Source: an uncultured Planctomycetaceae bacterium (GTDB taxonomy: Bacteria > Planctomycetota > Planctomycetia > Planctomycetales > Planctomycetaceae). Taken from it: 64,000 bases of DNA. The stretch is from positions 186,001-250,000 of the forward strand of contig CAXBME010000003.1 of assembly GCA_963976765.1 (NCBI GenBank). Reading direction: 5' to 3'. Made by a program: the position numbers and the translations under genes. This document shows, one piece after another, positions 1 to 64,000 of the stretch (position 1 is the first letter of the stretch; each line of letters begins with the position of its first letter). The notes below the pieces were generated by a model. The model was not told where the DNA came from and ran no database searches. It saw nothing but the letters and a program-made list of their open reading frames with translations.

Positions 1-600
<600 letters not shown>

Positions 601-675
601 TGCTCCTGCTCACTTTCTATCTGTTGCTCTAACTCGTGCTTTGTAGGCGTATTATTGGGAAGGTTTGTCGCCTTC

Positions 676-735
676 GCAGAGTGCGTCTTGACGCACCTTT
701 CCGATGCAACGGTTCATGGTGCGTCAAGACGCACC
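676..735. repeat. REP-like palindromic doublet (GTGCGTCTTGACGCACC ... GGTGCGTCAAGACGCAC)
   Basis: Two 17-nt self-palindromic units in inverted orientation (681-697, 718-734) in the gltB-gltD spacer; degenerate second copy at 56562-56625. Confidence 0.75.
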
Positions 736-746
736 ATGATCAAGTT

Positions 747-5432
<4,686 letters not shown>

Positions 5433-5588
5433 CGAAATACTCTCGCTTTACTAACTTACTGCTTACGATGCGTCTTGTTTGCTTTCGTGCTCGTCGAGAA
5501 TCTCTTCGTGAGACGCTCTTCAAACTGGCAAGGCCGGACCTTCTGATTCACAGAAATCAGAAGGGAGACCGGTCTTCCGCTTCAACGA

Positions 5589-6569
5589 TCATGCTGAAGC
5601 ATTTTCTTTTCGGTCGCGATTCCCTGCGCGATCCTCGCGGGAAGACTTTTGATGATCAGTGTCCCGCAGCGAATTCAGGTTTTCATGGATCAACTCCACA
5701 AACCTGTTGGCTGCGTTACTGAGCCTTCGATTCCGCTTATGAATGATGCCGAGCGGCCTGAACCACTCGACGTTTGAAAGTTTGAGACTGACCAATGTGC
5801 CGGTCTCAACACTCCGCTTTACAGTTGCTTCTGGAAGCAACGCAACTCCGACGCCGTCTTCAACCGCTCGCCGGACCTGTTCCACGTTGTCGAATTCGTG
5901 AATCACGTTCGGGGAAACTCCCGCCTCACGCAGCCAACGATCGAGCTGATTTCTGACCCTCAGCTCAGACGTAAAGTTCACGAAGTCCTCATCCTGGATC
6001 GCCTCAATCGGTGCGGAATCGTACCCTTCGGATGCTCGTTTCGCCAGCGGATGGTCTGGATGGACAATCAGAGCGATTGGCTGCTCCTGCCAGGGAATCG
6101 TTGCGAATTCCGACGTATCTTCCGGAAAGGAGACGAGACCAATATCAGCACTTTCTGAACGAATTCGTTCGTAAACTTGATCCGGGTGAACATAGTCAAC
6201 CCGCAGTTCAACGTCCGGATAGGCATCTTCAAAATGATGAACGTACAAGTCCATCTGCAAAAGACCGACTGAGTAAATCGCGGCGACTCTGAGCCGGCCT
6301 GCGACGCTGCCTGCGAGTTGTCGGACCTCTGCCTCCAGCCTCTCGAATCCGGTCAGCAGTTCGCGACACCCGTCAAAATAATGCTGCCCGGCTGGTGTCA
6401 GAGCCAGTGGCCGGTGACTCCGGTCGATCAGTTCAATTCCGAGCTGCTTTTCGAGGTGTGCAACTGCCTGGCTGACGGTCGACTGGGACACTCCCTGCCG
6501 CTCCGCCGCTTTCGAAAAGTTGCGGCACTCTGCGACTTCGCAGAAGAGCTCGAAATTGCGAAACGACAT
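5589..6569 (-). CDS. LysR-family transcriptional regulator
   Basis: N-terminal LysR HTH (NFSKAAERQGVSQSTVSQAVAHLEKQLGIELIDR...LTPAG) plus substrate-binding domain; upstream of and co-oriented with gltB. Start placed at MSFRNF (alternative 6581). Confidence 0.95.
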   Translation of the reverse strand: MSFRNFELFCEVAECRNFSKAAERQGVSQSTVSQAVAHLEKQLGIELIDRSHRPLALTPAGQHYFDGCRELLTGFERLEAEVRQLAGSVAGRLRVAAIYSVGLLQMDLYVHHFEDAYPDVELRVDYVHPDQVYERIRSESADIGLVSFPEDTSEFATIPWQEQPIALIVHPDHPLAKRASEGYDSAPIEAIQDEDFVNFTSELRVRNQLDRWLREAGVSPNVIHEFDNVEQVRRAVEDGVGVALLPEATVKRSVETGTLVSLKLSNVEWFRPLGIIHKRNRRLSNAANRFVELIHENLNSLRDTDHQKSSREDRAGNRDRKENASA

Positions 6570-6888
6570 TGGCGAGAACAATATAAGAGAACGTTAATAT
6601 CAACCAGGCGATATATTGAAAAACTCAAATAACGATAAGCAGGCCCTGCTGGGCCGTCAAGTATGCACTGACTTCGTCAGGAAACGCGGCGACTTTGTGA
6701 ATGCTCGCCGGACTGAATTTTTCAATTGATTATTTTCAGTTTCGAGTGATGCCAAAGCTGAGTGTACAAAATTGTCAGACACTTGATTATTTGGAATTGT
6801 ATGTTCAGACTCGCCCTGCACTGCACATCGTCGCGAACCTGTGTCAGTGGTCAGAGTGGCTTGAATTGGATAGACGGGACTGCAATCA

Positions 6889-7224
6889 ATGCCGGATATC
6901 ATGATCGAGGTCTGGGATGCGACAGGCAACAAGCGCCAGCAGGTGGAAGTTCCCGTCGATTCTGAAGTGAACCGTGTGATCGCGGTTCTTGTTGACCGAA
7001 TGACGCTGCCGCGGCATAGCCCGGACGGCCAGATGATGAGTTACAAATTTCATCATAAGGCCAGTGGTCGACAGCTTCTCGACACGCAGACGCTCGCCGA
7101 CGCGGGTGTTTCGAACGGCGACATTCTCAGGTTACAACCGGAGATCACTGCGGGAGGGCATGTCCCTCTTCCTGCCAGAAATGCAGATTTGGGCTCAGCC
7201 AGCTCAGGTCGTCGTCATGTCTGA
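6889..7224 (+). CDS. Ubiquitin-like beta-grasp protein (YukD/EsaB-like) with G89-G90 and a 21-aa C-terminal extension
   Basis: Pattern ...SGRQLLDTQTLADAGVSNGDILRLQPEITAGG parallels ubiquitin's GKQLEDGRTLSDYNI...TLHLVLRLRGG; first gene of the cluster, directly upstream of the E1. Confidence 0.88.
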   Translation: MPDIMIEVWDATGNKRQQVEVPVDSEVNRVIAVLVDRMTLPRHSPDGQMMSYKFHHKASGRQLLDTQTLADAGVSNGDILRLQPEITAGGHVPLPARNADLGSASSGRRHV

Positions 7225-8404
7225 CATCATCCGGCTGACCGCCGAAGAAGAAGAAGAAGACGGGCGTTTCTCCCGCTTCGAACTGATCAGCTGGTGGGAT
7301 CAGGATCGTCTGTCGAATGCTCGTGTCGTCGTGATTGGCGCCGGCGCGTTGGGGAATGAGTTACTGAAGAATCTGGCTCTACTGGGAGTCGGGAACGTCT
7401 TCATCGCGGACCTCGATCGGATCGAAAAGTCGAATCTTTCCCGCTCGATTCTTTACCGCGAATCCGACTGCGGACGCATGAAAGCCGACGTTGCAGCGGA
7501 ACGAGCCAGCGAGATTTACTCCGGGCTTCGTACCCAGTCGTTCGTTGGCAACGTTGTGCATGACCTGGGACTTGGCCTGTACCGCTGGGCAGACGTGATT
7601 CTGGGCGGTCTCGATAATCGGGAAGCACGAGTATCGATCAACCAGTCCGCCGCTCGCGTTGGCAAAGTCTGGATTGACGGAGCGATTGAGCGGCTGGATG
7701 GCGTCGCCCGTGTTTTTGACGCAGCCACCGGGCCGTGTTACGAATGTACGATGAGCGATGTTGACTGGAAGATGCTCGAAGCTCGTCGGAGCTGCGCGCT
7801 GTTGACTCGCGAGGAAATGGATCAGGGCAAAGTCCCCACCACACCGACGACCGCGTCCGTCGTCGCCGGCATTCAGACTCAGGAAGCGGTCAAGCTGATT
7901 CACGGGATGCAGACGCTGAGCGGTCAGGGATTCGTATTCGACGGAATGTGGCATCAGAGTTACGTCGTCAACTATACGAAGCTCGACGACTGCCCGGCTC
8001 ACGAATCTTTCGACTCGGTGGAAGAACTGCCGCTGAAAGTTGCTGAAACGCGTGTCGGCGATTTTCTGGAACGCGCGCGGCGCGATGTCGGCCCGCAGGC
8101 GGTGATCGAGGTGAACAGCGACTTGCTGGAATCTCTGACCTGCACGTCGTGCGGCAGGACCGAGCCGATGCACAACTCGCTCGGAAAAGTTACGGAGTCC
8201 CAGGGACGCTGCCCCGGCTGCGGGGAGAACAGAACGCCCAACGTGTACCACACAATCGGCGATCAGACTGCACTTCTCGACTGCACACTGGCCGAGCTGG
8301 GTGTGCCACCGTGGGACATTCTGACCGGTCGCGAAGGACTCAAGCAGAAGCATTACGAATTCAGCGGCGATCGAGAACTGGTCCTGGGGGTGCTCGCACA
8401 TTAG
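7217..8404 (+). CDS. E1-like Ubl-activating enzyme (ThiF/MoeB/UBA family) with an extended C-terminus
   Basis: GAGALG nucleotide-binding loop, DLDRIEKSNLSRS, DVILGGLDNREAR, PCYEC zinc motif, putative catalytic Cys193 (RRSC), extra CTSC/CPGC zinc ribbon. Start reassigned to ATG 7217, overlapping the Ubl stop (ATGTCTGA). Confidence 0.93.
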   Translation: MSDIIRLTAEEEEEDGRFSRFELISWWDQDRLSNARVVVIGAGALGNELLKNLALLGVGNVFIADLDRIEKSNLSRSILYRESDCGRMKADVAAERASEIYSGLRTQSFVGNVVHDLGLGLYRWADVILGGLDNREARVSINQSAARVGKVWIDGAIERLDGVARVFDAATGPCYECTMSDVDWKMLEARRSCALLTREEMDQGKVPTTPTTASVVAGIQTQEAVKLIHGMQTLSGQGFVFDGMWHQSYVVNYTKLDDCPAHESFDSVEELPLKVAETRVGDFLERARRDVGPQAVIEVNSDLLESLTCTSCGRTEPMHNSLGKVTESQGRCPGCGENRTPNVYHTIGDQTALLDCTLAELGVPPWDILTGREGLKQKHYEFSGDRELVLGVLAH

Positions 8405-8495
8405 TCCGAACCCATTTACCGGCGAGGCTCAACCGGAACCACAACTTCAAAGAACGACAACACACAACAACGTCGTCATCAATGAAAGCAGGGCT

Positions 8496-9773
8496 ATGAC
8501 AAAACTCGACGTGACGCAGCTCACGAAGGAAAGTTTGTCGTCCGGATTATTTCCGGCCAGCATGGCGAGCGATTTTCGCCTGTTCTTCCAGCCGGAAGTT
8601 CATACGGAAATTCTCTCGCACGCCGGTGAGGATACGTCGTTCGAAATCTGCGGCATTCTGGTTGGCCGATGGGAGAACGACAGCAACGGTCCTTATGCCG
8701 TCATTTCGAATCGAATTCGCTGTGACAATGCCAGCAGCAAACTGGCCGAAGTGACGTTTACCCACGAATCGTGGGCTCAGATCAATCAGGAAATGGATAC
8801 GAAGTACAGCGATCTGAGAATCATCGGCTGGTACCACTCGCACCCCGACTTCGGCATCTTCCTGTCAGACAGAGATGTCTTCATTCAGGAGAACTTTTTC
8901 TCCGGAGCCGGACAGGTGGCGTTTGTTGTCGACCCGGTTCGGAAAACCGAAGGTGTCTTCGAGTGGCGTAATGGCAAACCCGAGCTGATGTCGCAGTATT
9001 GGGTCGGTAATTCGATCGTGCCTAAAGCTGCCAGCGGAGCCGATGGAATTGTTGCCGCTCGACCAGCTCGCGAGTCGAGAGCTTCGGAGACGCCCGCAGC
9101 AGTTTCACAATCGCATCAGCAGACCTCAGCGGCGCAGGAATCGTCGCTGAGTGTGATGACAACCGTGCTCGGCTGGAGCTGCCTGTTTCTGCTGGGGTAT
9201 TTGCTGGCTTCGCAGCGCAGCAGTTGGGAGCAAACAATGCTGCGCGATGGCGCCGTCGCTCATTACGGACTGTGGAATCTACTGAAGCCCGGATGGGAAG
9301 AGGAGCTGCTGGAAGCACGGTCGGATCTCGACAGCATCGTGAACGACCTGAAAACTCTTTCGGACGATCACGTCAGTTTGAGCGATGGCGACAAAAAAGA
9401 GCTGCGTAACAAGTGGTTGACTATTCGCAAAAAAGTGGCTGCCTCGCAGAAGACGCTTTCCAGCGTGGAAGCGCGCTACGGGCTCAGCAAAGAAGAAAAG
9501 CAGGTCGTCGCGCTGGTGATGTCGCAGAGGCTGGCGGAGATATCCGGTGTCGCTGATCCGGCATTACCGTCTCTTGACCCGCGACTTTCGACACCGCCGC
9601 CTCGATCTGTCGACGACAATAGTTCGAGCCAATCGACAACAAGACCGGCACCTTTAAAGCCGACAACGACGAAATCAGAGCCGGCGGCAAAAAACTTGTC
9701 TGAACGTCGATCGAAACCAGCGAGTCCGGAACCGGCCGGCCCCAAACCGCCGGGAGCGACAAATTCAGAGTAA
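8496..9773 (+). CDS. JAB/MPN+ (JAMM) metallo-isopeptidase with one TM helix, a helical region and a Pro/Ser-rich tail
   Basis: Catalytic Glu in FEICGILVG and complete JAMM motif GWYHSHPDFGIFLSDRD (HxH-x7-S-x2-D); hydrophobic segment VMTTVLGWSCLFLLGYLLA. Confidence 0.92.
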   Translation: MTKLDVTQLTKESLSSGLFPASMASDFRLFFQPEVHTEILSHAGEDTSFEICGILVGRWENDSNGPYAVISNRIRCDNASSKLAEVTFTHESWAQINQEMDTKYSDLRIIGWYHSHPDFGIFLSDRDVFIQENFFSGAGQVAFVVDPVRKTEGVFEWRNGKPELMSQYWVGNSIVPKAASGADGIVAARPARESRASETPAAVSQSHQQTSAAQESSLSVMTTVLGWSCLFLLGYLLASQRSSWEQTMLRDGAVAHYGLWNLLKPGWEEELLEARSDLDSIVNDLKTLSDDHVSLSDGDKKELRNKWLTIRKKVAASQKTLSSVEARYGLSKEEKQVVALVMSQRLAEISGVADPALPSLDPRLSTPPPRSVDDNSSSQSTTRPAPLKPTTTKSEPAAKNLSERRSKPASPEPAGPKPPGATNSE

Positions 9774-9860
9774 CAACATTCGAAACGGGCCTGTTTTATA
9801 TCGTCAGCAACTGGCTGGCCTTGGCATCGGGATTTCGCGGGTGACGAATCGGAGAATCCA

Positions 9861-10928
9861 GTGGCGGACGAAAAGCAAAGCTTGAAAATCACCGCAGCCG
9901 ATCTGCAGGCACCGGTTGTCGAGGAGTATCTCGAAACTCAATCGTGGTTGCAGAAGGATCTCGGCGACATTCAGGAACAGTCCTGGGTCGTGCGAGTTGT
10001 ATATGCCAACTGGTTTTACCTGGCCATCTGCAGTGCCATCGGAGGGATCATCGGCTGGGCGGTGATCGAACCGTTCTTCAGTGACGATCCACTGGTCGAA
10101 GACACCGCCGCCGCTCTGCTGATGTTTCCGGTTGTGGCCGGAAGTATCGGACTGTTTCTGGGAGCGGCGGAAGGGATCATGTGTCGAAACATCACCCGCG
10201 CCTGTGTCAGTGGTGGCGTTGGTCTGGCGGTCGGATTCGCCGGAGGACTGGTTGCCATCATCCCGACCGGGATCATTTTTTCGCTGATGACTGCGATCGC
10301 GTTCAACTTCTGGGAGAACCCCCAGGTGGACGAAATGCCAACCGGTTTTGCATTGCTTATTCTGATGATGGGGCGAGCTGCCGCCTGGTCGGTTGCCGCG
10401 ATTCCTGCCGGCATCGGTCAGGGCACTGCGCTGCGTGAGAAAAAAGTGGTTCTTAATGGCCTGATTGGTGGAGTGCTCGGCGGCCTGGTCGGCGGATTAT
10501 TGTTTGACCCGATCAGCCTCGTTCTGGTCACTGACTCCGGCGAAGCGGCCTACAGTCGTGCTGTCGGATTTGCAGTCATTGGCATGTCGGTCGGGTTGTT
10601 CGTCGGTCTTGTGGAAGGATGGACCCGCACGGCCTGGCTACTCATGAAGAAAGGACCGCTGGCCGGGAAGCAGTTCGTATTGTTCAAGGATGCCACGATT
10701 CTGGGGAGTTCACCCAAGGCCGAAATCTACCTTTTCAAAGACGACGCCATCGAGCCGAAGCACGCTGTGATTTACAACCGCGGAGGACGTTTTGAGATCG
10801 AAGATCAGAATACCCCCGACGGCCTCTACGTGAACGGCATTCCGGTCACCACGCAAATCCTGAAGAGTGGCGACCAGATCGTGCTCGGAAAAACGGTCCT
10901 GGAATTCACGCTGCGGGACACCGATTGA
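9861..10928 (+). CDS. Multi-pass membrane protein with a C-terminal FHA-fold domain
   Basis: About six Gly-rich hydrophobic segments followed by ...TILGSSPKAEIYL...EPKHAVI...IEDQNTPDGLYVNG...LKSGDQIVLG, the FHA pattern. Confidence 0.85.
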   Translation: MADEKQSLKITAADLQAPVVEEYLETQSWLQKDLGDIQEQSWVVRVVYANWFYLAICSAIGGIIGWAVIEPFFSDDPLVEDTAAALLMFPVVAGSIGLFLGAAEGIMCRNITRACVSGGVGLAVGFAGGLVAIIPTGIIFSLMTAIAFNFWENPQVDEMPTGFALLILMMGRAAAWSVAAIPAGIGQGTALREKKVVLNGLIGGVLGGLVGGLLFDPISLVLVTDSGEAAYSRAVGFAVIGMSVGLFVGLVEGWTRTAWLLMKKGPLAGKQFVLFKDATILGSSPKAEIYLFKDDAIEPKHAVIYNRGGRFEIEDQNTPDGLYVNGIPVTTQILKSGDQIVLGKTVLEFTLRDTD

Positions 10929-11057
10929 TGACGCACGCCTCACGCCGCCCGAACGGCATTGCGGTGTCGTTCAGACGAATGCCCGGCAACTCAAACAACG
11001 TTGAAGTCTTAATAATCTCTGATGCCTCACCAGTAGAACTCAAAGGAGCCTGCCCGG

Positions 11058-11606
11058 CCGATCAACGTAACGTGTAATTCCTGCGGAAAATCGCTCAAGG
11101 CCAAAGACTCGGCGGCGGGCAAGCGAGTGAAATGTCCCCAGTGTGGAGACCCGATCAGTATTCCGGATGCGGTTTACGACGCGGAAGAAGTCGGCGGAGG
11201 CGATGAATACTCAGACGACAATTATGGCGATGACTACGGAGATGGGCAGTACGACTACGATGTCTCCAGCGCTCCAGCGGCTGAAAACCGAAAGCCTTGT
11301 CCTGCCTGTGGCGAGATGATCGTCGACGGGGCGGTTAAATGTCGTTTCTGTGGTGAAATCTTTGATGCCGCGTTGAAAAAGAAATCGCGGAAGTCAAAGT
11401 CGGGCGGAGGCGGCGACGACGATGACATGACCACAGGCGACTGGGTTGTCGCGTGTCTGTGTGCAAATATTGGGTGTATTGCCGGCATCGTCTGGATGAT
11501 TCAGGGGAAACCTAAAGGCGTGAAGATGCTTGGCGTCTCGTTCGTCATGCAGTTTGTTTGGGGAGCGATTATCCAGGTCATCAAGATGGCTCAACAGGGA
11601 ATGTAG
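11058..11606 (+). CDS. Double zinc-ribbon membrane protein (start codon unresolved)
   Basis: Frame open from 11037: PINVTCNSCGKSLKAKDSAAGKRVKCPQC, acidic linker, CPAC...CRFC, C-terminal hydrophobic hairpin. The first canonical start (GTG 11127) falls inside the first zinc ribbon. Confidence 0.8.
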   Translation, partial: PINVTCNSCGKSLKAKDSAAGKRVKCPQCGDPISIPDAVYDAEEVGGGDEYSDDNYGDDYGDGQYDYDVSSAPAAENRKPCPACGEMIVDGAVKCRFCGEIFDAALKKKSRKSKSGGGGDDDDMTTGDWVVACLCANIGCIAGIVWMIQGKPKGVKMLGVSFVMQFVWGAIIQVIKMAQQGM

Positions 11607-11611
11607 TTCGC

Positions 11612-12316
11612 ATGGCCGAGTCCGTTGTTGATTGCGAATGCGGCGCCCGAGTCCGCTTGCGCGAGTCATCCCGGCGTCAGGTTCGCTGCCCGAAATGCAG
11701 TGGCGACCTGGCGTTGACTCGTGACGGTCGGGTTGTGCCGTCGTTCAAAGTGGCTACCGGCGAGTCGCAGCCGCTATGCCCCATTTGTCAGACAGGTGTC
11801 ACGGCTGAGGAACTGTGTGTCTCGTGTCCCGAGTGTGCTCAGACTCACCATCGCGAGTGCTGGTGGGAGATGGCCGGTTGCGGAACTTACGGTTGTAAAG
11901 AGGCGCCGGCGGTCGAGAAATCTGAGACCGCTGTCGACACTCCGCTGGCAGCGTGGGGTGATACCAAAAGCTGTCCTGCGTGCGGCGAAGAGATTAAGTC
12001 GATCGCTCTTCGATGCCGTTTCTGCAAAACCAACTTTGATACCGTGGATCCATTGACGGTAACGGATCTGCGGCGGCAGGCCGTTCGCGATGAGAAGGTC
12101 GACAAACTTCAAAAGTCTCTGGTCGCGACTTTCGTCGTCAGCCTGATCGGATGCCTGGCCCCGCTCATGTTGATTATCAGTTGTGTGCTGGTACTGCCAA
12201 ACCGGGATAGTCTGGCGAAATCCAGCCCGCTGTACTGGGTCATGGGTTATGCGTCGCTGGGGCTTTCGGCAATCTATACCGTGCTGATGCTCCTGTTTTT
12301 CCTTGCCGAGTTGTAA
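11612..12316 (+). CDS. Zinc ribbon + prokaryotic RING-like finger + zinc ribbon + 2 TM helices (candidate E3)
   Basis: CEC...CPKC; CPICQ-x11-CPEC-x3-HHRECW...GCGTYGC RING-like ligand pattern; CPAC...CRFC; two C-terminal hydrophobic helices. ATG 11612 lies 5 nt after the previous stop. Confidence 0.82.
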   Translation: MAESVVDCECGARVRLRESSRRQVRCPKCSGDLALTRDGRVVPSFKVATGESQPLCPICQTGVTAEELCVSCPECAQTHHRECWWEMAGCGTYGCKEAPAVEKSETAVDTPLAAWGDTKSCPACGEEIKSIALRCRFCKTNFDTVDPLTVTDLRRQAVRDEKVDKLQKSLVATFVVSLIGCLAPLMLIISCVLVLPNRDSLAKSSPLYWVMGYASLGLSAIYTVLMLLFFLAEL

Positions 12317-12394
12317 TCTCGGCGGGCAAAGTCTCAGCGTTAACGTCCTGCAACCTGTTCGTTTTCCATTATCTGTCTTCGAGGCACGCTTTCG

Positions 12395-13696
12395 ATGAAA
12401 CCGCCTGCTCACATTTCCGTCGCAGGTCTGCATGAATCGGGAGTGGTGTGTCCACACTGCAACCGCGAGATTGTGCGTGGTGAGAAAACCGTGCAATGTT
12501 CCGACTGTGGAGACGTTCAACACTGGTCGTGCTGGAATTCCGGCAACGGCTGCGGCTCGTACGATTGCAGCACCGGGTACGCAGGACATTCCTGTGATGA
12601 GAACGCCGAAGCTGTTTTAAGAATTACGAGTGACGAGGTCCGAAACGCAGTCCCCCTTGCTTCAGGAATTTCCGGGAGTTATCGCGGTCCGGCAATCTCG
12701 ATACCCGTCGGCCCCGGAGTCGAGTCAGACCGTTGGAACCGCCTGGCGATCGTGTCATTCGTCGTGGCGATACTTGGCATTCCGCTGTTCGGAATTGTCA
12801 CAGGTCTGGTTGCCGTTGTGCTGGGAGGGCTGGCGCTGGTGGGGAAACATTCTCTCAAGCGACGGGGAGCCGGGCTGGCCGCTGGCGGAATTCTGCTGGG
12901 CATAGCCGACTTTGCGGGGTGGTCGATTGTGTTGTTTCAGATGGGCGGCGCGCCTGGCGTGGGGCTTGCGCTGGACATCGACGAGTTCGAGCCTGACCCG
13001 GTCGCACTGGAAGCACTGCCCGACCACCTCAACCGCGCGATGATGGCCAACGTGCTGATTCAAGTTCAGCAGGGGATGGATAATCTCTGGGGCTCGGCAA
13101 TCGGTTCCGGAGTGATTCTTCGCATTGTTGATGGTTCGGCTCTGATCGTGACGAACCGTCATGTGGTCGATGCGAACTTTCCTGGCAGCAGTTCTGACGA
13201 AATTGCCGACTCCGGCAAAGGAGACACGTTACGGATCAAACTGGTCGGACAACCCAACGTGATCGGAAAAATTGTCTGGCTGGCTGGTGGCGGGATCGAC
13301 CTGGCGTTGATTCGAGCACCGGTGACATCCAACAAGGCGCTGACTGCCTGGTGGGACGCTACTCCGCGGGCTGCGGTGGGAGATCCCGTCTTCGCAGTCG
13401 GCAACCCGCACGGCCTTGGCTGGACGCTCACTCGTGGAGATGTTTCGCAACTTCGCCGACAGAACTATGGCGGTTCCACGCTTCGAGTCGTTCAAACCAG
13501 CGCCGCGATCAACCCCGGCAACAGCGGCGGAGGACTCTATGATGAAAGCGGCCACCTGATCGGCATCAACACATGGACTCGTGACAAGCGATTTGCGGAA
13601 GGGCTTGGATTTGCAATTTCTTTTCAGGAACTGCTGCCGCTGGTGCCCGACCATCTCGAACTGCCGGACAGCCAACTGGAGGACAACACGCCATGA
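12395..13696 (+). CDS. RING-like finger + DUF4190-like TM region + trypsin-like serine protease
   Basis: CPHC...CSDC...QHWSCW...GCGSYDC; hydrophobic LAIVSFVVAILG.../GLAAGGILLG...; protease motifs GSGV, VTNRHVV (His), IDLAL (Asp), AVGNP, INPGNSGG (Ser). Confidence 0.9.
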   Translation: MKPPAHISVAGLHESGVVCPHCNREIVRGEKTVQCSDCGDVQHWSCWNSGNGCGSYDCSTGYAGHSCDENAEAVLRITSDEVRNAVPLASGISGSYRGPAISIPVGPGVESDRWNRLAIVSFVVAILGIPLFGIVTGLVAVVLGGLALVGKHSLKRRGAGLAAGGILLGIADFAGWSIVLFQMGGAPGVGLALDIDEFEPDPVALEALPDHLNRAMMANVLIQVQQGMDNLWGSAIGSGVILRIVDGSALIVTNRHVVDANFPGSSSDEIADSGKGDTLRIKLVGQPNVIGKIVWLAGGGIDLALIRAPVTSNKALTAWWDATPRAAVGDPVFAVGNPHGLGWTLTRGDVSQLRRQNYGGSTLRVVQTSAAINPGNSGGGLYDESGHLIGINTWTRDKRFAEGLGFAISFQELLPLVPDHLELPDSQLEDNTP

Positions 13697-14541
13697 GCAC
13701 TGTTCGTTTGCGGAGACTGACCGCCGACTATGCACGTCTGAAGGAATACACAAAAAGTCATCCGCGGTTGAAGTTAATGCAGACCGACGGCGATCCGCCC
13801 GAGCGTTACCACATCGAGTACCGCATTCGCAGTCTGCGACAGGTCGATGGCGACATGCGGATTATCAAAAGCCACACCGTGGAGATTCTGCTGCCCAGAA
13901 ACTACCCGCGAACGCCGCCACAGTGCCGCATGTTGACTCCCGTGTTTCATCCGAACATCGCGCCACACGCGATCTGCGTCGGTGATCACTGGAGTCCTGG
14001 TGAATCACTCGAATCACTTGTGGGCCGGATCGGCGAGATGCTGGCGTACCAGAGTTACAACGTAAAAAGCCCGCTCAACGGCGAGGCCGCAAGGTGGGTT
14101 GTTGAGCACGAAGACGAGCTGCCGCTCGATCCGGTCAGCATGATTATCGACGAGTCTCGCCTGGAAGGCATGACTCCGGTAACCGTTCCCGTCGCATCAT
14201 CGGTTGAACTTCCAGAACCCTCGCCGCCTGCCGTTGACTCGGCGCCGCCATCTGAAACTTACAGCGTCAATTACGTGGAGCGGTTTTCGGGCGCGTCCTC
14301 AAACAATGCGCAGGCCGGAACAGCAACCAGCGTAGTTTCGAACCAAGGGGCCGCGCCGAAACGGAGTCACGCACCGCAGCAGGTTTCGTCTGAGGTCGAC
14401 AGGAAGCCAGAGACGCTGGTCGCTCAATGCCCCGCATGTCGCCGGAAATACCGGGTTCCGGTAACCGCCGCTGGTCGAAAAGCCAACTGTTCCGAATGCG
14501 ACAGCGTCTTCCAGATCCCGCCACTATCTGAACCGAACTAA
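13693..14541 (+). CDS. E2 ubiquitin-conjugating (UBC-fold) enzyme with a C-terminal zinc ribbon
   Basis: RLRRLTADY helix 1, PRNYPRTPP, VFHPNIAPHAIC (Cys95), WSP, SPLNGEAA; C-terminal CPAC...CSEC. ATGA overlap with the upstream gene. Confidence 0.93.
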   Translation: MSTVRLRRLTADYARLKEYTKSHPRLKLMQTDGDPPERYHIEYRIRSLRQVDGDMRIIKSHTVEILLPRNYPRTPPQCRMLTPVFHPNIAPHAICVGDHWSPGESLESLVGRIGEMLAYQSYNVKSPLNGEAARWVVEHEDELPLDPVSMIIDESRLEGMTPVTVPVASSVELPEPSPPAVDSAPPSETYSVNYVERFSGASSNNAQAGTATSVVSNQGAAPKRSHAPQQVSSEVDRKPETLVAQCPACRRKYRVPVTAAGRKANCSECDSVFQIPPLSEPN

Positions 14542-14981
14542 TGGAAGTCGACGAGCGAAGACTGCGGAAGCTACGCAATCACCATCGTGTGATGCTGGCA
14601 ATTTATGCGATGGTCATCGTCCTGATGTTTCTGCTGGAAGTCAGAAGCGACCAGCGCGTCGAGTTCCTCTTTCTCCCCGGAGTTCCTTTACCGGAAAGCT
14701 GCCTGAGTCGCGGCTGGTTCGAACTCGACTGCCCCGGCTGCGGGCTGACTCGCAGCTTCATCTACCTGGCGGCAGGCAGGATTGCGGATTCATGGTCGGC
14801 CAACCGCGTAGGCTGGCTACTGCTGCTGGCTGTGCTGCTCCAGTTTCCGTACCGAGCGATGGCTCTAAGGAATCTTGCTCATGGCTATGAGCAACCTTTT
14901 TCCAGATGGCACACGCCGTTCTCAGCCATCCTGATCGTTGCTTTGATCTCCAACTGGCTGCTGAAAATTTCCGGCCACTGA
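14541..14981 (+). CDS. DUF2752-like membrane protein
   Basis: PESCLSRGWFELDCPGCGLTRSF motif with three hydrophobic segments; TAATG stop/start overlap with the E2. Confidence 0.85.
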   Translation: MEVDERRLRKLRNHHRVMLAIYAMVIVLMFLLEVRSDQRVEFLFLPGVPLPESCLSRGWFELDCPGCGLTRSFIYLAAGRIADSWSANRVGWLLLLAVLLQFPYRAMALRNLAHGYEQPFSRWHTPFSAILIVALISNWLLKISGH

Positions 14982-15126
14982 TTCGTTGCCGCAGATGTCG
15001 TGCATTTGCGACGGCTGGAAAAACAGGAGACCACAAAGGAAGCAGAGTCTGCGAATGCGAACTCTGTTGGCTCAGCGATCTCCTGTTCGAATTCAGCCGG
15101 TCTCGGAACTCGATCAGGTTCAGCGA

Positions 15127-15747
15127 TCAGCGAAGTTCGTCGAGTTCGACTTCTTTTTCCTTCTTCTCATCGGCACCGAATGACTTCTTCAGAGCGACGG
15201 TCTGAGCAGCGACCGTCTTGTCCGGCCCGGTCATCTTGAAGAAGTAGATGCCTTTGTCTTCAATGCCGAGGATGACTCCCAGCATGCGTGATCCAGGAGT
15301 CGCTTTCGTTTGACGAGCGATCGGAGGGCCAACCGGCTTGTCGTAGGTCCCGGTGATTTCGACGAAAAAGTACCTGCCCGATTCGACTTCACCCTGCTTC
15401 ACGGTAACTTCGCGTTCGTCTGACTGAAATTGACCAACCCATCGGTCGATGTTGGCCTTCGCACTGCCGCCAGCTCCGAAGTTGAACAGTGCGAGTTCGC
15501 CGTCTTCCTCATCGCCTTTCACTTTTGGAATGGCGAATTGAGCGAGTCTCAGTCGGCTGCTCGGCTTACTTTGTTTCCAGGTCTCGGGCACGTTGAGTTT
15601 CAGCCCACCCTGAATTTCGACTTCAACGGTCTTGACCTCTTTGGCCGTGGCTTCGGGTTTATCCGTTGCCTTTTCGTCGGCCCGGACGACGAATGAAACC
15701 GCCAGCAGATTTGTCAGACAGATTAGCGAATAGATTCGTTTCGACAT
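15127..15747 (-). CDS. Hypothetical secreted protein
   Basis: Signal-peptide-like N-terminus (MSKRIYSLICLTNLLAVSFVVRA) with AAGGA RBS; motifs PETWKQ, LRLAQF, NIDRWVGQF. Confidence 0.75.
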   Translation of the reverse strand: MSKRIYSLICLTNLLAVSFVVRADEKATDKPEATAKEVKTVEVEIQGGLKLNVPETWKQSKPSSRLRLAQFAIPKVKGDEEDGELALFNFGAGGSAKANIDRWVGQFQSDEREVTVKQGEVESGRYFFVEITGTYDKPVGPPIARQTKATPGSRMLGVILGIEDKGIYFFKMTGPDKTVAAQTVALKKSFGADEKKEKEVELDELR

Positions 15748-15863
15748 TTGAAGTTTCCTTTGTGATTCAACCTGGATTTGGTTTCGGAGCGTACAGGATG
15801 GGCATTGCCCACCGATCATCATTCGTTGTCATTAACGCTGGCAGGCGAAGCCCACCCTATGAA

Positions 15864-18041
15864 TCAGTAATAGTAGTAGTGCATGAAGACGGCTGCTGAG
15901 CATAGCAGGCTGGCCCAGAAGCGGTCGTCAGACAGAAGTGGCACGACCAGCCTGTCGTCAGATTCTGAGTTGTCAGAACCTGAATCGTCGTCTCCGTCAG
16001 AGCTGGGAGAAGCCATACGACGGTTCGCGCTGATGTGGAACTGAAACACCGCCAGCGTCCACACAGCGGCGATGGATGCGGCGACTCCGGGAACAAACAA
16101 GCCTTTCACCATTGCGGCGCCAAGCACGGCGAAGACCAGAATCGAAAGAATGATCAGGAACACGAGATGCTTCAAATCGGTGCTGGAATGGCCGCCAAGT
16201 TCAGTCCAGTTGAGTTTTGATTTTTCATCATCAGGCTTTGTAAGCAGGCTGACTCCGAAGAAAACGAAGCCTGACGTGAACAGGACAATGACGACGCGGT
16301 GAAAGAAATTCAGCTTCGGACCAAGCACCGCATTCACGGAGTTCAGTTGACCTTTGGCCGCGTCGACTTCAGCAGCGATTTCGGCGTAGCTGAATGCCCG
16401 CATTGACTCAGGAAGCTCACCGAGCTTGACGGTGTCGAGGTCTCGCCCGCTGTTCACAACCTGATAAATCGTGGGATGCATTCCGTAGGTGTCGTTGTAG
16501 GTGGACTCGGCAACCCACGAGAAAACGACTCCGGCAACGATGGTCAGAAAGGCGGCAGTTGCGGTCCCGCGTTTCCAGAACATTCCCAGAAAGAAGGCCA
16601 CCAGCAGACCGGGCGTCAGAAAGTTCTGGTAGTCAGCAACCTGCAGGAAGAACGACTTTTCGGAGTTCGGATCCAGTGCGAATAATGCCAGCACCGTCGC
16701 AAACGTCACAAAGAAGACGATGGCATACCGTCCGACTCGGATGAGATCTTTGTCGCCGGCATCTGGTTTGATGTATCGCTTGTAAACGTCGATGGTGAAC
16801 AGCGTCGCGGCTGAGTTCATCATCGAGTCGATCGACGACAGAATGGCGCCGATCAGCCCGGCAGAGATCAAGCCGATCAATCCATAGCCAGCAGGAATGA
16901 CCAGCTTGACGACTTCCGAGAACGCGGCGTCGGAGGCGACTTTACGATCAGGAAGTTTCTGATCGAACAGGTAGAAGGCGGCCACTCCCGTGCCGATCGC
17001 AAAGAACGGAATCAGCAGTTTGAGGAATCCCGCAGCCACGATTCCGAGTCTTGCTTCAGAGTCGCTGCGTGCTCCGAGTGCTCGTTGAACGATGAACTGG
17101 TTCGTTCCCCAATAGTAGCAGTGCATGGCCAGCAGACCGGTGAAGACTCCGGTCCACGGCAAGCCGGGATGGTTCGATGGAAGGTAAAGGTGCATGCGGC
17201 CTCGACCGCCGCTGGCATCGACGGCTTTGTCGTAATCGAGCATCTGCCCCCAACCGTCCCAGACGCCAGCGAGCATTGTTGAGCCATCCGGAGCAAGCTC
17301 CCAGAACGTGAGCACCGCTATCAGCAAGCCCGCACCAAGGAGGAGCATTGACTGAATAAAGTCCGTCCAGACAACGGCAGTCAATCCCCCGACGATTGTG
17401 TAGCCCGCCGCAACGAGTGCCAGGGCAATGACAAAAAACGCGTAGTGGTTCCAGTTGACGACGACTTTACGAACAGGCTGGCTGGAGACGCCGGCACCCG
17501 GATCTGATTCCTCGGCAGCTTTGACTTCGGCGACGGTGACGGCTGCGATTGATTCCTCTGCGGTCTCGACAGCCGCTTCGCCTCCCAGAAGGGTGCAGAT
17601 CGTCCGCGAGCCGATGTAAAGGCCGGGCACCAGATGAATGACTGCCATGATGACGGTCATGATGATCGAATAGACCAATCGGCTGCGGTGGTCGTATCGT
17701 TTTTCAAGATACTCAGAAAGTGTGAAGACTCGCAGCTTTCGGTAGACCGGCAGGAAGAAATAGCACAGCACCATCAGGCCAAGGATCGCTCCCAGTTCGA
17801 AGTGGCTTTGTGCGAAGCCGATTGTGAATCCGACGCCCATCATGCCGACCATGTGGTTAGCACTGACGTTGGAGCCGTAGATTGACCCGGCGACTCCCCA
17901 CCACGGAATTTTTCGGCTGGCCAGGAAGTAGTCTTCGGACGTCTCTTCATCTTTCCGCCCTGCAAAAAGTCCGACGCCCATGACACCGATGAGCGCGGCG
18001 AAGAAGATGACAATGTCCAGAGTTTGAAATACTTCACCCAT
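15864..18041 (-). CDS. Sodium:solute symporter (SSS/SLC5 family)
   Basis: EDYFLASRKIPWW, SNVSANHMVG, TLSEYLEKRY, GGLTAVVWTDFIQ, YYWGTNQFIVQRALGA, SSIDSMMNSAATLFTIDVY; many TM helices. Confidence 0.95.
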   Translation of the reverse strand: MGEVFQTLDIVIFFAALIGVMGVGLFAGRKDEETSEDYFLASRKIPWWGVAGSIYGSNVSANHMVGMMGVGFTIGFAQSHFELGAILGLMVLCYFFLPVYRKLRVFTLSEYLEKRYDHRSRLVYSIIMTVIMAVIHLVPGLYIGSRTICTLLGGEAAVETAEESIAAVTVAEVKAAEESDPGAGVSSQPVRKVVVNWNHYAFFVIALALVAAGYTIVGGLTAVVWTDFIQSMLLLGAGLLIAVLTFWELAPDGSTMLAGVWDGWGQMLDYDKAVDASGGRGRMHLYLPSNHPGLPWTGVFTGLLAMHCYYWGTNQFIVQRALGARSDSEARLGIVAAGFLKLLIPFFAIGTGVAAFYLFDQKLPDRKVASDAAFSEVVKLVIPAGYGLIGLISAGLIGAILSSIDSMMNSAATLFTIDVYKRYIKPDAGDKDLIRVGRYAIVFFVTFATVLALFALDPNSEKSFFLQVADYQNFLTPGLLVAFFLGMFWKRGTATAAFLTIVAGVVFSWVAESTYNDTYGMHPTIYQVVNSGRDLDTVKLGELPESMRAFSYAEIAAEVDAAKGQLNSVNAVLGPKLNFFHRVVIVLFTSGFVFFGVSLLTKPDDEKSKLNWTELGGHSSTDLKHLVFLIILSILVFAVLGAAMVKGLFVPGVAASIAAVWTLAVFQFHISANRRMASPSSDGDDDSGSDNSESDDRLVVPLLSDDRFWASLLCSAAVFMHYYYY

Positions 18042-18355
18042 CAGGTCAGTTCCCGGAATGCAGATCGTTGAGCGGCTTCAGGTTGCAAAGCCAGCGAGAA
18101 TAGGCCAATCCAGCTGAAGCCGACAAGCAACCTGTCCGGAACCGGTTTGCCTTGACGACGTGATCCTGACCACAGAATAGAATTTCATTGCTACTGGCTT
18201 TTCTTTCCTGCCAGAGATCGTGGTAAACTGTGAGGCTTAAAATCAGTCGACCTTCCCCGCTGAAATGGCTGGCCGCGTTATGCAGGTTGGTTTCCTTCCG
18301 TACTTCGTTTCTGATAGTCCCACCTCGTTATTCTCCTGCCACGATAAACGACCTC

Positions 18356-18781
18356 ATGGCGATACGTCGAAATTCCCGACTTCTGATCGAACCGCCCGCC
18401 AGCGCGACGGGGGACATTGCGTTTAATCTGATCGTCTTTTTTCTGGTCTGTGCGTCGGTGCAGCCGGACAGCGGTCGTAAACAGACCATCCCCAAAGCCG
18501 AACAAACCGAGCAGAAGGAACAACAGACCGACACGATCTCGGTCGAGCTGACTCGGCAGGCGGTGTTCCTGGATGGCGACCCCGTGACTCCGAAAGACTT
18601 CGGCCCAAGAATTAAGGCGAAGCTCGACGCACGATCGAATCCCGCTGAGAAAGTCGTCGTCGTGAAGAGCAAACCCGACACGCCATACAACCACTGGATC
18701 GCCGTCACGAGTCAGATCGAAGATTCCGGCGGAATCGTGACTCTCCAACTCGAAGAAGAGCAAACGGTGACCGTGCCCTGA
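18356..18781 (+). CDS. ExbD/TolR-family protein
   Basis: TM segment with conserved Asp (ATGDIAFNLIVFFLV) plus periplasmic ExbD-type domain; start moved to ATG 18356. Confidence 0.85.
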   Translation: MAIRRNSRLLIEPPASATGDIAFNLIVFFLVCASVQPDSGRKQTIPKAEQTEQKEQQTDTISVELTRQAVFLDGDPVTPKDFGPRIKAKLDARSNPAEKVVVVKSKPDTPYNHWIAVTSQIEDSGGIVTLQLEEEQTVTVP

Positions 18782-18786
18782 CAGAC

Positions 18787-18874
18787 GTTTGATGTTCGGG
18801 GTTCCATGTTCCAGGTTGTGGTAGCCCGATTCAGCCAGCAGGCAACTTTGAACCTGGAACTTTGAGCCTGGAAT
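18787..18874. repeat. Inverted heptamer-periodic repeat element
   Basis: Left arm GTTTGAT GTTCGGG GTTCCAT GTTCCAG; right arm AACTTTG AACCTGG AACTTTG AGCCTGG; between the two exbD genes. Confidence 0.6.
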
Positions 18875-18883
18875 TCTGGACCC

Positions 18884-19291
18884 GTGAAAATCAAACGCCG
18901 AACATCGCGAGCGGAAGTCCCCAGCATGGCCATGGGGGACATTGCGTTTAACCTGCTGATCTTTTTCGTGATCCTCGCCAGGGCTCAGGACGACAGCCAT
19001 TTGCAGTGGACTCCGGCGAAGGCTGAAAATCTTGAGCAGGCCGGCCACTCAATGGTGAGCGTGGTTGTCGACAACGAAAACAAGCTTTACCTCAACGGCC
19101 AGGAAATCGGAGTCGGGCAACTGGCCGGCGCGATCGAAGGTCAGCTCGGCAATGCAGTCGCCGGTGAGCGAACCGTTCTATTGAAGGTTCATAAGGACGC
19201 CGTCGCGCTGCGGTTCGAACCAGTCATTGAAGCCGTCAGCGAAGCTGGCGGCGAGCTTGTTCACATCGTCGAAGATGTTAAGAAGAAATAA
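18884..19291 (+). CDS. ExbD/TolR-family protein
   Basis: AMGDIAFNLLIFFVI TM segment; LYLNG and VLLKVHKD ExbD-like motifs. Confidence 0.87.
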   Translation: MKIKRRTSRAEVPSMAMGDIAFNLLIFFVILARAQDDSHLQWTPAKAENLEQAGHSMVSVVVDNENKLYLNGQEIGVGQLAGAIEGQLGNAVAGERTVLLKVHKDAVALRFEPVIEAVSEAGGELVHIVEDVKKK

Positions 19292-19336
19292 CTCATACGC
19301 TCCGTGTTGGAGCATTATTTATGGCGGAGAAGATTC

Positions 19337-19849
19337 ATGGATCAGACACGCGAACAACTCGAAAAGCCACCGACGACGTCGACGGGCATTGCTGCGGACA
19401 TGAAACGCCTGAAGTCTGATACCGCGTCGACGGCTGAAGAGGTGCGGGAATTCATCGCCAACCTCAAAGGCCGCAGCCCTCAGGAAGTTCTGGGAGCAGT
19501 TTCCGAAAGCGGACTTGTCCAGGCGACGGTTCAGGCCACGTTTGGCTGCCTGGTCGTACTTGTAGCGTGTACCGTCCTGCCGTGGGCGTGGAAGTCCGAT
19601 GAACCCGAAGTCGCCGCCGAAACCAAGCCGGTCGCTACCGAGGCAGCACCAGAAACTTCCGAAAACACAACGACCGATTCTCAGTCGGGAGCCGCAGTTG
19701 CAGAGGCTCGATCCGGCGACGATTCCCCGAGCAGCTCGGACGCAGCTCGAGCAGCGGCCGCGATGAAGATCGACGAAACTGTCGTCACCGACCCGAAAAA
19801 GAACCCGCTCGACGGCAACCTCGACAAGCTGCTCGACGGCCTGGACTGA
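19337..19849 (+). CDS. Hypothetical single-TM protein
   Basis: GGAG RBS before ATG 19337; one hydrophobic segment then an acidic low-complexity region; operonic position. Confidence 0.7.
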   Translation: MDQTREQLEKPPTTSTGIAADMKRLKSDTASTAEEVREFIANLKGRSPQEVLGAVSESGLVQATVQATFGCLVVLVACTVLPWAWKSDEPEVAAETKPVATEAAPETSENTTTDSQSGAAVAEARSGDDSPSSSDAARAAAAMKIDETVVTDPKKNPLDGNLDKLLDGLD

Positions 19850-19878
19850 TTCGGTTTTGACCAGAATTTTTTCAACTT

Positions 19879-19937
19879 CGAAAGACACTAAATACACGAA
19901 GGGAACACTTAGTTTTTCGTGCTTTTAGTATCTTTCG
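19879..19937. repeat. Imperfect 22-bp inverted repeat (9-nt periodic arms)
   Basis: CGAAAGACACTAAATACACGAA versus TTCGTGCTTTTAGTATCTTTCG (3 mismatches); intergenic. Confidence 0.6.
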
Positions 19938-20001
19938 TGGTGAATTCATCCGCCTGATCAGTTCTGAGATCAACTGAGATTAAATCGAGTCTGAAACCTT
20001 C

Positions 20002-21492
20002 ATGATCCTGTCCCGCCTCAAAACTGATCGCCGCCTGGCCGCGACCACTGCAATCGCAGTCGTCTGGTTGGTATGCATCTTTGACTGGCTGTGGAGCGGG
20101 AAGATTCCGCAGGCGGGGCTCGGAACAGGTTTCGCAATCTCTGCATTGACAGCCGGCTTATGGGCACGGCGGGCTTACCGGAATCGATTGACGCAGCAAT
20201 TTCTGTCGGCGGCCACTTTGAGCGTCGCTTATCTTCCAATCTGGCAGTTCACTGTCTTCACGCTTGATCTGCTTGAACTGGCAGAAGCTCGCGCGGTGTC
20301 GGCCCGGATTGGAACAGCGGCAGCCTACTTTATCGGGCTCGGCTGGGTCGTCTGGGGGCTGGAACGAACGGCTCGCCGATTCGATCTTGAACGGCTGAAG
20401 TTGCAGGCGGAAGTGACTGTCCGCGACTTGTCGGAACGGTCGCCAGTCAATTCTGAAACGCCGCACGACCATCCGCAAAAAGAGAAAGTCTCGAACCCGC
20501 TCGACCCGGAAGCATGGTACTACGGCAAGAAGTCGAAGCGGCTGAATCAGTCGGTGGCTGCGTTCCTGGGTTACTCGCTGGCATTCTTCGTGGCGTTTCT
20601 GATTCTGACTCAAGTCGGCGGCTGTGAAGACATTTACGAGATGCCGGCCGGCGGGGGCGAACAGCAGCAGATTGCGCAGGTCGTCAAAGTTCAGAAGGTG
20701 ATCCGTAAGAAGTTTGTCGTGAACCCGTTCGCGTCGATCAGTTTCAACATTCCGCCAATCGACGAAATCCAGCTTCAGCTGACGGAAATAACGAAGCACC
20801 ATTACACCGTTGGCTACGGAGCCGGTGCCGGAGCGGGGTTCGCTGGCGGCACGAAGGCCGGCAAGGTTCGGTTCATCCGGCTTGAGTACCTCGGCGGTGA
20901 CTGGGACCAGGACTTCGGAATCGGCGCCGACGTCAACATGCTCATTGAATATGGCATCCGGACTCAGCAGAAAGTTGAGAAGCAGACCGAGTCGCGCACG
21001 GTCTCTCAGCTAAAGCTGTTTCCGGTCGGCAAGAGCCCACCGTTTGTTTACATGACCGGTCAGAAGAGTATTCAGTTGTCGAAGTCGGAGATCAAAGTTC
21101 TTCGCGAATACATCCTCGACAAACACGGAATGCTGTTCGGCGATAACGGTGGCAGCCGAGGCTGGCACAGTCAGTTTCTTTCGATGATGCAGCAGGTGCT
21201 GCCGAACGTTCGCCCGACGCCGATTCCGCTCGATGATGTCATTCACCGAATTCCGTTTCAGATTCCGTTTCTGCCGTACGTCGCTCCACACGGAGGGAAA
21301 GAGGCACTCGGGTGGCGAGTCGATGGCCGGCTTGTCTGCTACTACCATCCCGGAGACATCGGTGATGCCTGGGCGGACGACCATTCGGGTGTCTCGGCAG
21401 AAGTCTGGGAAGCGTGTTATCAGCTTGGTACGAACGTGATCTTTTATGCTCACACGGAGTATGCGAAATGGCTCGAAGCGCGACGCGAGTAA
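20002..21492 (+). CDS. Membrane protein with a C-terminal DUF4159-like domain
   Basis: Several N-terminal TM helices; FIRLEYLGGDWD, PPFVYMTG, LREYILDKHGMLFGD, DIGDAW, YQLGTNVIFYA resemble DUF4159. Confidence 0.75.
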   Translation: MILSRLKTDRRLAATTAIAVVWLVCIFDWLWSGKIPQAGLGTGFAISALTAGLWARRAYRNRLTQQFLSAATLSVAYLPIWQFTVFTLDLLELAEARAVSARIGTAAAYFIGLGWVVWGLERTARRFDLERLKLQAEVTVRDLSERSPVNSETPHDHPQKEKVSNPLDPEAWYYGKKSKRLNQSVAAFLGYSLAFFVAFLILTQVGGCEDIYEMPAGGGEQQQIAQVVKVQKVIRKKFVVNPFASISFNIPPIDEIQLQLTEITKHHYTVGYGAGAGAGFAGGTKAGKVRFIRLEYLGGDWDQDFGIGADVNMLIEYGIRTQQKVEKQTESRTVSQLKLFPVGKSPPFVYMTGQKSIQLSKSEIKVLREYILDKHGMLFGDNGGSRGWHSQFLSMMQQVLPNVRPTPIPLDDVIHRIPFQIPFLPYVAPHGGKEALGWRVDGRLVCYYHPGDIGDAWADDHSGVSAEVWEACYQLGTNVIFYAHTEYAKWLEARRE

Positions 21493-23105
21493 AACGTCTG
21501 AGCGTAGCGGCGATTCTGGTCGCTCTTATTCTTCTACCCAACCGGTCTGCCGACGCTCAGAAGCTGGACGTCCTGTCACTCGAAGGCTGGGCGAAGCTGC
21601 GCGAAGTCGAACGCTACCAGATGAAGATCGCAGAAAAGTATTTCCTGGAAAAGAACTACAAGGTCGCGGCCAGCGAGTACGAAAAGTTTCTCTCGCTGTA
21701 CGAAACCAGCGAAGGGGCACCTTATTCGCTGCTGAAGTGGAGTCTGTGCCTCGTCGAGCAGAAGAAACCGAACACGGCAATTTCGGAAGGGTTCCAGTCG
21801 ATCATCGATTACTGGCCTGATTCTCCGGAAGCCATCGCGTCGGCCTTCTACATTGCTCGTGCCTACAAAGACATGGGCGAGGTTCGGAAAGCAAAGAAAG
21901 CCTTTAAAGACGTTGTTTCCAAACACGGAGATCATCTTGTTGCGGTGTACTCGCTGGTCGATCTGGCGGACCTCGCGTCGATCGACCAGGACGAAGATGA
22001 ACAGGTGGCCGCGTGGCGGAAGCTGACGTTCGACGTTGACAGGACGAAAGAGTCAAAACACTTTTGCGAGAAGGCTTCGCAGCAGCTGGCAGCCTGGAGC
22101 TTCACTGCCGGGAAAGTGGACGACGGCGTCAAAGCTTTGGCGACCTCGTACCCGGAAGAGGAGTTGCCAACTCGCGTACGGGATTATGTCCGAGCGTCGA
22201 TCGACGAACTGGTCCGTAGCGACGAAACACGCGAGCAGGGTTACGCACTGGCTGACAAAGTGGTTTCGTGGATTCGTCAGCAGGTCCCAGCCGGTTCGGA
22301 AACAGAAGAAAAAGTGCTGGCGAAGAATTACTGGCTACTTAGCGCCGACATTCTGAGCTTCTCGAAGCGGCCTGACAAAGTCCGGGAAACGTTCGAGCAG
22401 ATTCAGAAGAAATTCGGAGCGGACGACGCCATCCTGCAACGACTCGGTGACTGGCTGAAGTCCCAGGGCGAGCACGACAAGGCCCGCATCGAGTACGCGA
22501 AGTTTGAAAACAAGATCGAAGGCAACAACCAGATCGCATCCAGCTTCCGTCAGGAGCAGAAATGGGAGCAGGCCGTCACTGCCTACACCCGTAACCTGGA
22601 ACTCGATCAGGACAACCAGGCAACGTGGAACCAGCGAATCGCTGAAACCTGGCGAGACGGACGAAAGATTCCTCAGGCCGTCGCGGTTTATCGCGAGCTG
22701 ATTTCGACTGACCCGGACCGAGCGGAAACGTGGCTGTGGAACGTGGCCTACACGTACCACCACTACGGCGGCAATTTCAAAGAAGCCATCGGCTCGTATC
22801 GTCAGTGCAATAATTTTCCGAACAACATTCAGCAGATGGCCGACTGCCACCGACGGTTGAAAGAATACTCAGAAGCGATTGGCCTCTACGGACAGATCAT
22901 CGGTGGTTCAGATTCGATGGCTCCGTGGGCACTGCTTCAGATCGGCTACACCCACGAGCAGGCAGGTTCAAAAGAGAAAGCGATTCAAGCCTTTCAGTCA
23001 GTCTGCAAACGCTTCCCCAAAGATCGCCACGCCAGCCTCGCGCACGCCGTCCTGCAGGACAAGTACGGAATCAGCGTCACTCTCGGCGGCGCGAAGGACG
23101 AATAG
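21468..23105 (+). CDS. Exported tetratricopeptide-repeat protein
   Basis: Signal-like N-terminus, repeated TPR-like helical pairs (ASAFYIARAY, WALLQIGYTHE, FQSVCKRFP); GGAG RBS before ATG 21468. Confidence 0.82.
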   Translation: MARSATRVKRLSVAAILVALILLPNRSADAQKLDVLSLEGWAKLREVERYQMKIAEKYFLEKNYKVAASEYEKFLSLYETSEGAPYSLLKWSLCLVEQKKPNTAISEGFQSIIDYWPDSPEAIASAFYIARAYKDMGEVRKAKKAFKDVVSKHGDHLVAVYSLVDLADLASIDQDEDEQVAAWRKLTFDVDRTKESKHFCEKASQQLAAWSFTAGKVDDGVKALATSYPEEELPTRVRDYVRASIDELVRSDETREQGYALADKVVSWIRQQVPAGSETEEKVLAKNYWLLSADILSFSKRPDKVRETFEQIQKKFGADDAILQRLGDWLKSQGEHDKARIEYAKFENKIEGNNQIASSFRQEQKWEQAVTAYTRNLELDQDNQATWNQRIAETWRDGRKIPQAVAVYRELISTDPDRAETWLWNVAYTYHHYGGNFKEAIGSYRQCNNFPNNIQQMADCHRRLKEYSEAIGLYGQIIGGSDSMAPWALLQIGYTHEQAGSKEKAIQAFQSVCKRFPKDRHASLAHAVLQDKYGISVTLGGAKDE

Positions 23106-23233
23106 GCAAGTCAGCCTTTCCTGATCGACTTGCGTCCGACATTTCACCGACCAGCTTTCGCTGATCGGAGTGCCGTAAGAAAAACCTCTGCTACGTTGAC
23201 ACTCGCTCGGCGGAAGTGTCACCTGGCGAGTGT

Positions 23234-25324
23234 TCACTCGCCCGCGGGCGCGACGCTGACCCATAGTGGGTCGGCTGCGAAAGACGTCTTCATGACGAAG
23301 TTCAGCGACACATTCGCCGTCACGGGAATGAGCTGCCGATCGACGGGAGCAGCATCGGCTGCAGCGGTGATGACAACATGGCCACTGACATTTTTGCCGG
23401 TGATCAGTTTCGAACTCTTGCTTTCGTCGAACTTCACGCCGGGCGGAAATGTGTTGCAGAATTCCGACAGATGAAAGAATCGCATGTCGAGTGAGACGTT
23501 CTTGTCGAAGCCCTCCGCACGTTCGATGGTGACTTCAATCTTCTTCGACTCGCCCGGTTTCAGAATGACGTCGTGGTCGCTGAGTTTTACAGCCCGGACA
23601 TCCTGCGGAGCTCCGATCGAAACAGTGTGAGAATCAGCAGGCCAGTGACCGCGTCCGCCGCCAGGTTGATACATCTCCTGGTAGACCGACGCGACGGCTT
23701 CGAACTCCAGCGGCTCGGCATCGTCAGCAGGTTTCCACGATGAAGTTCCGAAGATGCGGACGTTGCCGACCGACTGCTTCGCGTCCGGAGCGGCTCGCAG
23801 GATGATGCAGCCGTCTCGGCCTTTGTCCGGGAGGATCCTGCCGCAGACGGCTTCGACACCTGCTGGCAGACCTTCGATGTGAAGCTGGATATCTCCCGTG
23901 AACCCGTTCTTCCGTTCAACCTGCACGTAGACGACGCCATTGGAACCAGGGGCGAGCAGCGTCTTATCCGTGTCAGCGTAAAGCCGGAAGTGAGGTTCGG
24001 CTTTAGTGGCTTCGATGAAGTAGGCGTAGCTGGCGCCGCCTCGCAGATGCATGTCGCGGATTTCGATCGCGTATTCACCATCGGCAGGCACTGTCCAGTT
24101 CTCGATGCGCGAGTCGGCGAACGAACGTTTGAAGTCTCGGAGATCGTCGTTTTCAGAAAGCTGCCTGCCGTCTAGATTGATGATCCGCAGGTAAGGGTCG
24201 AGCGACGACTGGTAGCGTCTGGCTCGAACTTCAAATGTGAACTTCTCACCCTTCTTTGCTTCAAAACGAAAACAGTCGACGTCGCTGTCTTCAGAAATGC
24301 GACCATTGATGCCGGACGGAATCGTGACCTGCTGCGCCCCTTCCGGGGTTGTGTTGTCGACATCTGATTCCAGAGTGACCGGTAGCGTTGTCGCAAAAGC
24401 GGCGACGGGGTTTGTGACGTTGTCGTTCAGGACCAACCGTTCCCAGACTGGTCCAGCAGGAGTGTCAGCGGGGAGCGTTACTTTGCTCTGCGTGCCCTCC
24501 GGCAGCGAAGTGCCGACGAGTTCGACGCTGGCTTCCTGACCGATTGGAATGCCCATCGGGTAGACGTTTGAAACGAACGGTCGGTCGGTGACTTCAACCG
24601 AGTATTCCCAGTACGTGTTTCCGTGGTATCGAACGTCACGAATTTCGAGAAAGTATTCTCCGGCTCGATCAAATTTTACGGACAGAAACGGGTCTCCGAA
24701 AAAGTAGTTGTCGCTGGCGGCGACGGTTCCACCCATCGTATTCCGGATGGTGATCATCGGATCGGCATGTCGCTGCATGTCGTGGATGCGGTCCTGAAGC
24801 CGTGCGCAGCGGACGTGAAAGTTCAACTCAGTGCCAGCTTCAACGTTGAATTTGAAGAAGTCGACATCTTCGTTGGCTTCGATGACTCCGCAGACCGTTG
24901 CGGGGATCGGCAATTCAGTGGCTTCGTGGCGCGTATTGTTTTTTGCGGTTTCGTAGACGATCGGATCCTGCGCGATGACCAGTTGTCCGACCGTACTGAT
25001 GCCCTGGGGCGTTGCAATCTTGACATCGCGGACTCCGGGCATGGCGGATGCGTCGACCGTGAATCGAACCTTCATCTTCGTCAGGCTGGGAGTTTCGCCG
25101 TCCTTCTTTTCCGGATGCAGAACTTCGCCCGAAACGCCGTCGCCACTTATCAGAACCTGATACGCGTCAAACATGCTGTAGCGAGTGTGAAACTCGATTT
25201 CGGAAGCAGTGCCCACCTGCGCGGCGGTTGGCTTCAGGCTCATAATCATCGGGTAGCCTGTCTGTGCCATGACGAGTTGCGGCAACAGTGTCAGAATTAC
25301 GATGAAAAGAAGTAGCAATTTCAC
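23234..25324 (-). CDS. Exported PPC (pre-peptidase C-terminal)-domain repeat protein
   Basis: Repeated EDVDFFKF/SDVDCFRF...GEYFLEIRD/GEYAIEIRD modules; signal peptide after GTG 25324. The ORF-track start (25483) lies within an inverted-repeat element, so the start is approximate. Confidence 0.78.
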   Translation of the reverse strand: MKLLLLFIVILTLLPQLVMAQTGYPMIMSLKPTAAQVGTASEIEFHTRYSMFDAYQVLISGDGVSGEVLHPEKKDGETPSLTKMKVRFTVDASAMPGVRDVKIATPQGISTVGQLVIAQDPIVYETAKNNTRHEATELPIPATVCGVIEANEDVDFFKFNVEAGTELNFHVRCARLQDRIHDMQRHADPMITIRNTMGGTVAASDNYFFGDPFLSVKFDRAGEYFLEIRDVRYHGNTYWEYSVEVTDRPFVSNVYPMGIPIGQEASVELVGTSLPEGTQSKVTLPADTPAGPVWERLVLNDNVTNPVAAFATTLPVTLESDVDNTTPEGAQQVTIPSGINGRISEDSDVDCFRFEAKKGEKFTFEVRARRYQSSLDPYLRIINLDGRQLSENDDLRDFKRSFADSRIENWTVPADGEYAIEIRDMHLRGGASYAYFIEATKAEPHFRLYADTDKTLLAPGSNGVVYVQVERKNGFTGDIQLHIEGLPAGVEAVCGRILPDKGRDGCIILRAAPDAKQSVGNVRIFGTSSWKPADDAEPLEFEAVASVYQEMYQPGGGRGHWPADSHTVSIGAPQDVRAVKLSDHDVILKPGESKKIEVTIERAEGFDKNVSLDMRFFHLSEFCNTFPPGVKFDESKSSKLITGKNVSGHVVITAAADAAPVDRQLIPVTANVSLNFVMKTSFAADPLWVSVAPAGE

Positions 25325-25377
25325 GAAGGTGGCAAATCTGGTGATCACTCCAGATCGAACGCGTGAAATTCCTGAAC

Positions 25378-25523
25378 CCTGACACAAAATCACGAAGCCG
25401 CAAAGATTCGCGAAGAGCTTCACTGCACTTCGCCATGCAGGCGGGAAGGTGTCGACAAACGCGGCTCTGCAGATGTTTGGCATTTCTTTGCGGTCCTTTG
25501 CGGCTTCGTGATTTTGCGTCAGG
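25378..25523. repeat. 146-bp element bounded by 28-bp inverted repeats (MITE/REPIN-like)
   Basis: CCTGACACAAAATCACGAAGCCGCAAAG (25378-25405) and its reverse complement with one mismatch (25496-25523). Confidence 0.75.
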
Positions 25524-25568
25524 TCAGAATGTTCGCAGACTCCGACCCGGTATTTGTGAAACCTGAAT

Positions 25569-28058
25569 TCAATGGACGAAGAGGAAATACTTCGAATTCA
25601 TCAGCCCCCACAGAATGTCCTCGTAGCCTTCCTGAGGAGTCGGTAATTCTTTGACATATTCAATGCTGGTTTGAAGTTCGGCGTCACGGGGCGGTCGGCA
25701 AAGGGATGCCTGGTAGAGTTCCCGAACGATCTCTTCTGGAGATTTCTTCTCGGCGATCAGACGGGCGATGCGGCCATTCCTGTCGGCTAGTTTTGTCGTC
25801 AGCGTGTCGCCATTAAGTGTGTGCAGCGCCTGGACGAGGTTCTCATCGGGCGAACGTTCACACTCGCAGACGCTCGCCCGGCGAGGCTTGGCGAAGGTGT
25901 TCAGGAAGTAGTTGGGGTATTCAGCGTCGGGCAATTCAGTCGCTCGCGTGCCCGCGGGAAGATTCTTGAACTTGGTTGGCGAACCGGTCACCTGATCGAT
26001 CGCGTCGAGCAGCGGTTCGGCCGGCAGTCGCTTGACGTGGTAGTGACTGTAGAACCTCTGGTCGAGAATGTTCTGCTCGGTCGGTTGCGAATCAAGCTGG
26101 TAGAGCCGCGACGTCATGATGACTCGGATCAGCTGTTTCAGGTCAAAGCCGCTTTCAGCGAAGTGTTTCGCAAGAGCGTCCATCAGTTCGGGGTTTGTCG
26201 GCGGATTTGTCGAACGCAGATCGTCGACAGGCTCGACGAGACCTCGACCGAGCAGGTAACCCATGTAGCGATTAACAATGCTCTTCGCGAAATAGCCGTT
26301 GTCTTTGGCCGTCAGCCAGTCGGCGAGCGCAATACGGCGATCGAGCGGGTGATCAGTCGGTTCGCCTTCAAGCGGCGTTGGCTGCATGCGCTGGCGGGTT
26401 CGAGGGTTCGAGGCTTCACCGGAAGTCTTGACAATGACGACGGACTCGTTGCCGAACAGGCCGAACTCTTCGCTGCGTTTTGTGCCAACTCGGGAGAAGA
26501 ATGCAGAGAAGGCGTAGTAGTCGTCCTGCCCGTACTTTTCGAATGGATGATGGTGACACTTCGCACATTCCAGGCGGACGCCGAGAAAGAGCTGCGCCGT
26601 CGATTCAGTCAGTTCGGTCGTGTTGCGAAAAATGCGGAAGTAGTTGGCCGGGCCGCTGGAGTAGGTCGAGCCTTTCGCGGTGACCAGTTCTCTCACAAAC
26701 TTGTCGAACGTACGATTCGTCCGGAAGGCTTCCTTCATCCAGTTGTGCATGGACCACATGGCCTGCTCCTGGCCGCCGCCGTTGCTGGTGTTGCGGATCA
26801 GATCGGACCACTTAAGCGTCCACCACGCCGCGTAGTTATCGTTATGAACGTCGCGAAGCGGGTCGCCAGTCAGGCCCAGGAGTTCGTCAACCAGTTGCGC
26901 ACGCTTGTCAGGATCGGACTTTGCATGGAAGGCGGCGGTCTGTTCGATCGTTGGCAGGCTGCCGGTGGCGTCAAGGAACGCTCGCCGGACGAAAGTGGCG
27001 TCGTCGCAGAGCGGCGAAGGTTCGATGCCCAGCTCGCGGAATTTCTTTTCGGCGAGTTCGTCGACGAAGTTGTTGTTCTGCCAGCCAGCGAGTTCGACCG
27101 ATTCATCATACGGAACGACGAACATGGCGATGCCGGCCTGACCTTCGAAGCGGACCATGACCGGTGCCTGGCCTTTGCCGTGAGTTCTGACAAAGCCCGT
27201 GCCGGAAACATCGAGCATGGCTTCGTCCATTGAATCAAAGAGTGCCAGAGCGGTGACGTCTCGGATGGTTCCGTCGGCGTAGGTGGCTTCGACTCGGAGT
27301 TGCTGGGACAGACCCTGCTGGCCCACCCGTTGTTTCGGGAAGACTGAAAGAGCGGTCACGGCCGCCGGTTCTTTCTTCGGAGCCGGAGCCCCGTTCTTAA
27401 GCCACGCGACGAGTGTCTGATGTTCGACAGACATCGGAGCCAGGCGTTTTCCACCTCCGTGTGGGACGGTCATTGCCGGCTTGAGCAGGAACAGGCTCTG
27501 TTCCGGAGCGACCATGTTAACGCGTCGCTGGTGCCGGTCACGGATGATGGCGTCGTGGTCGGCGTTCGGGTCGAAGCCAAACACCGACAGTTTGAATCCG
27601 CCCTGGCCGTACTGCGTGGCATGGCAGGCTCCCATGTTGCAGCCAGCCTTCGTGAGGATCGGCGCAATGTCGCGGACAAATTCTGTGGCAGGATTTTCCT
27701 CGACGCCGGATACGACAACGCTTCTTTCAATCAACTGGTCACCAACTTTGATGGTCAGCTTTGTCTCTCCGTTCGCGATGCCGAGCAACTGGCCGTGCTC
27801 GTTAACTGTGACGATCGACGTGTCAGCAGCGGTGTAGGCAGCGTCGGTGGTCAGGTCTGCCGAGGTGTCAGTTACTTTGAGAGATGCGTCGGTCTGAGTG
27901 ACGACGAGCTGAACGCGTTCAAAGTTACCGTCGAGGCGGATGACGCTGGGGGAAACGGCAAATGGCTCGGCAGCGGTCGCCAATGACGTCGAAGTGGTGA
28001 ATGTCGTCGAAGCGGCGACTGACAAGAGCAACACCAGATCGCGGAAGGAGTGTTTCAT
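25569..28058 (-). CDS. DUF1549/DUF1553 planctomycete protein with Ig-like domains
   Basis: GCNMGACH, GGFKLS, FVRRAFLDATG, QLFLGVRLECAKCHHHP, IVNRYMGYLLGRGLVEPVDD, DLKQLIRVIMTSRLYQ, CECER; signal peptide. Confidence 0.9.
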   Translation of the reverse strand: MKHSFRDLVLLLSVAASTTFTTSTSLATAAEPFAVSPSVIRLDGNFERVQLVVTQTDASLKVTDTSADLTTDAAYTAADTSIVTVNEHGQLLGIANGETKLTIKVGDQLIERSVVVSGVEENPATEFVRDIAPILTKAGCNMGACHATQYGQGGFKLSVFGFDPNADHDAIIRDRHQRRVNMVAPEQSLFLLKPAMTVPHGGGKRLAPMSVEHQTLVAWLKNGAPAPKKEPAAVTALSVFPKQRVGQQGLSQQLRVEATYADGTIRDVTALALFDSMDEAMLDVSGTGFVRTHGKGQAPVMVRFEGQAGIAMFVVPYDESVELAGWQNNNFVDELAEKKFRELGIEPSPLCDDATFVRRAFLDATGSLPTIEQTAAFHAKSDPDKRAQLVDELLGLTGDPLRDVHNDNYAAWWTLKWSDLIRNTSNGGGQEQAMWSMHNWMKEAFRTNRTFDKFVRELVTAKGSTYSSGPANYFRIFRNTTELTESTAQLFLGVRLECAKCHHHPFEKYGQDDYYAFSAFFSRVGTKRSEEFGLFGNESVVIVKTSGEASNPRTRQRMQPTPLEGEPTDHPLDRRIALADWLTAKDNGYFAKSIVNRYMGYLLGRGLVEPVDDLRSTNPPTNPELMDALAKHFAESGFDLKQLIRVIMTSRLYQLDSQPTEQNILDQRFYSHYHVKRLPAEPLLDAIDQVTGSPTKFKNLPAGTRATELPDAEYPNYFLNTFAKPRRASVCECERSPDENLVQALHTLNGDTLTTKLADRNGRIARLIAEKKSPEEIVRELYQASLCRPPRDAELQTSIEYVKELPTPQEGYEDILWGLMNSKYFLFVH

Positions 28059-28464
28059 AGGAAACTCCTGACGGGGGAACTGAGCAGCGTGAGGTCGATT
28101 GAGGCGGGGGATGCAGAATACGCATCAACAAACATTATTACGACACGAGAGCCGGTTCGCCAACACTGCGTTGCCAGCGGAGAGTGAGCTGGCGAGCCGG
28201 GCGTTATTTCCCGTTTCCTGTTTTTCTTTTCGCAGAGTGTGTATTGCGCAATATTTGTGCCAGAGACTGACGTTGCTTCGCCGGCGTTGTTCGGAGAATC
28301 TTCACAAAGTAGGGAAGCTCAACTGGCCGTTCCATTGTAATTCAGGCCATTTTCATGGTTTCTGCGCAGGAGATGCCACCCGGGACAGACATTGTTTCCT
28401 TTGTGGCCATCCTGCAGAACGCTGAAAACGAATACCGAAAGTGCTCTGAATTGGGAGCAGCGCA

Positions 28465-28743
28465 ATGAGTCGATGGCAATGTTGGCCTCCGAGGAATTCA
28501 ACGCTCTGGCGAACGTCGGCAGCTTTCTGGCTGCTGAACGCCGCGTTCAACGGTGTAACGGCAAGTGTGTCGGCAACTCCGTTGGTTTATCTGGCATTGG
28601 GCGGGATCAACGTTTTTCTATCAGGTCTTTCGTACTTCGTCAGTAATCAGTATCGACGAGTTGAGTCGTCTCCCGGTGAGCCAGGCGGACGATGTCAGTT
28701 GCCTTTGCCGAATTCTCGAGTGTCGGATTTGACCGTTGAATGA
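28465..28743 (+). CDS. Possible small membrane protein
   Basis: GGAG RBS 7 nt before ATG; two hydrophobic stretches; ends 27 nt before the CYTH gene. No recognisable family. Confidence 0.4.
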   Translation: MSRWQCWPPRNSTLWRTSAAFWLLNAAFNGVTASVSATPLVYLALGGINVFLSGLSYFVSNQYRRVESSPGEPGGRCQLPLPNSRVSDLTVE

Positions 28744-28770
28744 GTATTCTGAACAAGGGAAACACAGCGA

Positions 28771-29328
28771 ATGCAGTATGAAGTGGAACTAAAGTTCCGG
28801 CTCGGTGAACAGGCCGAGACAACCGTCGCTCAGCTGATTGAGTTCGGGGCCACAGAAATCGGCGAGTTTCGACAAACCGACCACTATTTCAATCATCCGG
28901 TGCGTGACTTCGCGACGACGGACGAGGCACTCAGGATTCGCTCGGTCGGAAATCAGAACTGGTTGACCTGGAAAGGGCCGAAGATTGGCCAGCAGACCAA
29001 GACTCGTCGTGAAATCGAGCCTGCTCTGGGCGATGGCTCGAAAACGGCGGATGAGATTGCCGAAGTCCTGACGATCCTGGGATTTCACTCCGTCGCAGTT
29101 GTGCGGAAGCTGCGAAAACAGTTTGCAATCGAACGGGATGGTCGCCATTTCGAGCTGGCGTTTGACCAGGTCGACGGAGTTGGCGAGTTTCTGGAAGTCG
29201 AACTGCTGGCAGAGAAGGTTGATTTAGAAGCAGCTCAACAGGCGTTGAAAAGTCTGTGTAGGGAGATTGGCCTCGAAGACTCAGCCGTTGAACGGAGATC
29301 GTATCTGCGCATGCTGCTGGGCAGCTAA
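28771..29328 (+). CDS. cyaB: CYTH-domain protein (class IV adenylate cyclase-like)
   Basis: EVELK N-terminal motif, QTDHYF, EALRIR, LTWKGP, TRREIE, FLEVE, RRSYL. Confidence 0.9.
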   Translation: MQYEVELKFRLGEQAETTVAQLIEFGATEIGEFRQTDHYFNHPVRDFATTDEALRIRSVGNQNWLTWKGPKIGQQTKTRREIEPALGDGSKTADEIAEVLTILGFHSVAVVRKLRKQFAIERDGRHFELAFDQVDGVGEFLEVELLAEKVDLEAAQQALKSLCREIGLEDSAVERRSYLRMLLGS

Positions 29329-29490
29329 GGAAGGCATCGCCCCTGGGGCTGGCCGAGCGACGGGTTCTGGAAGGATTGCCCAGACAGAAGTTGAGTGGAA
29401 TCGCGATCTGGCGTACCATTCCGCCGTCTGGCGAAGCTGACAGGGAGACTTCGTCGACACCCCTTCCCGTAATTGCAGGAGAGAGCCGAC

Positions 29491-29775
29491 ATGGAAGTCA
29501 ACGGAATCGGCCCCATTAGTGGCAGCCAGCCTGTCCGAAAAGTCGCTCAGCCAGCGACTCCGCCGCCAGCAGCAGAAGCACGCCCAACGTCGCCGACAGA
29601 CGAACTGGAGCTGACGTCAGTCAATCCGGCCGCTGGCGAAGTTGACCTGAAGGCGGAGTTTCAGTCGCAGCGGATCGCACAGATTCAACAGCAGATTGCT
29701 GACGGAACATACGAAACTCCGGAAAAGCTGGATATCGCCGTCGATCGAATGCTGGAAAGTCTGCTGGCTGAATAG
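29491..29775 (+). CDS. flgM: Anti-sigma-28 factor FlgM family
   Basis: DELELTS...RIAQIQQQIADGTYETPEKLDIAVDRML C-terminal FlgM pattern; AGGAG RBS. Confidence 0.82.
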   Translation: MEVNGIGPISGSQPVRKVAQPATPPPAAEARPTSPTDELELTSVNPAAGEVDLKAEFQSQRIAQIQQQIADGTYETPEKLDIAVDRMLESLLAE

Positions 29776-29929
29776 ACGCAGACAATGGTCAATTGCCGAT
29801 ACAGTTTGCTGATTGCATGACTGGGAATTTGTCTCAGTGGTCTGTCGTTTTTGTGCGCGATGAGGCTGTTTTGGCTGGACTCAGCCAGAACTGGTTTGCC
29901 CCTGACCGGGGCGAGTCCCGGAGGATGTT

Positions 29930-30427
29930 TTGAGCGATATTGCCGCACTGGATAAAACGGTCTCTCCGTCCGACAAGTTTCGCGAGTACCTGACCACGAA
30001 GCGGAAGAAGTTTACGCGCGAGCGAGAAATCATTCTGGAAGAAGTTTTTTCCGATCACGAGCACTTTGACACAGATCAGCTCGTGTTGCGACTTTCGGGG
30101 CGTGGTGACGGTAAGCAGGTCAGCCGAGCGACTGTCTACCGGACTCTGAGCGCAATGGAAGAGGCCGGATTGCTGCGGAAAGTCGCTCGTCCAAACGGTC
30201 GCGAAGTTTGGGAGCATGACTACGGATACCCTCAGCACGACCACATGGTCTGCAGCCAGTGCGGTGAGCTTTTCGAGTTTCACAACGACGAAATCTCGAC
30301 GCTGATCGAAAGAATTGCGAGTGCTCAGGGGTTTCTGAGAACCAGCCACCGACTGGAAGTTTACGGCACCTGCGCCCCCTGTCGCCGCCCGCAGAAACGC
30401 CGAAACCGTAAACTTGACATGATTTGA
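29930..30427 (+). CDS. Fur-family transcriptional regulator
   Basis: FTREREIIL, HFD, VSRATVYRTL, HDHMVCSQCG, LEVYGTCAPC; GGAGG RBS before TTG. Confidence 0.93.
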   Translation: MSDIAALDKTVSPSDKFREYLTTKRKKFTREREIILEEVFSDHEHFDTDQLVLRLSGRGDGKQVSRATVYRTLSAMEEAGLLRKVARPNGREVWEHDYGYPQHDHMVCSQCGELFEFHNDEISTLIERIASAQGFLRTSHRLEVYGTCAPCRRPQKRRNRKLDMI

Positions 30428-30974
30428 ATGTGTCATTGACGCTGCCTGAGTCCTCAGCAGCTGTGAAATTACGGCCTGAGCAAGCCGACACCCGCGAGGG
30501 ATGAGAGGCTTGCTGGCTTCTTCAGCAGTCCGGAATGAGGGGTTCTCGGTAATTCATTCCGGGAATGGACCTGCTGTCGAGGCCGATGTTCCTCTGTCAC
30601 CGAAAATGTTGCCTGGTGACGGGTTCCGACGCGTTGAGGTGCTTGACGTGGAAGATCCGGGAAACTAGATTCCTGCCTCACTGGACGTCGGAGTTGGGGG
30701 GGGATCAGCGTGGTGCTGGTCGCCCGGTTATTTTTTACGTTCACGCGATGCCATGTTGCAGTGATCGACATTCGGGTTAAGCACTGTAATAGATCGCATT
30801 TTCATTGGGTTTAGGTAGTCGACTCTGCCTTGCTCCTTGAAAGGTTGCCTCCATGTGAGCGATTGACGGCAAGCATCACTCCTTACCTTTGAGATTGTAT
30901 CCTGGGTGAGGAATGAGTTGATGGTGGTATCTATCACCGTTGGCCGGTACCGATCACAGTGGGTGCTGGCGCGC

Positions 30975-31000
30975 AAAGTGGGACTTGTCCCACTTTTTTT
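30975..31000 (+). promoter_or_regulatory. Attenuator/terminator hairpin in the nusA leader (rimP-leader-like)
   Basis: AAAGTGGGAC-TT-GTCCCACTTT perfect inverted repeat running into a T7 tract, about 110 nt upstream of nusA. Confidence 0.7.
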
Positions 31001-31107
31001 GTTGGATGGATCAAAGTTCAAGAGCGGTTATTTGGGGAGTTCAGGACCGGCGAAGTTCGCCGGGAATTGATAGTCCGGCGGTCGGACATCGTTTCGAAAG
31101 GACGGAA

Positions 31108-32610
31108 ATGAACGGTAACGAAGTTCTCAGAGTCGTTGACGCGCTGCACCGCGACAAAAACATCGACAAGGAGATTGTCTTCGAAGGGATCGAACAGGCG
31201 ATCCTCTCTGCCGCCCGTAAGCATTTCGGCGAAGACTTTGAACTGGAAGTTACGGTCGATCGGGAACATGGTGAGCCGACCATTAAGTGTAATGGCCAGG
31301 ATCTTGATCCAGACGAACTCGGCGACATCCTTGGTCGAGTATCTGCCCAGACTGCAAAGCAGGTGATGATTCAGAAGATTCGCGAAGCAGAACGGGATTC
31401 TGTCTTTGACGAGTTTGAGGAGATGAAACACGAACTGGTCGGCGGAACAATTGTTCGCTTCGAGGGCGGAGCGGCAATCGTCAGCATCGGCAAGATTGAA
31501 GCAGTGCTCCCGCGTAGCGAGCAGATTCCAGGTGAAAGCTACCGCACCAACGAACGCGTGCGAGCGATCGTGCTGGAAGTCCGAAAAGCTGGCAGTCGTG
31601 TGAAAGTTATCCTTTCGCGGAAACATCCGGAACTGGTTCTGCGGTTGTTCGAGTCAGAAATTCCGGAAGTCTCGGAAAGAATCATTGAAGTTCGTTCGCT
31701 GGCCCGCGAAGCCGGATATCGATCAAAGGTCGCGGTTTCATGTATCGATAATAAGATTGACCCGGTCGGTGCCTGCGTCGGCGTTCGTGGAGCTCGAATC
31801 CGCACGATCGTTGACGAGCTGGCTGGTGAGCGGGTTGACATTGTTCGGTGGAACGATTCGCTACAGGTTCTTGTCCCGAACTCGATGCAGCCGGCAGAAG
31901 TCGAAGACGTCATTCTTTGCCCGATGCTTGGTCGAGTCATTGTTCTGGTGCGAGACGATCAGTTGTCGCTGGCCATTGGTAAGCGAGGTCAGAACGTCCG
32001 TCTGGCATCGAAACTCGTTGGCTGGGATATCGAAGTGATGACTCAGAACGAGCTGGATGAACAGCTTGAAAAATCGGTGAGGGCGTTCTCAGAAGTTCCG
32101 GGAATTGAAGCCGATCTTGCTGAGAATCTGGTTTCGCAGGGTTTCTTCAGCTTCTACGACCTTTCGGTCATCGAGCCGGATGAGCTCGCTGAACTTGGCG
32201 GATTGACGCCCGAGCAGTGCGACGCAATCGTCGACTTTGCCGATGTTGAGGCTGAAAAGGCTGAAGTGGCCGAGGATAAGAGGAAGTCGGAAGAGGCCCA
32301 GTTGAGAGCGATTGAACGCGAACAACAGGCTGCCGCAGCTGCTGCTCCGCCAGTAGCGGTTGAAGAGTCAGTGGAAACTGCGGAAGATAGTCCGGCTGAG
32401 GAAAGCACTCAGTCAGAAACCGATGCCTCAGTGGAAGTCGACGATGAATCGATTTTGGCTGAAGGTGACGAAGTGACTGAGGATACTGCTGGTGAAGATG
32501 CCGCAGAAGCTGAAGTCTCAGGAGGGGCTGATACAGCAGATTCGGCTGCTGCTGCCGAGGCGTCCGGTGAAGAGCTTGCAGAGTCAGCTCGCGCGGAATC
32601 GGAGTCGTGA
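31108..32610 (+). CDS. nusA: Transcription termination factor NusA
   Basis: [12 protein letters not shown]1 domain, [43 protein letters not shown]; acidic C-terminal tail; start at MNGNEV. Confidence 0.98.
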
Positions 32611-32676
32611 TGTAAAGAAGATCAGACAGCTAGCGTGTGCTTGAACTTCGGATAGTACACAAAGTGATTGGGGATT

Positions 32677-35472
32677 ATGGCAGATACGGCCACGAAAATT
32701 CGAATCTTCTCGCTCGCCAAAGAACTGGGAATGGACAGCAAGGTGCTCATTGAGCACTGTCGTGCTGCCGGTCTGACAGTTAAGGGGTCGGCGCTTGCGT
32801 CGATCTCACCGGAAGAGAAGGAACTCGTCCTGCGGCAGATGGAAAACGCCAAAGGCGGCGAAAGTGACAATGTCAGCACTGCCGCTGTTGCAGAGACTCC
32901 GTCGCGTGAAGATGTGGCCCGAGACATTGGAGCCCGGATGCGAAGTATTCGCACGATGGTTCCCAGAGACAGGGCGACTATACCTGCGGAGCAGGTGGAA
33001 GAACCGTCTTCCGAAACGGACAGTGCGGACGAGAGCGACTCGATTGAGTCGCAGGCTCTTGCCGTTGACGATCAGGCTGAAGCTGCCCCCCCTGACGGTG
33101 CTCCTGATTCAGTCGCTCCAGACGCTGAAACCGTTGAAACCGACGCATCGGATGGTCCGGCAGTAGTCGATGATTCGCCTGGTGATAGAGCCGTTTCGCA
33201 CAAGCGTGAAGACTACGTCCCATTGCGCGGTGCAACTCGTTCAACAGTCCGCGAAATGCGCCCTCGTGGTACTCCGACTCACTCTGACCAGATGGCTGCT
33301 CGCGAGAACGAGAAGGAGAAGGACAAAGAGAAGGACCGTGGTCGCCCATCGCTTCCTGGACTCGCTCCATTGCCAGCTTTTACGGTTAAAGAACCTAAAA
33401 AAGCGGCTGGCGAGCCAAAAGCTCAAAAGCCTGAAATTCGTCTGACTCCGGGTGAGCTTGATGGCCAGAGCCCATTGGGGGTCCGCGTTAAAGAGGCCGC
33501 CGAGTCAAAGACAACTCGTTCAGGTCGCGGCCGAAAGGTCGAATTCACTGACGAGGATGACAAGGCTAAGGTCGGAACGCTTGACGCTTCACGTCGCGAA
33601 CGCCGTCAAGGGCGGCATCGTCCTCGCATGGATGACGAACGCGAGGTAGCACGTCGAGCACGAAAGCCACGGAAACGCCGCGGCGGCCCAAATCCCGCTG
33701 ACCTGAAGACTTCGGCGACAATCGAAGAACCAATTACTGTCAGAAGTCTGTCAGAAGCGATTGGTCGACCGGCCAAGTCGATTCTTGGCGCACTTTTCAA
33801 ACGCGGACAGATGGTCACGATTAACGAAGGTCTTGATGAAGATACGGCGTGGGAAATTGCCGCTGAGCTGGGCGTCGAGCTGGATGTCCGACGAGGGCAG
33901 ACCAGCGCTGAATTTCTCGACGAGATTTATGACACAGAGGAAGATGAAGGAGCACTGGTCGAGCGTCCGCCGGTAGTGACGATTCTCGGGCACGTTGACC
34001 ACGGCAAAACGTCTTTGCTGGATAAAATTCGAGCGACGGACGTGGCTGGTGGCGAGGCTGGTGGAATCACTCAGCACATTCGTGCGTACCAGATCAATCA
34101 TGCAGGAAAGAAAATTACCTTCGTCGATACACCGGGCCACGCTGCATTCGGTGAAATGCGTGCTCGCGGTGCTAACGTTACAGACATCATCGTTCTGGTG
34201 GTGGCGGCAAATGACAGTGTGATGCCGCAGACCGTTGAATGTATCAGTCACGCAAAGGCTTCCGGTGTGCCTGTCATCGTTGCCATGAATAAGTTTGACC
34301 TGCCTGATATCAACGAACAAAGAATTCTCAGTGACTTGTCGACTAACGGTGTTCAGCCTCAGGAGTGGGGCGGCGATATCGAAGTGGTTCGAACGTCGGC
34401 AATGACTGGGCAAGGGATTGATGACCTGCTCGAAACCATTCTGCTGACGGCGGAAATCAGCGAGCTGAAAGCAAATCCCGATTGCAACAGTGTCGGTGTC
34501 TGTCTGGAAGCATTTCGAGACGAAGGTGTTGGTCCGATAGCCTGGCTGATTGTCGAGCGAGGGACGCTTCGCGTCGGTGACGCCATCGTTTGTGGCGACG
34601 CCTTTGGACGCATTCGTGCTTTGTATAATGATCGCGGCGAAATTGTTGACGAGGTCGGCCCGTCCACGCCGGTCAAGCTGACAGGTCTCGATGTTGTTCC
34701 TGGTGCGGGCGACCGATTCTTCGTGCTTGATGACCTTGATCGCGCTCGAGCGGTAGCAGAAGAAAACCGTCAGGTTGGTCGTGAAACAATGCTGGCGATG
34801 CGGAATCGACCACGAACGCTTGACGACGTCCTCGATGCCGCGAGAGAAGGTGACATCCAGGATCTGAATGTGATCCTGAAAGCTGATACGCAAGGGTCCA
34901 TTGAGGCGCTTCGTGGCGAGCTTGATAAGTTTGAGCATCCGGAAGTTCGCGTCAGAATTCTTCATAGTGCCGTTGGCGGTGTAAACGAGAGCGACGTTTA
35001 CCTGGCAAGTGCATCCGATGCGATTATTGTGGCCTTCCACGTCATTGCTGAAGACCGTGCCCGACAACTGGCAGATCGGGAAGGCGTTGAAATTCGCCGG
35101 TACGAGATCATCTACGAAGTTATTGATCAGATTAAACGCACGCTGGAAGGTTTGTTGATTCCAGAGAAAGTGCAGGTGCCAACGGGTCGAGCACTTGTCA
35201 TGCAGACCTTCAGTGTCAGCAAGTACGGCACGATTGCTGGTTGCCGGGTACTGAATGGTACGATCGATCGTTCAAACCGAGTCCACGTGATTCGCGACCA
35301 GACAATCCTGAACGACTACTCGATCGCATCTCTCAAACGCGTTAAAGACGATGCGAAAGAAGTCCGGGAAGGCATGGAGTGTGGTATTCGACTGGACGGA
35401 TTTAACGATGTCAAAGAGGGCGACCTGCTTGAGGCGTACCGAATTGATACGGTGAAGCGAACGCTTGAATAG
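32677..35472 (+). CDS. infB: Translation initiation factor IF-2
   Basis: [62 protein letters not shown]. Confidence 0.99.
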
Positions 35473-35593
35473 AAATTGGTTGTTTGATCTGCGGCGAGGA
35501 TCGTCGTTGGGTCTGGCCAGACAGGTGGGTGTGTCGTCAGTAATCTGGTGAGCAAAACCTGGTGGCCAACTATAGGATTAACAGGCTTTTCGT

Positions 35594-36064
35594 ATGGTAT
35601 CACGTCGGGTTGCTCGACTTTCACAGGCTGTTCGCGAAGTCGTTTCGACCGCGATTCTATTTAGTATTCGTGACCCTCGAGTCAAAAACGTTACGGTTTT
35701 GCGGGTCGAAGTTGCTGGAGACGTTCGGACCGCAAAAGTCTTCGTTTCAGTAATGGGTACTGAAAAGGAGCGAGCGTTGTGTCTTCATGGATTGAACGCT
35801 TCGCGAGGTTTCCTTCAGTCAAAGATCGCTGATCGCATCGAAACGCGATACACACCCGTATTGAAATTCGTCCTTGACGATGCCGTTTCGTCGCAAGCGG
35901 AAGAAGCCGCTCGAATTCTTCAGGAACTGGAGAATGAACGGCGCGAACGCGAGGGGGACTCTAACGTTGACCATCTCTTAATGGACGTAGAGTCTGATCG
36001 TGTCGAAACTGGCGAATCCGATGTCGATGGTTTCGTGGACGTGGCTGAGGGCGACGAAGAGTGA
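35594..36064 (+). CDS. rbfA: Ribosome-binding factor A
   Basis: [29 protein letters not shown]; follows infB. Confidence 0.96.
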
Positions 36065-36188
36065 AATCGTTTTTGTCTGGTTACAGGAAGTTCAACGCCT
36101 GCTGGTCTTCACTCAGTCTTTGACTCATGGCTTTAGAATCGTCTAACCCGCAAAGTTACTTCAGAATTGAGATGACTTCAGGATAATC

Positions 36189-37202
36189 ATGGCCGCAGTG
36201 AAATCGAAAACTCCGGATAAGTCCAAAGTCCTTGCACGTCTCCTCAAACTCTTGAAAAAAGAGTTCGGCGGGTTACCGAAACGTGAACAGCTTCCGGTTC
36301 TGGAATCGATGGTGTTTGCGGCCTGTCTGGAAAACTCATCTTACGAAGCCGCGGACGCAGCATTTGGTCGTTTGAAGAACGACTTCTTTGACTGGAACGA
36401 GGTTCGAGTCAGCACGATCTCCGAACTGGAGCCAGTCTTTGAAGGTGTGCACGAGCCGGAATGGTGTGCGATGCGTGTCCGCTACCTGCTCTATTACGTC
36501 TTCGACCACCAGTTTTCGTACGACTTTGACGGTATCAAGAAGAAACCCTTTGAGCTTGCGTTCAAGCAGGTCTCAAAAATCAAACACCTGACTCCATTTT
36601 GCCGCAACTACATGCTTCAAAAGTGTCTCGGCAATCATGTGATTCCTGTCGACGACAAGATGGTCCGAACCGCAATCTGGCTTGGCTTGATTCCAGTCGG
36701 AGCAGATGAAGACAGCGGAGCCGAGCTGCTCAAAGGATTCATTCGAAAAGCGGACGCTCCTGAATTTATCTGGTTGCTGAAGTCGTTGTCTGTGTCTCGG
36801 CACGGGGAATCGATTCTTGAGATGTCGCCGAAAGGTGACAATCCAGAACTGGAGTTCGACCTTGGCGATGCAGAGGAGCGATTGAACGATGTCTTGAGCG
36901 GGCGTGCTCGAAAGAGGCTTCAGTCAGCTAAAAGATCCGCAGACAAGAAGGCGGAGGAAGAACTGGCTGCGAAGAAAAAGGCTGCGTCCGCAAGAGCCGC
37001 CGCGAAGAAGAAAACGAAGACAAAAACAAAGAGCAAGCCAGGTGCAACGCCACCGGCTAAAACGAAGACGGCGACCAAATCGGCAGCAAAGAAAAAGACG
37101 GCAACCAAATCAGCTGCTAAGAAAAAGACAACGACCAGGAAAAAGACTGCGGGAAGCAAAACAGCGGCTAAGAAGAAGACGACCAGGAAGAAAAGTCGCT
37201 AG
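36189..37202 (+). CDS. Endonuclease III (HhH-GPD)-fold protein with a Lys/Ala/Thr-rich histone-like tail
   Basis: AFGRLKNDFFDWNEVRVS and LGNHVIPVD...RTAIWLGL resemble the EndoIII fold; no 4Fe-4S Cys cluster; last ~100 aa dominated by K/A/T repeats. Confidence 0.7.
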   Translation: MAAVKSKTPDKSKVLARLLKLLKKEFGGLPKREQLPVLESMVFAACLENSSYEAADAAFGRLKNDFFDWNEVRVSTISELEPVFEGVHEPEWCAMRVRYLLYYVFDHQFSYDFDGIKKKPFELAFKQVSKIKHLTPFCRNYMLQKCLGNHVIPVDDKMVRTAIWLGLIPVGADEDSGAELLKGFIRKADAPEFIWLLKSLSVSRHGESILEMSPKGDNPELEFDLGDAEERLNDVLSGRARKRLQSAKRSADKKAEEELAAKKKAASARAAAKKKTKTKTKSKPGATPPAKTKTATKSAAKKKTATKSAAKKKTTTRKKTAGSKTAAKKKTTRKKSR

Positions 37203-37344
37203 TTCATCTTTGTGGTTTCGATGCAGAAACTGCTGTCCTGAAAATTCGTCGTTTGCCAGTCGTGCTTCCGGTAGAGCTTTGAGCCTCGTCTGGGGCAGTC
37301 TGATTAGCTTGCGTTGTGTGTCGTGCCTGTAGCGGAATTTAAGA

Positions 37345-37653
37345 ATGTTGAGCGTCATTGCAGAAATTGAAGTTGTTGCCGGTAAACGCGATGACTTTCT
37401 GGCCGAGTTTCACAAGCTGGTTCCGCTGGTTCTGGCTGAGGATGGTTGTGTCGAATATGGGCCGACCATTGATGCGGAGACAGACATCCCCGCCCAGATT
37501 CCTCGGCGAGACAACATTGTCACGATCGTCGAAAAGTGGGAGAGCCTCGCTCATTTGAAGGCGCATCTCGTGGCGCCGCACATGACCGAATACCGTGTGC
37601 GGGTCAAAGAGCTTGTTGTGAAGGCAGTTCTGCGAATTCTCGATGCCGCATGA
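37345..37653 (+). CDS. ABM-domain putative quinol monooxygenase (YgiN-like)
   Basis: VLAEDGCVEYGPTID, IVEKWESLAHLKAHLVAPHM. Confidence 0.9.
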   Translation: MLSVIAEIEVVAGKRDDFLAEFHKLVPLVLAEDGCVEYGPTIDAETDIPAQIPRRDNIVTIVEKWESLAHLKAHLVAPHMTEYRVRVKELVVKAVLRILDAA

Positions 37654-37707
37654 TCAGCCTGATTGCCGATACCATGAATTCTGCCACCGCGTGAATGAGT
37701 GGCCGCG

Positions 37708-38850
37708 ATGAGTGTTCCCCTGAAATTTGACAGCCCGATCGCCGTCATGCGGCACGCGATTGAGCTTGCGTCGCGCGGGCTGGGCCGGGTCGAGCCTAAT
37801 CCTGCGGTGGGAGCCGTCCTTGTTGACGAGCATTTGAATCTTCTGGCAGACGGCTATCACGAACGCTTTGGTGGTCCGCATGCTGAAGCGAATGCTCTGT
37901 CAGACTTTGCGGCTCGATTTGAAGATTCGCAGGTTCGAAAAGAGCTGCTGACGAACGCGACGCTTTACGTCACGCTTGAACCGTGCTGCCACCACGGAAA
38001 GACTCCCCCCTGTTCAGAAGCCGTGATCAACGCGGGGGTTCGGCGAGTGTCGGTTGGGATCAGAGACCCGTCGCCGCATGTCGCAGGGGGAGGCATTCAA
38101 CAATTGCAGTCGGCTGGCGTTGATGTTTCAACCGGGCTGGCGGAAGAGCAGGTTCTCGAGTTGAACGCTCCGTTCCTTAAGCGACTGGCGACAGGGTTGC
38201 CGTGGGTTCACACCAAGTGGGCCATGACGCTTGACGGGAAGATTGCGACTCGCACCGGAATGTCGAAATGGATTTCAAGCGAAGCTTCGCGGCAACGGGT
38301 ACACCTTCTGCGCGGGCGGATGGATGCCATCATCGTTGGGGCAGGCACAGCGAGAGCCGATGATCCATTGCTCACCGTACGCGTCCCTGGACCTCGCACG
38401 CCGGTTCGAGTTGTCGTTGATTCGGCAGCGACTCTCCCGCTCGACAGCCAACTCGTTCAAACGGTAACCGATGCACCCGTGCTGGTTGCCGTGACAGAGA
38501 ACGCCCCCGTGGAGCGCGTTGAATCCTTGCGCAATGCAGGTGTCGAGGTCATTGTTGCTGGTGGTGCCGGTGAAAAAGTTGACCTGACGAAGTTGTTGAG
38601 GGAGCTAGGCGGTCGCTCAATGACCAATGTTCTGATCGAGGGCGGTGGTGAATTGCTGGGAGCCGCGTTCGACGCCGCTCTTGTTGATGAAGCGCACGTT
38701 TTTGTCGCTCCCAGGTTTGCAGGTGGTAATGCGGCTGTCACTCCGGTTGGAGGAGTCGGCGTCGAGGTGATTTCGGAAGCCAGTCAGCTTCGAAACCAGA
38801 CGGTCGAGCAGGTCGGCGACGATGTTTACATCCATGGCAGGCTGCATTGA
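37708..38850 (+). CDS. ribD: Riboflavin biosynthesis deaminase/reductase
   Basis: PNPAVGAV, GPHAE, YVTLEPCCHHGKTPPC, KWAMTLDGKIA, DDPLLT, VLIEGG. Confidence 0.97.
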   Translation: MSVPLKFDSPIAVMRHAIELASRGLGRVEPNPAVGAVLVDEHLNLLADGYHERFGGPHAEANALSDFAARFEDSQVRKELLTNATLYVTLEPCCHHGKTPPCSEAVINAGVRRVSVGIRDPSPHVAGGGIQQLQSAGVDVSTGLAEEQVLELNAPFLKRLATGLPWVHTKWAMTLDGKIATRTGMSKWISSEASRQRVHLLRGRMDAIIVGAGTARADDPLLTVRVPGPRTPVRVVVDSAATLPLDSQLVQTVTDAPVLVAVTENAPVERVESLRNAGVEVIVAGGAGEKVDLTKLLRELGGRSMTNVLIEGGGELLGAAFDAALVDEAHVFVAPRFAGGNAAVTPVGGVGVEVISEASQLRNQTVEQVGDDVYIHGRLH

Positions 38851-40067
38851 TCGCTACGGCGCCGAGTCAGAGATCGAGGGACGCCATGCACCGGGTTGCG
38901 ATTCTGATCGAGTATCCAACGGTTAACGGCGGTGAAAATTCGATACTGGCCGGGTTGCGGTACTTGCTTGCCTGTCCGAAATTGGGTTTCGAGTTCTGCG
39001 TTCTCGGCCCGACCGAGGGACCGATGCCCGAGCGGATTTCAGAACTCGGCATCCCGATCGAACCATTGACTCTTTTTGACAAAGCGGGAATTCGTCTTCC
39101 ACGAGAGCTGGCGATTCCCCGATTACTGGCCGCAGCAAAGACTTCTGGAGCAGACCTCGTTCACGGCAACAGTCTGGCGATGGGCCGATTACTCGGGGCG
39201 GCTTCGCGCGAATCACCGACGTTTGTCACCACGTCACATTTGCGAGACATCATGAAGTTGAGTCGCGCAGCGATCACCGATTTGAATGCGAACCGTCGAC
39301 TGATTGCGGTTTCCCAGGCAACGCTGCAGTTTCATATCAGGCAAGGACTGGATCAGTCATCAGGAACTGTCATTCTCAACGGCATTGATTCGGATCGTTT
39401 TACAGCGGAATGCTCGACGCGAGCAAAGATTCGCAACGAGCTCGGAATTGCAGAGGACGCGATCGTCCTGCTGACTGTGGGACAGATCGGGATCCGGAAA
39501 GGGCTCGACACTCTAGCTGAGGTGGGGCAGACGCTCGCTCAAACCCGAACGGGGCTGCACTGGCTGCTGGCGGGGGAGCGATTTTCTCAGAAAGCGGAGA
39601 GCGTCGAATTTGAGACGGAGATCCTGAAGCGATTCATGGTTTGCGAGCCCGCATTGAGACTTCACCGGCTGGGTTACCGTCGAGACGTGCCCGACTTGAT
39701 GCGGGCATCAGACGTGCTGGTGCACGGGGCCAGGCAGGAGCCGCTTGGACGTGTTCTGCTGGAAGCGGCGGCGTCCGAGCTGGCAATCGTGGCGACGGAT
39801 GTCGGTGGGACAGGTGAAATTATCGTTGATGGTGAATCCGGGTTGCTCGTGCCTGCCGATGCTCCGGGAAAAATGGCTGCGGCGATTGACAGGTTAATCG
39901 ACGATGGAAGATTTCGTCGGCAGCTCGCGTCGGGCGGTCATTGCAGAATTCAAGGCAACTTTGGAATTGCGAAGTCCGCTGAAGCTCTTGCAGAAGTCTG
40001 GCGGTCGGTGATCATTTCGGCTGAACAGGACCGTTTGATGAACGATGACCAAGATCGCAAGGAGTGA
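38847..40067 (+). CDS. Glycosyltransferase family 4
   Basis: GGE, ILNGID, RKG, GYRRDVPDLMRASD, EPLGRVLLEAAA, ATDVGGTGE. Start may be ATG 38887. Confidence 0.92.
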   Translation: MIATAPSQRSRDAMHRVAILIEYPTVNGGENSILAGLRYLLACPKLGFEFCVLGPTEGPMPERISELGIPIEPLTLFDKAGIRLPRELAIPRLLAAAKTSGADLVHGNSLAMGRLLGAASRESPTFVTTSHLRDIMKLSRAAITDLNANRRLIAVSQATLQFHIRQGLDQSSGTVILNGIDSDRFTAECSTRAKIRNELGIAEDAIVLLTVGQIGIRKGLDTLAEVGQTLAQTRTGLHWLLAGERFSQKAESVEFETEILKRFMVCEPALRLHRLGYRRDVPDLMRASDVLVHGARQEPLGRVLLEAAASELAIVATDVGGTGEIIVDGESGLLVPADAPGKMAAAIDRLIDDGRFRRQLASGGHCRIQGNFGIAKSAEALAEVWRSVIISAEQDRLMNDDQDRKE

Positions 40068-40376
40068 GGCAGGCTGCGAAGATCGAATCGAGCCGCAAGC
40101 GTTCGTGCAAAGTGCTCAGCGCATAAAAGAGTCGACCGGAAGCATAGGCGCTCGTCCAAAAACTGCCCAACGAGGGAAGTTCTCAGCTACACCTCCAGTC
40201 GACGCTCTTCAGACAGTCGCAATCGGCGTGCCGAGTCTTTCTGAAATGTATATTGAGTCGTAAGTTGCTTATGAAGTGACATTTAGGTGAATTCAGCTGG
40301 CGTTTACTGATGAGCCGGTGTGCTCGCTGCCTCGAAAGCAGGCTCGCATGCCGAAATCGCAGGCGGCAAGGGAAAC

Positions 40377-41396
40377 ATGGTGAAGAGCCAGAACTCCGAC
40401 ATGGCAGTTGATCGGCGGGTCAGCAGATTTTCACGCTGGCAAACATGGGCGGTTTGCTGCACGGTTGCTGCGGCAGCGGTGGTCTGGGCCGCCGGAACGT
40501 TGTTGTCGGTGACGGTTCAGGATGAGGTTCCAGTTTTTTCAGGTGCCTGGTATGCATTGCCGACTCCTGTTCTGGCATTCGCCGGGGCGATTACGTGCGC
40601 AGCGTGTTTTCGATGGGCGAAGGATTGTCGGGTAACCGGAGCGTGCCTGCTCCTGCTGGAGATGCAGCTGATCGTTTGGGGTGGCCAGGTTTTCCGTCGT
40701 TCGAGCGTTGAGCCTCCGGATGATTCGCAGCGGTTTGTGTTCTGGAACGTGTGCCGAGGAAACTTCGGATACGACGAGGCAGCTCGTGAGCTTGCCGGTT
40801 CTGACGCCGACATCATCGCTCTTGTGGAGGCGACGGAGCAGGCCGAGTACCCCGATTTCTGGACGTCGCGGATTCCTGGTTATTCAGCCCGACGGCTTGG
40901 TTCAGGGATGATGATCCTTTGCCGCGGCGAAATCCTGGCCGTGAAACCTGGCAACGTGACCGTTTCCGAAGAGCCTGAAGCGGTCTGTCGTTACCGGGTG
41001 ATTTCGCTCCGCGTTTACGGCACCGAGATGCGGGTTCTGCTGATGGACGTGAAGTCTGACCCATTGATGTTTCGCAAGCCGGTATTTGATCGACTAGCAA
41101 AGCTGGCTGGCGAGCTTTCTGATCAGCCGTTGATCGTCGCGGCGGACTTTAACACGCCCATCAATTCAGTATGGGTCGACCTGTTGCGGAGTCGGTTGAC
41201 GAATTCTTTTGAAGCAGCCGGAGAGGGCTACCGCGAAACCTGGCCGACTTTTTTCCCAGTACTGTGTCTTGATCAGGTCTGGGGAAACGACCGAGTCCTG
41301 TGGCAACGGTCGCGCCACGGCTGGTCACTTCGGTCTGACCACCGATCCGTGACAGCAGAATTTTCTGTCGTGCCGTCAGCCGGCGCTGCCCGCTGA
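40377..41396 (+). CDS. Membrane-anchored endonuclease/exonuclease/phosphatase family protein
   Basis: N-terminal TM helices; FWNV, DIIALVE, ADFN, LDQV, SDH motifs. Start uncertain (40377 or 40401). Confidence 0.85.
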   Translation: MVKSQNSDMAVDRRVSRFSRWQTWAVCCTVAAAAVVWAAGTLLSVTVQDEVPVFSGAWYALPTPVLAFAGAITCAACFRWAKDCRVTGACLLLLEMQLIVWGGQVFRRSSVEPPDDSQRFVFWNVCRGNFGYDEAARELAGSDADIIALVEATEQAEYPDFWTSRIPGYSARRLGSGMMILCRGEILAVKPGNVTVSEEPEAVCRYRVISLRVYGTEMRVLLMDVKSDPLMFRKPVFDRLAKLAGELSDQPLIVAADFNTPINSVWVDLLRSRLTNSFEAAGEGYRETWPTFFPVLCLDQVWGNDRVLWQRSRHGWSLRSDHRSVTAEFSVVPSAGAAR

Positions 41397-41491
41397 ACTG
41401 GTCGGAGCGGGCAGCGCGCTTCAGGCTGATTGAGAAATAATCTGCAGTCGGTTGCGCTGGCCGAAAACAGCCGTGCCGAACAGCCGTTGAG

Positions 41492-42238
41492 TCAGGCGTC
41501 GCCTTTCAGGCGTTTGGAAAGCCTGGCAATCATGGCTCCGCATTCTTTGCGGGCTTCGGCAAAAGCGGCGGCAGTCAGGTTATCGCCCTTCAGGTAGTCG
41601 AGTACGACCCTTTCCGCGGCCATTAACTCTTTGCAGACGTCGGGCACTTCGGACGCGATCTGGTGAGGGATCGTGGTGATTCCGTTGCGGTCGCCGTGCA
41701 GCAGGTCACCGGGATAGATCGTCAGGCCGCCAACAGTGACGGGAACGTTGACCGCCAGCGTGTGACAGTAACCGTGAGCACAGATCGTCCCGTTCGTGAA
41801 CGCCGGGAAGCCGAGCTCCTGGACTTCTTTCAGGTCGCGACCGGCTCCTGAAGTGACGATGCCTTTGGCACCGAACGATTTATAAGTGGTACACATGACT
41901 TCGCCGAAGGTGGCTGACGCGACGGGAATATCGAGATCCTGGTAAACGATGACGGGGGGACCAGGCAGTTCCGAAAACGCTTCCACCTGCTGAGCGATTC
42001 CTGAGTAAACGTCTCCACCTCGCGGTGGCGCCATGCTGCGGAACGTCGACGTCAACGCGTAGCCGACCATCGAGGGCATTTCAGGGAAGCAGGCAACGAT
42101 ACTCGAATCCATGTACCCGGTGTTTCGCGGATGGATGTCCCAGAGTTCGACGACGTTGCAGACGGTCGGCGTGTCGCATTCTTCAAGGCGTTTGAAGATG
42201 TCTGCAGAAAGTGGTTGGATTTCAGAGAGGGATGCCAT
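41492..42238 (-). CDS. RraA/HMG-aldolase-family protein
   Basis: DTPTVCN, MVGYALT, ATFGEVM, GAGRD, IYPGDLLHGDRNG; start reassigned to ATG 42238. Confidence 0.85.
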   Translation of the reverse strand: MASLSEIQPLSADIFKRLEECDTPTVCNVVELWDIHPRNTGYMDSSIVACFPEMPSMVGYALTSTFRSMAPPRGGDVYSGIAQQVEAFSELPGPPVIVYQDLDIPVASATFGEVMCTTYKSFGAKGIVTSGAGRDLKEVQELGFPAFTNGTICAHGYCHTLAVNVPVTVGGLTIYPGDLLHGDRNGITTIPHQIASEVPDVCKELMAAERVVLDYLKGDNLTAAAFAEARKECGAMIARLSKRLKGDA

Positions 42239-42460
42239 GCGAGGGGTTTCCTTCGGGAGATTGTGTAAGAGGCGATCCAGGCTCGCCAGCGGAAATTTGT
42301 GAAACGTTCTATCTTGCAGCTGGCCGGAATGATATCGGCAGCCGACGACATCCTGAATCGAGTGCGCTGTTTCAAAACGACATAGCAGCAACGACGGAAG
42401 ACACCTTTGCGTGCGATTCGTCCTGGTAATTCAGTACGACAACCGATCCTGAAACTTCAT

Positions 42461-43123
42461 CTAAAGAACGCCGAACCTGCGATAGGCTTCTGCTGCTTTC
42501 ATTCCGCCCAGGATGGCGTCGCGTGTGATATTCTCAGCGTTGACTTTGTTCCAGGCGAGCTGAATAACCTCTTTTTCAACTCGCTGAGGCACAACAACGA
42601 TTCCGTCGGTGTCGGCGATGACCAGGTCGCCAGGCGAAAACGTCACTCCATCGATTTCAACAGGGACGTTGCGGTCGATGACCCGCTGACGGTGAAGGCT
42701 GTCGTAGATGCACCGACCGCGGGCGAAGACCGGAAATTTCATGGCACGCATCTGGCGCACGTCCCGGACGGCTCCGTCGACGATCGCTCCGACGCAGCCG
42801 CTGTTCTTAGCTGCGGTTGAGAGCAGCTCGCCCCAGATGCCGGATCTGATTGAGCCGTGGGCGGCGGCGATCATGATATCGTCGGGCTGGCAGGCGTCGA
42901 CGGCTTCGAGTTCGAGTGCGTATGGTGCCGGGTCTTCGTGGGCCATGTCGGTCCACAGCGTTGTCTGGCAGCGACCAATCAGGACCCCGTCCACGGTCTG
43001 GGGGGGCAAGGCGATTCTCGGGGACTGATTTCGGAAGCCCAGCGAATCGAGCGCATCGCAAACAACGGCCGCATAGAGCTGTTCCCGCATCCTGGAAAGA
43101 GTGATCTCAGCTGAGTCTGCCAC
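42461..43123 (-). CDS. RraA/HMG-aldolase-family protein
   Basis: VCDALD, GIWGELLS, GAIVDGAVRD, PGDLVIADTDGIVVVP; GGAG RBS before GTG. Confidence 0.9.
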   Translation of the reverse strand: MADSAEITLSRMREQLYAAVVCDALDSLGFRNQSPRIALPPQTVDGVLIGRCQTTLWTDMAHEDPAPYALELEAVDACQPDDIMIAAAHGSIRSGIWGELLSTAAKNSGCVGAIVDGAVRDVRQMRAMKFPVFARGRCIYDSLHRQRVIDRNVPVEIDGVTFSPGDLVIADTDGIVVVPQRVEKEVIQLAWNKVNAENITRDAILGGMKAAEAYRRFGVL

Positions 43124-43735
43124 GCGATATCTCCGCTTTGAGGTCGGATTGTCGAGAATATTTGGAAAGTGATTCGGATAAGTCAGTATCGATTATCCTG
43201 GGCGAGCATTCTGCCGTCATGCGAGGGCTTTGACACCTGGGTTGAGCAAGTTGTTGCGGCTCAGCCTCTGCTTGCCGGAACTCGAAATCAAAAAAATCCA
43301 AGTGCCTTCTGGCTCGTCTGGATCTCGCCAGGCGGAGCTTGACTGACGCAGAATCGTCGAGTCAACTGGTTCGGCTGGCGTCTGTCGACGACTGGTTGCG
43401 AAGGGTGATTAGGGACTATATGCTGACTCGTTCCCGCCTGAAGGCTCTGACTTTCGTGCTGGTTTAAGTTGCTTAACCTGCTTTGTTCCGCTGAGTTCTG
43501 TTCGAAGTTGTGAGAGGCACGACCGAAGAATGGATTGATGGGTGCAGCTGGCGGCGAGGTTTACTGGCAGGATGCCGGAGTTACGAAATTCGGACCAGGC
43601 TTCGTTGATTGTGTTCTGCAATGAACGTTGTCGGTGCAGAGCTTTAATGACAACAGTGACAGTAGGGACCGGCTCTGTCCGGATTACTCGCCACTCTCCA
43701 ACTTTTCTTCCCTCTCTCGGCAAGGATCGGAACGC

Positions 43736-46700
43736 ATGAGGATACTCCGCTCAGTGGTCATTGCACTGACGGTGGCTGCTTTCGCCGTACCTGCTGCTGA
43801 TGCTGAAGAGCCCTATGTCGAGTTTCTCCAGGGGCTGCGCGATCGAAGCTACTACGACTACGCTTTGCTTTACCTGGATACTCTGCAGGAAGACGCCAGC
43901 GTCCCGAAGGACATTCGTGACGTTATCCCGTACGAAAAAGCGTCAACGCTTCTATTGATGGCTCGAAGCGGGGCCATTACGAACCCCGAGGTGCAGTCTC
44001 GGCAGCTGGATCAGGCGTTGGGGTTCCTTGAAGAGTTTATCAAGAACAGTCCCAGCCATCCTCGGGCCGGCGAGGCTAATACCGAGCGCGCCGGCATTCT
44101 TCTCGGCAAAGGCCGTGTCGAAGTCTGGCAATCGCGGTCGCCTTCCAACAAAGAAAATCGCGGCGAATTTCAGAAGCGTGCTCGTGGCTTCGTGACCGAC
44201 GCTCGCGCGATTTATCAGAAGGCTCACGATCAGCACAAAGCCTCATGGGAAGCGTTTCCGAAATTCATCGACAAGGTCGAAGATGCGAAGAAGTTCGAAG
44301 AGCGACGGAGGGCGGAAATCCGGTACATCGTTGCTCAGCTGGATCTCGCCCATTGTCTGTATGAGGAAGCTCAGACATTTGACGAAGCGTCGGACGAGTA
44401 CAAAGCCAAACTTCGCGACGCGGCGAGTGCCTACGAAGAGATCCACTCCAAGTACCGCAGCCAGATCGGCGGCTTGTACGCTCGTACCTGGCAGGGAAAA
44501 TGTTACGAAGAGCAAGACGACATTCAGCGGGCTTTAGGAATCTACAAAGAACTGCTCGGGCATCCAGGCAACAGCGAGACGCTCGTTCGGTTGCAGGATC
44601 AGGTTCGACATTTCCGGCTGATCTGCCTGAATCATGAACAGCGAAAAGACTATCAACTGGTGATTGACGAGGCCACAGAATGGCTGACCAATGCCAAAGG
44701 CGGGAAAAAATACTCTCAGCAATCACTTGGCATTCGCTGGGAGCAGGTGCTGGCTCAGGAATCGTTGGGCGAAGATCGAACGCTTTCCGAGCAGGATCGT
44801 AAGCGGCTGCTGACATCAGCGCTGACAACCGTTCGGGTCATTAAGCGGTTCCCCGGCCAGTACAAGGATCTGGCGACGTTCAAGGAGCGAGACCTCAACG
44901 TGAAGCTGAAAGGCGCCGGCGCGAATGATGAGCCGGAAGACTTCGACACCGCGTTCAGCCTCGGGCAGGAACTCGCCACTAAGAAAACGAAGCCGCTGCT
45001 GGACAGCGTCCGGACTGCTCAGGCATCCAAGGACAAAGACAAAATTCAGAAGGCTCGGACGGACCTGGATCAGCACCTCGATCGGTCGCGCGAGCTGCTG
45101 AAACTGGCGCTTCGGCTTGCAGACGAGGATACGCCGGTCAGCGATCTGAACCTGGCACGCTACTACCTCTCGTACATGCACCTGCTGTCTCGAAACAATT
45201 ACGAAGCGGCAATCCTGGGTGAGTTCCTCGCTAACAATTACGGAGACGCGAATCCAGTTCAGGCTCAGGACGGTTCCTACATGGCAATGGCCGCCTACGT
45301 TCAGGCTTTCAACGATAACGAGAAGGCCAGACGTCGAGACGAACAGGAAATTGACGTCGCTCAGATGGAAAAAATCGCCAACTTCCTTGTGCAGAAATGG
45401 CCTGACAGCGACCGTGCGATGGACGCTCGGCTTCAGCTGGGAACCATTTACGGTCAGCTGGACCAGCACGAGCGGTCAGCTGAGTGGTACGGTCAGGTTC
45501 CTGAAACCGCATCGCAGTTTACAAACGCCCAGGTTCGAGCGGGCCAGGCTTACTGGGCGGCCTATATTGATGGAGCCAGCAAGCCCGCAGCCGAACAGCC
45601 TCCACAGGCTGACCTGGACGGCTGGATGAAGTCTGCTGAGAAGTTTCTGAAGAACGGAATCGATCGTTCAGAGAAAGAAACCCCCGCCGCAACTCCGGCC
45701 AGTGATGATCTGATCGCTGCGAAGCTCTCGCTGGTTCAGATCCTCGTTTCGGCTGGGAAGTACGACGAGTGTGTCAAAATTCTCACGGCACAGCCGCATC
45801 CAATCATGGAAGCAATTGCCGTTACTGATGAGAAAACGCGACCGAAGACCGGCGGCGTCAAGAGTATTGAGTTTGCCTCACTGGCTTATCAGCTTCTGTT
45901 GAGATGCTATGTCGGAACTCAGGAACTGCCGAAAGCTCAGGCAGCCATGAAGTCGCTCGAATCGATCGGCGGCGGCGGTGGGGAAGCGCTCACTGAAATG
46001 TACCGCCAGATCGGGCAACAGCTTCAGGACGAACTCGAACGACTCAAGAATCAGAACCAGCTCGAACAGTTCAACTCTGTACGCAAGTCGTTTGAGACAT
46101 TCCTTGGCGAACTGTCAAAACGCAAAGATCAGACCATCGGGTCACTGACCTGGATCGGTGAAACGTACTACGGCCTTGCTCAAAGTAGCGGCGAAGACCC
46201 CGCGACTGCCGGCAATTTTTACGATCAGGCCGCAAAGGCTTACCAGGCGATTCTTGATCGAGCCAAAGAAGACCCAAAGTTCATCGATCCAGCCCGGTTG
46301 ACCGGAGTTCGGCTGCGGCTGGTGAACTGCAAACGTGAAAAGGGATCGTTCGAGGAAGCTCTTGAGCTGGTCAAAACGATCATTGCTGAGAATCCTCGCA
46401 GCCTTGATGCCCAGGTCGAAGCTAACTTCATTTTCCAGGACTGGGGCGCCAGCGGTCAGGGCGACTCCTGGAAAAAGTACGAAGACGCGATGCGTGGCGA
46501 CAAAACATCTGGCCTGTGGGGCTGGATCGACACCGCGCGACGCATGCAGGCCTTGTTGAACCAGGGCGGGGCCGACGCAAAAGATCGCTATGAAAATCGG
46601 TACTACGAAGCTCGCTACAACCTGACCAGATGCAGCCTCGAACTTGGTCTGGCACAAACAGGTGCAAAAAAGACAGAGGCTTTAGAGACGGCAAAAACTC

Positions 46701-47278
46701 AGGTCGTTCAGTTTGTCGCGATTACCGGCGACTTCAACGAGGAATGGTGGCCGAAATTCGACGGAATCTATCGAGAAATTCAAACGGGACTTGGGTTGAT
46801 CGCAGAACCGCTTGAAAGACCCAAAGACGACTTCGTCGCTCCGGTGGAACCTGAAAAAATTGCAGCAAATCCAGCTTCGTCGGAGAATCCGCAGAAGAAA
46901 TCCGGCAAGGCCAAGGTGAAAAAAGCAGACGGCGGTGGCACATTGACGTACGCCATTTTCGGAATCATCGCTCTTCTGGGTCTTGGCGGCGGCGGTTTCA
47001 TGGTGATGAAGGGAACGAAAACTCGTAAGCCCTCGGCGGCAATGGCGTCAGTGACGATCGATTCACCTGTCATCGCTCCACCGCCTGTGGCTGCCCCTCG
47101 AAAGAAACGCACTGCGGCACCTCGACAAAGTGCCACTGCAGCGCCGGCCCCGTCATCGGTCAAGGGAGAAACACCAAAGCGTCCGTTGACCGAGGAAGAA
47201 AAAGACAGGATTCGCCGGCGTCGAGCTGCCAAAGCAAAAGCTGAGGAGCAGGCAAGAAAAAAGGCTGACGGCAAATAG
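43736..47278 (+). CDS. Large exported alpha-helical/TPR-like protein with a C-terminal TM anchor and basic tail
   Basis: Signal peptide MRILRSVVIALTVAAFAVPAADA; helical repeats; TM LTYAIFGIIALLGLGGGGFMVM; K/R/P-rich tail. Confidence 0.8.
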   Translation: MRILRSVVIALTVAAFAVPAADAEEPYVEFLQGLRDRSYYDYALLYLDTLQEDASVPKDIRDVIPYEKASTLLLMARSGAITNPEVQSRQLDQALGFLEEFIKNSPSHPRAGEANTERAGILLGKGRVEVWQSRSPSNKENRGEFQKRARGFVTDARAIYQKAHDQHKASWEAFPKFIDKVEDAKKFEERRRAEIRYIVAQLDLAHCLYEEAQTFDEASDEYKAKLRDAASAYEEIHSKYRSQIGGLYARTWQGKCYEEQDDIQRALGIYKELLGHPGNSETLVRLQDQVRHFRLICLNHEQRKDYQLVIDEATEWLTNAKGGKKYSQQSLGIRWEQVLAQESLGEDRTLSEQDRKRLLTSALTTVRVIKRFPGQYKDLATFKERDLNVKLKGAGANDEPEDFDTAFSLGQELATKKTKPLLDSVRTAQASKDKDKIQKARTDLDQHLDRSRELLKLALRLADEDTPVSDLNLARYYLSYMHLLSRNNYEAAILGEFLANNYGDANPVQAQDGSYMAMAAYVQAFNDNEKARRRDEQEIDVAQMEKIANFLVQKWPDSDRAMDARLQLGTIYGQLDQHERSAEWYGQVPETASQFTNAQVRAGQAYWAAYIDGASKPAAEQPPQADLDGWMKSAEKFLKNGIDRSEKETPAATPASDDLIAAKLSLVQILVSAGKYDECVKILTAQPHPIMEAIAVTDEKTRPKTGGVKSIEFASLAYQLLLRCYVGTQELPKAQAAMKSLESIGGGGGEALTEMYRQIGQQLQDELERLKNQNQLEQFNSVRKSFETFLGELSKRKDQTIGSLTWIGETYYGLAQSSGEDPATAGNFYDQAAKAYQAILDRAKEDPKFIDPARLTGVRLRLVNCKREKGSFEEALELVKTIIAENPRSLDAQVEANFIFQDWGASGQGDSWKKYEDAMRGDKTSGLWGWIDTARRMQALLNQGGADAKDRYENRYYEARYNLTRCSLELGLAQTGAKKTEALETAKTQVVQFVAITGDFNEEWWPKFDGIYREIQTGLGLIAEPLERPKDDFVAPVEPEKIAANPASSENPQKKSGKAKVKKADGGGTLTYAIFGIIALLGLGGGGFMVMKGTKTRKPSAAMASVTIDSPVIAPPPVAAPRKKRTAAPRQSATAAPAPSSVKGETPKRPLTEEEKDRIRRRRAAKAKAEEQARKKADGK

Positions 47279-47345
47279 CGATTCAGAAATCAAACGCCGC
47301 GTTACTTATGAGCCACCGGCTCCGTTGGAGTTGAAGGAATATCAA

Positions 47346-48389
47346 ATGAAGCAATCGATTCTTATCGTTATGGCGATGCTGAGTGCATCAGTGCTGATCA
47401 GTTCGGCTGGAGCGGTCGACATCGTTAATCGAAAAAGCGGAAAGGCTGCTCAGGGCGACATCACAGCCATCGCTCAACAGTCTATTTCACTGAAGTCTGG
47501 CATTGGTGAGATGATCGAAGTTCCGGCCAACGACATTATCAGCGTTCGTTGGGGAGCGGAGCCTGCCGAATTGAATCTTGCCAGAAGCGCCGAAGAGGGA
47601 GGAAGCCTTGCTCGGGCTCTTGAGCAGTTAAAGGTGAGTGCCGGTAACGCTGGCACAAACGCTGCCGTTAAAACCGAAATCGAGTTCCTGACCGCGCGAG
47701 TCACTGCTCGTGTCGCACTGGAAGAGGACGCTTCGAAGCTGGCAGCTGCGTCGAAATTGCTCGACGCATTCGTCAAAGGGCAATCGGACAACTTTCGGTA
47801 CTTTGATGCGTTGCAGCTTCTGGGAGCTGTGCAGCTGGCCGCTGAAGATTATTCCGGAGCCGAAGCGTCATTTAGAATGCTCGCGAAAGCCCCCTGGTCG
47901 GACTACAAAATGGCCGCTCAGAACTCGACCGCGAAGCTGGCGTTTCAGAAAGGCGATCTGACAGCAGCCTTGACCGCGTACGAACAGGTCTTGAGCCAGT
48001 CAGGATCGTCGCCGGGGGAGATTTCCAGACGCAATGAAGCTCTGATTGGTAAAGCATCCGTGCAACTCAAACAGGGGAACGCAGATATCGCGTTACAAGC
48101 CGTTGCCGAAGCGATTGCGAAAACCGATCCGGAAGACTCGGCGGTTCAGGCTGGAGCCTGGAATTTAAAGGGCGATTGCCTGAAGAGTCAGGGCAAAGTG
48201 AAGGAAGCGATTCTTGCTTACCTGCACGTTCCCGTTCTGTTCGAAAAAGAGAAAGTTGCACTTGCCGAGTCACTTTACAATCTGGCCGTCCTGTGGCCGC
48301 GAGCTGACCAGCCAGAACGAGGATTGGCTGCAAGGCAGGAACTTCAGGAAAACTATCCTGACAGCCCATGGACGAAAAAGCTTCCGTAA
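47346..48389 (+). CDS. Exported TPR protein
   Basis: Signal peptide; TPR-like pairs; AILAYLHVPVLF, LQENYPDSPW C-terminus. Confidence 0.8.
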   Translation: MKQSILIVMAMLSASVLISSAGAVDIVNRKSGKAAQGDITAIAQQSISLKSGIGEMIEVPANDIISVRWGAEPAELNLARSAEEGGSLARALEQLKVSAGNAGTNAAVKTEIEFLTARVTARVALEEDASKLAAASKLLDAFVKGQSDNFRYFDALQLLGAVQLAAEDYSGAEASFRMLAKAPWSDYKMAAQNSTAKLAFQKGDLTAALTAYEQVLSQSGSSPGEISRRNEALIGKASVQLKQGNADIALQAVAEAIAKTDPEDSAVQAGAWNLKGDCLKSQGKVKEAILAYLHVPVLFEKEKVALAESLYNLAVLWPRADQPERGLAARQELQENYPDSPWTKKLP

Positions 48390-48516
48390 TTGACTCTTCG
48401 CCTGATTCAATTCTGCAGTCAGACACACGATTGAAGCCGTCGCAGACCGACGGTCACCTTAAAACTTCAGTAACAGAAACCAGCAAAGCGATTATCGCCT
48501 CGAGGAGAACTGAACG

Positions 48517-49434
48517 ATGCAACATCCGGGTCTTATTCAACAGTGGCCGACTCTGCGAACGATGGGCCTGGCCTTTCTCGTCTGCCTCCTTGGCTTGTCA
48601 GTTTTCACTGCACCGGCGCAGGCATTTCAGGATGAGGCCGGGGCTGACGAAGCGGCGGTTCCAGTTGATGACGGAGCTGATGAAGCCGCACCAGCGGACG
48701 GTGGCAGTACGACCGAGGCTGAGGAAGAGGCCGGTGGTGAGGACAAGAATTTTCTGACATGGATGATCGAGGCATCGGGAACGTTCGGTCTGCTGATCCT
48801 GCTGCTGTCATTTATTATGGTTGCTTTAATCATGATGAATATCCTGCAGGTTCGCCGCGACAACTTTGTGCCTCAGGCCTTCATCGAGTCGTTCGAGCAA
48901 CGTCTTAATGCCAAGGATTATCAGGGCGCTTACGAAACTGCTCGTGCTGACGAATCTCTTGTTGCTCGCGTTCTGGCCGCCGGACTCAGCAAGCTGAATC
49001 AGGGATACGACAAAGCTGTCGAAGGAATGCAGGAAGTCGGCGATGACGAGAACATGGCCCTGGAACATCGCCTCAGTTACCTGGCGCTGATCAGTGCCGT
49101 TGCTCCGATGCTCGGGCTGATGGGAACGGTTTCCGGGATGATCGCGAGTTTCCGTGAGATCGCTACATCGCCAACAACTCCGAAGCCGTCTGAACTTGCT
49201 GACGGTATTTCAACAGCTCTGTTTACAACACTGGAAGGTCTGGTCGTGGCAATTCCGGCGATGGTCTTTTATGCCATCCTGCGAAACCGAATTGCTCGCT
49301 TCACACTGGAAGTTGGCATGGTCAGTGAAGGTCTGATGGGCCGATTCGCTCAGGCCGGCAAACAGCAGGGAGCGGCGCAGAAACCTGCTGGTGGAGCTGC
49401 TCCGGCTGCTGCTCCTGCCGCTCCACAGGAATAG
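48517..49434 (+). CDS. MotA/TolQ/ExbB proton-channel family protein
   Basis: LALISAVAPMLGLMGTVSGMIASF, LADGISTALFTTLEGLVVAIPA; GAGGAG RBS. Confidence 0.95.
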   Translation: MQHPGLIQQWPTLRTMGLAFLVCLLGLSVFTAPAQAFQDEAGADEAAVPVDDGADEAAPADGGSTTEAEEEAGGEDKNFLTWMIEASGTFGLLILLLSFIMVALIMMNILQVRRDNFVPQAFIESFEQRLNAKDYQGAYETARADESLVARVLAAGLSKLNQGYDKAVEGMQEVGDDENMALEHRLSYLALISAVAPMLGLMGTVSGMIASFREIATSPTTPKPSELADGISTALFTTLEGLVVAIPAMVFYAILRNRIARFTLEVGMVSEGLMGRFAQAGKQQGAAQKPAGGAAPAAAPAAPQE

Positions 49435-49517
49435 TTGTCAGTTGATTTCTTGAACAGAACTTTCCCGGAGCCGTTGATCGCTCCGGGTTGATTCCTCTTG
49501 TTCGGACAGGTTTTTTA

Positions 49518-50000
49518 ATGGCGAAACGTGAGCCAAATGCGACGCCCGAAGCTGAAGTCGACATGACCCCCATGATCGATATCGTGTTTCAGCTGATTGC
49601 GTTCTTCATGGTGATTTCGAACTTCGAACAGACTCAGGCGGACGAACGAGTCAAACTTCCGCGAGACGCTCTGGCCAAGCCGCCGGAAGTCAAAGTTGAA
49701 CACTCGCTGGTTCTGAATGTTGGTTTTTATCGCGATATGAAGGGCGAAAAGACCGACGCGCAGCCGTGGTTGTTCAATTTCGTCGATGGCGAACCGGTGT
49801 TGCCGCTTTCGTCGGGCGGGCAATTGAAAAAGGAAGCCAAGCTGTTTGGTGCCAAAGGGATTGATCTTAAGGAAGTGACGGTAAAAGTCCGTGCTGACTC
49901 AGAAGTTCAAACCGGAATTGTCCAGGAGCTGATCAAGCTTTGTCAGGATGCCGGTTTCGAGACATTTGCAATGTCCGCGATGTCTGGTCCGGAAGAGTAA
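49518..50000 (+). CDS. ExbD/TolR-family protein
   Basis: VDMTPMIDIVFQLIAFFMV; VKVRAD. Confidence 0.92.
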   Translation: MAKREPNATPEAEVDMTPMIDIVFQLIAFFMVISNFEQTQADERVKLPRDALAKPPEVKVEHSLVLNVGFYRDMKGEKTDAQPWLFNFVDGEPVLPLSSGGQLKKEAKLFGAKGIDLKEVTVKVRADSEVQTGIVQELIKLCQDAGFETFAMSAMSGPEE

Positions 50001-50084
50001 CATTCGGTCTGCATTGCGAGGTCAGCTCAACGAAGTCCGAAGCTGCGTTGAATAAAAGTGTGTCAGCCTGAGGAGGCTGAAGTC

Positions 50085-50594
50085 ATGGCGAGAAGACGAA
50101 AACAGTCCAAAGGCGAGAAGCTGGAAACAAACATGTCGGCGATGATCGACATCGTTTTTCAGCTCCTGATCTTCTTTATGTTGACGTTGAAGATTGTCGA
50201 GCCGGAAGGTGACTTCAACATCAACATGCCAGCTCAGGGTAAGCCGACAAATCCTGACGAGGTACCGCCGTTTCCGGATATCAAGGTGAAGCTCCGAGCG
50301 AACCCTGATGGAACGCTGGCTGGACTGTTCTTCGGCTCGCGAAATCTTGGAGTCGGGCCGGCAGCATTCGAGCAGTTGAATATCGAGATTCTGAAGGTGA
50401 TTGGTCGCCCAGGTGATCCGATTACAAAAGACATGGCGGTTGAAATTGATGCCGATTACAACCTTCACTTCAGCAATGTGATCAACGCGGTCGGAGCCTG
50501 CACGGGGCGAGTCGACAAACGCAGCGGCAACATTGTGAAGTACATCGAAAAAATCAAATTCAAACCACCGACACCGCAGGCTGCGGCGGGGTAG
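50085..50594 (+). CDS. ExbD/TolR-family protein
   Basis: NMSAMIDIVFQLLIFFMLT; VEIDAD; AGGAGG RBS. Confidence 0.92.
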   Translation: MARRRKQSKGEKLETNMSAMIDIVFQLLIFFMLTLKIVEPEGDFNINMPAQGKPTNPDEVPPFPDIKVKLRANPDGTLAGLFFGSRNLGVGPAAFEQLNIEILKVIGRPGDPITKDMAVEIDADYNLHFSNVINAVGACTGRVDKRSGNIVKYIEKIKFKPPTPQAAAG

Positions 50595-50626
50595 TAAAGC
50601 CTGGTTGGTTTGCTGAATTCTGTTTT

Positions 50627-50656
50627 GGGCTCGAAGTTTTGCTTCGAGCCCTTTTT
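50627..50656 (+). terminator. Rho-independent terminator
   Basis: GGGCTCGAAG-ttttg-CTTCGAGCCC 10-bp stem followed by TTTTT, after the exbB-exbD-exbD operon. Confidence 0.85.
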
Positions 50657-50721
50657 GTATCGAATCATGGATGTTGCGCCGGAAGCGGGTTCGCTGCCGA
50701 AACGGTGAAACGGAGATTGCC

Positions 50722-52395
50722 ATGCTGGAGCTGAGTCAGGCCCTCAAACGTCTGAACATCAAACGTCTCGTTCTTCAGATTCACGATCCTGCATTTCCGT
50801 CGGCGGCTGACGAGGATGTCGGGCGAGGCTCGCCGAATTCCAGCGGCGCTGCTGACTTCATCAGGTTTCTGCAGCAATTTGGCTTCAACGGAATACAGTT
50901 CGGACCGCAGGGGCAGACGGCAAGGTCGACTCCGTGTCCTTATGACGGACGCCTGTTTCCGCACGACTTCCGATCGGTCGCTCTGAAACCGCTGGTTGAA
51001 GATTCGTATTGGCGAGGGATTCTCGGACGGGAAACTCTGGACGGAATTGTTCACGCCAGGCCAGCAGGGACTTACCGAACGCATCATGAGTATGCCTGGG
51101 ACGAAGTCTCGGCAGCGCTGGATGAAGCGTTCGCCTGCTTTTGTGCCAGAGGTGAGTCGAAGGCCGAGGTCGATGTCGACTTTGCATCGTTCTGCGAAAG
51201 CAATAAATCCTGGCTGACAAAGAACCATCTCGGTGATGTTGACCAGAAGGCTGCTTTTCCCCAGTTCGTGCTGGATAGACAGCGTCAAGTCCTACGGGCA
51301 TCGTTTCCTGAGTTGAGTTTCTACGGCGATCTGCAGATTGGAATGTCGCGGGACGATGCACAGGAGTTTGCGTCGCTGTTTCACCCTGATTATCTGATGG
51401 GCGCGCCGCCGAGCCGGACGAATCCGGAGGGCCAACCCTGGGGCTACGCGGTTTTTCATCCTTCACAGATTGAGTCGGGCAACGCTCAGGCATTTCTGCG
51501 ACAGCGCGTGCAGCGGATGCTGTCGGGATTTGACGGCGTCCGCATTGATCATCCGCATGGCCTGGTTTGCCCGTGGGTTTACCGTCGCGATGTTCAGCCG
51601 CCTCATGTGGGAGTTCGATCGGGGTCGCGTCTCCACGAGTCGCCAGCGGTGGCCGGGCATCCTGAACTGGCAGGCTTTGCGATCGCGACAGCCGATCAGA
51701 TCGACAAATCCGGCGAGCCGTTCGGCGAAGCATGGGTGAATGATCTGACCGACGAACAGGTTAAGCGTTACTCGGTGCTGATCGACGTGGTGCTCGATTG
51801 TGTTTGCGAAGCCGGAGGCGACATGACGTCAGACGTTGCCTGCGAAGTGCTCAGCACGTTGCCATATCCGCTACGGCGGGTGATGGAGCATCACGGCCTC
51901 GGACGATTCCGCGTCGTGCAGAAAGCAAAGCTGGATACTCCGGAAGATGTTTACCGCATCGAGCAGGCCTGCCCCAACGACTGGATCATGATGGGCAATC
52001 ACGACACGCCTCCGATCTGGATGCTCGCTCGCGGCTGGTGTGACGGTCGGCGAGGTCACGATTGGGGCGAGTATCTGGCAGAGCGGCTGACGGTGGCTGA
52101 AACCGATCGTCCTGAGTTTGTACGGCGTCTGGCGTCAGATCCAGGCGAACTGGTGCATGCCCTGTTCGCGGCAATTCTGGCCAGCAATGCTCAGCATGTG
52201 TCGGTGTTCTTTACAGACCTGCTCGGAATGAGCGGGTTCTACAACAGTCCGGGAGTGGTCAACGACACGAACTGGACGCTTCGAGTGCCGCCGGACTTTT
52301 TGAGCCAGTACAAAAGTCGCTGCCAGAATGGTCAGGCGCTGGACGTTGCTCGTTGTGCGAGGGCTGCGGTTGAGGCGGTCGAACGTCGCGATTGA
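50722..52395 (+). CDS. malQ: 4-alpha-glucanotransferase (GH77, amylomaltase-like)
   Basis: YGDLQIG, MGAPP, GQPWG, FDGVRIDHPHG, GNHDT, NSPG...NWTLR. Confidence 0.82.
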   Translation: MLELSQALKRLNIKRLVLQIHDPAFPSAADEDVGRGSPNSSGAADFIRFLQQFGFNGIQFGPQGQTARSTPCPYDGRLFPHDFRSVALKPLVEDSYWRGILGRETLDGIVHARPAGTYRTHHEYAWDEVSAALDEAFACFCARGESKAEVDVDFASFCESNKSWLTKNHLGDVDQKAAFPQFVLDRQRQVLRASFPELSFYGDLQIGMSRDDAQEFASLFHPDYLMGAPPSRTNPEGQPWGYAVFHPSQIESGNAQAFLRQRVQRMLSGFDGVRIDHPHGLVCPWVYRRDVQPPHVGVRSGSRLHESPAVAGHPELAGFAIATADQIDKSGEPFGEAWVNDLTDEQVKRYSVLIDVVLDCVCEAGGDMTSDVACEVLSTLPYPLRRVMEHHGLGRFRVVQKAKLDTPEDVYRIEQACPNDWIMMGNHDTPPIWMLARGWCDGRRGHDWGEYLAERLTVAETDRPEFVRRLASDPGELVHALFAAILASNAQHVSVFFTDLLGMSGFYNSPGVVNDTNWTLRVPPDFLSQYKSRCQNGQALDVARCARAAVEAVERRD

Positions 52396-52482
52396 GAATT
52401 CCGGACAGGCACCGACGCTGCGTCAGTCATGCCCTGTCCCCTGCCCCGTGTCGCTGTGTGATCCTATCTATTGACCGACGAA

Positions 52483-53130
52483 TCACTGGCCGCGAGTCTT
52501 CTTCACCAGGGCGACGTACTGTTCGGCGAGCGAACTGATGCGGTTCATGTCTCCGGAAGCAACGGCCTGTTTCTCGACGAGGGCTGATCCCAGGCCCACC
52601 GCGCAAGCGCCGGCTTTGATGAAGCCGGGCAGTGTTTCCAGGTCGACTCCGCCGGTAGGCAGCAGACGAATCTGCGGAAGCGGGCCGTGGAGAGCTTTCA
52701 GGTGTGATGGTCCGCCGGTGTCGGCCGGAAAAACCTTGACGATGTCCGCGCCGGCTTCCCAGGCTGTCAGGACTTCGGTCGGAGTGAAGCCTCCGGGCAT
52801 GATGACCTTGCTGTAGCGATTGCACATTTTGATCACGTCGACGTTGACGGTCGGCGTGACGATGAATTCCGCTCCGGCAAGGATTGCGGCGCGAGCGGTT
52901 TCAGTATCGAGGACGGTTCCGGCACCGAGCAGAATTTTATCGCCCAGCTTTTTTCGGACCGCCGAGATGATGTCGAGCACGCCTGGCACGGTGAAGGTGA
53001 CTTCGATGACGTCGATGCCGCCTTCGTAAAGCGCGGTGGCGACGTCGACGAGTTGCTCGCCCGAGTCAGCTCGGATGATAGAGACGATGCCTGTGTCGAG
53101 AACACGTTGAAGGTCAGACTCGCGGCTCAT
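52483..53130 (-). CDS. eda: KDPG/KHG aldolase
   Basis: GGIDVIEVT, LGAGTVLD, GAEFIVTP, TPTEV, VKVFPA, LLPTGGV. Confidence 0.93.
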   Translation of the reverse strand: MSRESDLQRVLDTGIVSIIRADSGEQLVDVATALYEGGIDVIEVTFTVPGVLDIISAVRKKLGDKILLGAGTVLDTETARAAILAGAEFIVTPTVNVDVIKMCNRYSKVIMPGGFTPTEVLTAWEAGADIVKVFPADTGGPSHLKALHGPLPQIRLLPTGGVDLETLPGFIKAGACAVGLGSALVEKQAVASGDMNRISSLAEQYVALVKKTRGQ

Positions 53131-53184
53131 GGTTCGGGGCTTTTCAAGGCTGAAGGCTGAAACGACTCTGTTGCAACAACGTGG

Positions 53185-53670
53185 TCAGGTGGTGGATGAG
53201 AATTGCTCGGCAAATTCCAGAACCCACAGGTCAATGACTTCTTTATAGCGGGCTTCGTCGAACTCAGCGAGAAACTGGTAGTGGCTGCGGTTAAGCAGCT
53301 CTTTGTTTCGGATGGCGCCTTTGGCCACCACTTCGACAATCTTTGCTTTTTTCGAGTAGGGGCGGACCAGAACCTGAAAGCGGCTGTACTGGTTGGCTCG
53401 GCTGCCTCGGCCAAGGCTCACATCGTCGCGGCTGATGCGGGCTCCCCAGCCGTCTTCTTCAACCACGGTTTCAAAGCGGAATCCGGGGAAGTGGTCGGCC
53501 AGCTTGCGAAGCAGAGTCTCGGCGTGGTCGGAGAGATTCAGGCGGGCTGACGAGTGCAGATTTCGCAGCTCTTCTTCTGACAGCGTTTTCTGTTCTTCGG
53601 CCTTCGCACGGGCTTCCCGGGACTGTTGCCCCCGTTCGATTGCCTGTTCCAGCCGGTCCTCGAAATCCAT
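53185..53670 (-). CDS. Hypothetical protein
   Basis: 161-aa ORF with protein-like composition, co-oriented with eda; no family recognised. Confidence 0.75.
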   Translation of the reverse strand: MDFEDRLEQAIERGQQSREARAKAEEQKTLSEEELRNLHSSARLNLSDHAETLLRKLADHFPGFRFETVVEEDGWGARISRDDVSLGRGSRANQYSRFQVLVRPYSKKAKIVEVVAKGAIRNKELLNRSHYQFLAEFDEARYKEVIDLWVLEFAEQFSSTT

Positions 53671-53810
53671 ATCTCATCCCCGATTGATCGTCGACAACTC
53701 CCGGATTTGCGGGTTTTGCGATGCGACATTTGCTCAGACCTACAGTCGAGCGGGGAGTCTAGTTGAGTCGATTCGTCGATGCCACAGGCGACGGGCCAGC
53801 GGAAATGGGA

Positions 53811-53963
53811 CTACAGAGTTTTCATTGGGTCTGATTTCAACAGCCACGCCCCGAGAGCCAGGGCGGCGATCAGCAGACAAAGGTACTCGTTCAGGCCAAT
53901 CCCGTCCCACCAACCGACGACACCCTCGCAGTAATAGTTCAAGTGGTAATTGATGCTTTTCAT
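53811..53963 (-). CDS. Small (50 aa) single-TM protein missing from the ORF track
   Basis: Manual translation: MKSINYHLNYYCEGVVGWWDGIGLNEYLCLLIAALALGAWLLKSDPMKTL*. Confidence 0.55.
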   Translation of the reverse strand: MKSINYHLNYYCEGVVGWWDGIGLNEYLCLLIAALALGAWLLKSDPMKTL

Positions 53964-54384
53964 GGCAGATTTGTACATGGCCGACGCCTCGCGGTATGAA
54001 CCGGGATTATCGATGAGGATTTCCCAACACTTGAGACTAGTTCATGACAGGCCGTGAGCGGTGCTTCCGAGAAGCGTTTGTCCGAACTTCGAGCGACAGG
54101 TGATGCGGGCTGAGCACAATTGAGAGCCCAATCGGTCGCTAATGAATGCCGCGTCACTCAGTTGGCAGGAACAGGTCCATCGCCGTTCCGCTCAATCCAA
54201 CTCACGGAAGATGCACACCCTCGTTACTGGATCGTAGCCTGCGAATTTTCCAACGGCTTTTCGCGGCAGGCTCTGATCGGGTCAAGTTGCAGGCCAACGT
54301 ACGTTTGCGACTTTGCCGGCCGAACGACTAGAAACCGGCCTTACAGGGACGGCAGTGGGAACTCTCGGGAGCGAAGTTGAGACA

Positions 54385-54846
54385 TTGATTGATCGTCTGA
54401 TTTCAGGTGGACAGACCGGGGTTGACCGGGCAGCTTTGGCGGTTGCTCTGGAACTGGGAGTTCCGTGCGGCGGCTGGTGTCCTCGCGGTCGCCGAGCTGA
54501 GGACGGCCGGATCCCGTCCAGGTTTCCCCTGAAAGAGTGCACGTCGAAGAATTACGCCGTTCGAACCCGGATGAACGTCGAAGAGTCCGACGGAACGTTG
54601 ATTCTTACTCGCGGAAAACTGACCGGCGGGACCGCTTTGACGGAGTCAATCGCCCGGCAGCTCGGAAAACCCTGGCTTGTTATCGATCTTGTGGCGGAAT
54701 TCGACGTCCAGCCGGTTGAGGATTGGATCGCTGAAAATAGAATCCGCATTCTCAACGTCGCCGGGCCGCGAGAATCGCAACAGGTGGGCATTTTCGAGCA
54801 GGCCTGTGAGTATCTTCGAATCTTTATCAATTCTACGGCGGATTAA
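54385..54846 (+). CDS. SLOG-family putative molybdenum-carrier/YpsA-like protein
   Basis: [54 protein letters not shown]. Start approximate. Confidence 0.88.
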
Positions 54847-54869
54847 GCCCGCATCGGAAAGTCGCTGTC

Positions 54870-56540
54870 ATGTCTGACAATTACATTATGACGATCGAGA
54901 ATCTCACTCGGTTTTACGATGAGAAAGTGATTCTCAGTGAGATCTGGCTGTCATTTTATCCAGGGGCAAAGATCGGCGTGCTGGGCAACAACGGCGCCGG
55001 GAAGAGCACGCTGCTGCGGATTATGGCCGGTGAGGACAAAGAGTACGAAGGCGAAGTTCGTCCGGCGAAGGGAATCAAGATTGGATACTTCCCTCAAGAG
55101 CCGCGACTGGATCCCGAGAAGACCGTCGACGAGTGCATCGAAGAGGGAGTCGCCGAGTCACGCGCCATTCTTGACCGCTACAACGAACTCAACATGAAGC
55201 TGTGCGAAGAGCTGTCTCCAGAAGAAATGGAGAAGGTGCTTGAGGAGCAGGCAACGGTTCAGGACAGGATTGACGCCTTGAACCTGTGGGAGCTGGACCG
55301 GACGGTTGAGATTGCCGCAGACGCGGTGCGGGTTCCGCCAGGCGACGCCATTATTGGCAGCCTTTCCGGTGGGGAGAAACGCCGAGTCGCGCTGTGCCAG
55401 CTGCTTCTGCAGAATCCCGACGTCCTGCTGCTGGATGAGCCGACGAACCATCTCGATGCCGAGTCCGTCGGCTGGCTCGAGCAGTACCTTGGGAATTTCC
55501 CGGGCACGGTCGTCGCCATCACTCACGATCGTTACTTCCTCGACAATGTTGCGGGCTGGATCCTGGAACTCGAACGCGGCAAGGGAATTCCGTACGAAGG
55601 GAATTACTCGTCGTGGCTTGAGCAGAAGCACAAAAGAATGGCTCTGGAAGAACGACGCGAGTCGGCTCGGCAGAGAGAACTGGCTCGTGAACTCGAGTGG
55701 GTCCGGATGAGCCCCAAAGCCCGCGCGACAAAGAATAAAGCGCGTATGCAGCGTTACGAAGAGCTGGCTCAGCAGCAGTACGATGCACGCGACGGTGCCG
55801 CACAGATTCAAATTCCGACCAGTCAAACGCTCGGCGATGTGGTCGTGCGGGCCGCGAATCTATGCAAGTCATTCGGCGACACGATGGTCTTCGAAAATAT
55901 GAATTTTGATCTGCCGAAGGGCGGTATCGTCGGCGTCATTGGCCCGAACGGAGCCGGGAAGACGACGCTGTTCCGCATGATCATGGGGTTGGAAGAGCCA
56001 ACCAGCGGATCGATGCGGATTGGCGAACGCGTCATGCTTTCATACGTCGATCAGTCACGAGATTCTCTGGACCCGAACAAGACCGTCTACCAGGAAATTT
56101 CCGGCGGTCGCGATCACATCGAAATCGGAAAAACTGAGATCCACGCTCGTTCTTATTGTGGACGCTTCAACTTCAAAAAGTCTGATCAGCAGAAGCTTGT
56201 TTCCCAGCTTTCTGGTGGAGAACGCAACCGGGTTCACATGGCGAAGCTGCTGCGTTCTGGTGGCAACGTTCTGCTGCTCGACGAACCGACGAACGACCTC
56301 GACGTCGACACGCTGCGAGCGTTGGAAGAAGGCTTGCAGGACTTCGGTGGCTGTGCGGTTGTCGTCAGCCACGACCGCTGGTTCCTCGACCGAATCGCGA
56401 CGCACATTCTGGCATTCGAAGGCAACGGCCAGGCGTACTGGTTCGAAGGCAACTATGAAATGTACGAAGCCAATCGAAAGCAGCGTCTCGGCGAAGACGC
56501 CGACCGACCACGCGGTCGGCACAAGCCGCTGAATCGATAA
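54870..56540 (+). CDS. ettA: Energy-dependent translational throttle ABC-F ATPase
   Basis: [28 protein letters not shown], two ABC cassettes, [12 protein letters not shown] linker, no TM helices. Confidence 0.96.
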
Positions 56541-56561
56541 TCAAACGGATGGCAATTGTTG

Positions 56562-56625
56562 GCAGAGTGCGACTTGACGAACCGCAGCTTCGAGTCCGCA
56601 GGGTGCGTCAAAACGCACCCTGCGG
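56562..56625. repeat. REP-like doublet (second copy); right unit forms a strong hairpin between convergent genes
   Basis: GCAGAGTGCGACTTGACGAACC matches 676-697 at 20/22 nt; CCGCAGGGTGCGT-caaa-ACGCACCCTGCGG perfect 13-bp stem at 56596-56625. Confidence 0.72.
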
Positions 56626-56653
56626 TGTTTCAAAGCAGACTTCAGGGCTTTGA

Positions 56654-57751
56654 TTATTCTGCTGGCTTGAGCAGCGAGAGCGGTACGGTCTTTTGCAGGA
56701 CGACATCGCCGACTTCGTCCTGGACCCGCAATCGAATCAGCGGGTCGGGTTTTGACCAGTCGATGGTGACCATGCCGAAGTTGGTGTCGAAATAGGTCAG
56801 CCCGATGCGGTACGAATTGATTTCTTTGGCGAAGCGGGTGCCGGCTTTTGTCATGTTGCCGCTGGGAGCGTTCAGACTGCTCGATGTGGCTTCGAAAATT
56901 GGATACGAATTGCCTGAGCGGGCTGAGTCGATCTCCATGATTTCGGCGAGGTGCCGGTCGCCGCTGATCAGCACAACACCGTTGGCTCTGGTATCTCGAA
57001 TCAGGTGGAACAATCGAGTTCGCTCGTGCGGAAAGTTACCCCATTTCTCGGAGCCGTGTTCGTCGGGCAGGACCTGAATGCTCGACGCGATGATGCGAAT
57101 CTCAGCCGGTTTGCGAAGCTCGGCTTCGAGCCACTTCCACTGAGTCTCGCCGAGCATCGTCGTCGACGTATCGGTCGTTGGTTTGTAATGCCCACGGAAA
57201 CCTTCGTTCCGCTCGCTGGGCACGTACCCGCGAGTCAGCGGACTACGGAAGTACCGAGTGTCCAGCAGAATAATCTGCACTCGTTTTCCCACCGGACCGA
57301 ACATGTGTGATGACTGGACGCCTTCCTGCTTTCGCAACGGCGAATCTTTGGCAACTCCGAAAAAGTCGAGGAACAGTTGCTGCGACTCGCGTTTCTTTGG
57401 GTATTCAACGCCAGCGTCGTTGGCTCCGTAGTCGTGGTCGTCCCACGTGGCGAGCATCGGACAGTGATTGCGTAGTTTCTGAAATCCCGGCTGGGCGCCG
57501 AGTTGCAGGTATTTCTCCCAGAGTACGCCCATATCTTCGGTGTCGCCGTAAATGTTGTCGCCAATCATCAGGAACAACTGAGGATCGGTCTTCACGATGG
57601 CGTCCATGATCGGCATCGGCTGATTCTGTTTCGCGCAGGAGCCAAACGAAATCCGGCTCAATGGTTGATCGTCAGCCGAGGTTGAGCGAGCAGTGAGCGC
57701 CAGTTGTCCGATTGCCAGAGCAATGCTCAAAACGAGAGATAGACGATTCAT
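56654..57751 (-). CDS. Alkaline phosphatase D family protein
   Basis: ISFGSC, GDNIYGD, WDDHDY, LLDTRYFR, MLGETQWKWL, ISGDRH; signal peptide. Confidence 0.93.
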   Translation of the reverse strand: MNRLSLVLSIALAIGQLALTARSTSADDQPLSRISFGSCAKQNQPMPIMDAIVKTDPQLFLMIGDNIYGDTEDMGVLWEKYLQLGAQPGFQKLRNHCPMLATWDDHDYGANDAGVEYPKKRESQQLFLDFFGVAKDSPLRKQEGVQSSHMFGPVGKRVQIILLDTRYFRSPLTRGYVPSERNEGFRGHYKPTTDTSTTMLGETQWKWLEAELRKPAEIRIIASSIQVLPDEHGSEKWGNFPHERTRLFHLIRDTRANGVVLISGDRHLAEIMEIDSARSGNSYPIFEATSSSLNAPSGNMTKAGTRFAKEINSYRIGLTYFDTNFGMVTIDWSKPDPLIRLRVQDEVGDVVLQKTVPLSLLKPAE

Positions 57752-57977
57752 GGGAGAGTCCTTCGAGGATGGAAAGCTGGTTGAGGCGGGGCGGAACGCT
57801 GTCGGCGGAATGAGAGTCTGGCCTCACAAAGCGGCGATCGCAATCGCATCAACTCCGATGGATCATTCGCTCGCAGATGCGAGGCGGGGTCTGATAGGAT
57901 TCCTGTTCGCACGAGCCGTGCGGTTTTCGAATTAACCCGCCTGAATTCCCAATCGATCTCACCCTGGAGAGTTCCCA

Positions 57978-59321
57978 ATGTCTGAACCGTCTAACAATCA
58001 TTCGACCAGTGCTCCAGCGACTGACGAAAGTCGACGTTCGTTTCTGAAGTCAGGGACCGCTGCTCTGGCAGGTGGAGTTGCGGCGTCAAATCTAGCGGCA
58101 CTGACACCGTCCGTTCATGCGGCAGGTTCGGACATCCTGAAAATCGGCCTGGTCGGTGCCGGTGGCCGTGGAACCGGAGCAGCCAGCCAGGCTCTGCATG
58201 CCGATCCAAAGACAGAGCTGGTTGCAGTTGCCGATGCTTTTGCTGAACGAGCGGTTGCCAGCATTGGCCGCCTGAAAGCTGACAAGTCGATCAGTGATCG
58301 AATCAACGTCGCGGACGATCAGGTGTTCGGCGGGCTGAACGGGTACAAGCAGGTTATTGAAGCATCGGATGTCGTGCTGCTCGCTACCCCTCCGGGGTTT
58401 CGTCCGATGCAGTTCCGAGCCGCAGTCGAAGCCGGCAAGCACGTTTTCACCGAAAAGCCGATGGCGACGGACCCGGTCGGAGTGCAGTCAGTTTTAGAGT
58501 CGGTCGCTATTTCGAAGGAAAAGAATCTCGCCGTACTGGCCGGGTTCTGCTGGCGATATGAGTTCCAGAAGAAAGCATTGTTCGAACGCGTCCTTGATGG
58601 CGAAATCGGCGACGTTCGAGCGGTTTACGGCACGTACCTGACGTCGCCCGTGAAGCCGATGCCTTCTGCAAGTACTCGCCCGGAAGGCATGTCGGACATC
58701 GAGTGGATGGTTCGCAACTGGTACAACTTCACGTGGCTCTCGGGAGATGGTCTGGTCGAACAGGCATGCCACACGGTTGACTGGCTGGCCTGGGCGATGG
58801 GCGATCGTCCTCCGGCGAGTGTAACGGCGGTCGGTGGTCGACAGCTTCCTGCCGAAGGCGGCAACATTTTCGACCACATCGAGCTGAACTTCGTGTGGGA
58901 AAACGACGCCCGCGGGTTTATTGCTCAGCGACAGATTCCCGGCTGCTACAACGAGAACCTCTGCACGATTCTCGGCACGGAGGGTACGGCGAAAATCGAA
59001 CGTCGAGGCAGTACGATCTCTGATCTGAAGGGCAATCAAACCTGGAAGTACGACGGTCCGAAAAAAGATATGTACCAGCAGGAGCACGACGAATTCTTTG
59101 CATCGATCCGTTCCGGCAACCACATCAACGATGGCGACCGTATGGTCAACAGCACGATGATGGCCATCATGGGCCGCATGGCCGGGTACACCGGCAAGGA
59201 AGTCACCTGGGAGATGGCCATGAATTCAAAATTGGCGCTCGTCCCGGACGTGTCCAAAGGCTGGGACAGCCCTGTTGAATTTGTACCGACGGCGCTGCCC
59301 GGCGTGACGAAATTTGTTTGA
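57978..59321 (+). CDS. Gfo/Idh/MocA oxidoreductase with a Tat signal
   Basis: SRRSFLK twin-arginine motif; IGLVGAGGRG; GKHVFTEKP; RNWYNFTWLSGD. Confidence 0.93.
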   Translation: MSEPSNNHSTSAPATDESRRSFLKSGTAALAGGVAASNLAALTPSVHAAGSDILKIGLVGAGGRGTGAASQALHADPKTELVAVADAFAERAVASIGRLKADKSISDRINVADDQVFGGLNGYKQVIEASDVVLLATPPGFRPMQFRAAVEAGKHVFTEKPMATDPVGVQSVLESVAISKEKNLAVLAGFCWRYEFQKKALFERVLDGEIGDVRAVYGTYLTSPVKPMPSASTRPEGMSDIEWMVRNWYNFTWLSGDGLVEQACHTVDWLAWAMGDRPPASVTAVGGRQLPAEGGNIFDHIELNFVWENDARGFIAQRQIPGCYNENLCTILGTEGTAKIERRGSTISDLKGNQTWKYDGPKKDMYQQEHDEFFASIRSGNHINDGDRMVNSTMMAIMGRMAGYTGKEVTWEMAMNSKLALVPDVSKGWDSPVEFVPTALPGVTKFV

Positions 59322-59352
59322 CCGCCTGACACCGACGTTCTGATGTTTCCAT

Positions 59353-59390
59353 CTGCCCCGGTTGCCATCTGGCGATCGGGGCAGTTTTAT
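59353..59390 (+). terminator. Rho-independent terminator
   Basis: CTGCCCCGGTTGCCA/TGGCGATCGGGGCAG stem (with G-U pairs) followed by TTTTAT. Confidence 0.7.
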
Positions 59391-59516
59391 TGGACCGTGT
59401 CGTTTGATGGCTCGGGCAACTAAAGTTCCCCTCTGTGATTGATCGCGAGCCACTGGACCTGATCACACGATTCAGATTCGACTTACTTGAAACTCATCGA
59501 AATCGGAAATGAAAAG

Positions 59517-60494
59517 ATGCCACGAATTCTTGTGACGCCTGCTGTGTTTAAGGATGGCACCGGTCCCTGGCGAGAGGTACTGGATGCGGCGGGATTTGAA
59601 GTCGTCATTCCGCCTGTGAACTGCATGCAGATCAGTTCGGAAGAGTTCCTGACGCACCTCAACGGGATCGACGGAACGATCGCCGGTATCGAGCAATACA
59701 ATCCTCAGGTGTTCGCCGGTTCGAATCTGAAAGTCGTGGCGAGGATCGGTGTCGGATTTGACCAGGTGGACCTGAAATCGGCGACGGAGCACGCTGTTGC
59801 CGTCACAATCACACCGGGCACGAACGAGCATTCGGTGGCCGAGCAGGCGATCGCTCTGATCACCGCGGTGTTCCGTGACACCGCTCGGCGGGATCGGGAA
59901 ATCCGTGATGGGCAGTGGCGACGCAACAGCCCTCGACGTCTGGCAGGAAACACAATCGGCTTGCTTGGCCTTGGTCGAATCGGACGCGCGATGATCCCTC
60001 GCTGCCAGGGACTTGGGTTGGACGTCATCGGCTACGACCCGTTCGCAAAACCGGAAATGGCCGACGAACTGGGCATCAAACTGGGCACATTCGACGAGGT
60101 GATCTCGAAGTCAGATATCGTCAGCCTGCACATGCCCTGCACGGCAGAGACCACCAACCTGATGAATGCCGAAACGTTTTCAAAGATGAAACAGGGTTCC
60201 GTTCTGATCAACACCGCTCGCGGCGGACTGGTCGACGAGGTCGCTCTGGTCGCGGCCTTGACGGACGGACCTTTGTTCGGAGCCGGCCTTGACGTCTGCA
60301 AGAAGGAACCGCTCCCTGCCGACAGCCCACTGCGAGAACACGGCAACATCGTCTTCTCTCCCCACCTGGGAGGCATCGATCAGACGGCGCTCGACGCAAT
60401 GGGCAAAATGGCCGCCGAATGCGTTGTCGACATCCTGAGCGGTCGCTGGCCGGAAGCGTGCGTAGTGAACCCCGAAGTCAAAGCTGCTGAATAG
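59517..60494 (+). CDS. D-isomer-specific 2-hydroxyacid dehydrogenase (phosphoglycerate dehydrogenase-like)
   Basis: ARIGVGFD, SVAE, GLLGLGRIG, DIVSLHMP, LINTARGGLVDE, GLDV...EP, SPHLG. Confidence 0.93.
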   Translation: MPRILVTPAVFKDGTGPWREVLDAAGFEVVIPPVNCMQISSEEFLTHLNGIDGTIAGIEQYNPQVFAGSNLKVVARIGVGFDQVDLKSATEHAVAVTITPGTNEHSVAEQAIALITAVFRDTARRDREIRDGQWRRNSPRRLAGNTIGLLGLGRIGRAMIPRCQGLGLDVIGYDPFAKPEMADELGIKLGTFDEVISKSDIVSLHMPCTAETTNLMNAETFSKMKQGSVLINTARGGLVDEVALVAALTDGPLFGAGLDVCKKEPLPADSPLREHGNIVFSPHLGGIDQTALDAMGKMAAECVVDILSGRWPEACVVNPEVKAAE

Positions 60495-60740
60495 AGCGGC
60501 TATGAGTGAAACGTAGTGGTTTTGGTAACCCGACGCGTGAGCGAGTGAGCTCGCGTTCGCACATTGATTACCAGAATCCCTCTCGGGGGCCACAGCCAGT
60601 ATGGCTGTGGCGTGAAGCGACAAGACGCCTCATCAGACGGAAACGACTCAGACCGAAGCTCTTGATCGTCATAAAACGCTGAGGACGATCCATCCTGCGT
60701 CTTCGGCCCCAACCGCAAGTAGTTGTGCCACCCTGCCGTA

Positions 60741-62213
60741 TTAGTTTCTTCCAAGATCGTTGTTGCGGACTTCGGCCAGCTTTGCGGAGAGCTTCACTTT
60801 GAAGCGGTCGACGAGTTGTTGGTGCTCGGGTTCCTCGGCGAGGTTGGTGTATTGGAGCGGGTCATTCACGGTGTCAAAAAGCTCGATGCCAGCGGAAGCG
60901 TCTTCTTTGTACTGGATGCAGGCGTAGCGGTTTTCTCGAAGCAGGAAGCCTTTTCGCATCGGAGCCACACTGAAGGCGGCGTCGCGGACGGTGACGGCTG
61001 GGTCGTCCAGCATCGCCGAAATGTCTTTCCCCTGGAGCCGCTTGGGGACGTCCAGGCCGCAGAGTTTTGAGATCGTCGGGTACAGGTCAAGCAGTTCGGT
61101 CAGAGAGTGACAGACGGCGGGCTTTTTACCAGGCACGCTGATGATCAGCGGGACGCCGGCTGACTCGTCGCGAAGGCTGACCTTGGCCCAGAAATCGTGC
61201 TCGCCCAGGTGATATCCGTGGTCGCTGGTGAAGATCACGATGGTTCTGTCGTCGAGACCAGCCTTGTTCAATGCGTCCAGCACCTTGCCGACCTGAGCGT
61301 CCATGAAAGCCACCGAGGCGTAGTAGCCTCCAACGGCTTTCTTCTGACGGCGGATGTCCATCTTCATGTTCACGCTGGTCTTGTAATTGATGCCGGCTTT
61401 GGGAATGTCGTCCCAGTCGCCGTCGACCTTTTCGGGCAGCAGCATTTTGTCGTACGGCTTGAATGGTGGGTAATAGCTGCGAGGAGCGACAAAAGGCACG
61501 TGCGGCCTCACGAATCCAACGCCCAGCCAGAAGGGTTCGTCCTTGTGTTTGTCGATCAGCTCGACAGCCTTCGCGGCAGTCTTACCATCCGAATGAACCA
61601 TGTCATCGCCGTCAGCCTCGACCACGACAAACGTGTTGCCGCCGACGGCTGGCTTCCTGCCGTCAGGGTTGTTTTCCAGAGTCTCGCCGTCTCCGGGAGC
61701 TTTCCATTCAGGACCGCCGCTGTTGAAGCGTTCCGTCCACGAGGCTTCGTCATCAGCGCCGTGGCCGCCGTCTTCGATGCCACCGGGGACTCCCATGTGA
61801 AAGATCTTGCTGACTCGAGCAGCGTAGTAGCCGTTGTTCTTGAAATGCTGCGACCAGGTCGCGCGCTCGCCGATCTGAGGACGCGGATTTGTATAGCCCA
61901 GCACGCCCGTCGCGTGCGGGTAGTAGCCGGACATGAACGAGGCTCGTGATGGTCCGCAGTAGGTGCCCTGGCAGTAGGCTCGCGTAAACCGAGTTCCACG
62001 CGCGGCGATGCGGTCGATGTTCGGTGTATTGCAGACCTGATTCCCGTAGCAGGATAACGCTGTCGCGGTCAGATCATCTGAGATGATGAACAGGACGTTG
62101 TATTTCTGGCTGGCTGCTGTCCGCTCGGCAGCGGTTGCCATCGAGATTGCTGCGAGATTCAGGAAGCCACCAGGCAGGAAAAGAGCAACGGCAAAACTGA
62201 GGACTGTCTTCAT
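60741..62213 (-). CDS. Sulfatase (Cys-type S1; iduronate-2-sulfatase-like)
   Basis: NVLFIISDD, TPNID, CGPSR formylglycine motif, GFVRPHVP, FTSDHGYHLGEH; signal peptide from ATG 62213. Confidence 0.95.
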   Translation of the reverse strand: MKTVLSFAVALFLPGGFLNLAAISMATAAERTAASQKYNVLFIISDDLTATALSCYGNQVCNTPNIDRIAARGTRFTRAYCQGTYCGPSRASFMSGYYPHATGVLGYTNPRPQIGERATWSQHFKNNGYYAARVSKIFHMGVPGGIEDGGHGADDEASWTERFNSGGPEWKAPGDGETLENNPDGRKPAVGGNTFVVVEADGDDMVHSDGKTAAKAVELIDKHKDEPFWLGVGFVRPHVPFVAPRSYYPPFKPYDKMLLPEKVDGDWDDIPKAGINYKTSVNMKMDIRRQKKAVGGYYASVAFMDAQVGKVLDALNKAGLDDRTIVIFTSDHGYHLGEHDFWAKVSLRDESAGVPLIISVPGKKPAVCHSLTELLDLYPTISKLCGLDVPKRLQGKDISAMLDDPAVTVRDAAFSVAPMRKGFLLRENRYACIQYKEDASAGIELFDTVNDPLQYTNLAEEPEHQQLVDRFKVKLSAKLAEVRNNDLGRN

Positions 62214-62316
62214 CGTGGAATCTCCGCAACGTCTGGAGCAATGTTCGAAAATCAGTGACGATGGTATGGTCTCACGAAAGACCTCGCGACAAACCTCAAA
62301 GATAAAGTGACACCCC

Positions 62317-63189
62317 ATGACGAATTCAGAATCTCGATCCAGTTGGCCTCGACGAATCGTCGCCTCGACCGCCAGTATCAATGTGGCGGCTGTCGTAACA
62401 ACTCTAGCCTTGTTGATAACAACTCACGCCGTGGGCGCCGAGCCGCCTCATCAACTGAGAGTCCTTTGCTACAACGTTCACTGGTGTCTGGGCATGGACG
62501 GTAAGTACGACGTTCCTCGACTGGCCGAAGTTATTAACAAAACAAAACCTGACCTGGTCGCGTTGCAGGAAGTCGACGTCGGAGTCAAGCGATCGGGGCG
62601 GGTTCACGAGATCCAGGAACTGGCGAAGCTGACGGGACTCGCAGCACGATTTGGACCAACTCAGCACTACGAAGGCGGGCTCTTCGGGAATGCCGTGCTG
62701 ACTCGGTTCCCGATTCTGGACGTCTCGATACACCCCCTGCCCTACACCGAAAGCACAACCGACCGGACGACGTACCCCCGCGGCGCCATCTCCGTGACCG
62801 TGACAGCGCCGGACGGCAAACCGCTTCGATTTGTCAGCACGCACTTCCAGCACAACGTTCCGGAAGACCGTCTCGCTGAGGCCAAAGCAATAAACCAACT
62901 GTTCGCAGCGGACGACGACGGCCTGCGAACGATTCTTGCCGGAGACATGAACGCTCAGCCGAACGCAGAGCCGGTCACTGAGCTTCTCGAAAAATGGAGC
63001 AACGCGATCGACAGCGACGCAACACCAACAGCCCCGGCCACGACACCGCGGTCGCGCATCGACTACGTGTTCTACCGCAACGCGTCACAGTTCCGTCTCG
63101 TCGAGTCAAAGGTGATTCCCGAGGCGATGGCGTCGGACCATCGCCCGGTGCTGGCAGTGCTTGAACTAAGTACAGACGCCACGAATTAA
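62317..63189 (+). CDS. Exported endonuclease/exonuclease/phosphatase family protein
   Basis: LCYNV, PDLVALQEVD, FGNAVL, STHF, AGDMN, RIDYV, ASDHRPV. Confidence 0.92.
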   Translation: MTNSESRSSWPRRIVASTASINVAAVVTTLALLITTHAVGAEPPHQLRVLCYNVHWCLGMDGKYDVPRLAEVINKTKPDLVALQEVDVGVKRSGRVHEIQELAKLTGLAARFGPTQHYEGGLFGNAVLTRFPILDVSIHPLPYTESTTDRTTYPRGAISVTVTAPDGKPLRFVSTHFQHNVPEDRLAEAKAINQLFAADDDGLRTILAGDMNAQPNAEPVTELLEKWSNAIDSDATPTAPATTPRSRIDYVFYRNASQFRLVESKVIPEAMASDHRPVLAVLELSTDATN

Positions 63190-63461
63190 GGTGTGCAATT
63201 CGAAACGCCGCGTGAAGGTACCCTTTCGCAAAGTAGCTCCCTGGTTTCTTTGCATTCTGGTGCCTTGCGTGAAAATCCAGACTGTTGGCACACCGCCTCT
63301 TTTTCGTGGGACACGTACAGAGCCGATCGTGATTGACCACGACGATGCAGGTAATGTCGCTATCACTGACCGCCGGAGTTCTGTCAGAATGCAGGCCAAT
63401 GCTGATGCGTCCTCGCAGCCAATAGCCCCTCCTGCTTCTCTCCACGTACGGCCCGCCTTTC

Positions 63462-64000
63462 ATGTTCTCACCCAGTCTATCTCCAGCGTCGTCTGCCATC
63501 TCCACCAATCCCTGTAACATTCGGAATGTGCGATCGTTGATTGCGTTGTTACTCACCTTGAGCGGTGTGGACGGCTCGGCGCGGGCTGCTGATTTGTACC
63601 AGGACATCGTGCAGCCATTCGCAGCGAAGTATTGCGTCGAATGTCACAATCAAGAAAAGACACGCGGCGAGCTGGATCTGACGAAGTACTCCACTGAAAA
63701 AACGGTGACGTCACACTTTCGTCGCTGGCAGAACATCGCCTCGTTCATCCGTGACGGAGAGATGCCACCGGAAGATTTCGAACTGCAACCGACCATTGAC
63801 GAACGGAACGTCGTAATCAACGCGGTTGAGACCATCCTTCTTGCCGAAGCTCGTCGCAACGCGGGCGATCCCGGCGTCGTTCTTCCTCGGCGGTTATCGA
63901 ATACTGAATACGATCTTTCCGTCAGCCATCTGACAGGCGTCGACATTCACGCAACGGTCGAGTTCCCTGTTGACCCAGCAGCTGGCGAAGGATTTGACAA
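63462..64000 (+). CDS. Planctomycete cytochrome-c/DUF1587-type protein (5' part; runs off the window end)
   Basis: Manual translation: ...IVQPFAAKYCVECHNQEKTRGELDL...GEMPP...GDPGVVLPRRLSNTEYD; CxxCH heme motif. Start is ATG 63462 or GTG 63528. Confidence 0.82.
   Translation, partial: MFSPSLSPASSAISTNPCNIRNVRSLIALLLTLSGVDGSARAADLYQDIVQPFAAKYCVECHNQEKTRGELDLTKYSTEKTVTSHFRRWQNIASFIRDGEMPPEDFELQPTIDERNVVINAVETILLAEARRNAGDPGVVLPRRLSNTEYDLSVSHLTGVDIHATVEFPVDPAAGEGFD

What the first reader, a model, noticed from the sequence alone, without database searches (positions are those of the whole stretch)
6889..14981. Complete membrane-tethered, eukaryote-like ubiquitination operon (Ubl-E1-JAB-FHA-ZnR-RING-RING/protease-E2-DUF2752)
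Seen: nine co-oriented genes with short gaps and three stop/start overlaps (7217-7224, 13693-13696, 14541). They carry Ubl Gly-Gly, E1 GxGxxG plus Cys193, an intact JAMM motif, E2 HPN...Cys95, two RING-like fingers and a Ser-protease triad. Six of the nine products have TM segments. Established: E1-E2-RING E3 plus JAMM DUB is the eukaryotic ubiquitin cascade. As I recall, operons with Ub, E1, E2, RING and JAB were noted computationally in a few bacteria including planctomycetes, whereas the experimentally studied bacterial systems (CBASS Cap2/Cap3, Bil) have no RING E3. Inference: an E3-dependent Ubl conjugation system at the cytoplasmic membrane, coupled to proteolysis (ERAD-like quality control, envelope signalling or antiphage defence). 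I know of no experimental characterisation of this architecture.
Basis: partly seen in the sequence, partly recalled or inferred. Interest (0 to 1): 0.95.

Follow-up and report, generated by a model that had tools for sequence, protein, structure and literature searches.

The report
Membrane-bound bacterial ubiquitin-like tagging operon
This is a real nine-gene operon in a planctomycete that encodes a complete, mostly membrane-anchored ubiquitin-style protein-tagging kit; the type was predicted from genomes in 2011 and is conserved across the phylum, but nobody appears to have tested it.

Summary
Nine co-oriented genes (6889-14981) encode a YukD-like Ubl, a ThiF-type E1, an Rpn11-like JAB peptidase, an FHA membrane protein, a zinc-ribbon membrane protein, two C4HC3 RING membrane proteins (one fused to a DegS-like protease), a classical UBC E2 and a DUF2752 membrane protein. 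All catalytic motifs are invariant in the orthologues examined.

- The conserved Ubl end is Ala-Gly89, not Gly-Gly.
- The FHA domain lacks the canonical phospho-threonine-binding residues.
- The protease domain most likely faces the periplasm.

The same nine-gene order occurs in 11 of 21 loci fetched from the family Pirellulaceae, and the same order up to the E2 occurs in other families of the phylum. Ubl, E2 and RING1 co-occur at genome level: all three in 38 of the 51 genomes that hold any of them, out of 301 searched. The E1 tree follows taxonomy.

Bacterial Ubl-E1-E2-RING-JAB operons, including planctomycete ones, were predicted by Burroughs, Iyer and Aravind (2011). Later papers still call them uncharacterised.

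Verdict: a genuine new member of a known but untested kind. E3 dependence, substrates and biological role remain inference. Interest is moderate.

The parts
6889..7224 (+). Ubl precursor, 111 aa. The beta-grasp (YukD-like) core is residues 1-89, ending ...EITAG89. A 22-residue non-conserved tail follows.
   Evidence: Pfam YukD 1.8e-9. It is 59-82% identical in 19 orthologues of the long operon type, and their tails vary in length and sequence.
7217..8404 (+). E1, 395 aa. ThiF-type adenylation domain with GAGALG at 41-46, CxxC at 174/177 and Cys193. The C-terminal domain carries CxxC...CxxC at 309/312/332/335.
   Evidence: Pfam ThiF 1.1e-50. Best solved relatives are eukaryotic UBA7, UBA1, SAE2 and UBA3 (E 4e-23 to 4e-18), ahead of ThiF and MoeB (6e-16, 1e-14). 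Cys193 is invariant in 11 intact orthologues.
8496..9773 (+). JAB/JAMM metallopeptidase domain (residues 1-170), one membrane segment (about 218-238), and a poorly conserved C-terminal region.
   Evidence: Pfam JAB 3.1e-12. Best solved relative is the Caldiarchaeum Rpn11-like protein 6fjv (2.4e-10), then eukaryotic Rpn11. The JAMM residues are invariant in the 13 orthologue rows aligned, and conservation is low past about residue 170. Hydropathy.
9861..10928 (+). Polytopic membrane protein (about 6-7 hydrophobic segments) with a C-terminal FHA-fold domain that lacks the canonical phospho-threonine-binding residues.
   Evidence: Pfam FHA 1.9e-11. Alignment to GarA/OdhI shows GR->GS, SxxH->ExxH and NGT->DGL. 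The same losses occur in the 23 operon FHA proteins compared.
11127..11606 (+). Small protein with two zinc ribbons, an acidic linker and two C-terminal membrane segments.
   Evidence: Pfam Zn_Ribbon_1 1.2e-5. Hydropathy. Conserved position in the operon.
11612..12316 (+). RING1, 234 aa. N-terminal zinc ribbon, a C4HC3 RING-type finger (C56 C59 C72 C75 H80 C83 C90 C95, W84), a second zinc ribbon (C121 C124 C135 C138), and two membrane segments.
   Evidence: Prok-RING_1 30.0 bits against a cut-off of 29.1. The ligands are invariant in 19 sequences. The domain model has mean pLDDT 84.2. Its best structural match is the EL5 RING-H2 finger, Z 5.6.
12395..13696 (+). RING-protease, 433 aa. C4HC3 finger (C19 C22 C35 C38 H43 C46 C53 C58), three membrane helices (116-127, 133-149, 159-185), and a DegS/HtrA-like serine protease without a PDZ domain (H256 D302 S377).
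   Evidence: Pfam Trypsin_2 2.6e-21, DUF4190 and Prok-RING_1 at 28.4 bits. Invariant residues. The model has mean pLDDT 74.6. Foldseek matches DegS lacking its PDZ domain (2qf0_F) at E 8e-15, target TM-score 0.77.
13693..14541 (+). E2, 282 aa. Classical UBC core (YPxxPP, HPN 86-88, Cys95, WSP), a variable linker, and a C-terminal MJ0042-type zinc ribbon (C246 C249 C266 C269).
   Evidence: Pfam UQ_con 3.2e-11 and Zn_ribbon_4. Best solved relatives are eukaryotic Rad6/UBE2B, Ubc13 and Ubc9. Invariant columns in 25 sequences.
14541..14981 (+). DUF2752 membrane protein, 146 aa, with an invariant CPGCGLTR motif. Its start shares one base with the stop codon of the E2 gene.
   Evidence: Pfam DUF2752 2e-14. 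It lies directly after the E2 in 15 of the 21 family loci that hold an E2, including loci where E2 and DUF2752 are separated from the rest of the system.

Best explanation
The operon encodes a membrane-anchored ubiquitin-like protein conjugation and deconjugation system of the eukaryote-like (classical E2 plus RING) type.

**Proposed cycle (all steps inferred from homology).**
1. The Ubl is made with a disposable tail. The membrane-anchored, Rpn11-like JAB peptidase trims it to expose Gly89.
2. The E1 adenylates Gly89 and takes it onto Cys193.
3. The Ubl passes to Cys95 of the soluble E2.
4. The E2 is brought to the inner face of the cytoplasmic membrane by the C4HC3 fingers of two membrane proteins (RING1 and the RING-protease). 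DUF2752 may help through the E2's C-terminal zinc ribbon.
5. The Ubl is then transferred to lysines of membrane or membrane-proximal proteins.
6. The JAB peptidase reverses the mark.

**Other subunits.** The polytopic FHA-fold protein and the zinc-ribbon protein are most likely scaffold or adaptor subunits of this membrane complex. The FHA protein is unlikely to be a phospho-threonine reader.

**The RING-protease.** It spans the membrane, with its finger inside and a DegS-like protease domain most likely outside. Tagging inside the cell may therefore be linked to proteolysis in the periplasm, in one direction or the other.

**Inheritance and role.** The system is inherited mainly vertically within Planctomycetota and is often lost. 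This fits a dispensable cellular regulatory or quality-control role better than a fast-moving defence island.
For: **Domains and catalytic residues.** Every domain is assigned by Pfam. The catalytic and metal-binding residues are invariant across orthologues.

**Closest solved relatives by sequence.** The E1 is closest to eukaryotic E1s rather than ThiF or MoeB. The E2 is closest to Rad6, Ubc13 and Ubc9. The JAB is closest to Caldiarchaeum Rpn11, which processes its Ub precursor (abstract of PMC6043591).

**Ubl terminus.** The Ubl core is 59-82% identical across families of the phylum. The tails after Gly89 vary from 0 to 25 residues, and two orthologues end exactly at Gly89.

**Gene order.**
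- The nine-gene order is identical in 11 of 21 family loci, from 7 further genera.
- Five loci from four other families keep the order from Ubl to E2.
- Where the system is split, it breaks into modules: Ubl-E1-JAB-FHA, ZnR-RING1-RING-protease, and E2-DUF2752. The modules stay in the same genome.

**Genome-level co-occurrence (301 family genomes).** E2 is in 46, Ubl in 44 and RING1 in 42. All three are in 38 of the 51 genomes that hold any of them.

**Phylogeny.** In the E1 tree, genera and families are monophyletic. The four same-genus pairs each get 100/100 support, f59 gets 100/99, f23 100/100 and f74 100/99.

**Structure.**
- The RING1 finger model is confident (mean pLDDT 84.2). Its best structural matches are mostly RING E3 domains: EL5 at Z 5.6 and HRD1 at Z 4.7.
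- RING1 keeps the CPIC motif and an invariant Trp after the sixth ligand. These positions contact E2s in canonical RINGs (recalled knowledge).
- The protease domain superposes on DegS and DegP.
- The model has two short helices plus one long membrane helix.
- The loop KHSLKRRG is basic and the segment after the last helix is acidic (sequence). By the positive-inside rule this places the protease outside.

**Genomic context.** The neighbours are ordinary housekeeping genes (gltB, a LysR regulator, a symporter, nusA-infB-rbfA) with no phage or defence genes.
Against: - No biochemical step is shown. I have no expression data for this organism.
- The Ubl belongs to the YukD family, whose founding member is reported not to be conjugated (passage in PMC1779556).
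- The finger fold cannot be told apart from PHD or ZZ fingers at the scores obtained. Foldseek gave no match at E <= 0.001 and its best rows were PHD fingers. VIA Z-scores are at most 5.6, which the tool warns may reflect only a common arrangement.
- The second finger scores just under Pfam's cut-off (28.4 against 29.1 bits).
- The closest relative (L002, same genus) has lost FHA, ZnR, RING1 and half of the second finger, yet keeps Ubl, E1, JAB, protease, E2 and DUF2752 at 73-91% identity. RING proteins may therefore be dispensable, or that copy is decaying.
- The system is missing from three congeners in which the flanking genes are adjacent, and from about 85% of the genomes sampled. It is not essential.
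- The membrane topology is a prediction from hydropathy and charge, not a measurement.
Confidence: 0.72

Rival explanations
1. It is an anti-phage or 'selfish' conflict system, like Bil or type II CBASS. The Ubl would be conjugated to phage or host proteins on infection, and the JAB peptidase would be the antagonist. Aravind and colleagues proposed something similar for mobile E1-E2-JAB operons.
For: [quoted passage not shown]
- PMC3417536 proposes that such operons are mobile selfish elements.
- Distribution is patchy: 59 of 401 phylum genomes and 46 of 301 family genomes hold the E2.
- There is an 8.4-kb presence/absence difference between congeners at one site.
- PADLOC E1-E2, BilD and JAB models hit the E1 and JAB weakly.
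Against: - The PADLOC matches cover only the generic adenylation and JAB cores. The Ubl, both RING proteins, the FHA protein and DUF2752 match no defence model. The E2 has only a marginal match to a generic E2 model (E 0.0069), and the ZnR (E 0.0018) and the protease have weak matches to unrelated models.
- The E1 tree follows genus and family labels.
- The Ubl is 73-82% identical across genera of the family, which is unlike a fast-evolving conflict gene.
- The 34 largest non-overlapping ORFs past position 15000 were scanned. No integrase, transposase, phage or known defence gene was among them. The genes before the operon are gltB and a LysR regulator.
Confidence: 0.17
2. Conjugation occurs but does not need an E3. 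The C4HC3 finger proteins would be substrates, anchors or peptide-binding modules (PHD/ZZ-like) that partner the membrane protease, rather than E2-activating RING ligases.
For: - Bil works with E1 and E2 alone (passage in PMC10557695).
- PHD and ZZ fingers score as well as RINGs against the finger model.
- L002 retains the enzymes without intact fingers.
- Burroughs et al. 2011 (abstract, recalled) argue that several prokaryotic treble-clef fingers partner membrane peptidases in protein processing.
Against: - RING1 co-occurs with Ubl and E2 in 38 of 51 genomes holding any of the three.
- A variant operon in another family again carries two Prok-RING_1 proteins next to E1, Ubl, E2 and JAB (L108).
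- The CPIC motif and the Trp after the sixth ligand are conserved.
- About two thirds of the top 50 VIA rows are RING or U-box E3 domains, judged by their titles.
Confidence: 0.15
3. The Ubl acts non-covalently, like YukD in type VII secretion, as an assembly factor for a membrane complex. The E1, E2 and JAB homologues would then have other roles.
For: The Ubl matches the YukD family. YukD is reported not to be conjugated (PMC1779556 passage) and to control T7SSb assembly (PMC12637312; title and abstract seen in the search listing). Six of the nine partner proteins are membrane proteins.
Against: - The terminal Gly is invariant, with disposable tails after it.
- E1 Cys193, and E2 HPN and Cys95, are invariant.
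- The JAMM site is intact.
- No T7SS genes are nearby.
Confidence: 0.04
4. It is a sulfur-carrier or cofactor pathway of the ThiS/MoaD-ThiF/MoeB kind.
For: The E1 matches the ThiF and MoeB NCBIfam models, though far below their cut-offs.
Against: The operon contains an E2, a JAB peptidase and RING proteins. It has no sulfurtransferase or biosynthetic genes. The E1 is closer to eukaryotic E1s. All NCBIfam scores are far under the curated cut-offs.
Confidence: 0.02

Closest known systems
Prokaryotic Ubl/E1/E2/RING/JAB operons with YukD-like Ubls and Prok-RING_1 fingers (Burroughs, Iyer & Aravind, Mol Biosyst 2011). I could not read that paper. I know it from citing passages in PMC4197634, PMC10557695 and PMC3417536, and from recall of its abstract and the Pfam PF14446 description.
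   Same: The component set is the same: YukD-like Ubl, E1 with a C-terminal extension, classical E2, JAB, and membrane-anchored Prok-RING_1 fingers. Planctomycetes are named among the carriers (PMC4197634). The system is still called uncharacterised in 2023 (PMC10557695).
   Different: I cannot tell how much of the nine-gene architecture was already drawn in that paper or its supplements. This applies to the FHA membrane protein, the RING-TM-DegS-like fusion, and the E2 zinc ribbon paired with DUF2752.
Caldiarchaeum subterraneum Ub operon (Ub, E1, E2, small RING, Rpn11), reconstituted in vitro (PMC5654768 and PMC6043591; abstracts seen)
   Same: It has Ubl, E1, E2, RING and Rpn11-like JAB in one operon. 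The window's JAB has its best solved-structure match to CsRpn11. Weak Ubl matches go to the Caldiarchaeum Ub-like proteins. Precursor processing by the JAB peptidase is shown there.
   Different: The archaeal proteins are soluble and number five. Here six of the nine proteins are membrane proteins. The Ubl is YukD-like and ends Ala-Gly. There are two RING proteins, an FHA-fold scaffold, a protease and DUF2752.
BilABCD and type II CBASS Cap2/Cap3 (bacterial anti-phage Ubl conjugation)
   Same: Both use E1 adenylation, E2 thioester and JAB chemistry in a bacterial operon.
   Different: Bil has a two-domain ISG15-like Ubl, a CEHH-type E2, a pseudodimeric E1 and no E3 (passages in PMC11354881). 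Cap2 is an E1-E2 fusion beside a CD-NTase. Here the E2 is a classical HPN UBC, and the E1 and E2 are separate. RING fingers are present. The PADLOC matches are partial: BilD at 1.5e-8 over about 110 residues.
Eukaryotic membrane RING E3s of ERAD and endosomal sorting (Hrd1, Doa10/MARCH RING-CH). This is an analogy, partly recalled.
   Same: Both have a cytosolic RING-type finger on a membrane protein working with a soluble UBC E2. The HRD1 finger is among the structural matches (Z 4.7). The C4HC3 ligand pattern is that of RING-CH/PHD fingers (recalled).
   Different: No sequence-level orthology is shown. There is no retrotranslocation ATPase or proteasome in the operon. One finger is fused to a protease that probably lies on the other side of the membrane.
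DegS/HtrA periplasmic serine proteases
   Same: The fold and the catalytic triad match, at 30-35% identity over about 210-230 aligned positions. DegS is also anchored in the inner membrane (recalled).
   Different: There is no PDZ domain. The N-terminus carries a cytoplasmic C4HC3 finger and a DUF4190-type membrane hairpin.

Membership tests
Prokaryotic Ubl-E1-E2-RING-JAB operon (Prok-RING_1 type) | Small beta-grasp Ubl with a C-terminal glycine available for activation | tested here: met
   YukD Pfam match at 38.6 bits (cut-off 27). The ...ITAG89 end is invariant in 13 orthologues, and two of them end at Gly89.
Prokaryotic Ubl-E1-E2-RING-JAB operon (Prok-RING_1 type) | E1 with a nucleotide-binding GxGxxG motif and a conserved cysteine after the CxxC | tested here: met
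   ThiF 1.1e-50. GAGALG at 41-46 and Cys193. Cys193 is invariant in 11 orthologues.
Prokaryotic Ubl-E1-E2-RING-JAB operon (Prok-RING_1 type) | Classical UBC E2 with HPN and a catalytic Cys | tested here: met
   UQ_con at 43.5 bits (cut-off 27). H86, P87, N88 and C95 are invariant in 25 sequences.
Prokaryotic Ubl-E1-E2-RING-JAB operon (Prok-RING_1 type) | JAB peptidase with an intact JAMM motif | tested here: met
   JAB at 46.8 bits. E50 and H114-x-H116-x7-S124-x2-D127 are present and conserved.
Prokaryotic Ubl-E1-E2-RING-JAB operon (Prok-RING_1 type) | Prok-RING_1 finger on a membrane protein | tested here: met
   RING1 scores 30.0 bits (cut-off 29.1). The RING-protease scores 28.4 bits, just under. 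All eight ligands are invariant or nearly invariant. Membrane segments.
Functional RING E3 (binds and activates E2~Ubl) | Cross-brace binuclear RING fold | tested here: inconclusive
   The model has mean pLDDT 84.2. VIA's top match is EL5 RING-H2, Z 5.6, rmsd 2.4 over 49 residues, and most rows are RING E3s. PHD, ZZ and C1 fingers are also listed, and all Z-scores are under 8. Foldseek gave no match at E <= 0.001.
Functional RING E3 (binds and activates E2~Ubl) | Binding to the cognate E2 and stimulation of discharge | not testable with these tools
   This needs biochemistry.
Eukaryotic/Caldiarchaeum-type ubiquitin | C-terminal Gly-Gly | tested here: not met
   The conserved end is Ala-Gly. 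Residue 90 is Gly only in the window and one orthologue.
BilABCD | Tandem beta-grasp BilA, CEHH-type BilB E2, pseudodimeric BilD E1 | tested here: not met
   The Ubl has a single beta-grasp domain. The E2 is an HPN-type UBC. PADLOC gives only a partial BilD match (residues 36-143, 1.5e-8) and no BilA, BilB or BilC match.
Type II CBASS Cap2/Cap3 | E1-E2 fusion next to a CD-NTase and an effector | tested here: not met
   The E1 and E2 are separate genes. No CD-NTase was found in the operon or among the ORFs scanned elsewhere in the window.
Phospho-threonine-binding FHA domain | Canonical Arg (GR), Ser (SxxH) and Asn (NG) that contact phospho-threonine (motif recalled, mapped on the GarA/OdhI alignment) | tested here: not met
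   The window has GS, ExxH and DG at these positions. Among 23 operon FHA proteins, the Arg position is Ser in 22, the Ser position is never Ser, and the Asn position is never Asn. The His is kept in all 23.
HtrA/DegS serine proteases | Chymotrypsin fold with a His-Asp-Ser triad | tested here: met
   Trypsin_2 2.6e-21. H256, D302 and S377 are invariant. Foldseek E about 1e-14 to DegS, DegP and DegQ.
HtrA/DegS serine proteases | C-terminal PDZ domain(s) | tested here: not met
   No PDZ match in Pfam. The protein ends about 30 residues after the protease fold.

The most novel reading that the evidence does not exclude
The operon builds a multi-subunit, membrane-embedded RING ligase complex. Its parts would be the FHA-fold scaffold, the zinc-ribbon protein, two C4HC3 finger proteins, and DUF2752 as a receptor for the E2. 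This complex performs E3-dependent Ubl tagging of membrane proteins as a vertically inherited cellular function of Planctomycetota, not phage defence. It is physically coupled across the membrane to a periplasmic DegS-like protease. That would make it a bacterial counterpart of eukaryotic membrane-protein ubiquitination (ERAD or MARCH-like) and a tractable model for how E3-dependent ubiquitination arose.
Probability: 0.3. Interest if true: 0.85.

Novelty: new member of a known kind. Interest (0 to 1): 0.55.

Why it matters
All bacterial ubiquitin-like conjugation systems studied at the bench (type II CBASS, Bil, Bub) lack a RING E3. The only reconstituted prokaryotic E1-E2-RING cascade is from an uncultured archaeon.

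This operon type carries the full eukaryote-like set and sits in the membrane. The survey here shows it is conserved in gene order across several planctomycete families, and several carriers have closed genomes. That makes two open questions testable in bacteria: whether RING-dependent tagging works, and what it is for.

The points added here give concrete handles for experiments:
- the Ala-Gly end with disposable tails;
- an FHA fold without phospho-binding residues;
- the E2-DUF2752 pair that stays together when the operon is split;
- a finger-membrane-DegS-like fusion.

Tried and rejected
**Complex prediction.** I ran the E2 UBC core (residues 1-160) with the RING1 finger (residues 46-106). 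The result was no verdict: ipSAE 0.17 and 0.24 against a mark of 0.32, and the controls were not run. This is no evidence either way.

**Expression.** No RNA sequencing run was listed for the operon. No conclusion on expression or co-transcription can be drawn.

**Promoter and terminator scan, 6400-15300.** Three promoter-like sites were found against 3.0 expected, none on the + strand upstream of the Ubl. Fourteen terminator-like sites were found against 8.3 expected, mostly inside genes. Not informative.

**Single-protein locus scan of genome contigs with the E2.** Of 22 loci, only L002 is a true relative. The other 21 match only 20-60 residues of the E2 N-terminus and hold none of the other eight genes. 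In L017 the match lies at the C-terminal end of an unrelated ORF. I dropped these from all counts.

**Protein atlas search with the FHA protein's membrane part.** Only low-score leads came back (at most 0.82), to other hypothetical or FHA membrane proteins.

**Foldseek on the isolated finger.** No match at E <= 0.001.

**Literature.**
- Burroughs et al. 2011 (PMC5938088) and Arcas et al. 2013 (Antonie van Leeuwenhoek 104:509) could not be opened. What they and their supplements show of this exact architecture is unknown to me.
- Searches for an experimental study of a bacterial RING-containing Ubl operon found none. The library lacks most subscription journals.
- A search for 'DUF2752' found no paper.

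**Ideas considered and rejected.**
- A sulfur-carrier pathway and type VII secretion-like YukD use (see the rival explanations).
- Phospho-degron recognition by the FHA domain. I dropped this.

Full report
**What is there.** Nine + strand genes fill 6889-14981. They have three start/stop overlaps (8, 4 and 1 nt) and gaps of 5-198 nt. Pfam assigns the following.

| Gene | Pfam assignment |
|---|---|
| Ubl | YukD, 38.6 bits (cut-off 27) |
| E1 | ThiF, 1.1e-50 |
| JAB peptidase | JAB, 3.1e-12 |
| FHA membrane protein | FHA, 1.9e-11 |
| Zinc-ribbon protein | Zn_Ribbon_1, 1.2e-5 |
| RING1 | Prok-RING_1, 30.0 bits (cut-off 29.1) |
| RING-protease | Prok-RING_1 at 28.4 bits, DUF4190, Trypsin_2 at 2.6e-21 |
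| E2 | UQ_con, 3.2e-11, plus an MJ0042-type zinc ribbon |
| Last gene | DUF2752, 2e-14 |

NCBIfam gives only sub-threshold family-level matches. The RING1 gene starts at the ATG at 11612, 5 nt after the preceding stop. Six of the nine products have strongly hydrophobic segments.

**Motifs and their conservation.** I collected orthologues from 21 family loci and 16 loci from other families of the phylum and aligned them.
- E1: GAGALG at 41-46, CxxC at 174/177 and Cys193 are invariant in 11 intact orthologues.
- JAB: E50 and H114, H116, S124 and D127 are conserved.
- E2: YPxxPP, HPN at 86-88, Cys95 and WSP are invariant, as are the four zinc-ribbon cysteines, in 25 sequences.
- RING1: an invariant C4HC3 set (C56, C59, C72, C75, H80, C83, C90, C95) with Trp84, then a second invariant zinc ribbon, in 19 sequences.
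- RING-protease: the same C4HC3 pattern, and an invariant His256-Asp302-Ser377 triad, in 17 sequences.

**Three corrections.**
1. The conserved Ubl end is ...LRLQPEITAG. Gly89 is invariant. Residue 90 varies. Two of 13 orthologues stop right after Gly89, and the other tails are 1-25 unrelated residues. The window's 'Gly-Gly' is thus incidental, and the mature end is most likely Ala-Gly89.
2. Aligned to GarA/OdhI, the FHA domain has Ser for the canonical Arg, Glu for the canonical Ser and Asp for the canonical Asn. Among 23 FHA proteins of these operons, the Arg position is Ser in 22. The Ser and Asn positions never hold Ser or Asn. The neighbouring His is kept in all 23. A classical phospho-threonine reader is therefore unlikely.
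3. The protease domain is DegS/DegP-like: Foldseek E about 1e-14, 30-35% identity, and target TM-score 0.77 on DegS lacking its PDZ domain. It has no PDZ domain. It follows two short helices (116-127, 133-149) and one long helix (159-185). The loop between them is basic (KHSLKRRG) and the stretch after the last helix is acidic. By the positive-inside rule (inference), the finger is cytoplasmic and the protease periplasmic.

**How eukaryote-like is it.** Against all solved structures by sequence:
- The E1's best matches are eukaryotic UBA7, UBA1, SAE2 and UBA3 (4e-23 to 4e-18), ahead of ThiF and MoeB.
- The E2's best matches are Rad6/UBE2B, Ubc13 and Ubc9 (2e-7 and weaker).
- The JAB's best match is the Caldiarchaeum Rpn11-like protein, then eukaryotic Rpn11.
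- The Ubl has only weak matches, to the Caldiarchaeum Ub-like proteins (E 0.3-0.9).

The isolated RING1 finger folds with mean pLDDT 84.2. Foldseek found nothing at E <= 0.001, and its best rows were PHD and RING fingers. An all-against-representatives structural search put the EL5 RING-H2 finger first (Z 5.6, rmsd 2.4 over 49 residues). The HRD1 finger scored Z 4.7. About two thirds of the top 50 rows are RING or U-box E3 domains, but ZZ, PHD and C1 fingers are also listed and all Z-scores are below 8. The fold is a cross-brace treble-clef finger consistent with RING. It is not proof of E3 activity.

**Conservation and co-occurrence.**
- The identical nine-gene order occurs in 11 of the 21 family loci, from seven further genera.
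- Some MAG copies have split E1, JAB or RING1 frames (L055, L057, L067). These may be sequencing errors or decay.
- In five loci of four other families, the order Ubl-E1-JAB-FHA-fingers-protease-E2 recurs, with 59-74% Ubl identity.
- In some genomes the system is split into modules that stay in the same genome: Ubl-E1-JAB-FHA, ZnR-RING1-RING-protease, and E2-DUF2752.
- In one 301-genome sample of the family, the E2 (E <= 1e-30, my count from the table) is in 46 genomes, the Ubl in 44 and RING1 in 42. Fifty-one genomes hold at least one and 38 hold all three.
- The exceptions are five genomes of one genus with a cysteine-less E2 only, several fragmented MAGs, and two genomes without RING1.
- Related genomes are not independent, so I give no statistic.
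- Across the phylum, the UBC core is found in 59 of 401 sampled genomes.
- A second, compact operon type (E1-Ubl-E2-JAB) occurs in other families. One variant adds two Prok-RING_1 proteins, VWA proteins and an FHA protein.

**Mobility.**
- An E1 tree of 25 intact sequences was built. Two frameshifted copies and one fragment were left out. It groups sequences by genus and family.
- In three congeners without the system, the flanking LysR and 231-aa genes are adjacent. About 8.4 kb in the window replaces about 150 bp there.
- The closest relative (L002) carries an internal deletion. It removes FHA, ZnR, RING1 and the first two ligands of the second finger, and keeps the rest at 73-91% identity.
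- The window's other genes are ordinary chromosomal genes.

Together this suggests old, mainly vertical inheritance with frequent loss, rather than a typical defence island. The defence reading is not excluded.

**Mechanism.** The best-supported model has these steps:
1. JAB trims the Ubl precursor to Gly89.
2. E1 Cys193 and then E2 Cys95 carry the Ubl.
3. The membrane finger proteins bring the E2 to the membrane for transfer to membrane-proximal targets. DUF2752 may help through the E2 zinc ribbon.
4. JAB reverses the mark.
5. The FHA-fold and zinc-ribbon membrane proteins act as scaffolds.

Only the domain identities, residue conservation and gene linkage are shown. Every biochemical step, the topology and the targets are inferred.

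**What is known.** Passages I read state three things. Bacteria of the Actinobacteria, Planctomycetes and Acidobacteria carry operons related to the Caldiarchaeum one (PMC4197634, citing the 2011 paper). [quoted passage not shown] Such operons were proposed to be mobile selfish elements (PMC3417536). E2 enzymes in Planctomycetes were reported by Arcas et al. 2013, which I saw only as a citation in PMC8382908.

I could not open the 2011 or 2013 papers. My literature searches found no experimental work on a bacterial RING-containing system.

Earlier notes of this scan describe the same operon type in Anaerolineae, Armatimonadota and other genomes. They are unchecked leads. They fit the picture of a widespread, known but untested kind.

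**Verdict.** The finding is real and correctly read in outline. It is a new member of a known, computationally predicted kind, and its function remains open.

Noticed in passing
L068-L071 (genomes G375, G374, G379, G380; also G377): One genus of the same family carries a stand-alone paralogue of this E2 with HPN kept but the catalytic Cys replaced by Tyr or His (UEV-like). It still has the C-terminal zinc ribbon. No Ubl was found in the two of these genomes searched with the Ubl by handle, and none in the four that fell in the family survey. In L069 a Peptidase_M50 gene lies just upstream.
   Followed up: partly
L002 7460-9630 (named MAG, same genus as the window): An internal deletion of about 3.1 kb joins the JAB C-terminal region to the RING-protease. 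It removes FHA, ZnR, RING1 and the first two zinc ligands of the second finger. The other six genes stay intact at 73-91% identity.
   Followed up: partly
L082 (G122), L083 (G121), L085 (G120), compared with window 6570-15020: Three congeners lack the operon. The LysR gene and the 231-aa gene are adjacent there, separated by about 270 bp. The operon is therefore an 8.4-kb presence/absence difference at one site. I did not look for flanking repeats or mobile-element genes.
   Followed up: partly
L054 3061-5108: In one genome the E2 is followed not by DUF2752 but by an FHA-PrsW intramembrane protease fusion. This is another link between this E2 family and membrane proteases.
   Followed up: no
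L108 7630-14952: A variant operon in another family reads E1, Prok-RING_1 protein, YukD-like Ubl, E2, JAB, VWA-Prok-RING_1 fusion, FHA protein, VWA protein. A Cas12f/TnpB-like gene lies downstream.
   Followed up: no
L103-L105, L107, L112, L113: A compact E1-Ubl-E2-JAB operon occurs in two other families. Its proteins are 30-42% identical to the window's. One of those families matched the E2 core in 10 of 11 sampled genomes. I scanned only a few flanking ORFs, and no RING gene was among them.
   Followed up: partly
L100 and L110 (E2 matches lie in open frames of 758 and 1067 aa): In two families, the E2 match found by the genome search lies in a very long open frame. The stretch downstream of the UBC core has no Pfam match. 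I did not work out what it is.
   Followed up: no
L055 6856-7958; genomes G244, G252, G255, G258, G261: Some genomes carry a second zinc-ribbon gene or a second RING1 paralogue. The finger and ribbon membrane proteins have therefore been duplicated within the family.
   Followed up: no

Follow-up and report, generated by a model that had tools for sequence, protein, structure and literature searches.

The window, by which we mean the whole stretch of 64,000 nucleotides of planctomycete DNA that was analysed, carries an operon coding for nine proteins, which opens with the gene of a ubiquitin-like protein (Ubl) and continues with those of an E1, a JAB metallopeptidase, membrane, RING and zinc-ribbon proteins and an E2 (Table 1). 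This gene order recurs in related loci, mostly of planctomycetes and in a few other phyla, and its distribution is patchy: 13 of the 61 genomes around the host genome gave matches, several of them only distant, and in the family of G061 matches were found in 26 of 121 genomes. The host genome itself holds one Ubl, one JAB and one E2 match of this operon kind. The divergent region upstream (747-6581) bears what we take, by eye, to be a LysR-type regulator and the large subunit of glutamate synthase, a context that recurs only in L001 and L002, the two closest relatives, among the best 80 of 156 loci.

Table 1. Features of the Ubl operon in the window, with the evidence for each.
Feature	Coordinates	Strand	Evidence and remarks
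Ubl ORF, 111 aa	6889-7224	+	Gly89-Gly90 codons 7153-7158; stop TGA 7222-7224
Predicted mature ubiquitin-like domain, Met1-Gly89	6889..7155	+	Pfam YukD E 1.8e-9; model; Foldseek; ubiquitin alignment
Predicted tail, Gly90-Val111 (22 residues), and stop	7156..7224	+	disordered, unconserved; 8-nt overlap with E1 start
E1, ThiF-type adenylation enzyme	7217..8404	+	Pfam ThiF E 1.1e-50; homologues align from the same ATG
JAB/JAMM metallopeptidase; E50, H114, H116, S124, D127	8496..9773	+	Pfam JAB E 3.1e-12
Six-helix membrane protein with C-terminal FHA domain	9861..10928	+	Pfam FHA E 1.9e-11; hydropathy
Zinc-ribbon membrane protein	11055..11606	+	Pfam Zn_Ribbon_1 E 1.2e-5
Prokaryotic RING family 1 protein, two membrane helices, candidate E3	11612..12316	+	Pfam Prok-RING_1 E 4.9e-7, above cut-off
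RING-DUF4190-trypsin-like protease fusion	12395..13696	+	Prok-RING_1 E 1.6e-6 and DUF4190 E 2.2e-8, both just below the Pfam cut-off; Trypsin_2 E 2.6e-21
E2 (UBC fold), HPN motif, Cys95, C-terminal zinc ribbon	13693..14541	+	Pfam UQ_con E 3.2e-11
DUF2752 membrane protein, last operon gene	14541..14981	+	Pfam E 2e-14; recurs behind E2 in related loci

Cys193 of the E1, the likely thioester cysteine, is kept in all 74 loci aligned at that site, and Cys95 of the E2 in all 39 loci aligned there. At the start of the zinc-ribbon gene (11043-11060) the sequence AAGGAG lies six bases ahead of a CGG that takes the place of the ATG or GTG of the homologues. None of the usual start codons occurs ahead of the first CxxC, and a contig of run X1 (10909-11211) has the same letters in this region; the CGG could be either a lost start codon or a site of unusual initiation. 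In the close relative L002 the JAB gene is followed by the RING-trypsin gene, the FHA, zinc-ribbon and first RING genes being undetected between them. A second Ubl subfamily of 40-44% identity (L087, L088, L089, L090 and L092) ends in PEVVAG, PEIVAG or PEATAG, with tails of 0, 11, 0, 2 and 0 residues, respectively; by eye, the next ORFs in L088 and L089 resemble an E2 and then an E1, and a RING-like ORF lies upstream in L088.

The identical Ubl sequence of 111 residues is on record on three contigs, and a contig of run X2, which may be the source sample and not an independent one, matches positions 6924-7178 without difference or indel; runs X3 and X4, with their small shares, contribute no further information. 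Decay of the gene was ruled out, as its core shows 28 synonymous to 0 non-synonymous changes against L001 and 32 to 2 against L002, and an assembly error in the tail was ruled out because the tails of L001 and L002 are equally long. The structural model has the beta-grasp fold, with a pLDDT of 89-95 over residues 1-80; it is devoid of secondary structure past residue 86 and its pLDDT falls to 52-56 beyond residue 90. The top Foldseek match of this model is the Caldiarchaeum ubiquitin bound to an Rpn11 homologue (6FNO, E 3.8e-6), and 8TYX, from the BilA system, is also among the fold matches.

Where does the mature Ubl end? Ubiquitin, NEDD8, SUMO and the archaeal CsUb are di-glycine modifiers, with a conserved Gly-Gly at the mature end, and the sequence-only reading had seen such a motif in Gly89-Gly90, masked by 21 residues whose last codons overlap the E1 start, with cuts after either glycine possible. 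The ORF, the two glycine codons, the 21 residues beyond Gly90 and the overlap (the stop TGA runs 8 nt past the E1 ATG at 7217) are as that reading described them; the di-glycine, however, is not what the family conserves. The alignment of homologues proposed as a check shows conservation ending at the AG: PEITAG, with Gly89 as its last residue, occurs in 121 of 121 proteins (the query and the best 120 of 2496 matches) and in 81 of 81 loci (the window and the best 80 of 156), while residue 90 is Gly in 25 of the same 120 protein matches and 24 of the same 80 loci, and Ser in L001 and L002. A stop codon lies directly behind Gly89 in 11 of the 81 loci, a count taken from loci because the four of the 120 proteins that end at Gly89 may be contig-end truncations, and 3 of the 5 copies in the more distant subfamily (L087, L089 and L092) also stop there. 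In an ungapped and weak profile alignment (best E 0.004, on polyubiquitin), family residues 59-90 pair with ubiquitin 46-77, so that Ala88-Gly89 corresponds to Gly75-Gly76. The family thus ends in Ala-Gly in place of the Gly-Gly of the di-glycine modifiers; its invariant Gly matches ubiquitin Gly76 in register, and the extension beyond that Gly is not conserved. Since Gly89 is invariant and Gly90 is not conserved, we take the masked end to be the single Gly89 and the tail to comprise 22 residues, of which Gly90 is the first. In favour of a cut behind Gly90 in this strain, which would yield a ubiquitin-like Gly-Gly end, the sequence does read AGG, and few residues are commoner than Gly at position 90. 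We consider such a cut extremely unlikely, given that the closest relatives carry Ser90 while their cores differ by only 0-2 residues, that the ubiquitin register assigns residue 90 to Met1 of the next unit, and that small residues are generally favoured behind the cut site. The two bonds are then not equivalent: PEITAG conservation, the tail-less stops and the ubiquitin register all favour Gly89.

A tail is present in 70 of the 81 loci (the window and the best 80 of 156), and its length ranges from 0 to 60 residues in the best 120 of 2496 matches. By codon position (1/2/3), the window differs from L001 at 1/0/28 sites in the core and at 10/3/8 in the first 20 tail codons (Fisher p 6e-6), and from L002 at 0/1/33 and 13/11/11 (p 5e-9); L081 and L083, whose tails duplicate those of L001 and L002, were left out of the count. 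The end of the tail is partly conserved in the closest clade, and that segment coincides with the E1 start region. Judged by this pattern of substitution, the tail would be spacer DNA that is read through, its peptide showing no sign of selection beyond the first residue. Tail absence takes at least 4 changes on a 68-row tree, which is a quick tree without bootstrap that omits 13 of the 81 loci (no long E1 match or cut by the contig end). In 29 of 56 tailed, unfused loci the end of the Ubl gene overlaps the next start codon, and so read-through may serve translational coupling as a side benefit. That the tail is selected for such coupling is unsupported, since stops in the Ubl frame are not depleted in the spacers (44, 28 and 38 stops in frames 0, 1 and 2, with about 1200 codons each). 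A longer E1 starting within the tail, at the ATGs found +4 and +25 from Gly89, was ruled out, these ATGs being missing in L001 and L002.

The first tail residue is strongly biased. From the composition of positions 2-10 one would expect Pro, Asp, Glu or Lys directly behind Gly89 in 19 of the 136 short tails, 36 of the 91 fusions and 15.6 of the 69 loci; the observed counts are 1, 0 and 0. Gly, Ala or Ser is enriched there (90/136, 50/91 and 48/69, respectively), and the three sets overlap. These statistics cover the best-scoring part of each list and ignore kinship save for a parsimony count, by which the first tail residue has undergone at least 32 changes on the 68-row tree; the chance that 32 draws would yield none of the four residues lies between 0.008 and 0.0003. 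Where Ala-Gly occurs elsewhere in the same loci, Pro, Asp, Glu and Lys come next in 5-6% of cases each. A relic of a former stop codon was rejected as the source of the bias, since a stop is a single step away in 10 of 69 cases, compared with 96 of 390 background ones. As indirect evidence, the bias points to a protease that cuts the bond behind Gly89. For CsRpn11, the Rpn11-like JAMM of Caldiarchaeum, Gly at the position behind the cut speeds cleavage and Glu blocks it (PMC6043591).

The likely enzyme is the operon JAB. Its motif (E50/H114/H116/S124/D127) is intact in 72 of the 72 loci where a JAB was found, and of the 67 loci whose downstream sequence extends for 3.5 kb or more, 64 contain the enzyme; each of the three loci with room and no JAB has one elsewhere in its genome (E about 1e-75). 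In L034, L046 and L052 the Ubl lies away from the JAB, which sits elsewhere in the genome, and the Ubls of L034 and L046 are tail-less and also separated from the E1. The closest sequences in the PDB are an archaeal Rpn11 homologue (6FJV/6FJU, E 3.7e-11) and yeast Rpn11. The intact motif, the Rpn11-type structural matches and the first-residue bias together support the earlier proposal that the Ubl is a pro-protein and the operon JAB its likely maturase. Hydropathy predicts one membrane helix in the JAB (220-238), and by a crude hydropathy cut-off 56 of 64 complete JAB homologues have one; on this prediction the Ubl probably matures at the membrane. Since 9 of the 11 tail-less loci likewise have an intact JAB, the enzyme must have another job, in our view probably that of taking the tag off targets, and its presence alone is no proof of a maturation role. 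Cleavage by CsRpn11 is far slower when its substrate carries the Gly77Ala mutation (PMC6043591); as the Ubl family has Ala at the corresponding position, the operon JAB would have to be adapted to Ala.

The operon also encodes a trypsin-like domain, and in Bub systems BubE, a protease that is not a JAMM, is a further enzyme that cuts Ubl fusions (PMC11601596). A housekeeping peptidase or the trypsin-like protease of the operon might instead remove the tail, with the JAB confined to conjugates. This we hold to be very unlikely: the trypsin domain lies behind membrane helices and, from hydropathy, probably faces the periplasm, it is undetected in some tailed, JAB-bearing loci (L062, L077 and L079, for example), and the bias at the first tail residue fits a JAMM. 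We favour maturation by the operon JAB, and our reading of the sequence comparisons, at a probability of roughly 0.78, is that the pro-Ubl is most likely cut after Gly89 by this enzyme, in a step that would be obligatory and constitutive.

The last point bears on the activation checkpoint that the sequence-only reading had placed at the membrane. There the tail would be a regulatory pro-peptide, and the membrane JAB would cut on a signal, for example from the FHA or RING partners, and so switch conjugation on. Most loci have a tail (70/81), any tail sequence would block the E1, which makes a neutral sequence compatible with gating, and the predicted JAB helix, here and in the 56 of 64 complete homologues by the crude cut-off, agrees with the membrane part of the proposal. 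The regulatory part finds no such agreement. Tail-less Ubls share the operon and, in 9 of 11 loci, an intact JAB, and with at least 4 changes in tail absence on the tree several lineages would work without a gate; tails of 0-60 residues drift in length and in sequence like non-coding DNA; and the characterised JAMM partners cut in vitro without an activator. A gate of this kind is thus unlikely, and we retain constitutive trimming by the JAB as the preferred reading.

In some relatives the reading frame runs on into a neighbouring gene. Among the 120 listed of the 205 matches to a search for longer proteins, the Ubl is in frame with a zinc-ribbon/DUF4190 membrane protein in 77 (within P0124-P0238; one, P0138, is the named Aquisphaera giovannonii OJF2_27250) and with its own E1 in 14, two of them fragments (the 14 include P0183, P0209, P0211, P0212 and P0214). 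All 14 Ubl-E1 fusions have Ala directly behind Gly89, and the E1 fusion of L054 has Arg. Among the genome loci, 5 of 81 carry membrane fusions (L026, L028, L039, L045 and L051) and 1 of 81 an E1 fusion (L054), and an intact JAB accompanies all six; the family of G061 gives 6/26 and 1/26, figures that overlap with the fusions of the 81 loci. In other loci the same membrane gene is separate, directly behind the Ubl and with its own start codon, and the host genome has, on another contig, a 47% identical relative. A tree of the 89-residue domain, which has low resolution, requires at least 7 changes for the membrane fusions and at least 6 for the E1 fusions, the shuffled means being 63 and 14, and fusion in this family is thus clustered but labile. 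Among the linkers of the 77 membrane fusions, 30 have no Met and 3 have no Met, Val or Leu; as one of these residues is found in most linkers, an internal start is possible in most membrane fusions. The 235-aa Aquisphaera fusion P0138 has two Met residues in its linker; the linker of the L045 fusion contains no start codon. In two Ubl-membrane fusions, P0226 and P0230, Arg replaces Gly89, and these may be sequencing errors, dead copies or uncleavable variants.

Maturation of a pro-Ubl by a JAMM enzyme is already known from other microbes and is by now ordinary. In the type II BilABCD system, the JAMM peptidase BilC cuts BilA after Gly97, where a variable extension of up to nine residues follows, and BilA ends in Ala-Gly (PMC10557695). 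The window system is similar in its Ala-Gly Ubl, in the short variable extension that the operon JAB would remove and in the catalytic cysteines of E1 and E2. In contrast, Bil operons have the order Ubl-E2-DUB-E1 without an E3 (PMC11601596) and an E1 with two adenylation domains, whereas the window has the order Ubl-E1-JAB-FHA-RINGs-E2, one ThiF domain in its E1, a JAB with a predicted membrane anchor and, in relatives, extensions that reach 60 residues or comprise a whole protein; PADLOC left the Ubl and the E2 unmatched and gave only a partial BilD match for the E1. Similarly, in Caldiarchaeum subterraneum, whose proteins are the best PDB matches for the window JAB and for the Ubl fold, CsRpn11 removes a 9-residue pro-peptide from CsUb ahead of the E1, uncut pro-ubiquitin is not activated (PMC5654768), and an E1-E2-RING set completes the system (PMC6043591, PMC5654768). 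CsUb is archaeal and has a Gly-Gly end and a 9-residue pro-peptide, whereas the window Ubl is YukD-like with an Ala-Gly end and its JAB and RING proteins have predicted membrane helices.

Other systems join a Ubl to a second protein. In type I Bub systems the Ubl-E2 fusion BubAB is cut by the JAMM domain of BubCD (PMC11601596), so that a Ubl made in one chain with an enzyme of its pathway and released by a JAMM offers a precedent for the Ubl-E1 fusions of the relatives. Bub systems differ in working through Tyr/Ser oxyesters, with an E1 and an E2 that lack a catalytic Cys, and in having DUF6527, for which no Pfam match was found among the nine operon proteins; the window has the invariant Cys193 and Cys95, and the fusion partner in its relatives is the E1 or a membrane protein. 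Eukaryotic ubiquitin is also made as fusion precursors, ubiquitin-L40 and ubiquitin-S27 (PMC4197634), which, like the relatives' Ubl-zinc ribbon-DUF4190 proteins, hold the tag and a second protein in one chain that is, or would be, split behind the terminal Gly. The partners are not homologous, and the eukaryotic precursors are fixed and ancient, whereas the bacterial fusions are lineage-restricted, labile and absent from the window. That JABs release fused Ubls was proposed by Iyer in 2006 (PMC1779556). In type VII secretion, ESAT-6 and FtsK-like ATPase genes lie near YukD/EsaB (PMC1779556); neither was found among the nine operon proteins scanned.

To which class does the window operon belong? 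Burroughs, Iyer and Aravind reportedly predicted in 2011 operons of the type Ub-E1-E2-RING-JAB in Planctomycetes, Actinobacteria and Acidobacteria. In two later papers the operon class in Planctomycetes is credited to that work (PMC4197634, PMC3417536), and by their account the gene set and the phylum are the same as here. Genes for Ubl, E1, E2, JAB and Prok-RING do stand together in the window operon, which, by the class definition given in the citing papers, very probably makes it a member of the Burroughs class. A literature search in which subscription journals were thinly covered returned no experimental study of such a Ubl-E1-E2-RING-JAB operon and no mention of Ubl-DUF4190 or Ubl-E1 fusions, which the supplements of the 2011 paper may list. 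From these comparisons, the window system would work like BilA/BilC and CsUb/CsRpn11, yet it is no member of Bil or Bub.

We propose that the Ubl gene encodes a pro-Ubl with Gly89 as its working end. The zinc JAB would sit in the inner membrane, its catalytic domain facing the cell interior, where it would bind the folded Ubl and cut the Gly89-Gly90 bond; the E1 would then adenylate Gly89, load the Ubl on Cys193 and hand it to Cys95 of the E2. Membrane RING proteins would probably choose the targets, and the JAB would probably also remove the tag. The comparisons above show the register, the conservation, the neutral drift of the tail, the intact catalytic motifs and the fusions; from them we infer that the bond is cut, which enzyme does so, and that the Ubl is conjugated to targets. 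If the JAB recognises the folded Ubl and accepts nearly any sequence past Gly89, nothing fixes the position of the stop codon, and lineages would come to have no tail, a short junk tail or read-through into the next gene; the tail in the window would be former spacer DNA translated until the TGA that lies within the E1 start.

What may the fusions mean for the family? One possibility, to which we give slightly less than even odds, is that we see a bacterial counterpart of the ubiquitin-fusion genes in the making, in which the Ubl gene has repeatedly swallowed its neighbour because the JAB trims whatever lies past Gly89, and in which some lineages make the tag only as Ubl-E1 or as Ubl-zinc ribbon-DUF4190, a pro-tag tethered to the membrane. 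If this is true, the membrane JAB would free tag and partner one to one at the membrane, the partner would gain a new N-terminus, and maturation would be a real, localised control point in the fusion lineages, though not in the window. For the tag of a complete bacterial Ubl-E1-E2-RING-JAB operon, our analysis now fixes the end at Gly89, with an Ala-Gly remnant, and anyone reconstituting the system should express Ubl 1-89 rather than 1-90 or the full gene. More generally, pro-forms of ubiquitin-like proteins may arise without design, since with a tolerant isopeptidase the stop codon can move, and both junk tails and true fusion precursors can result.
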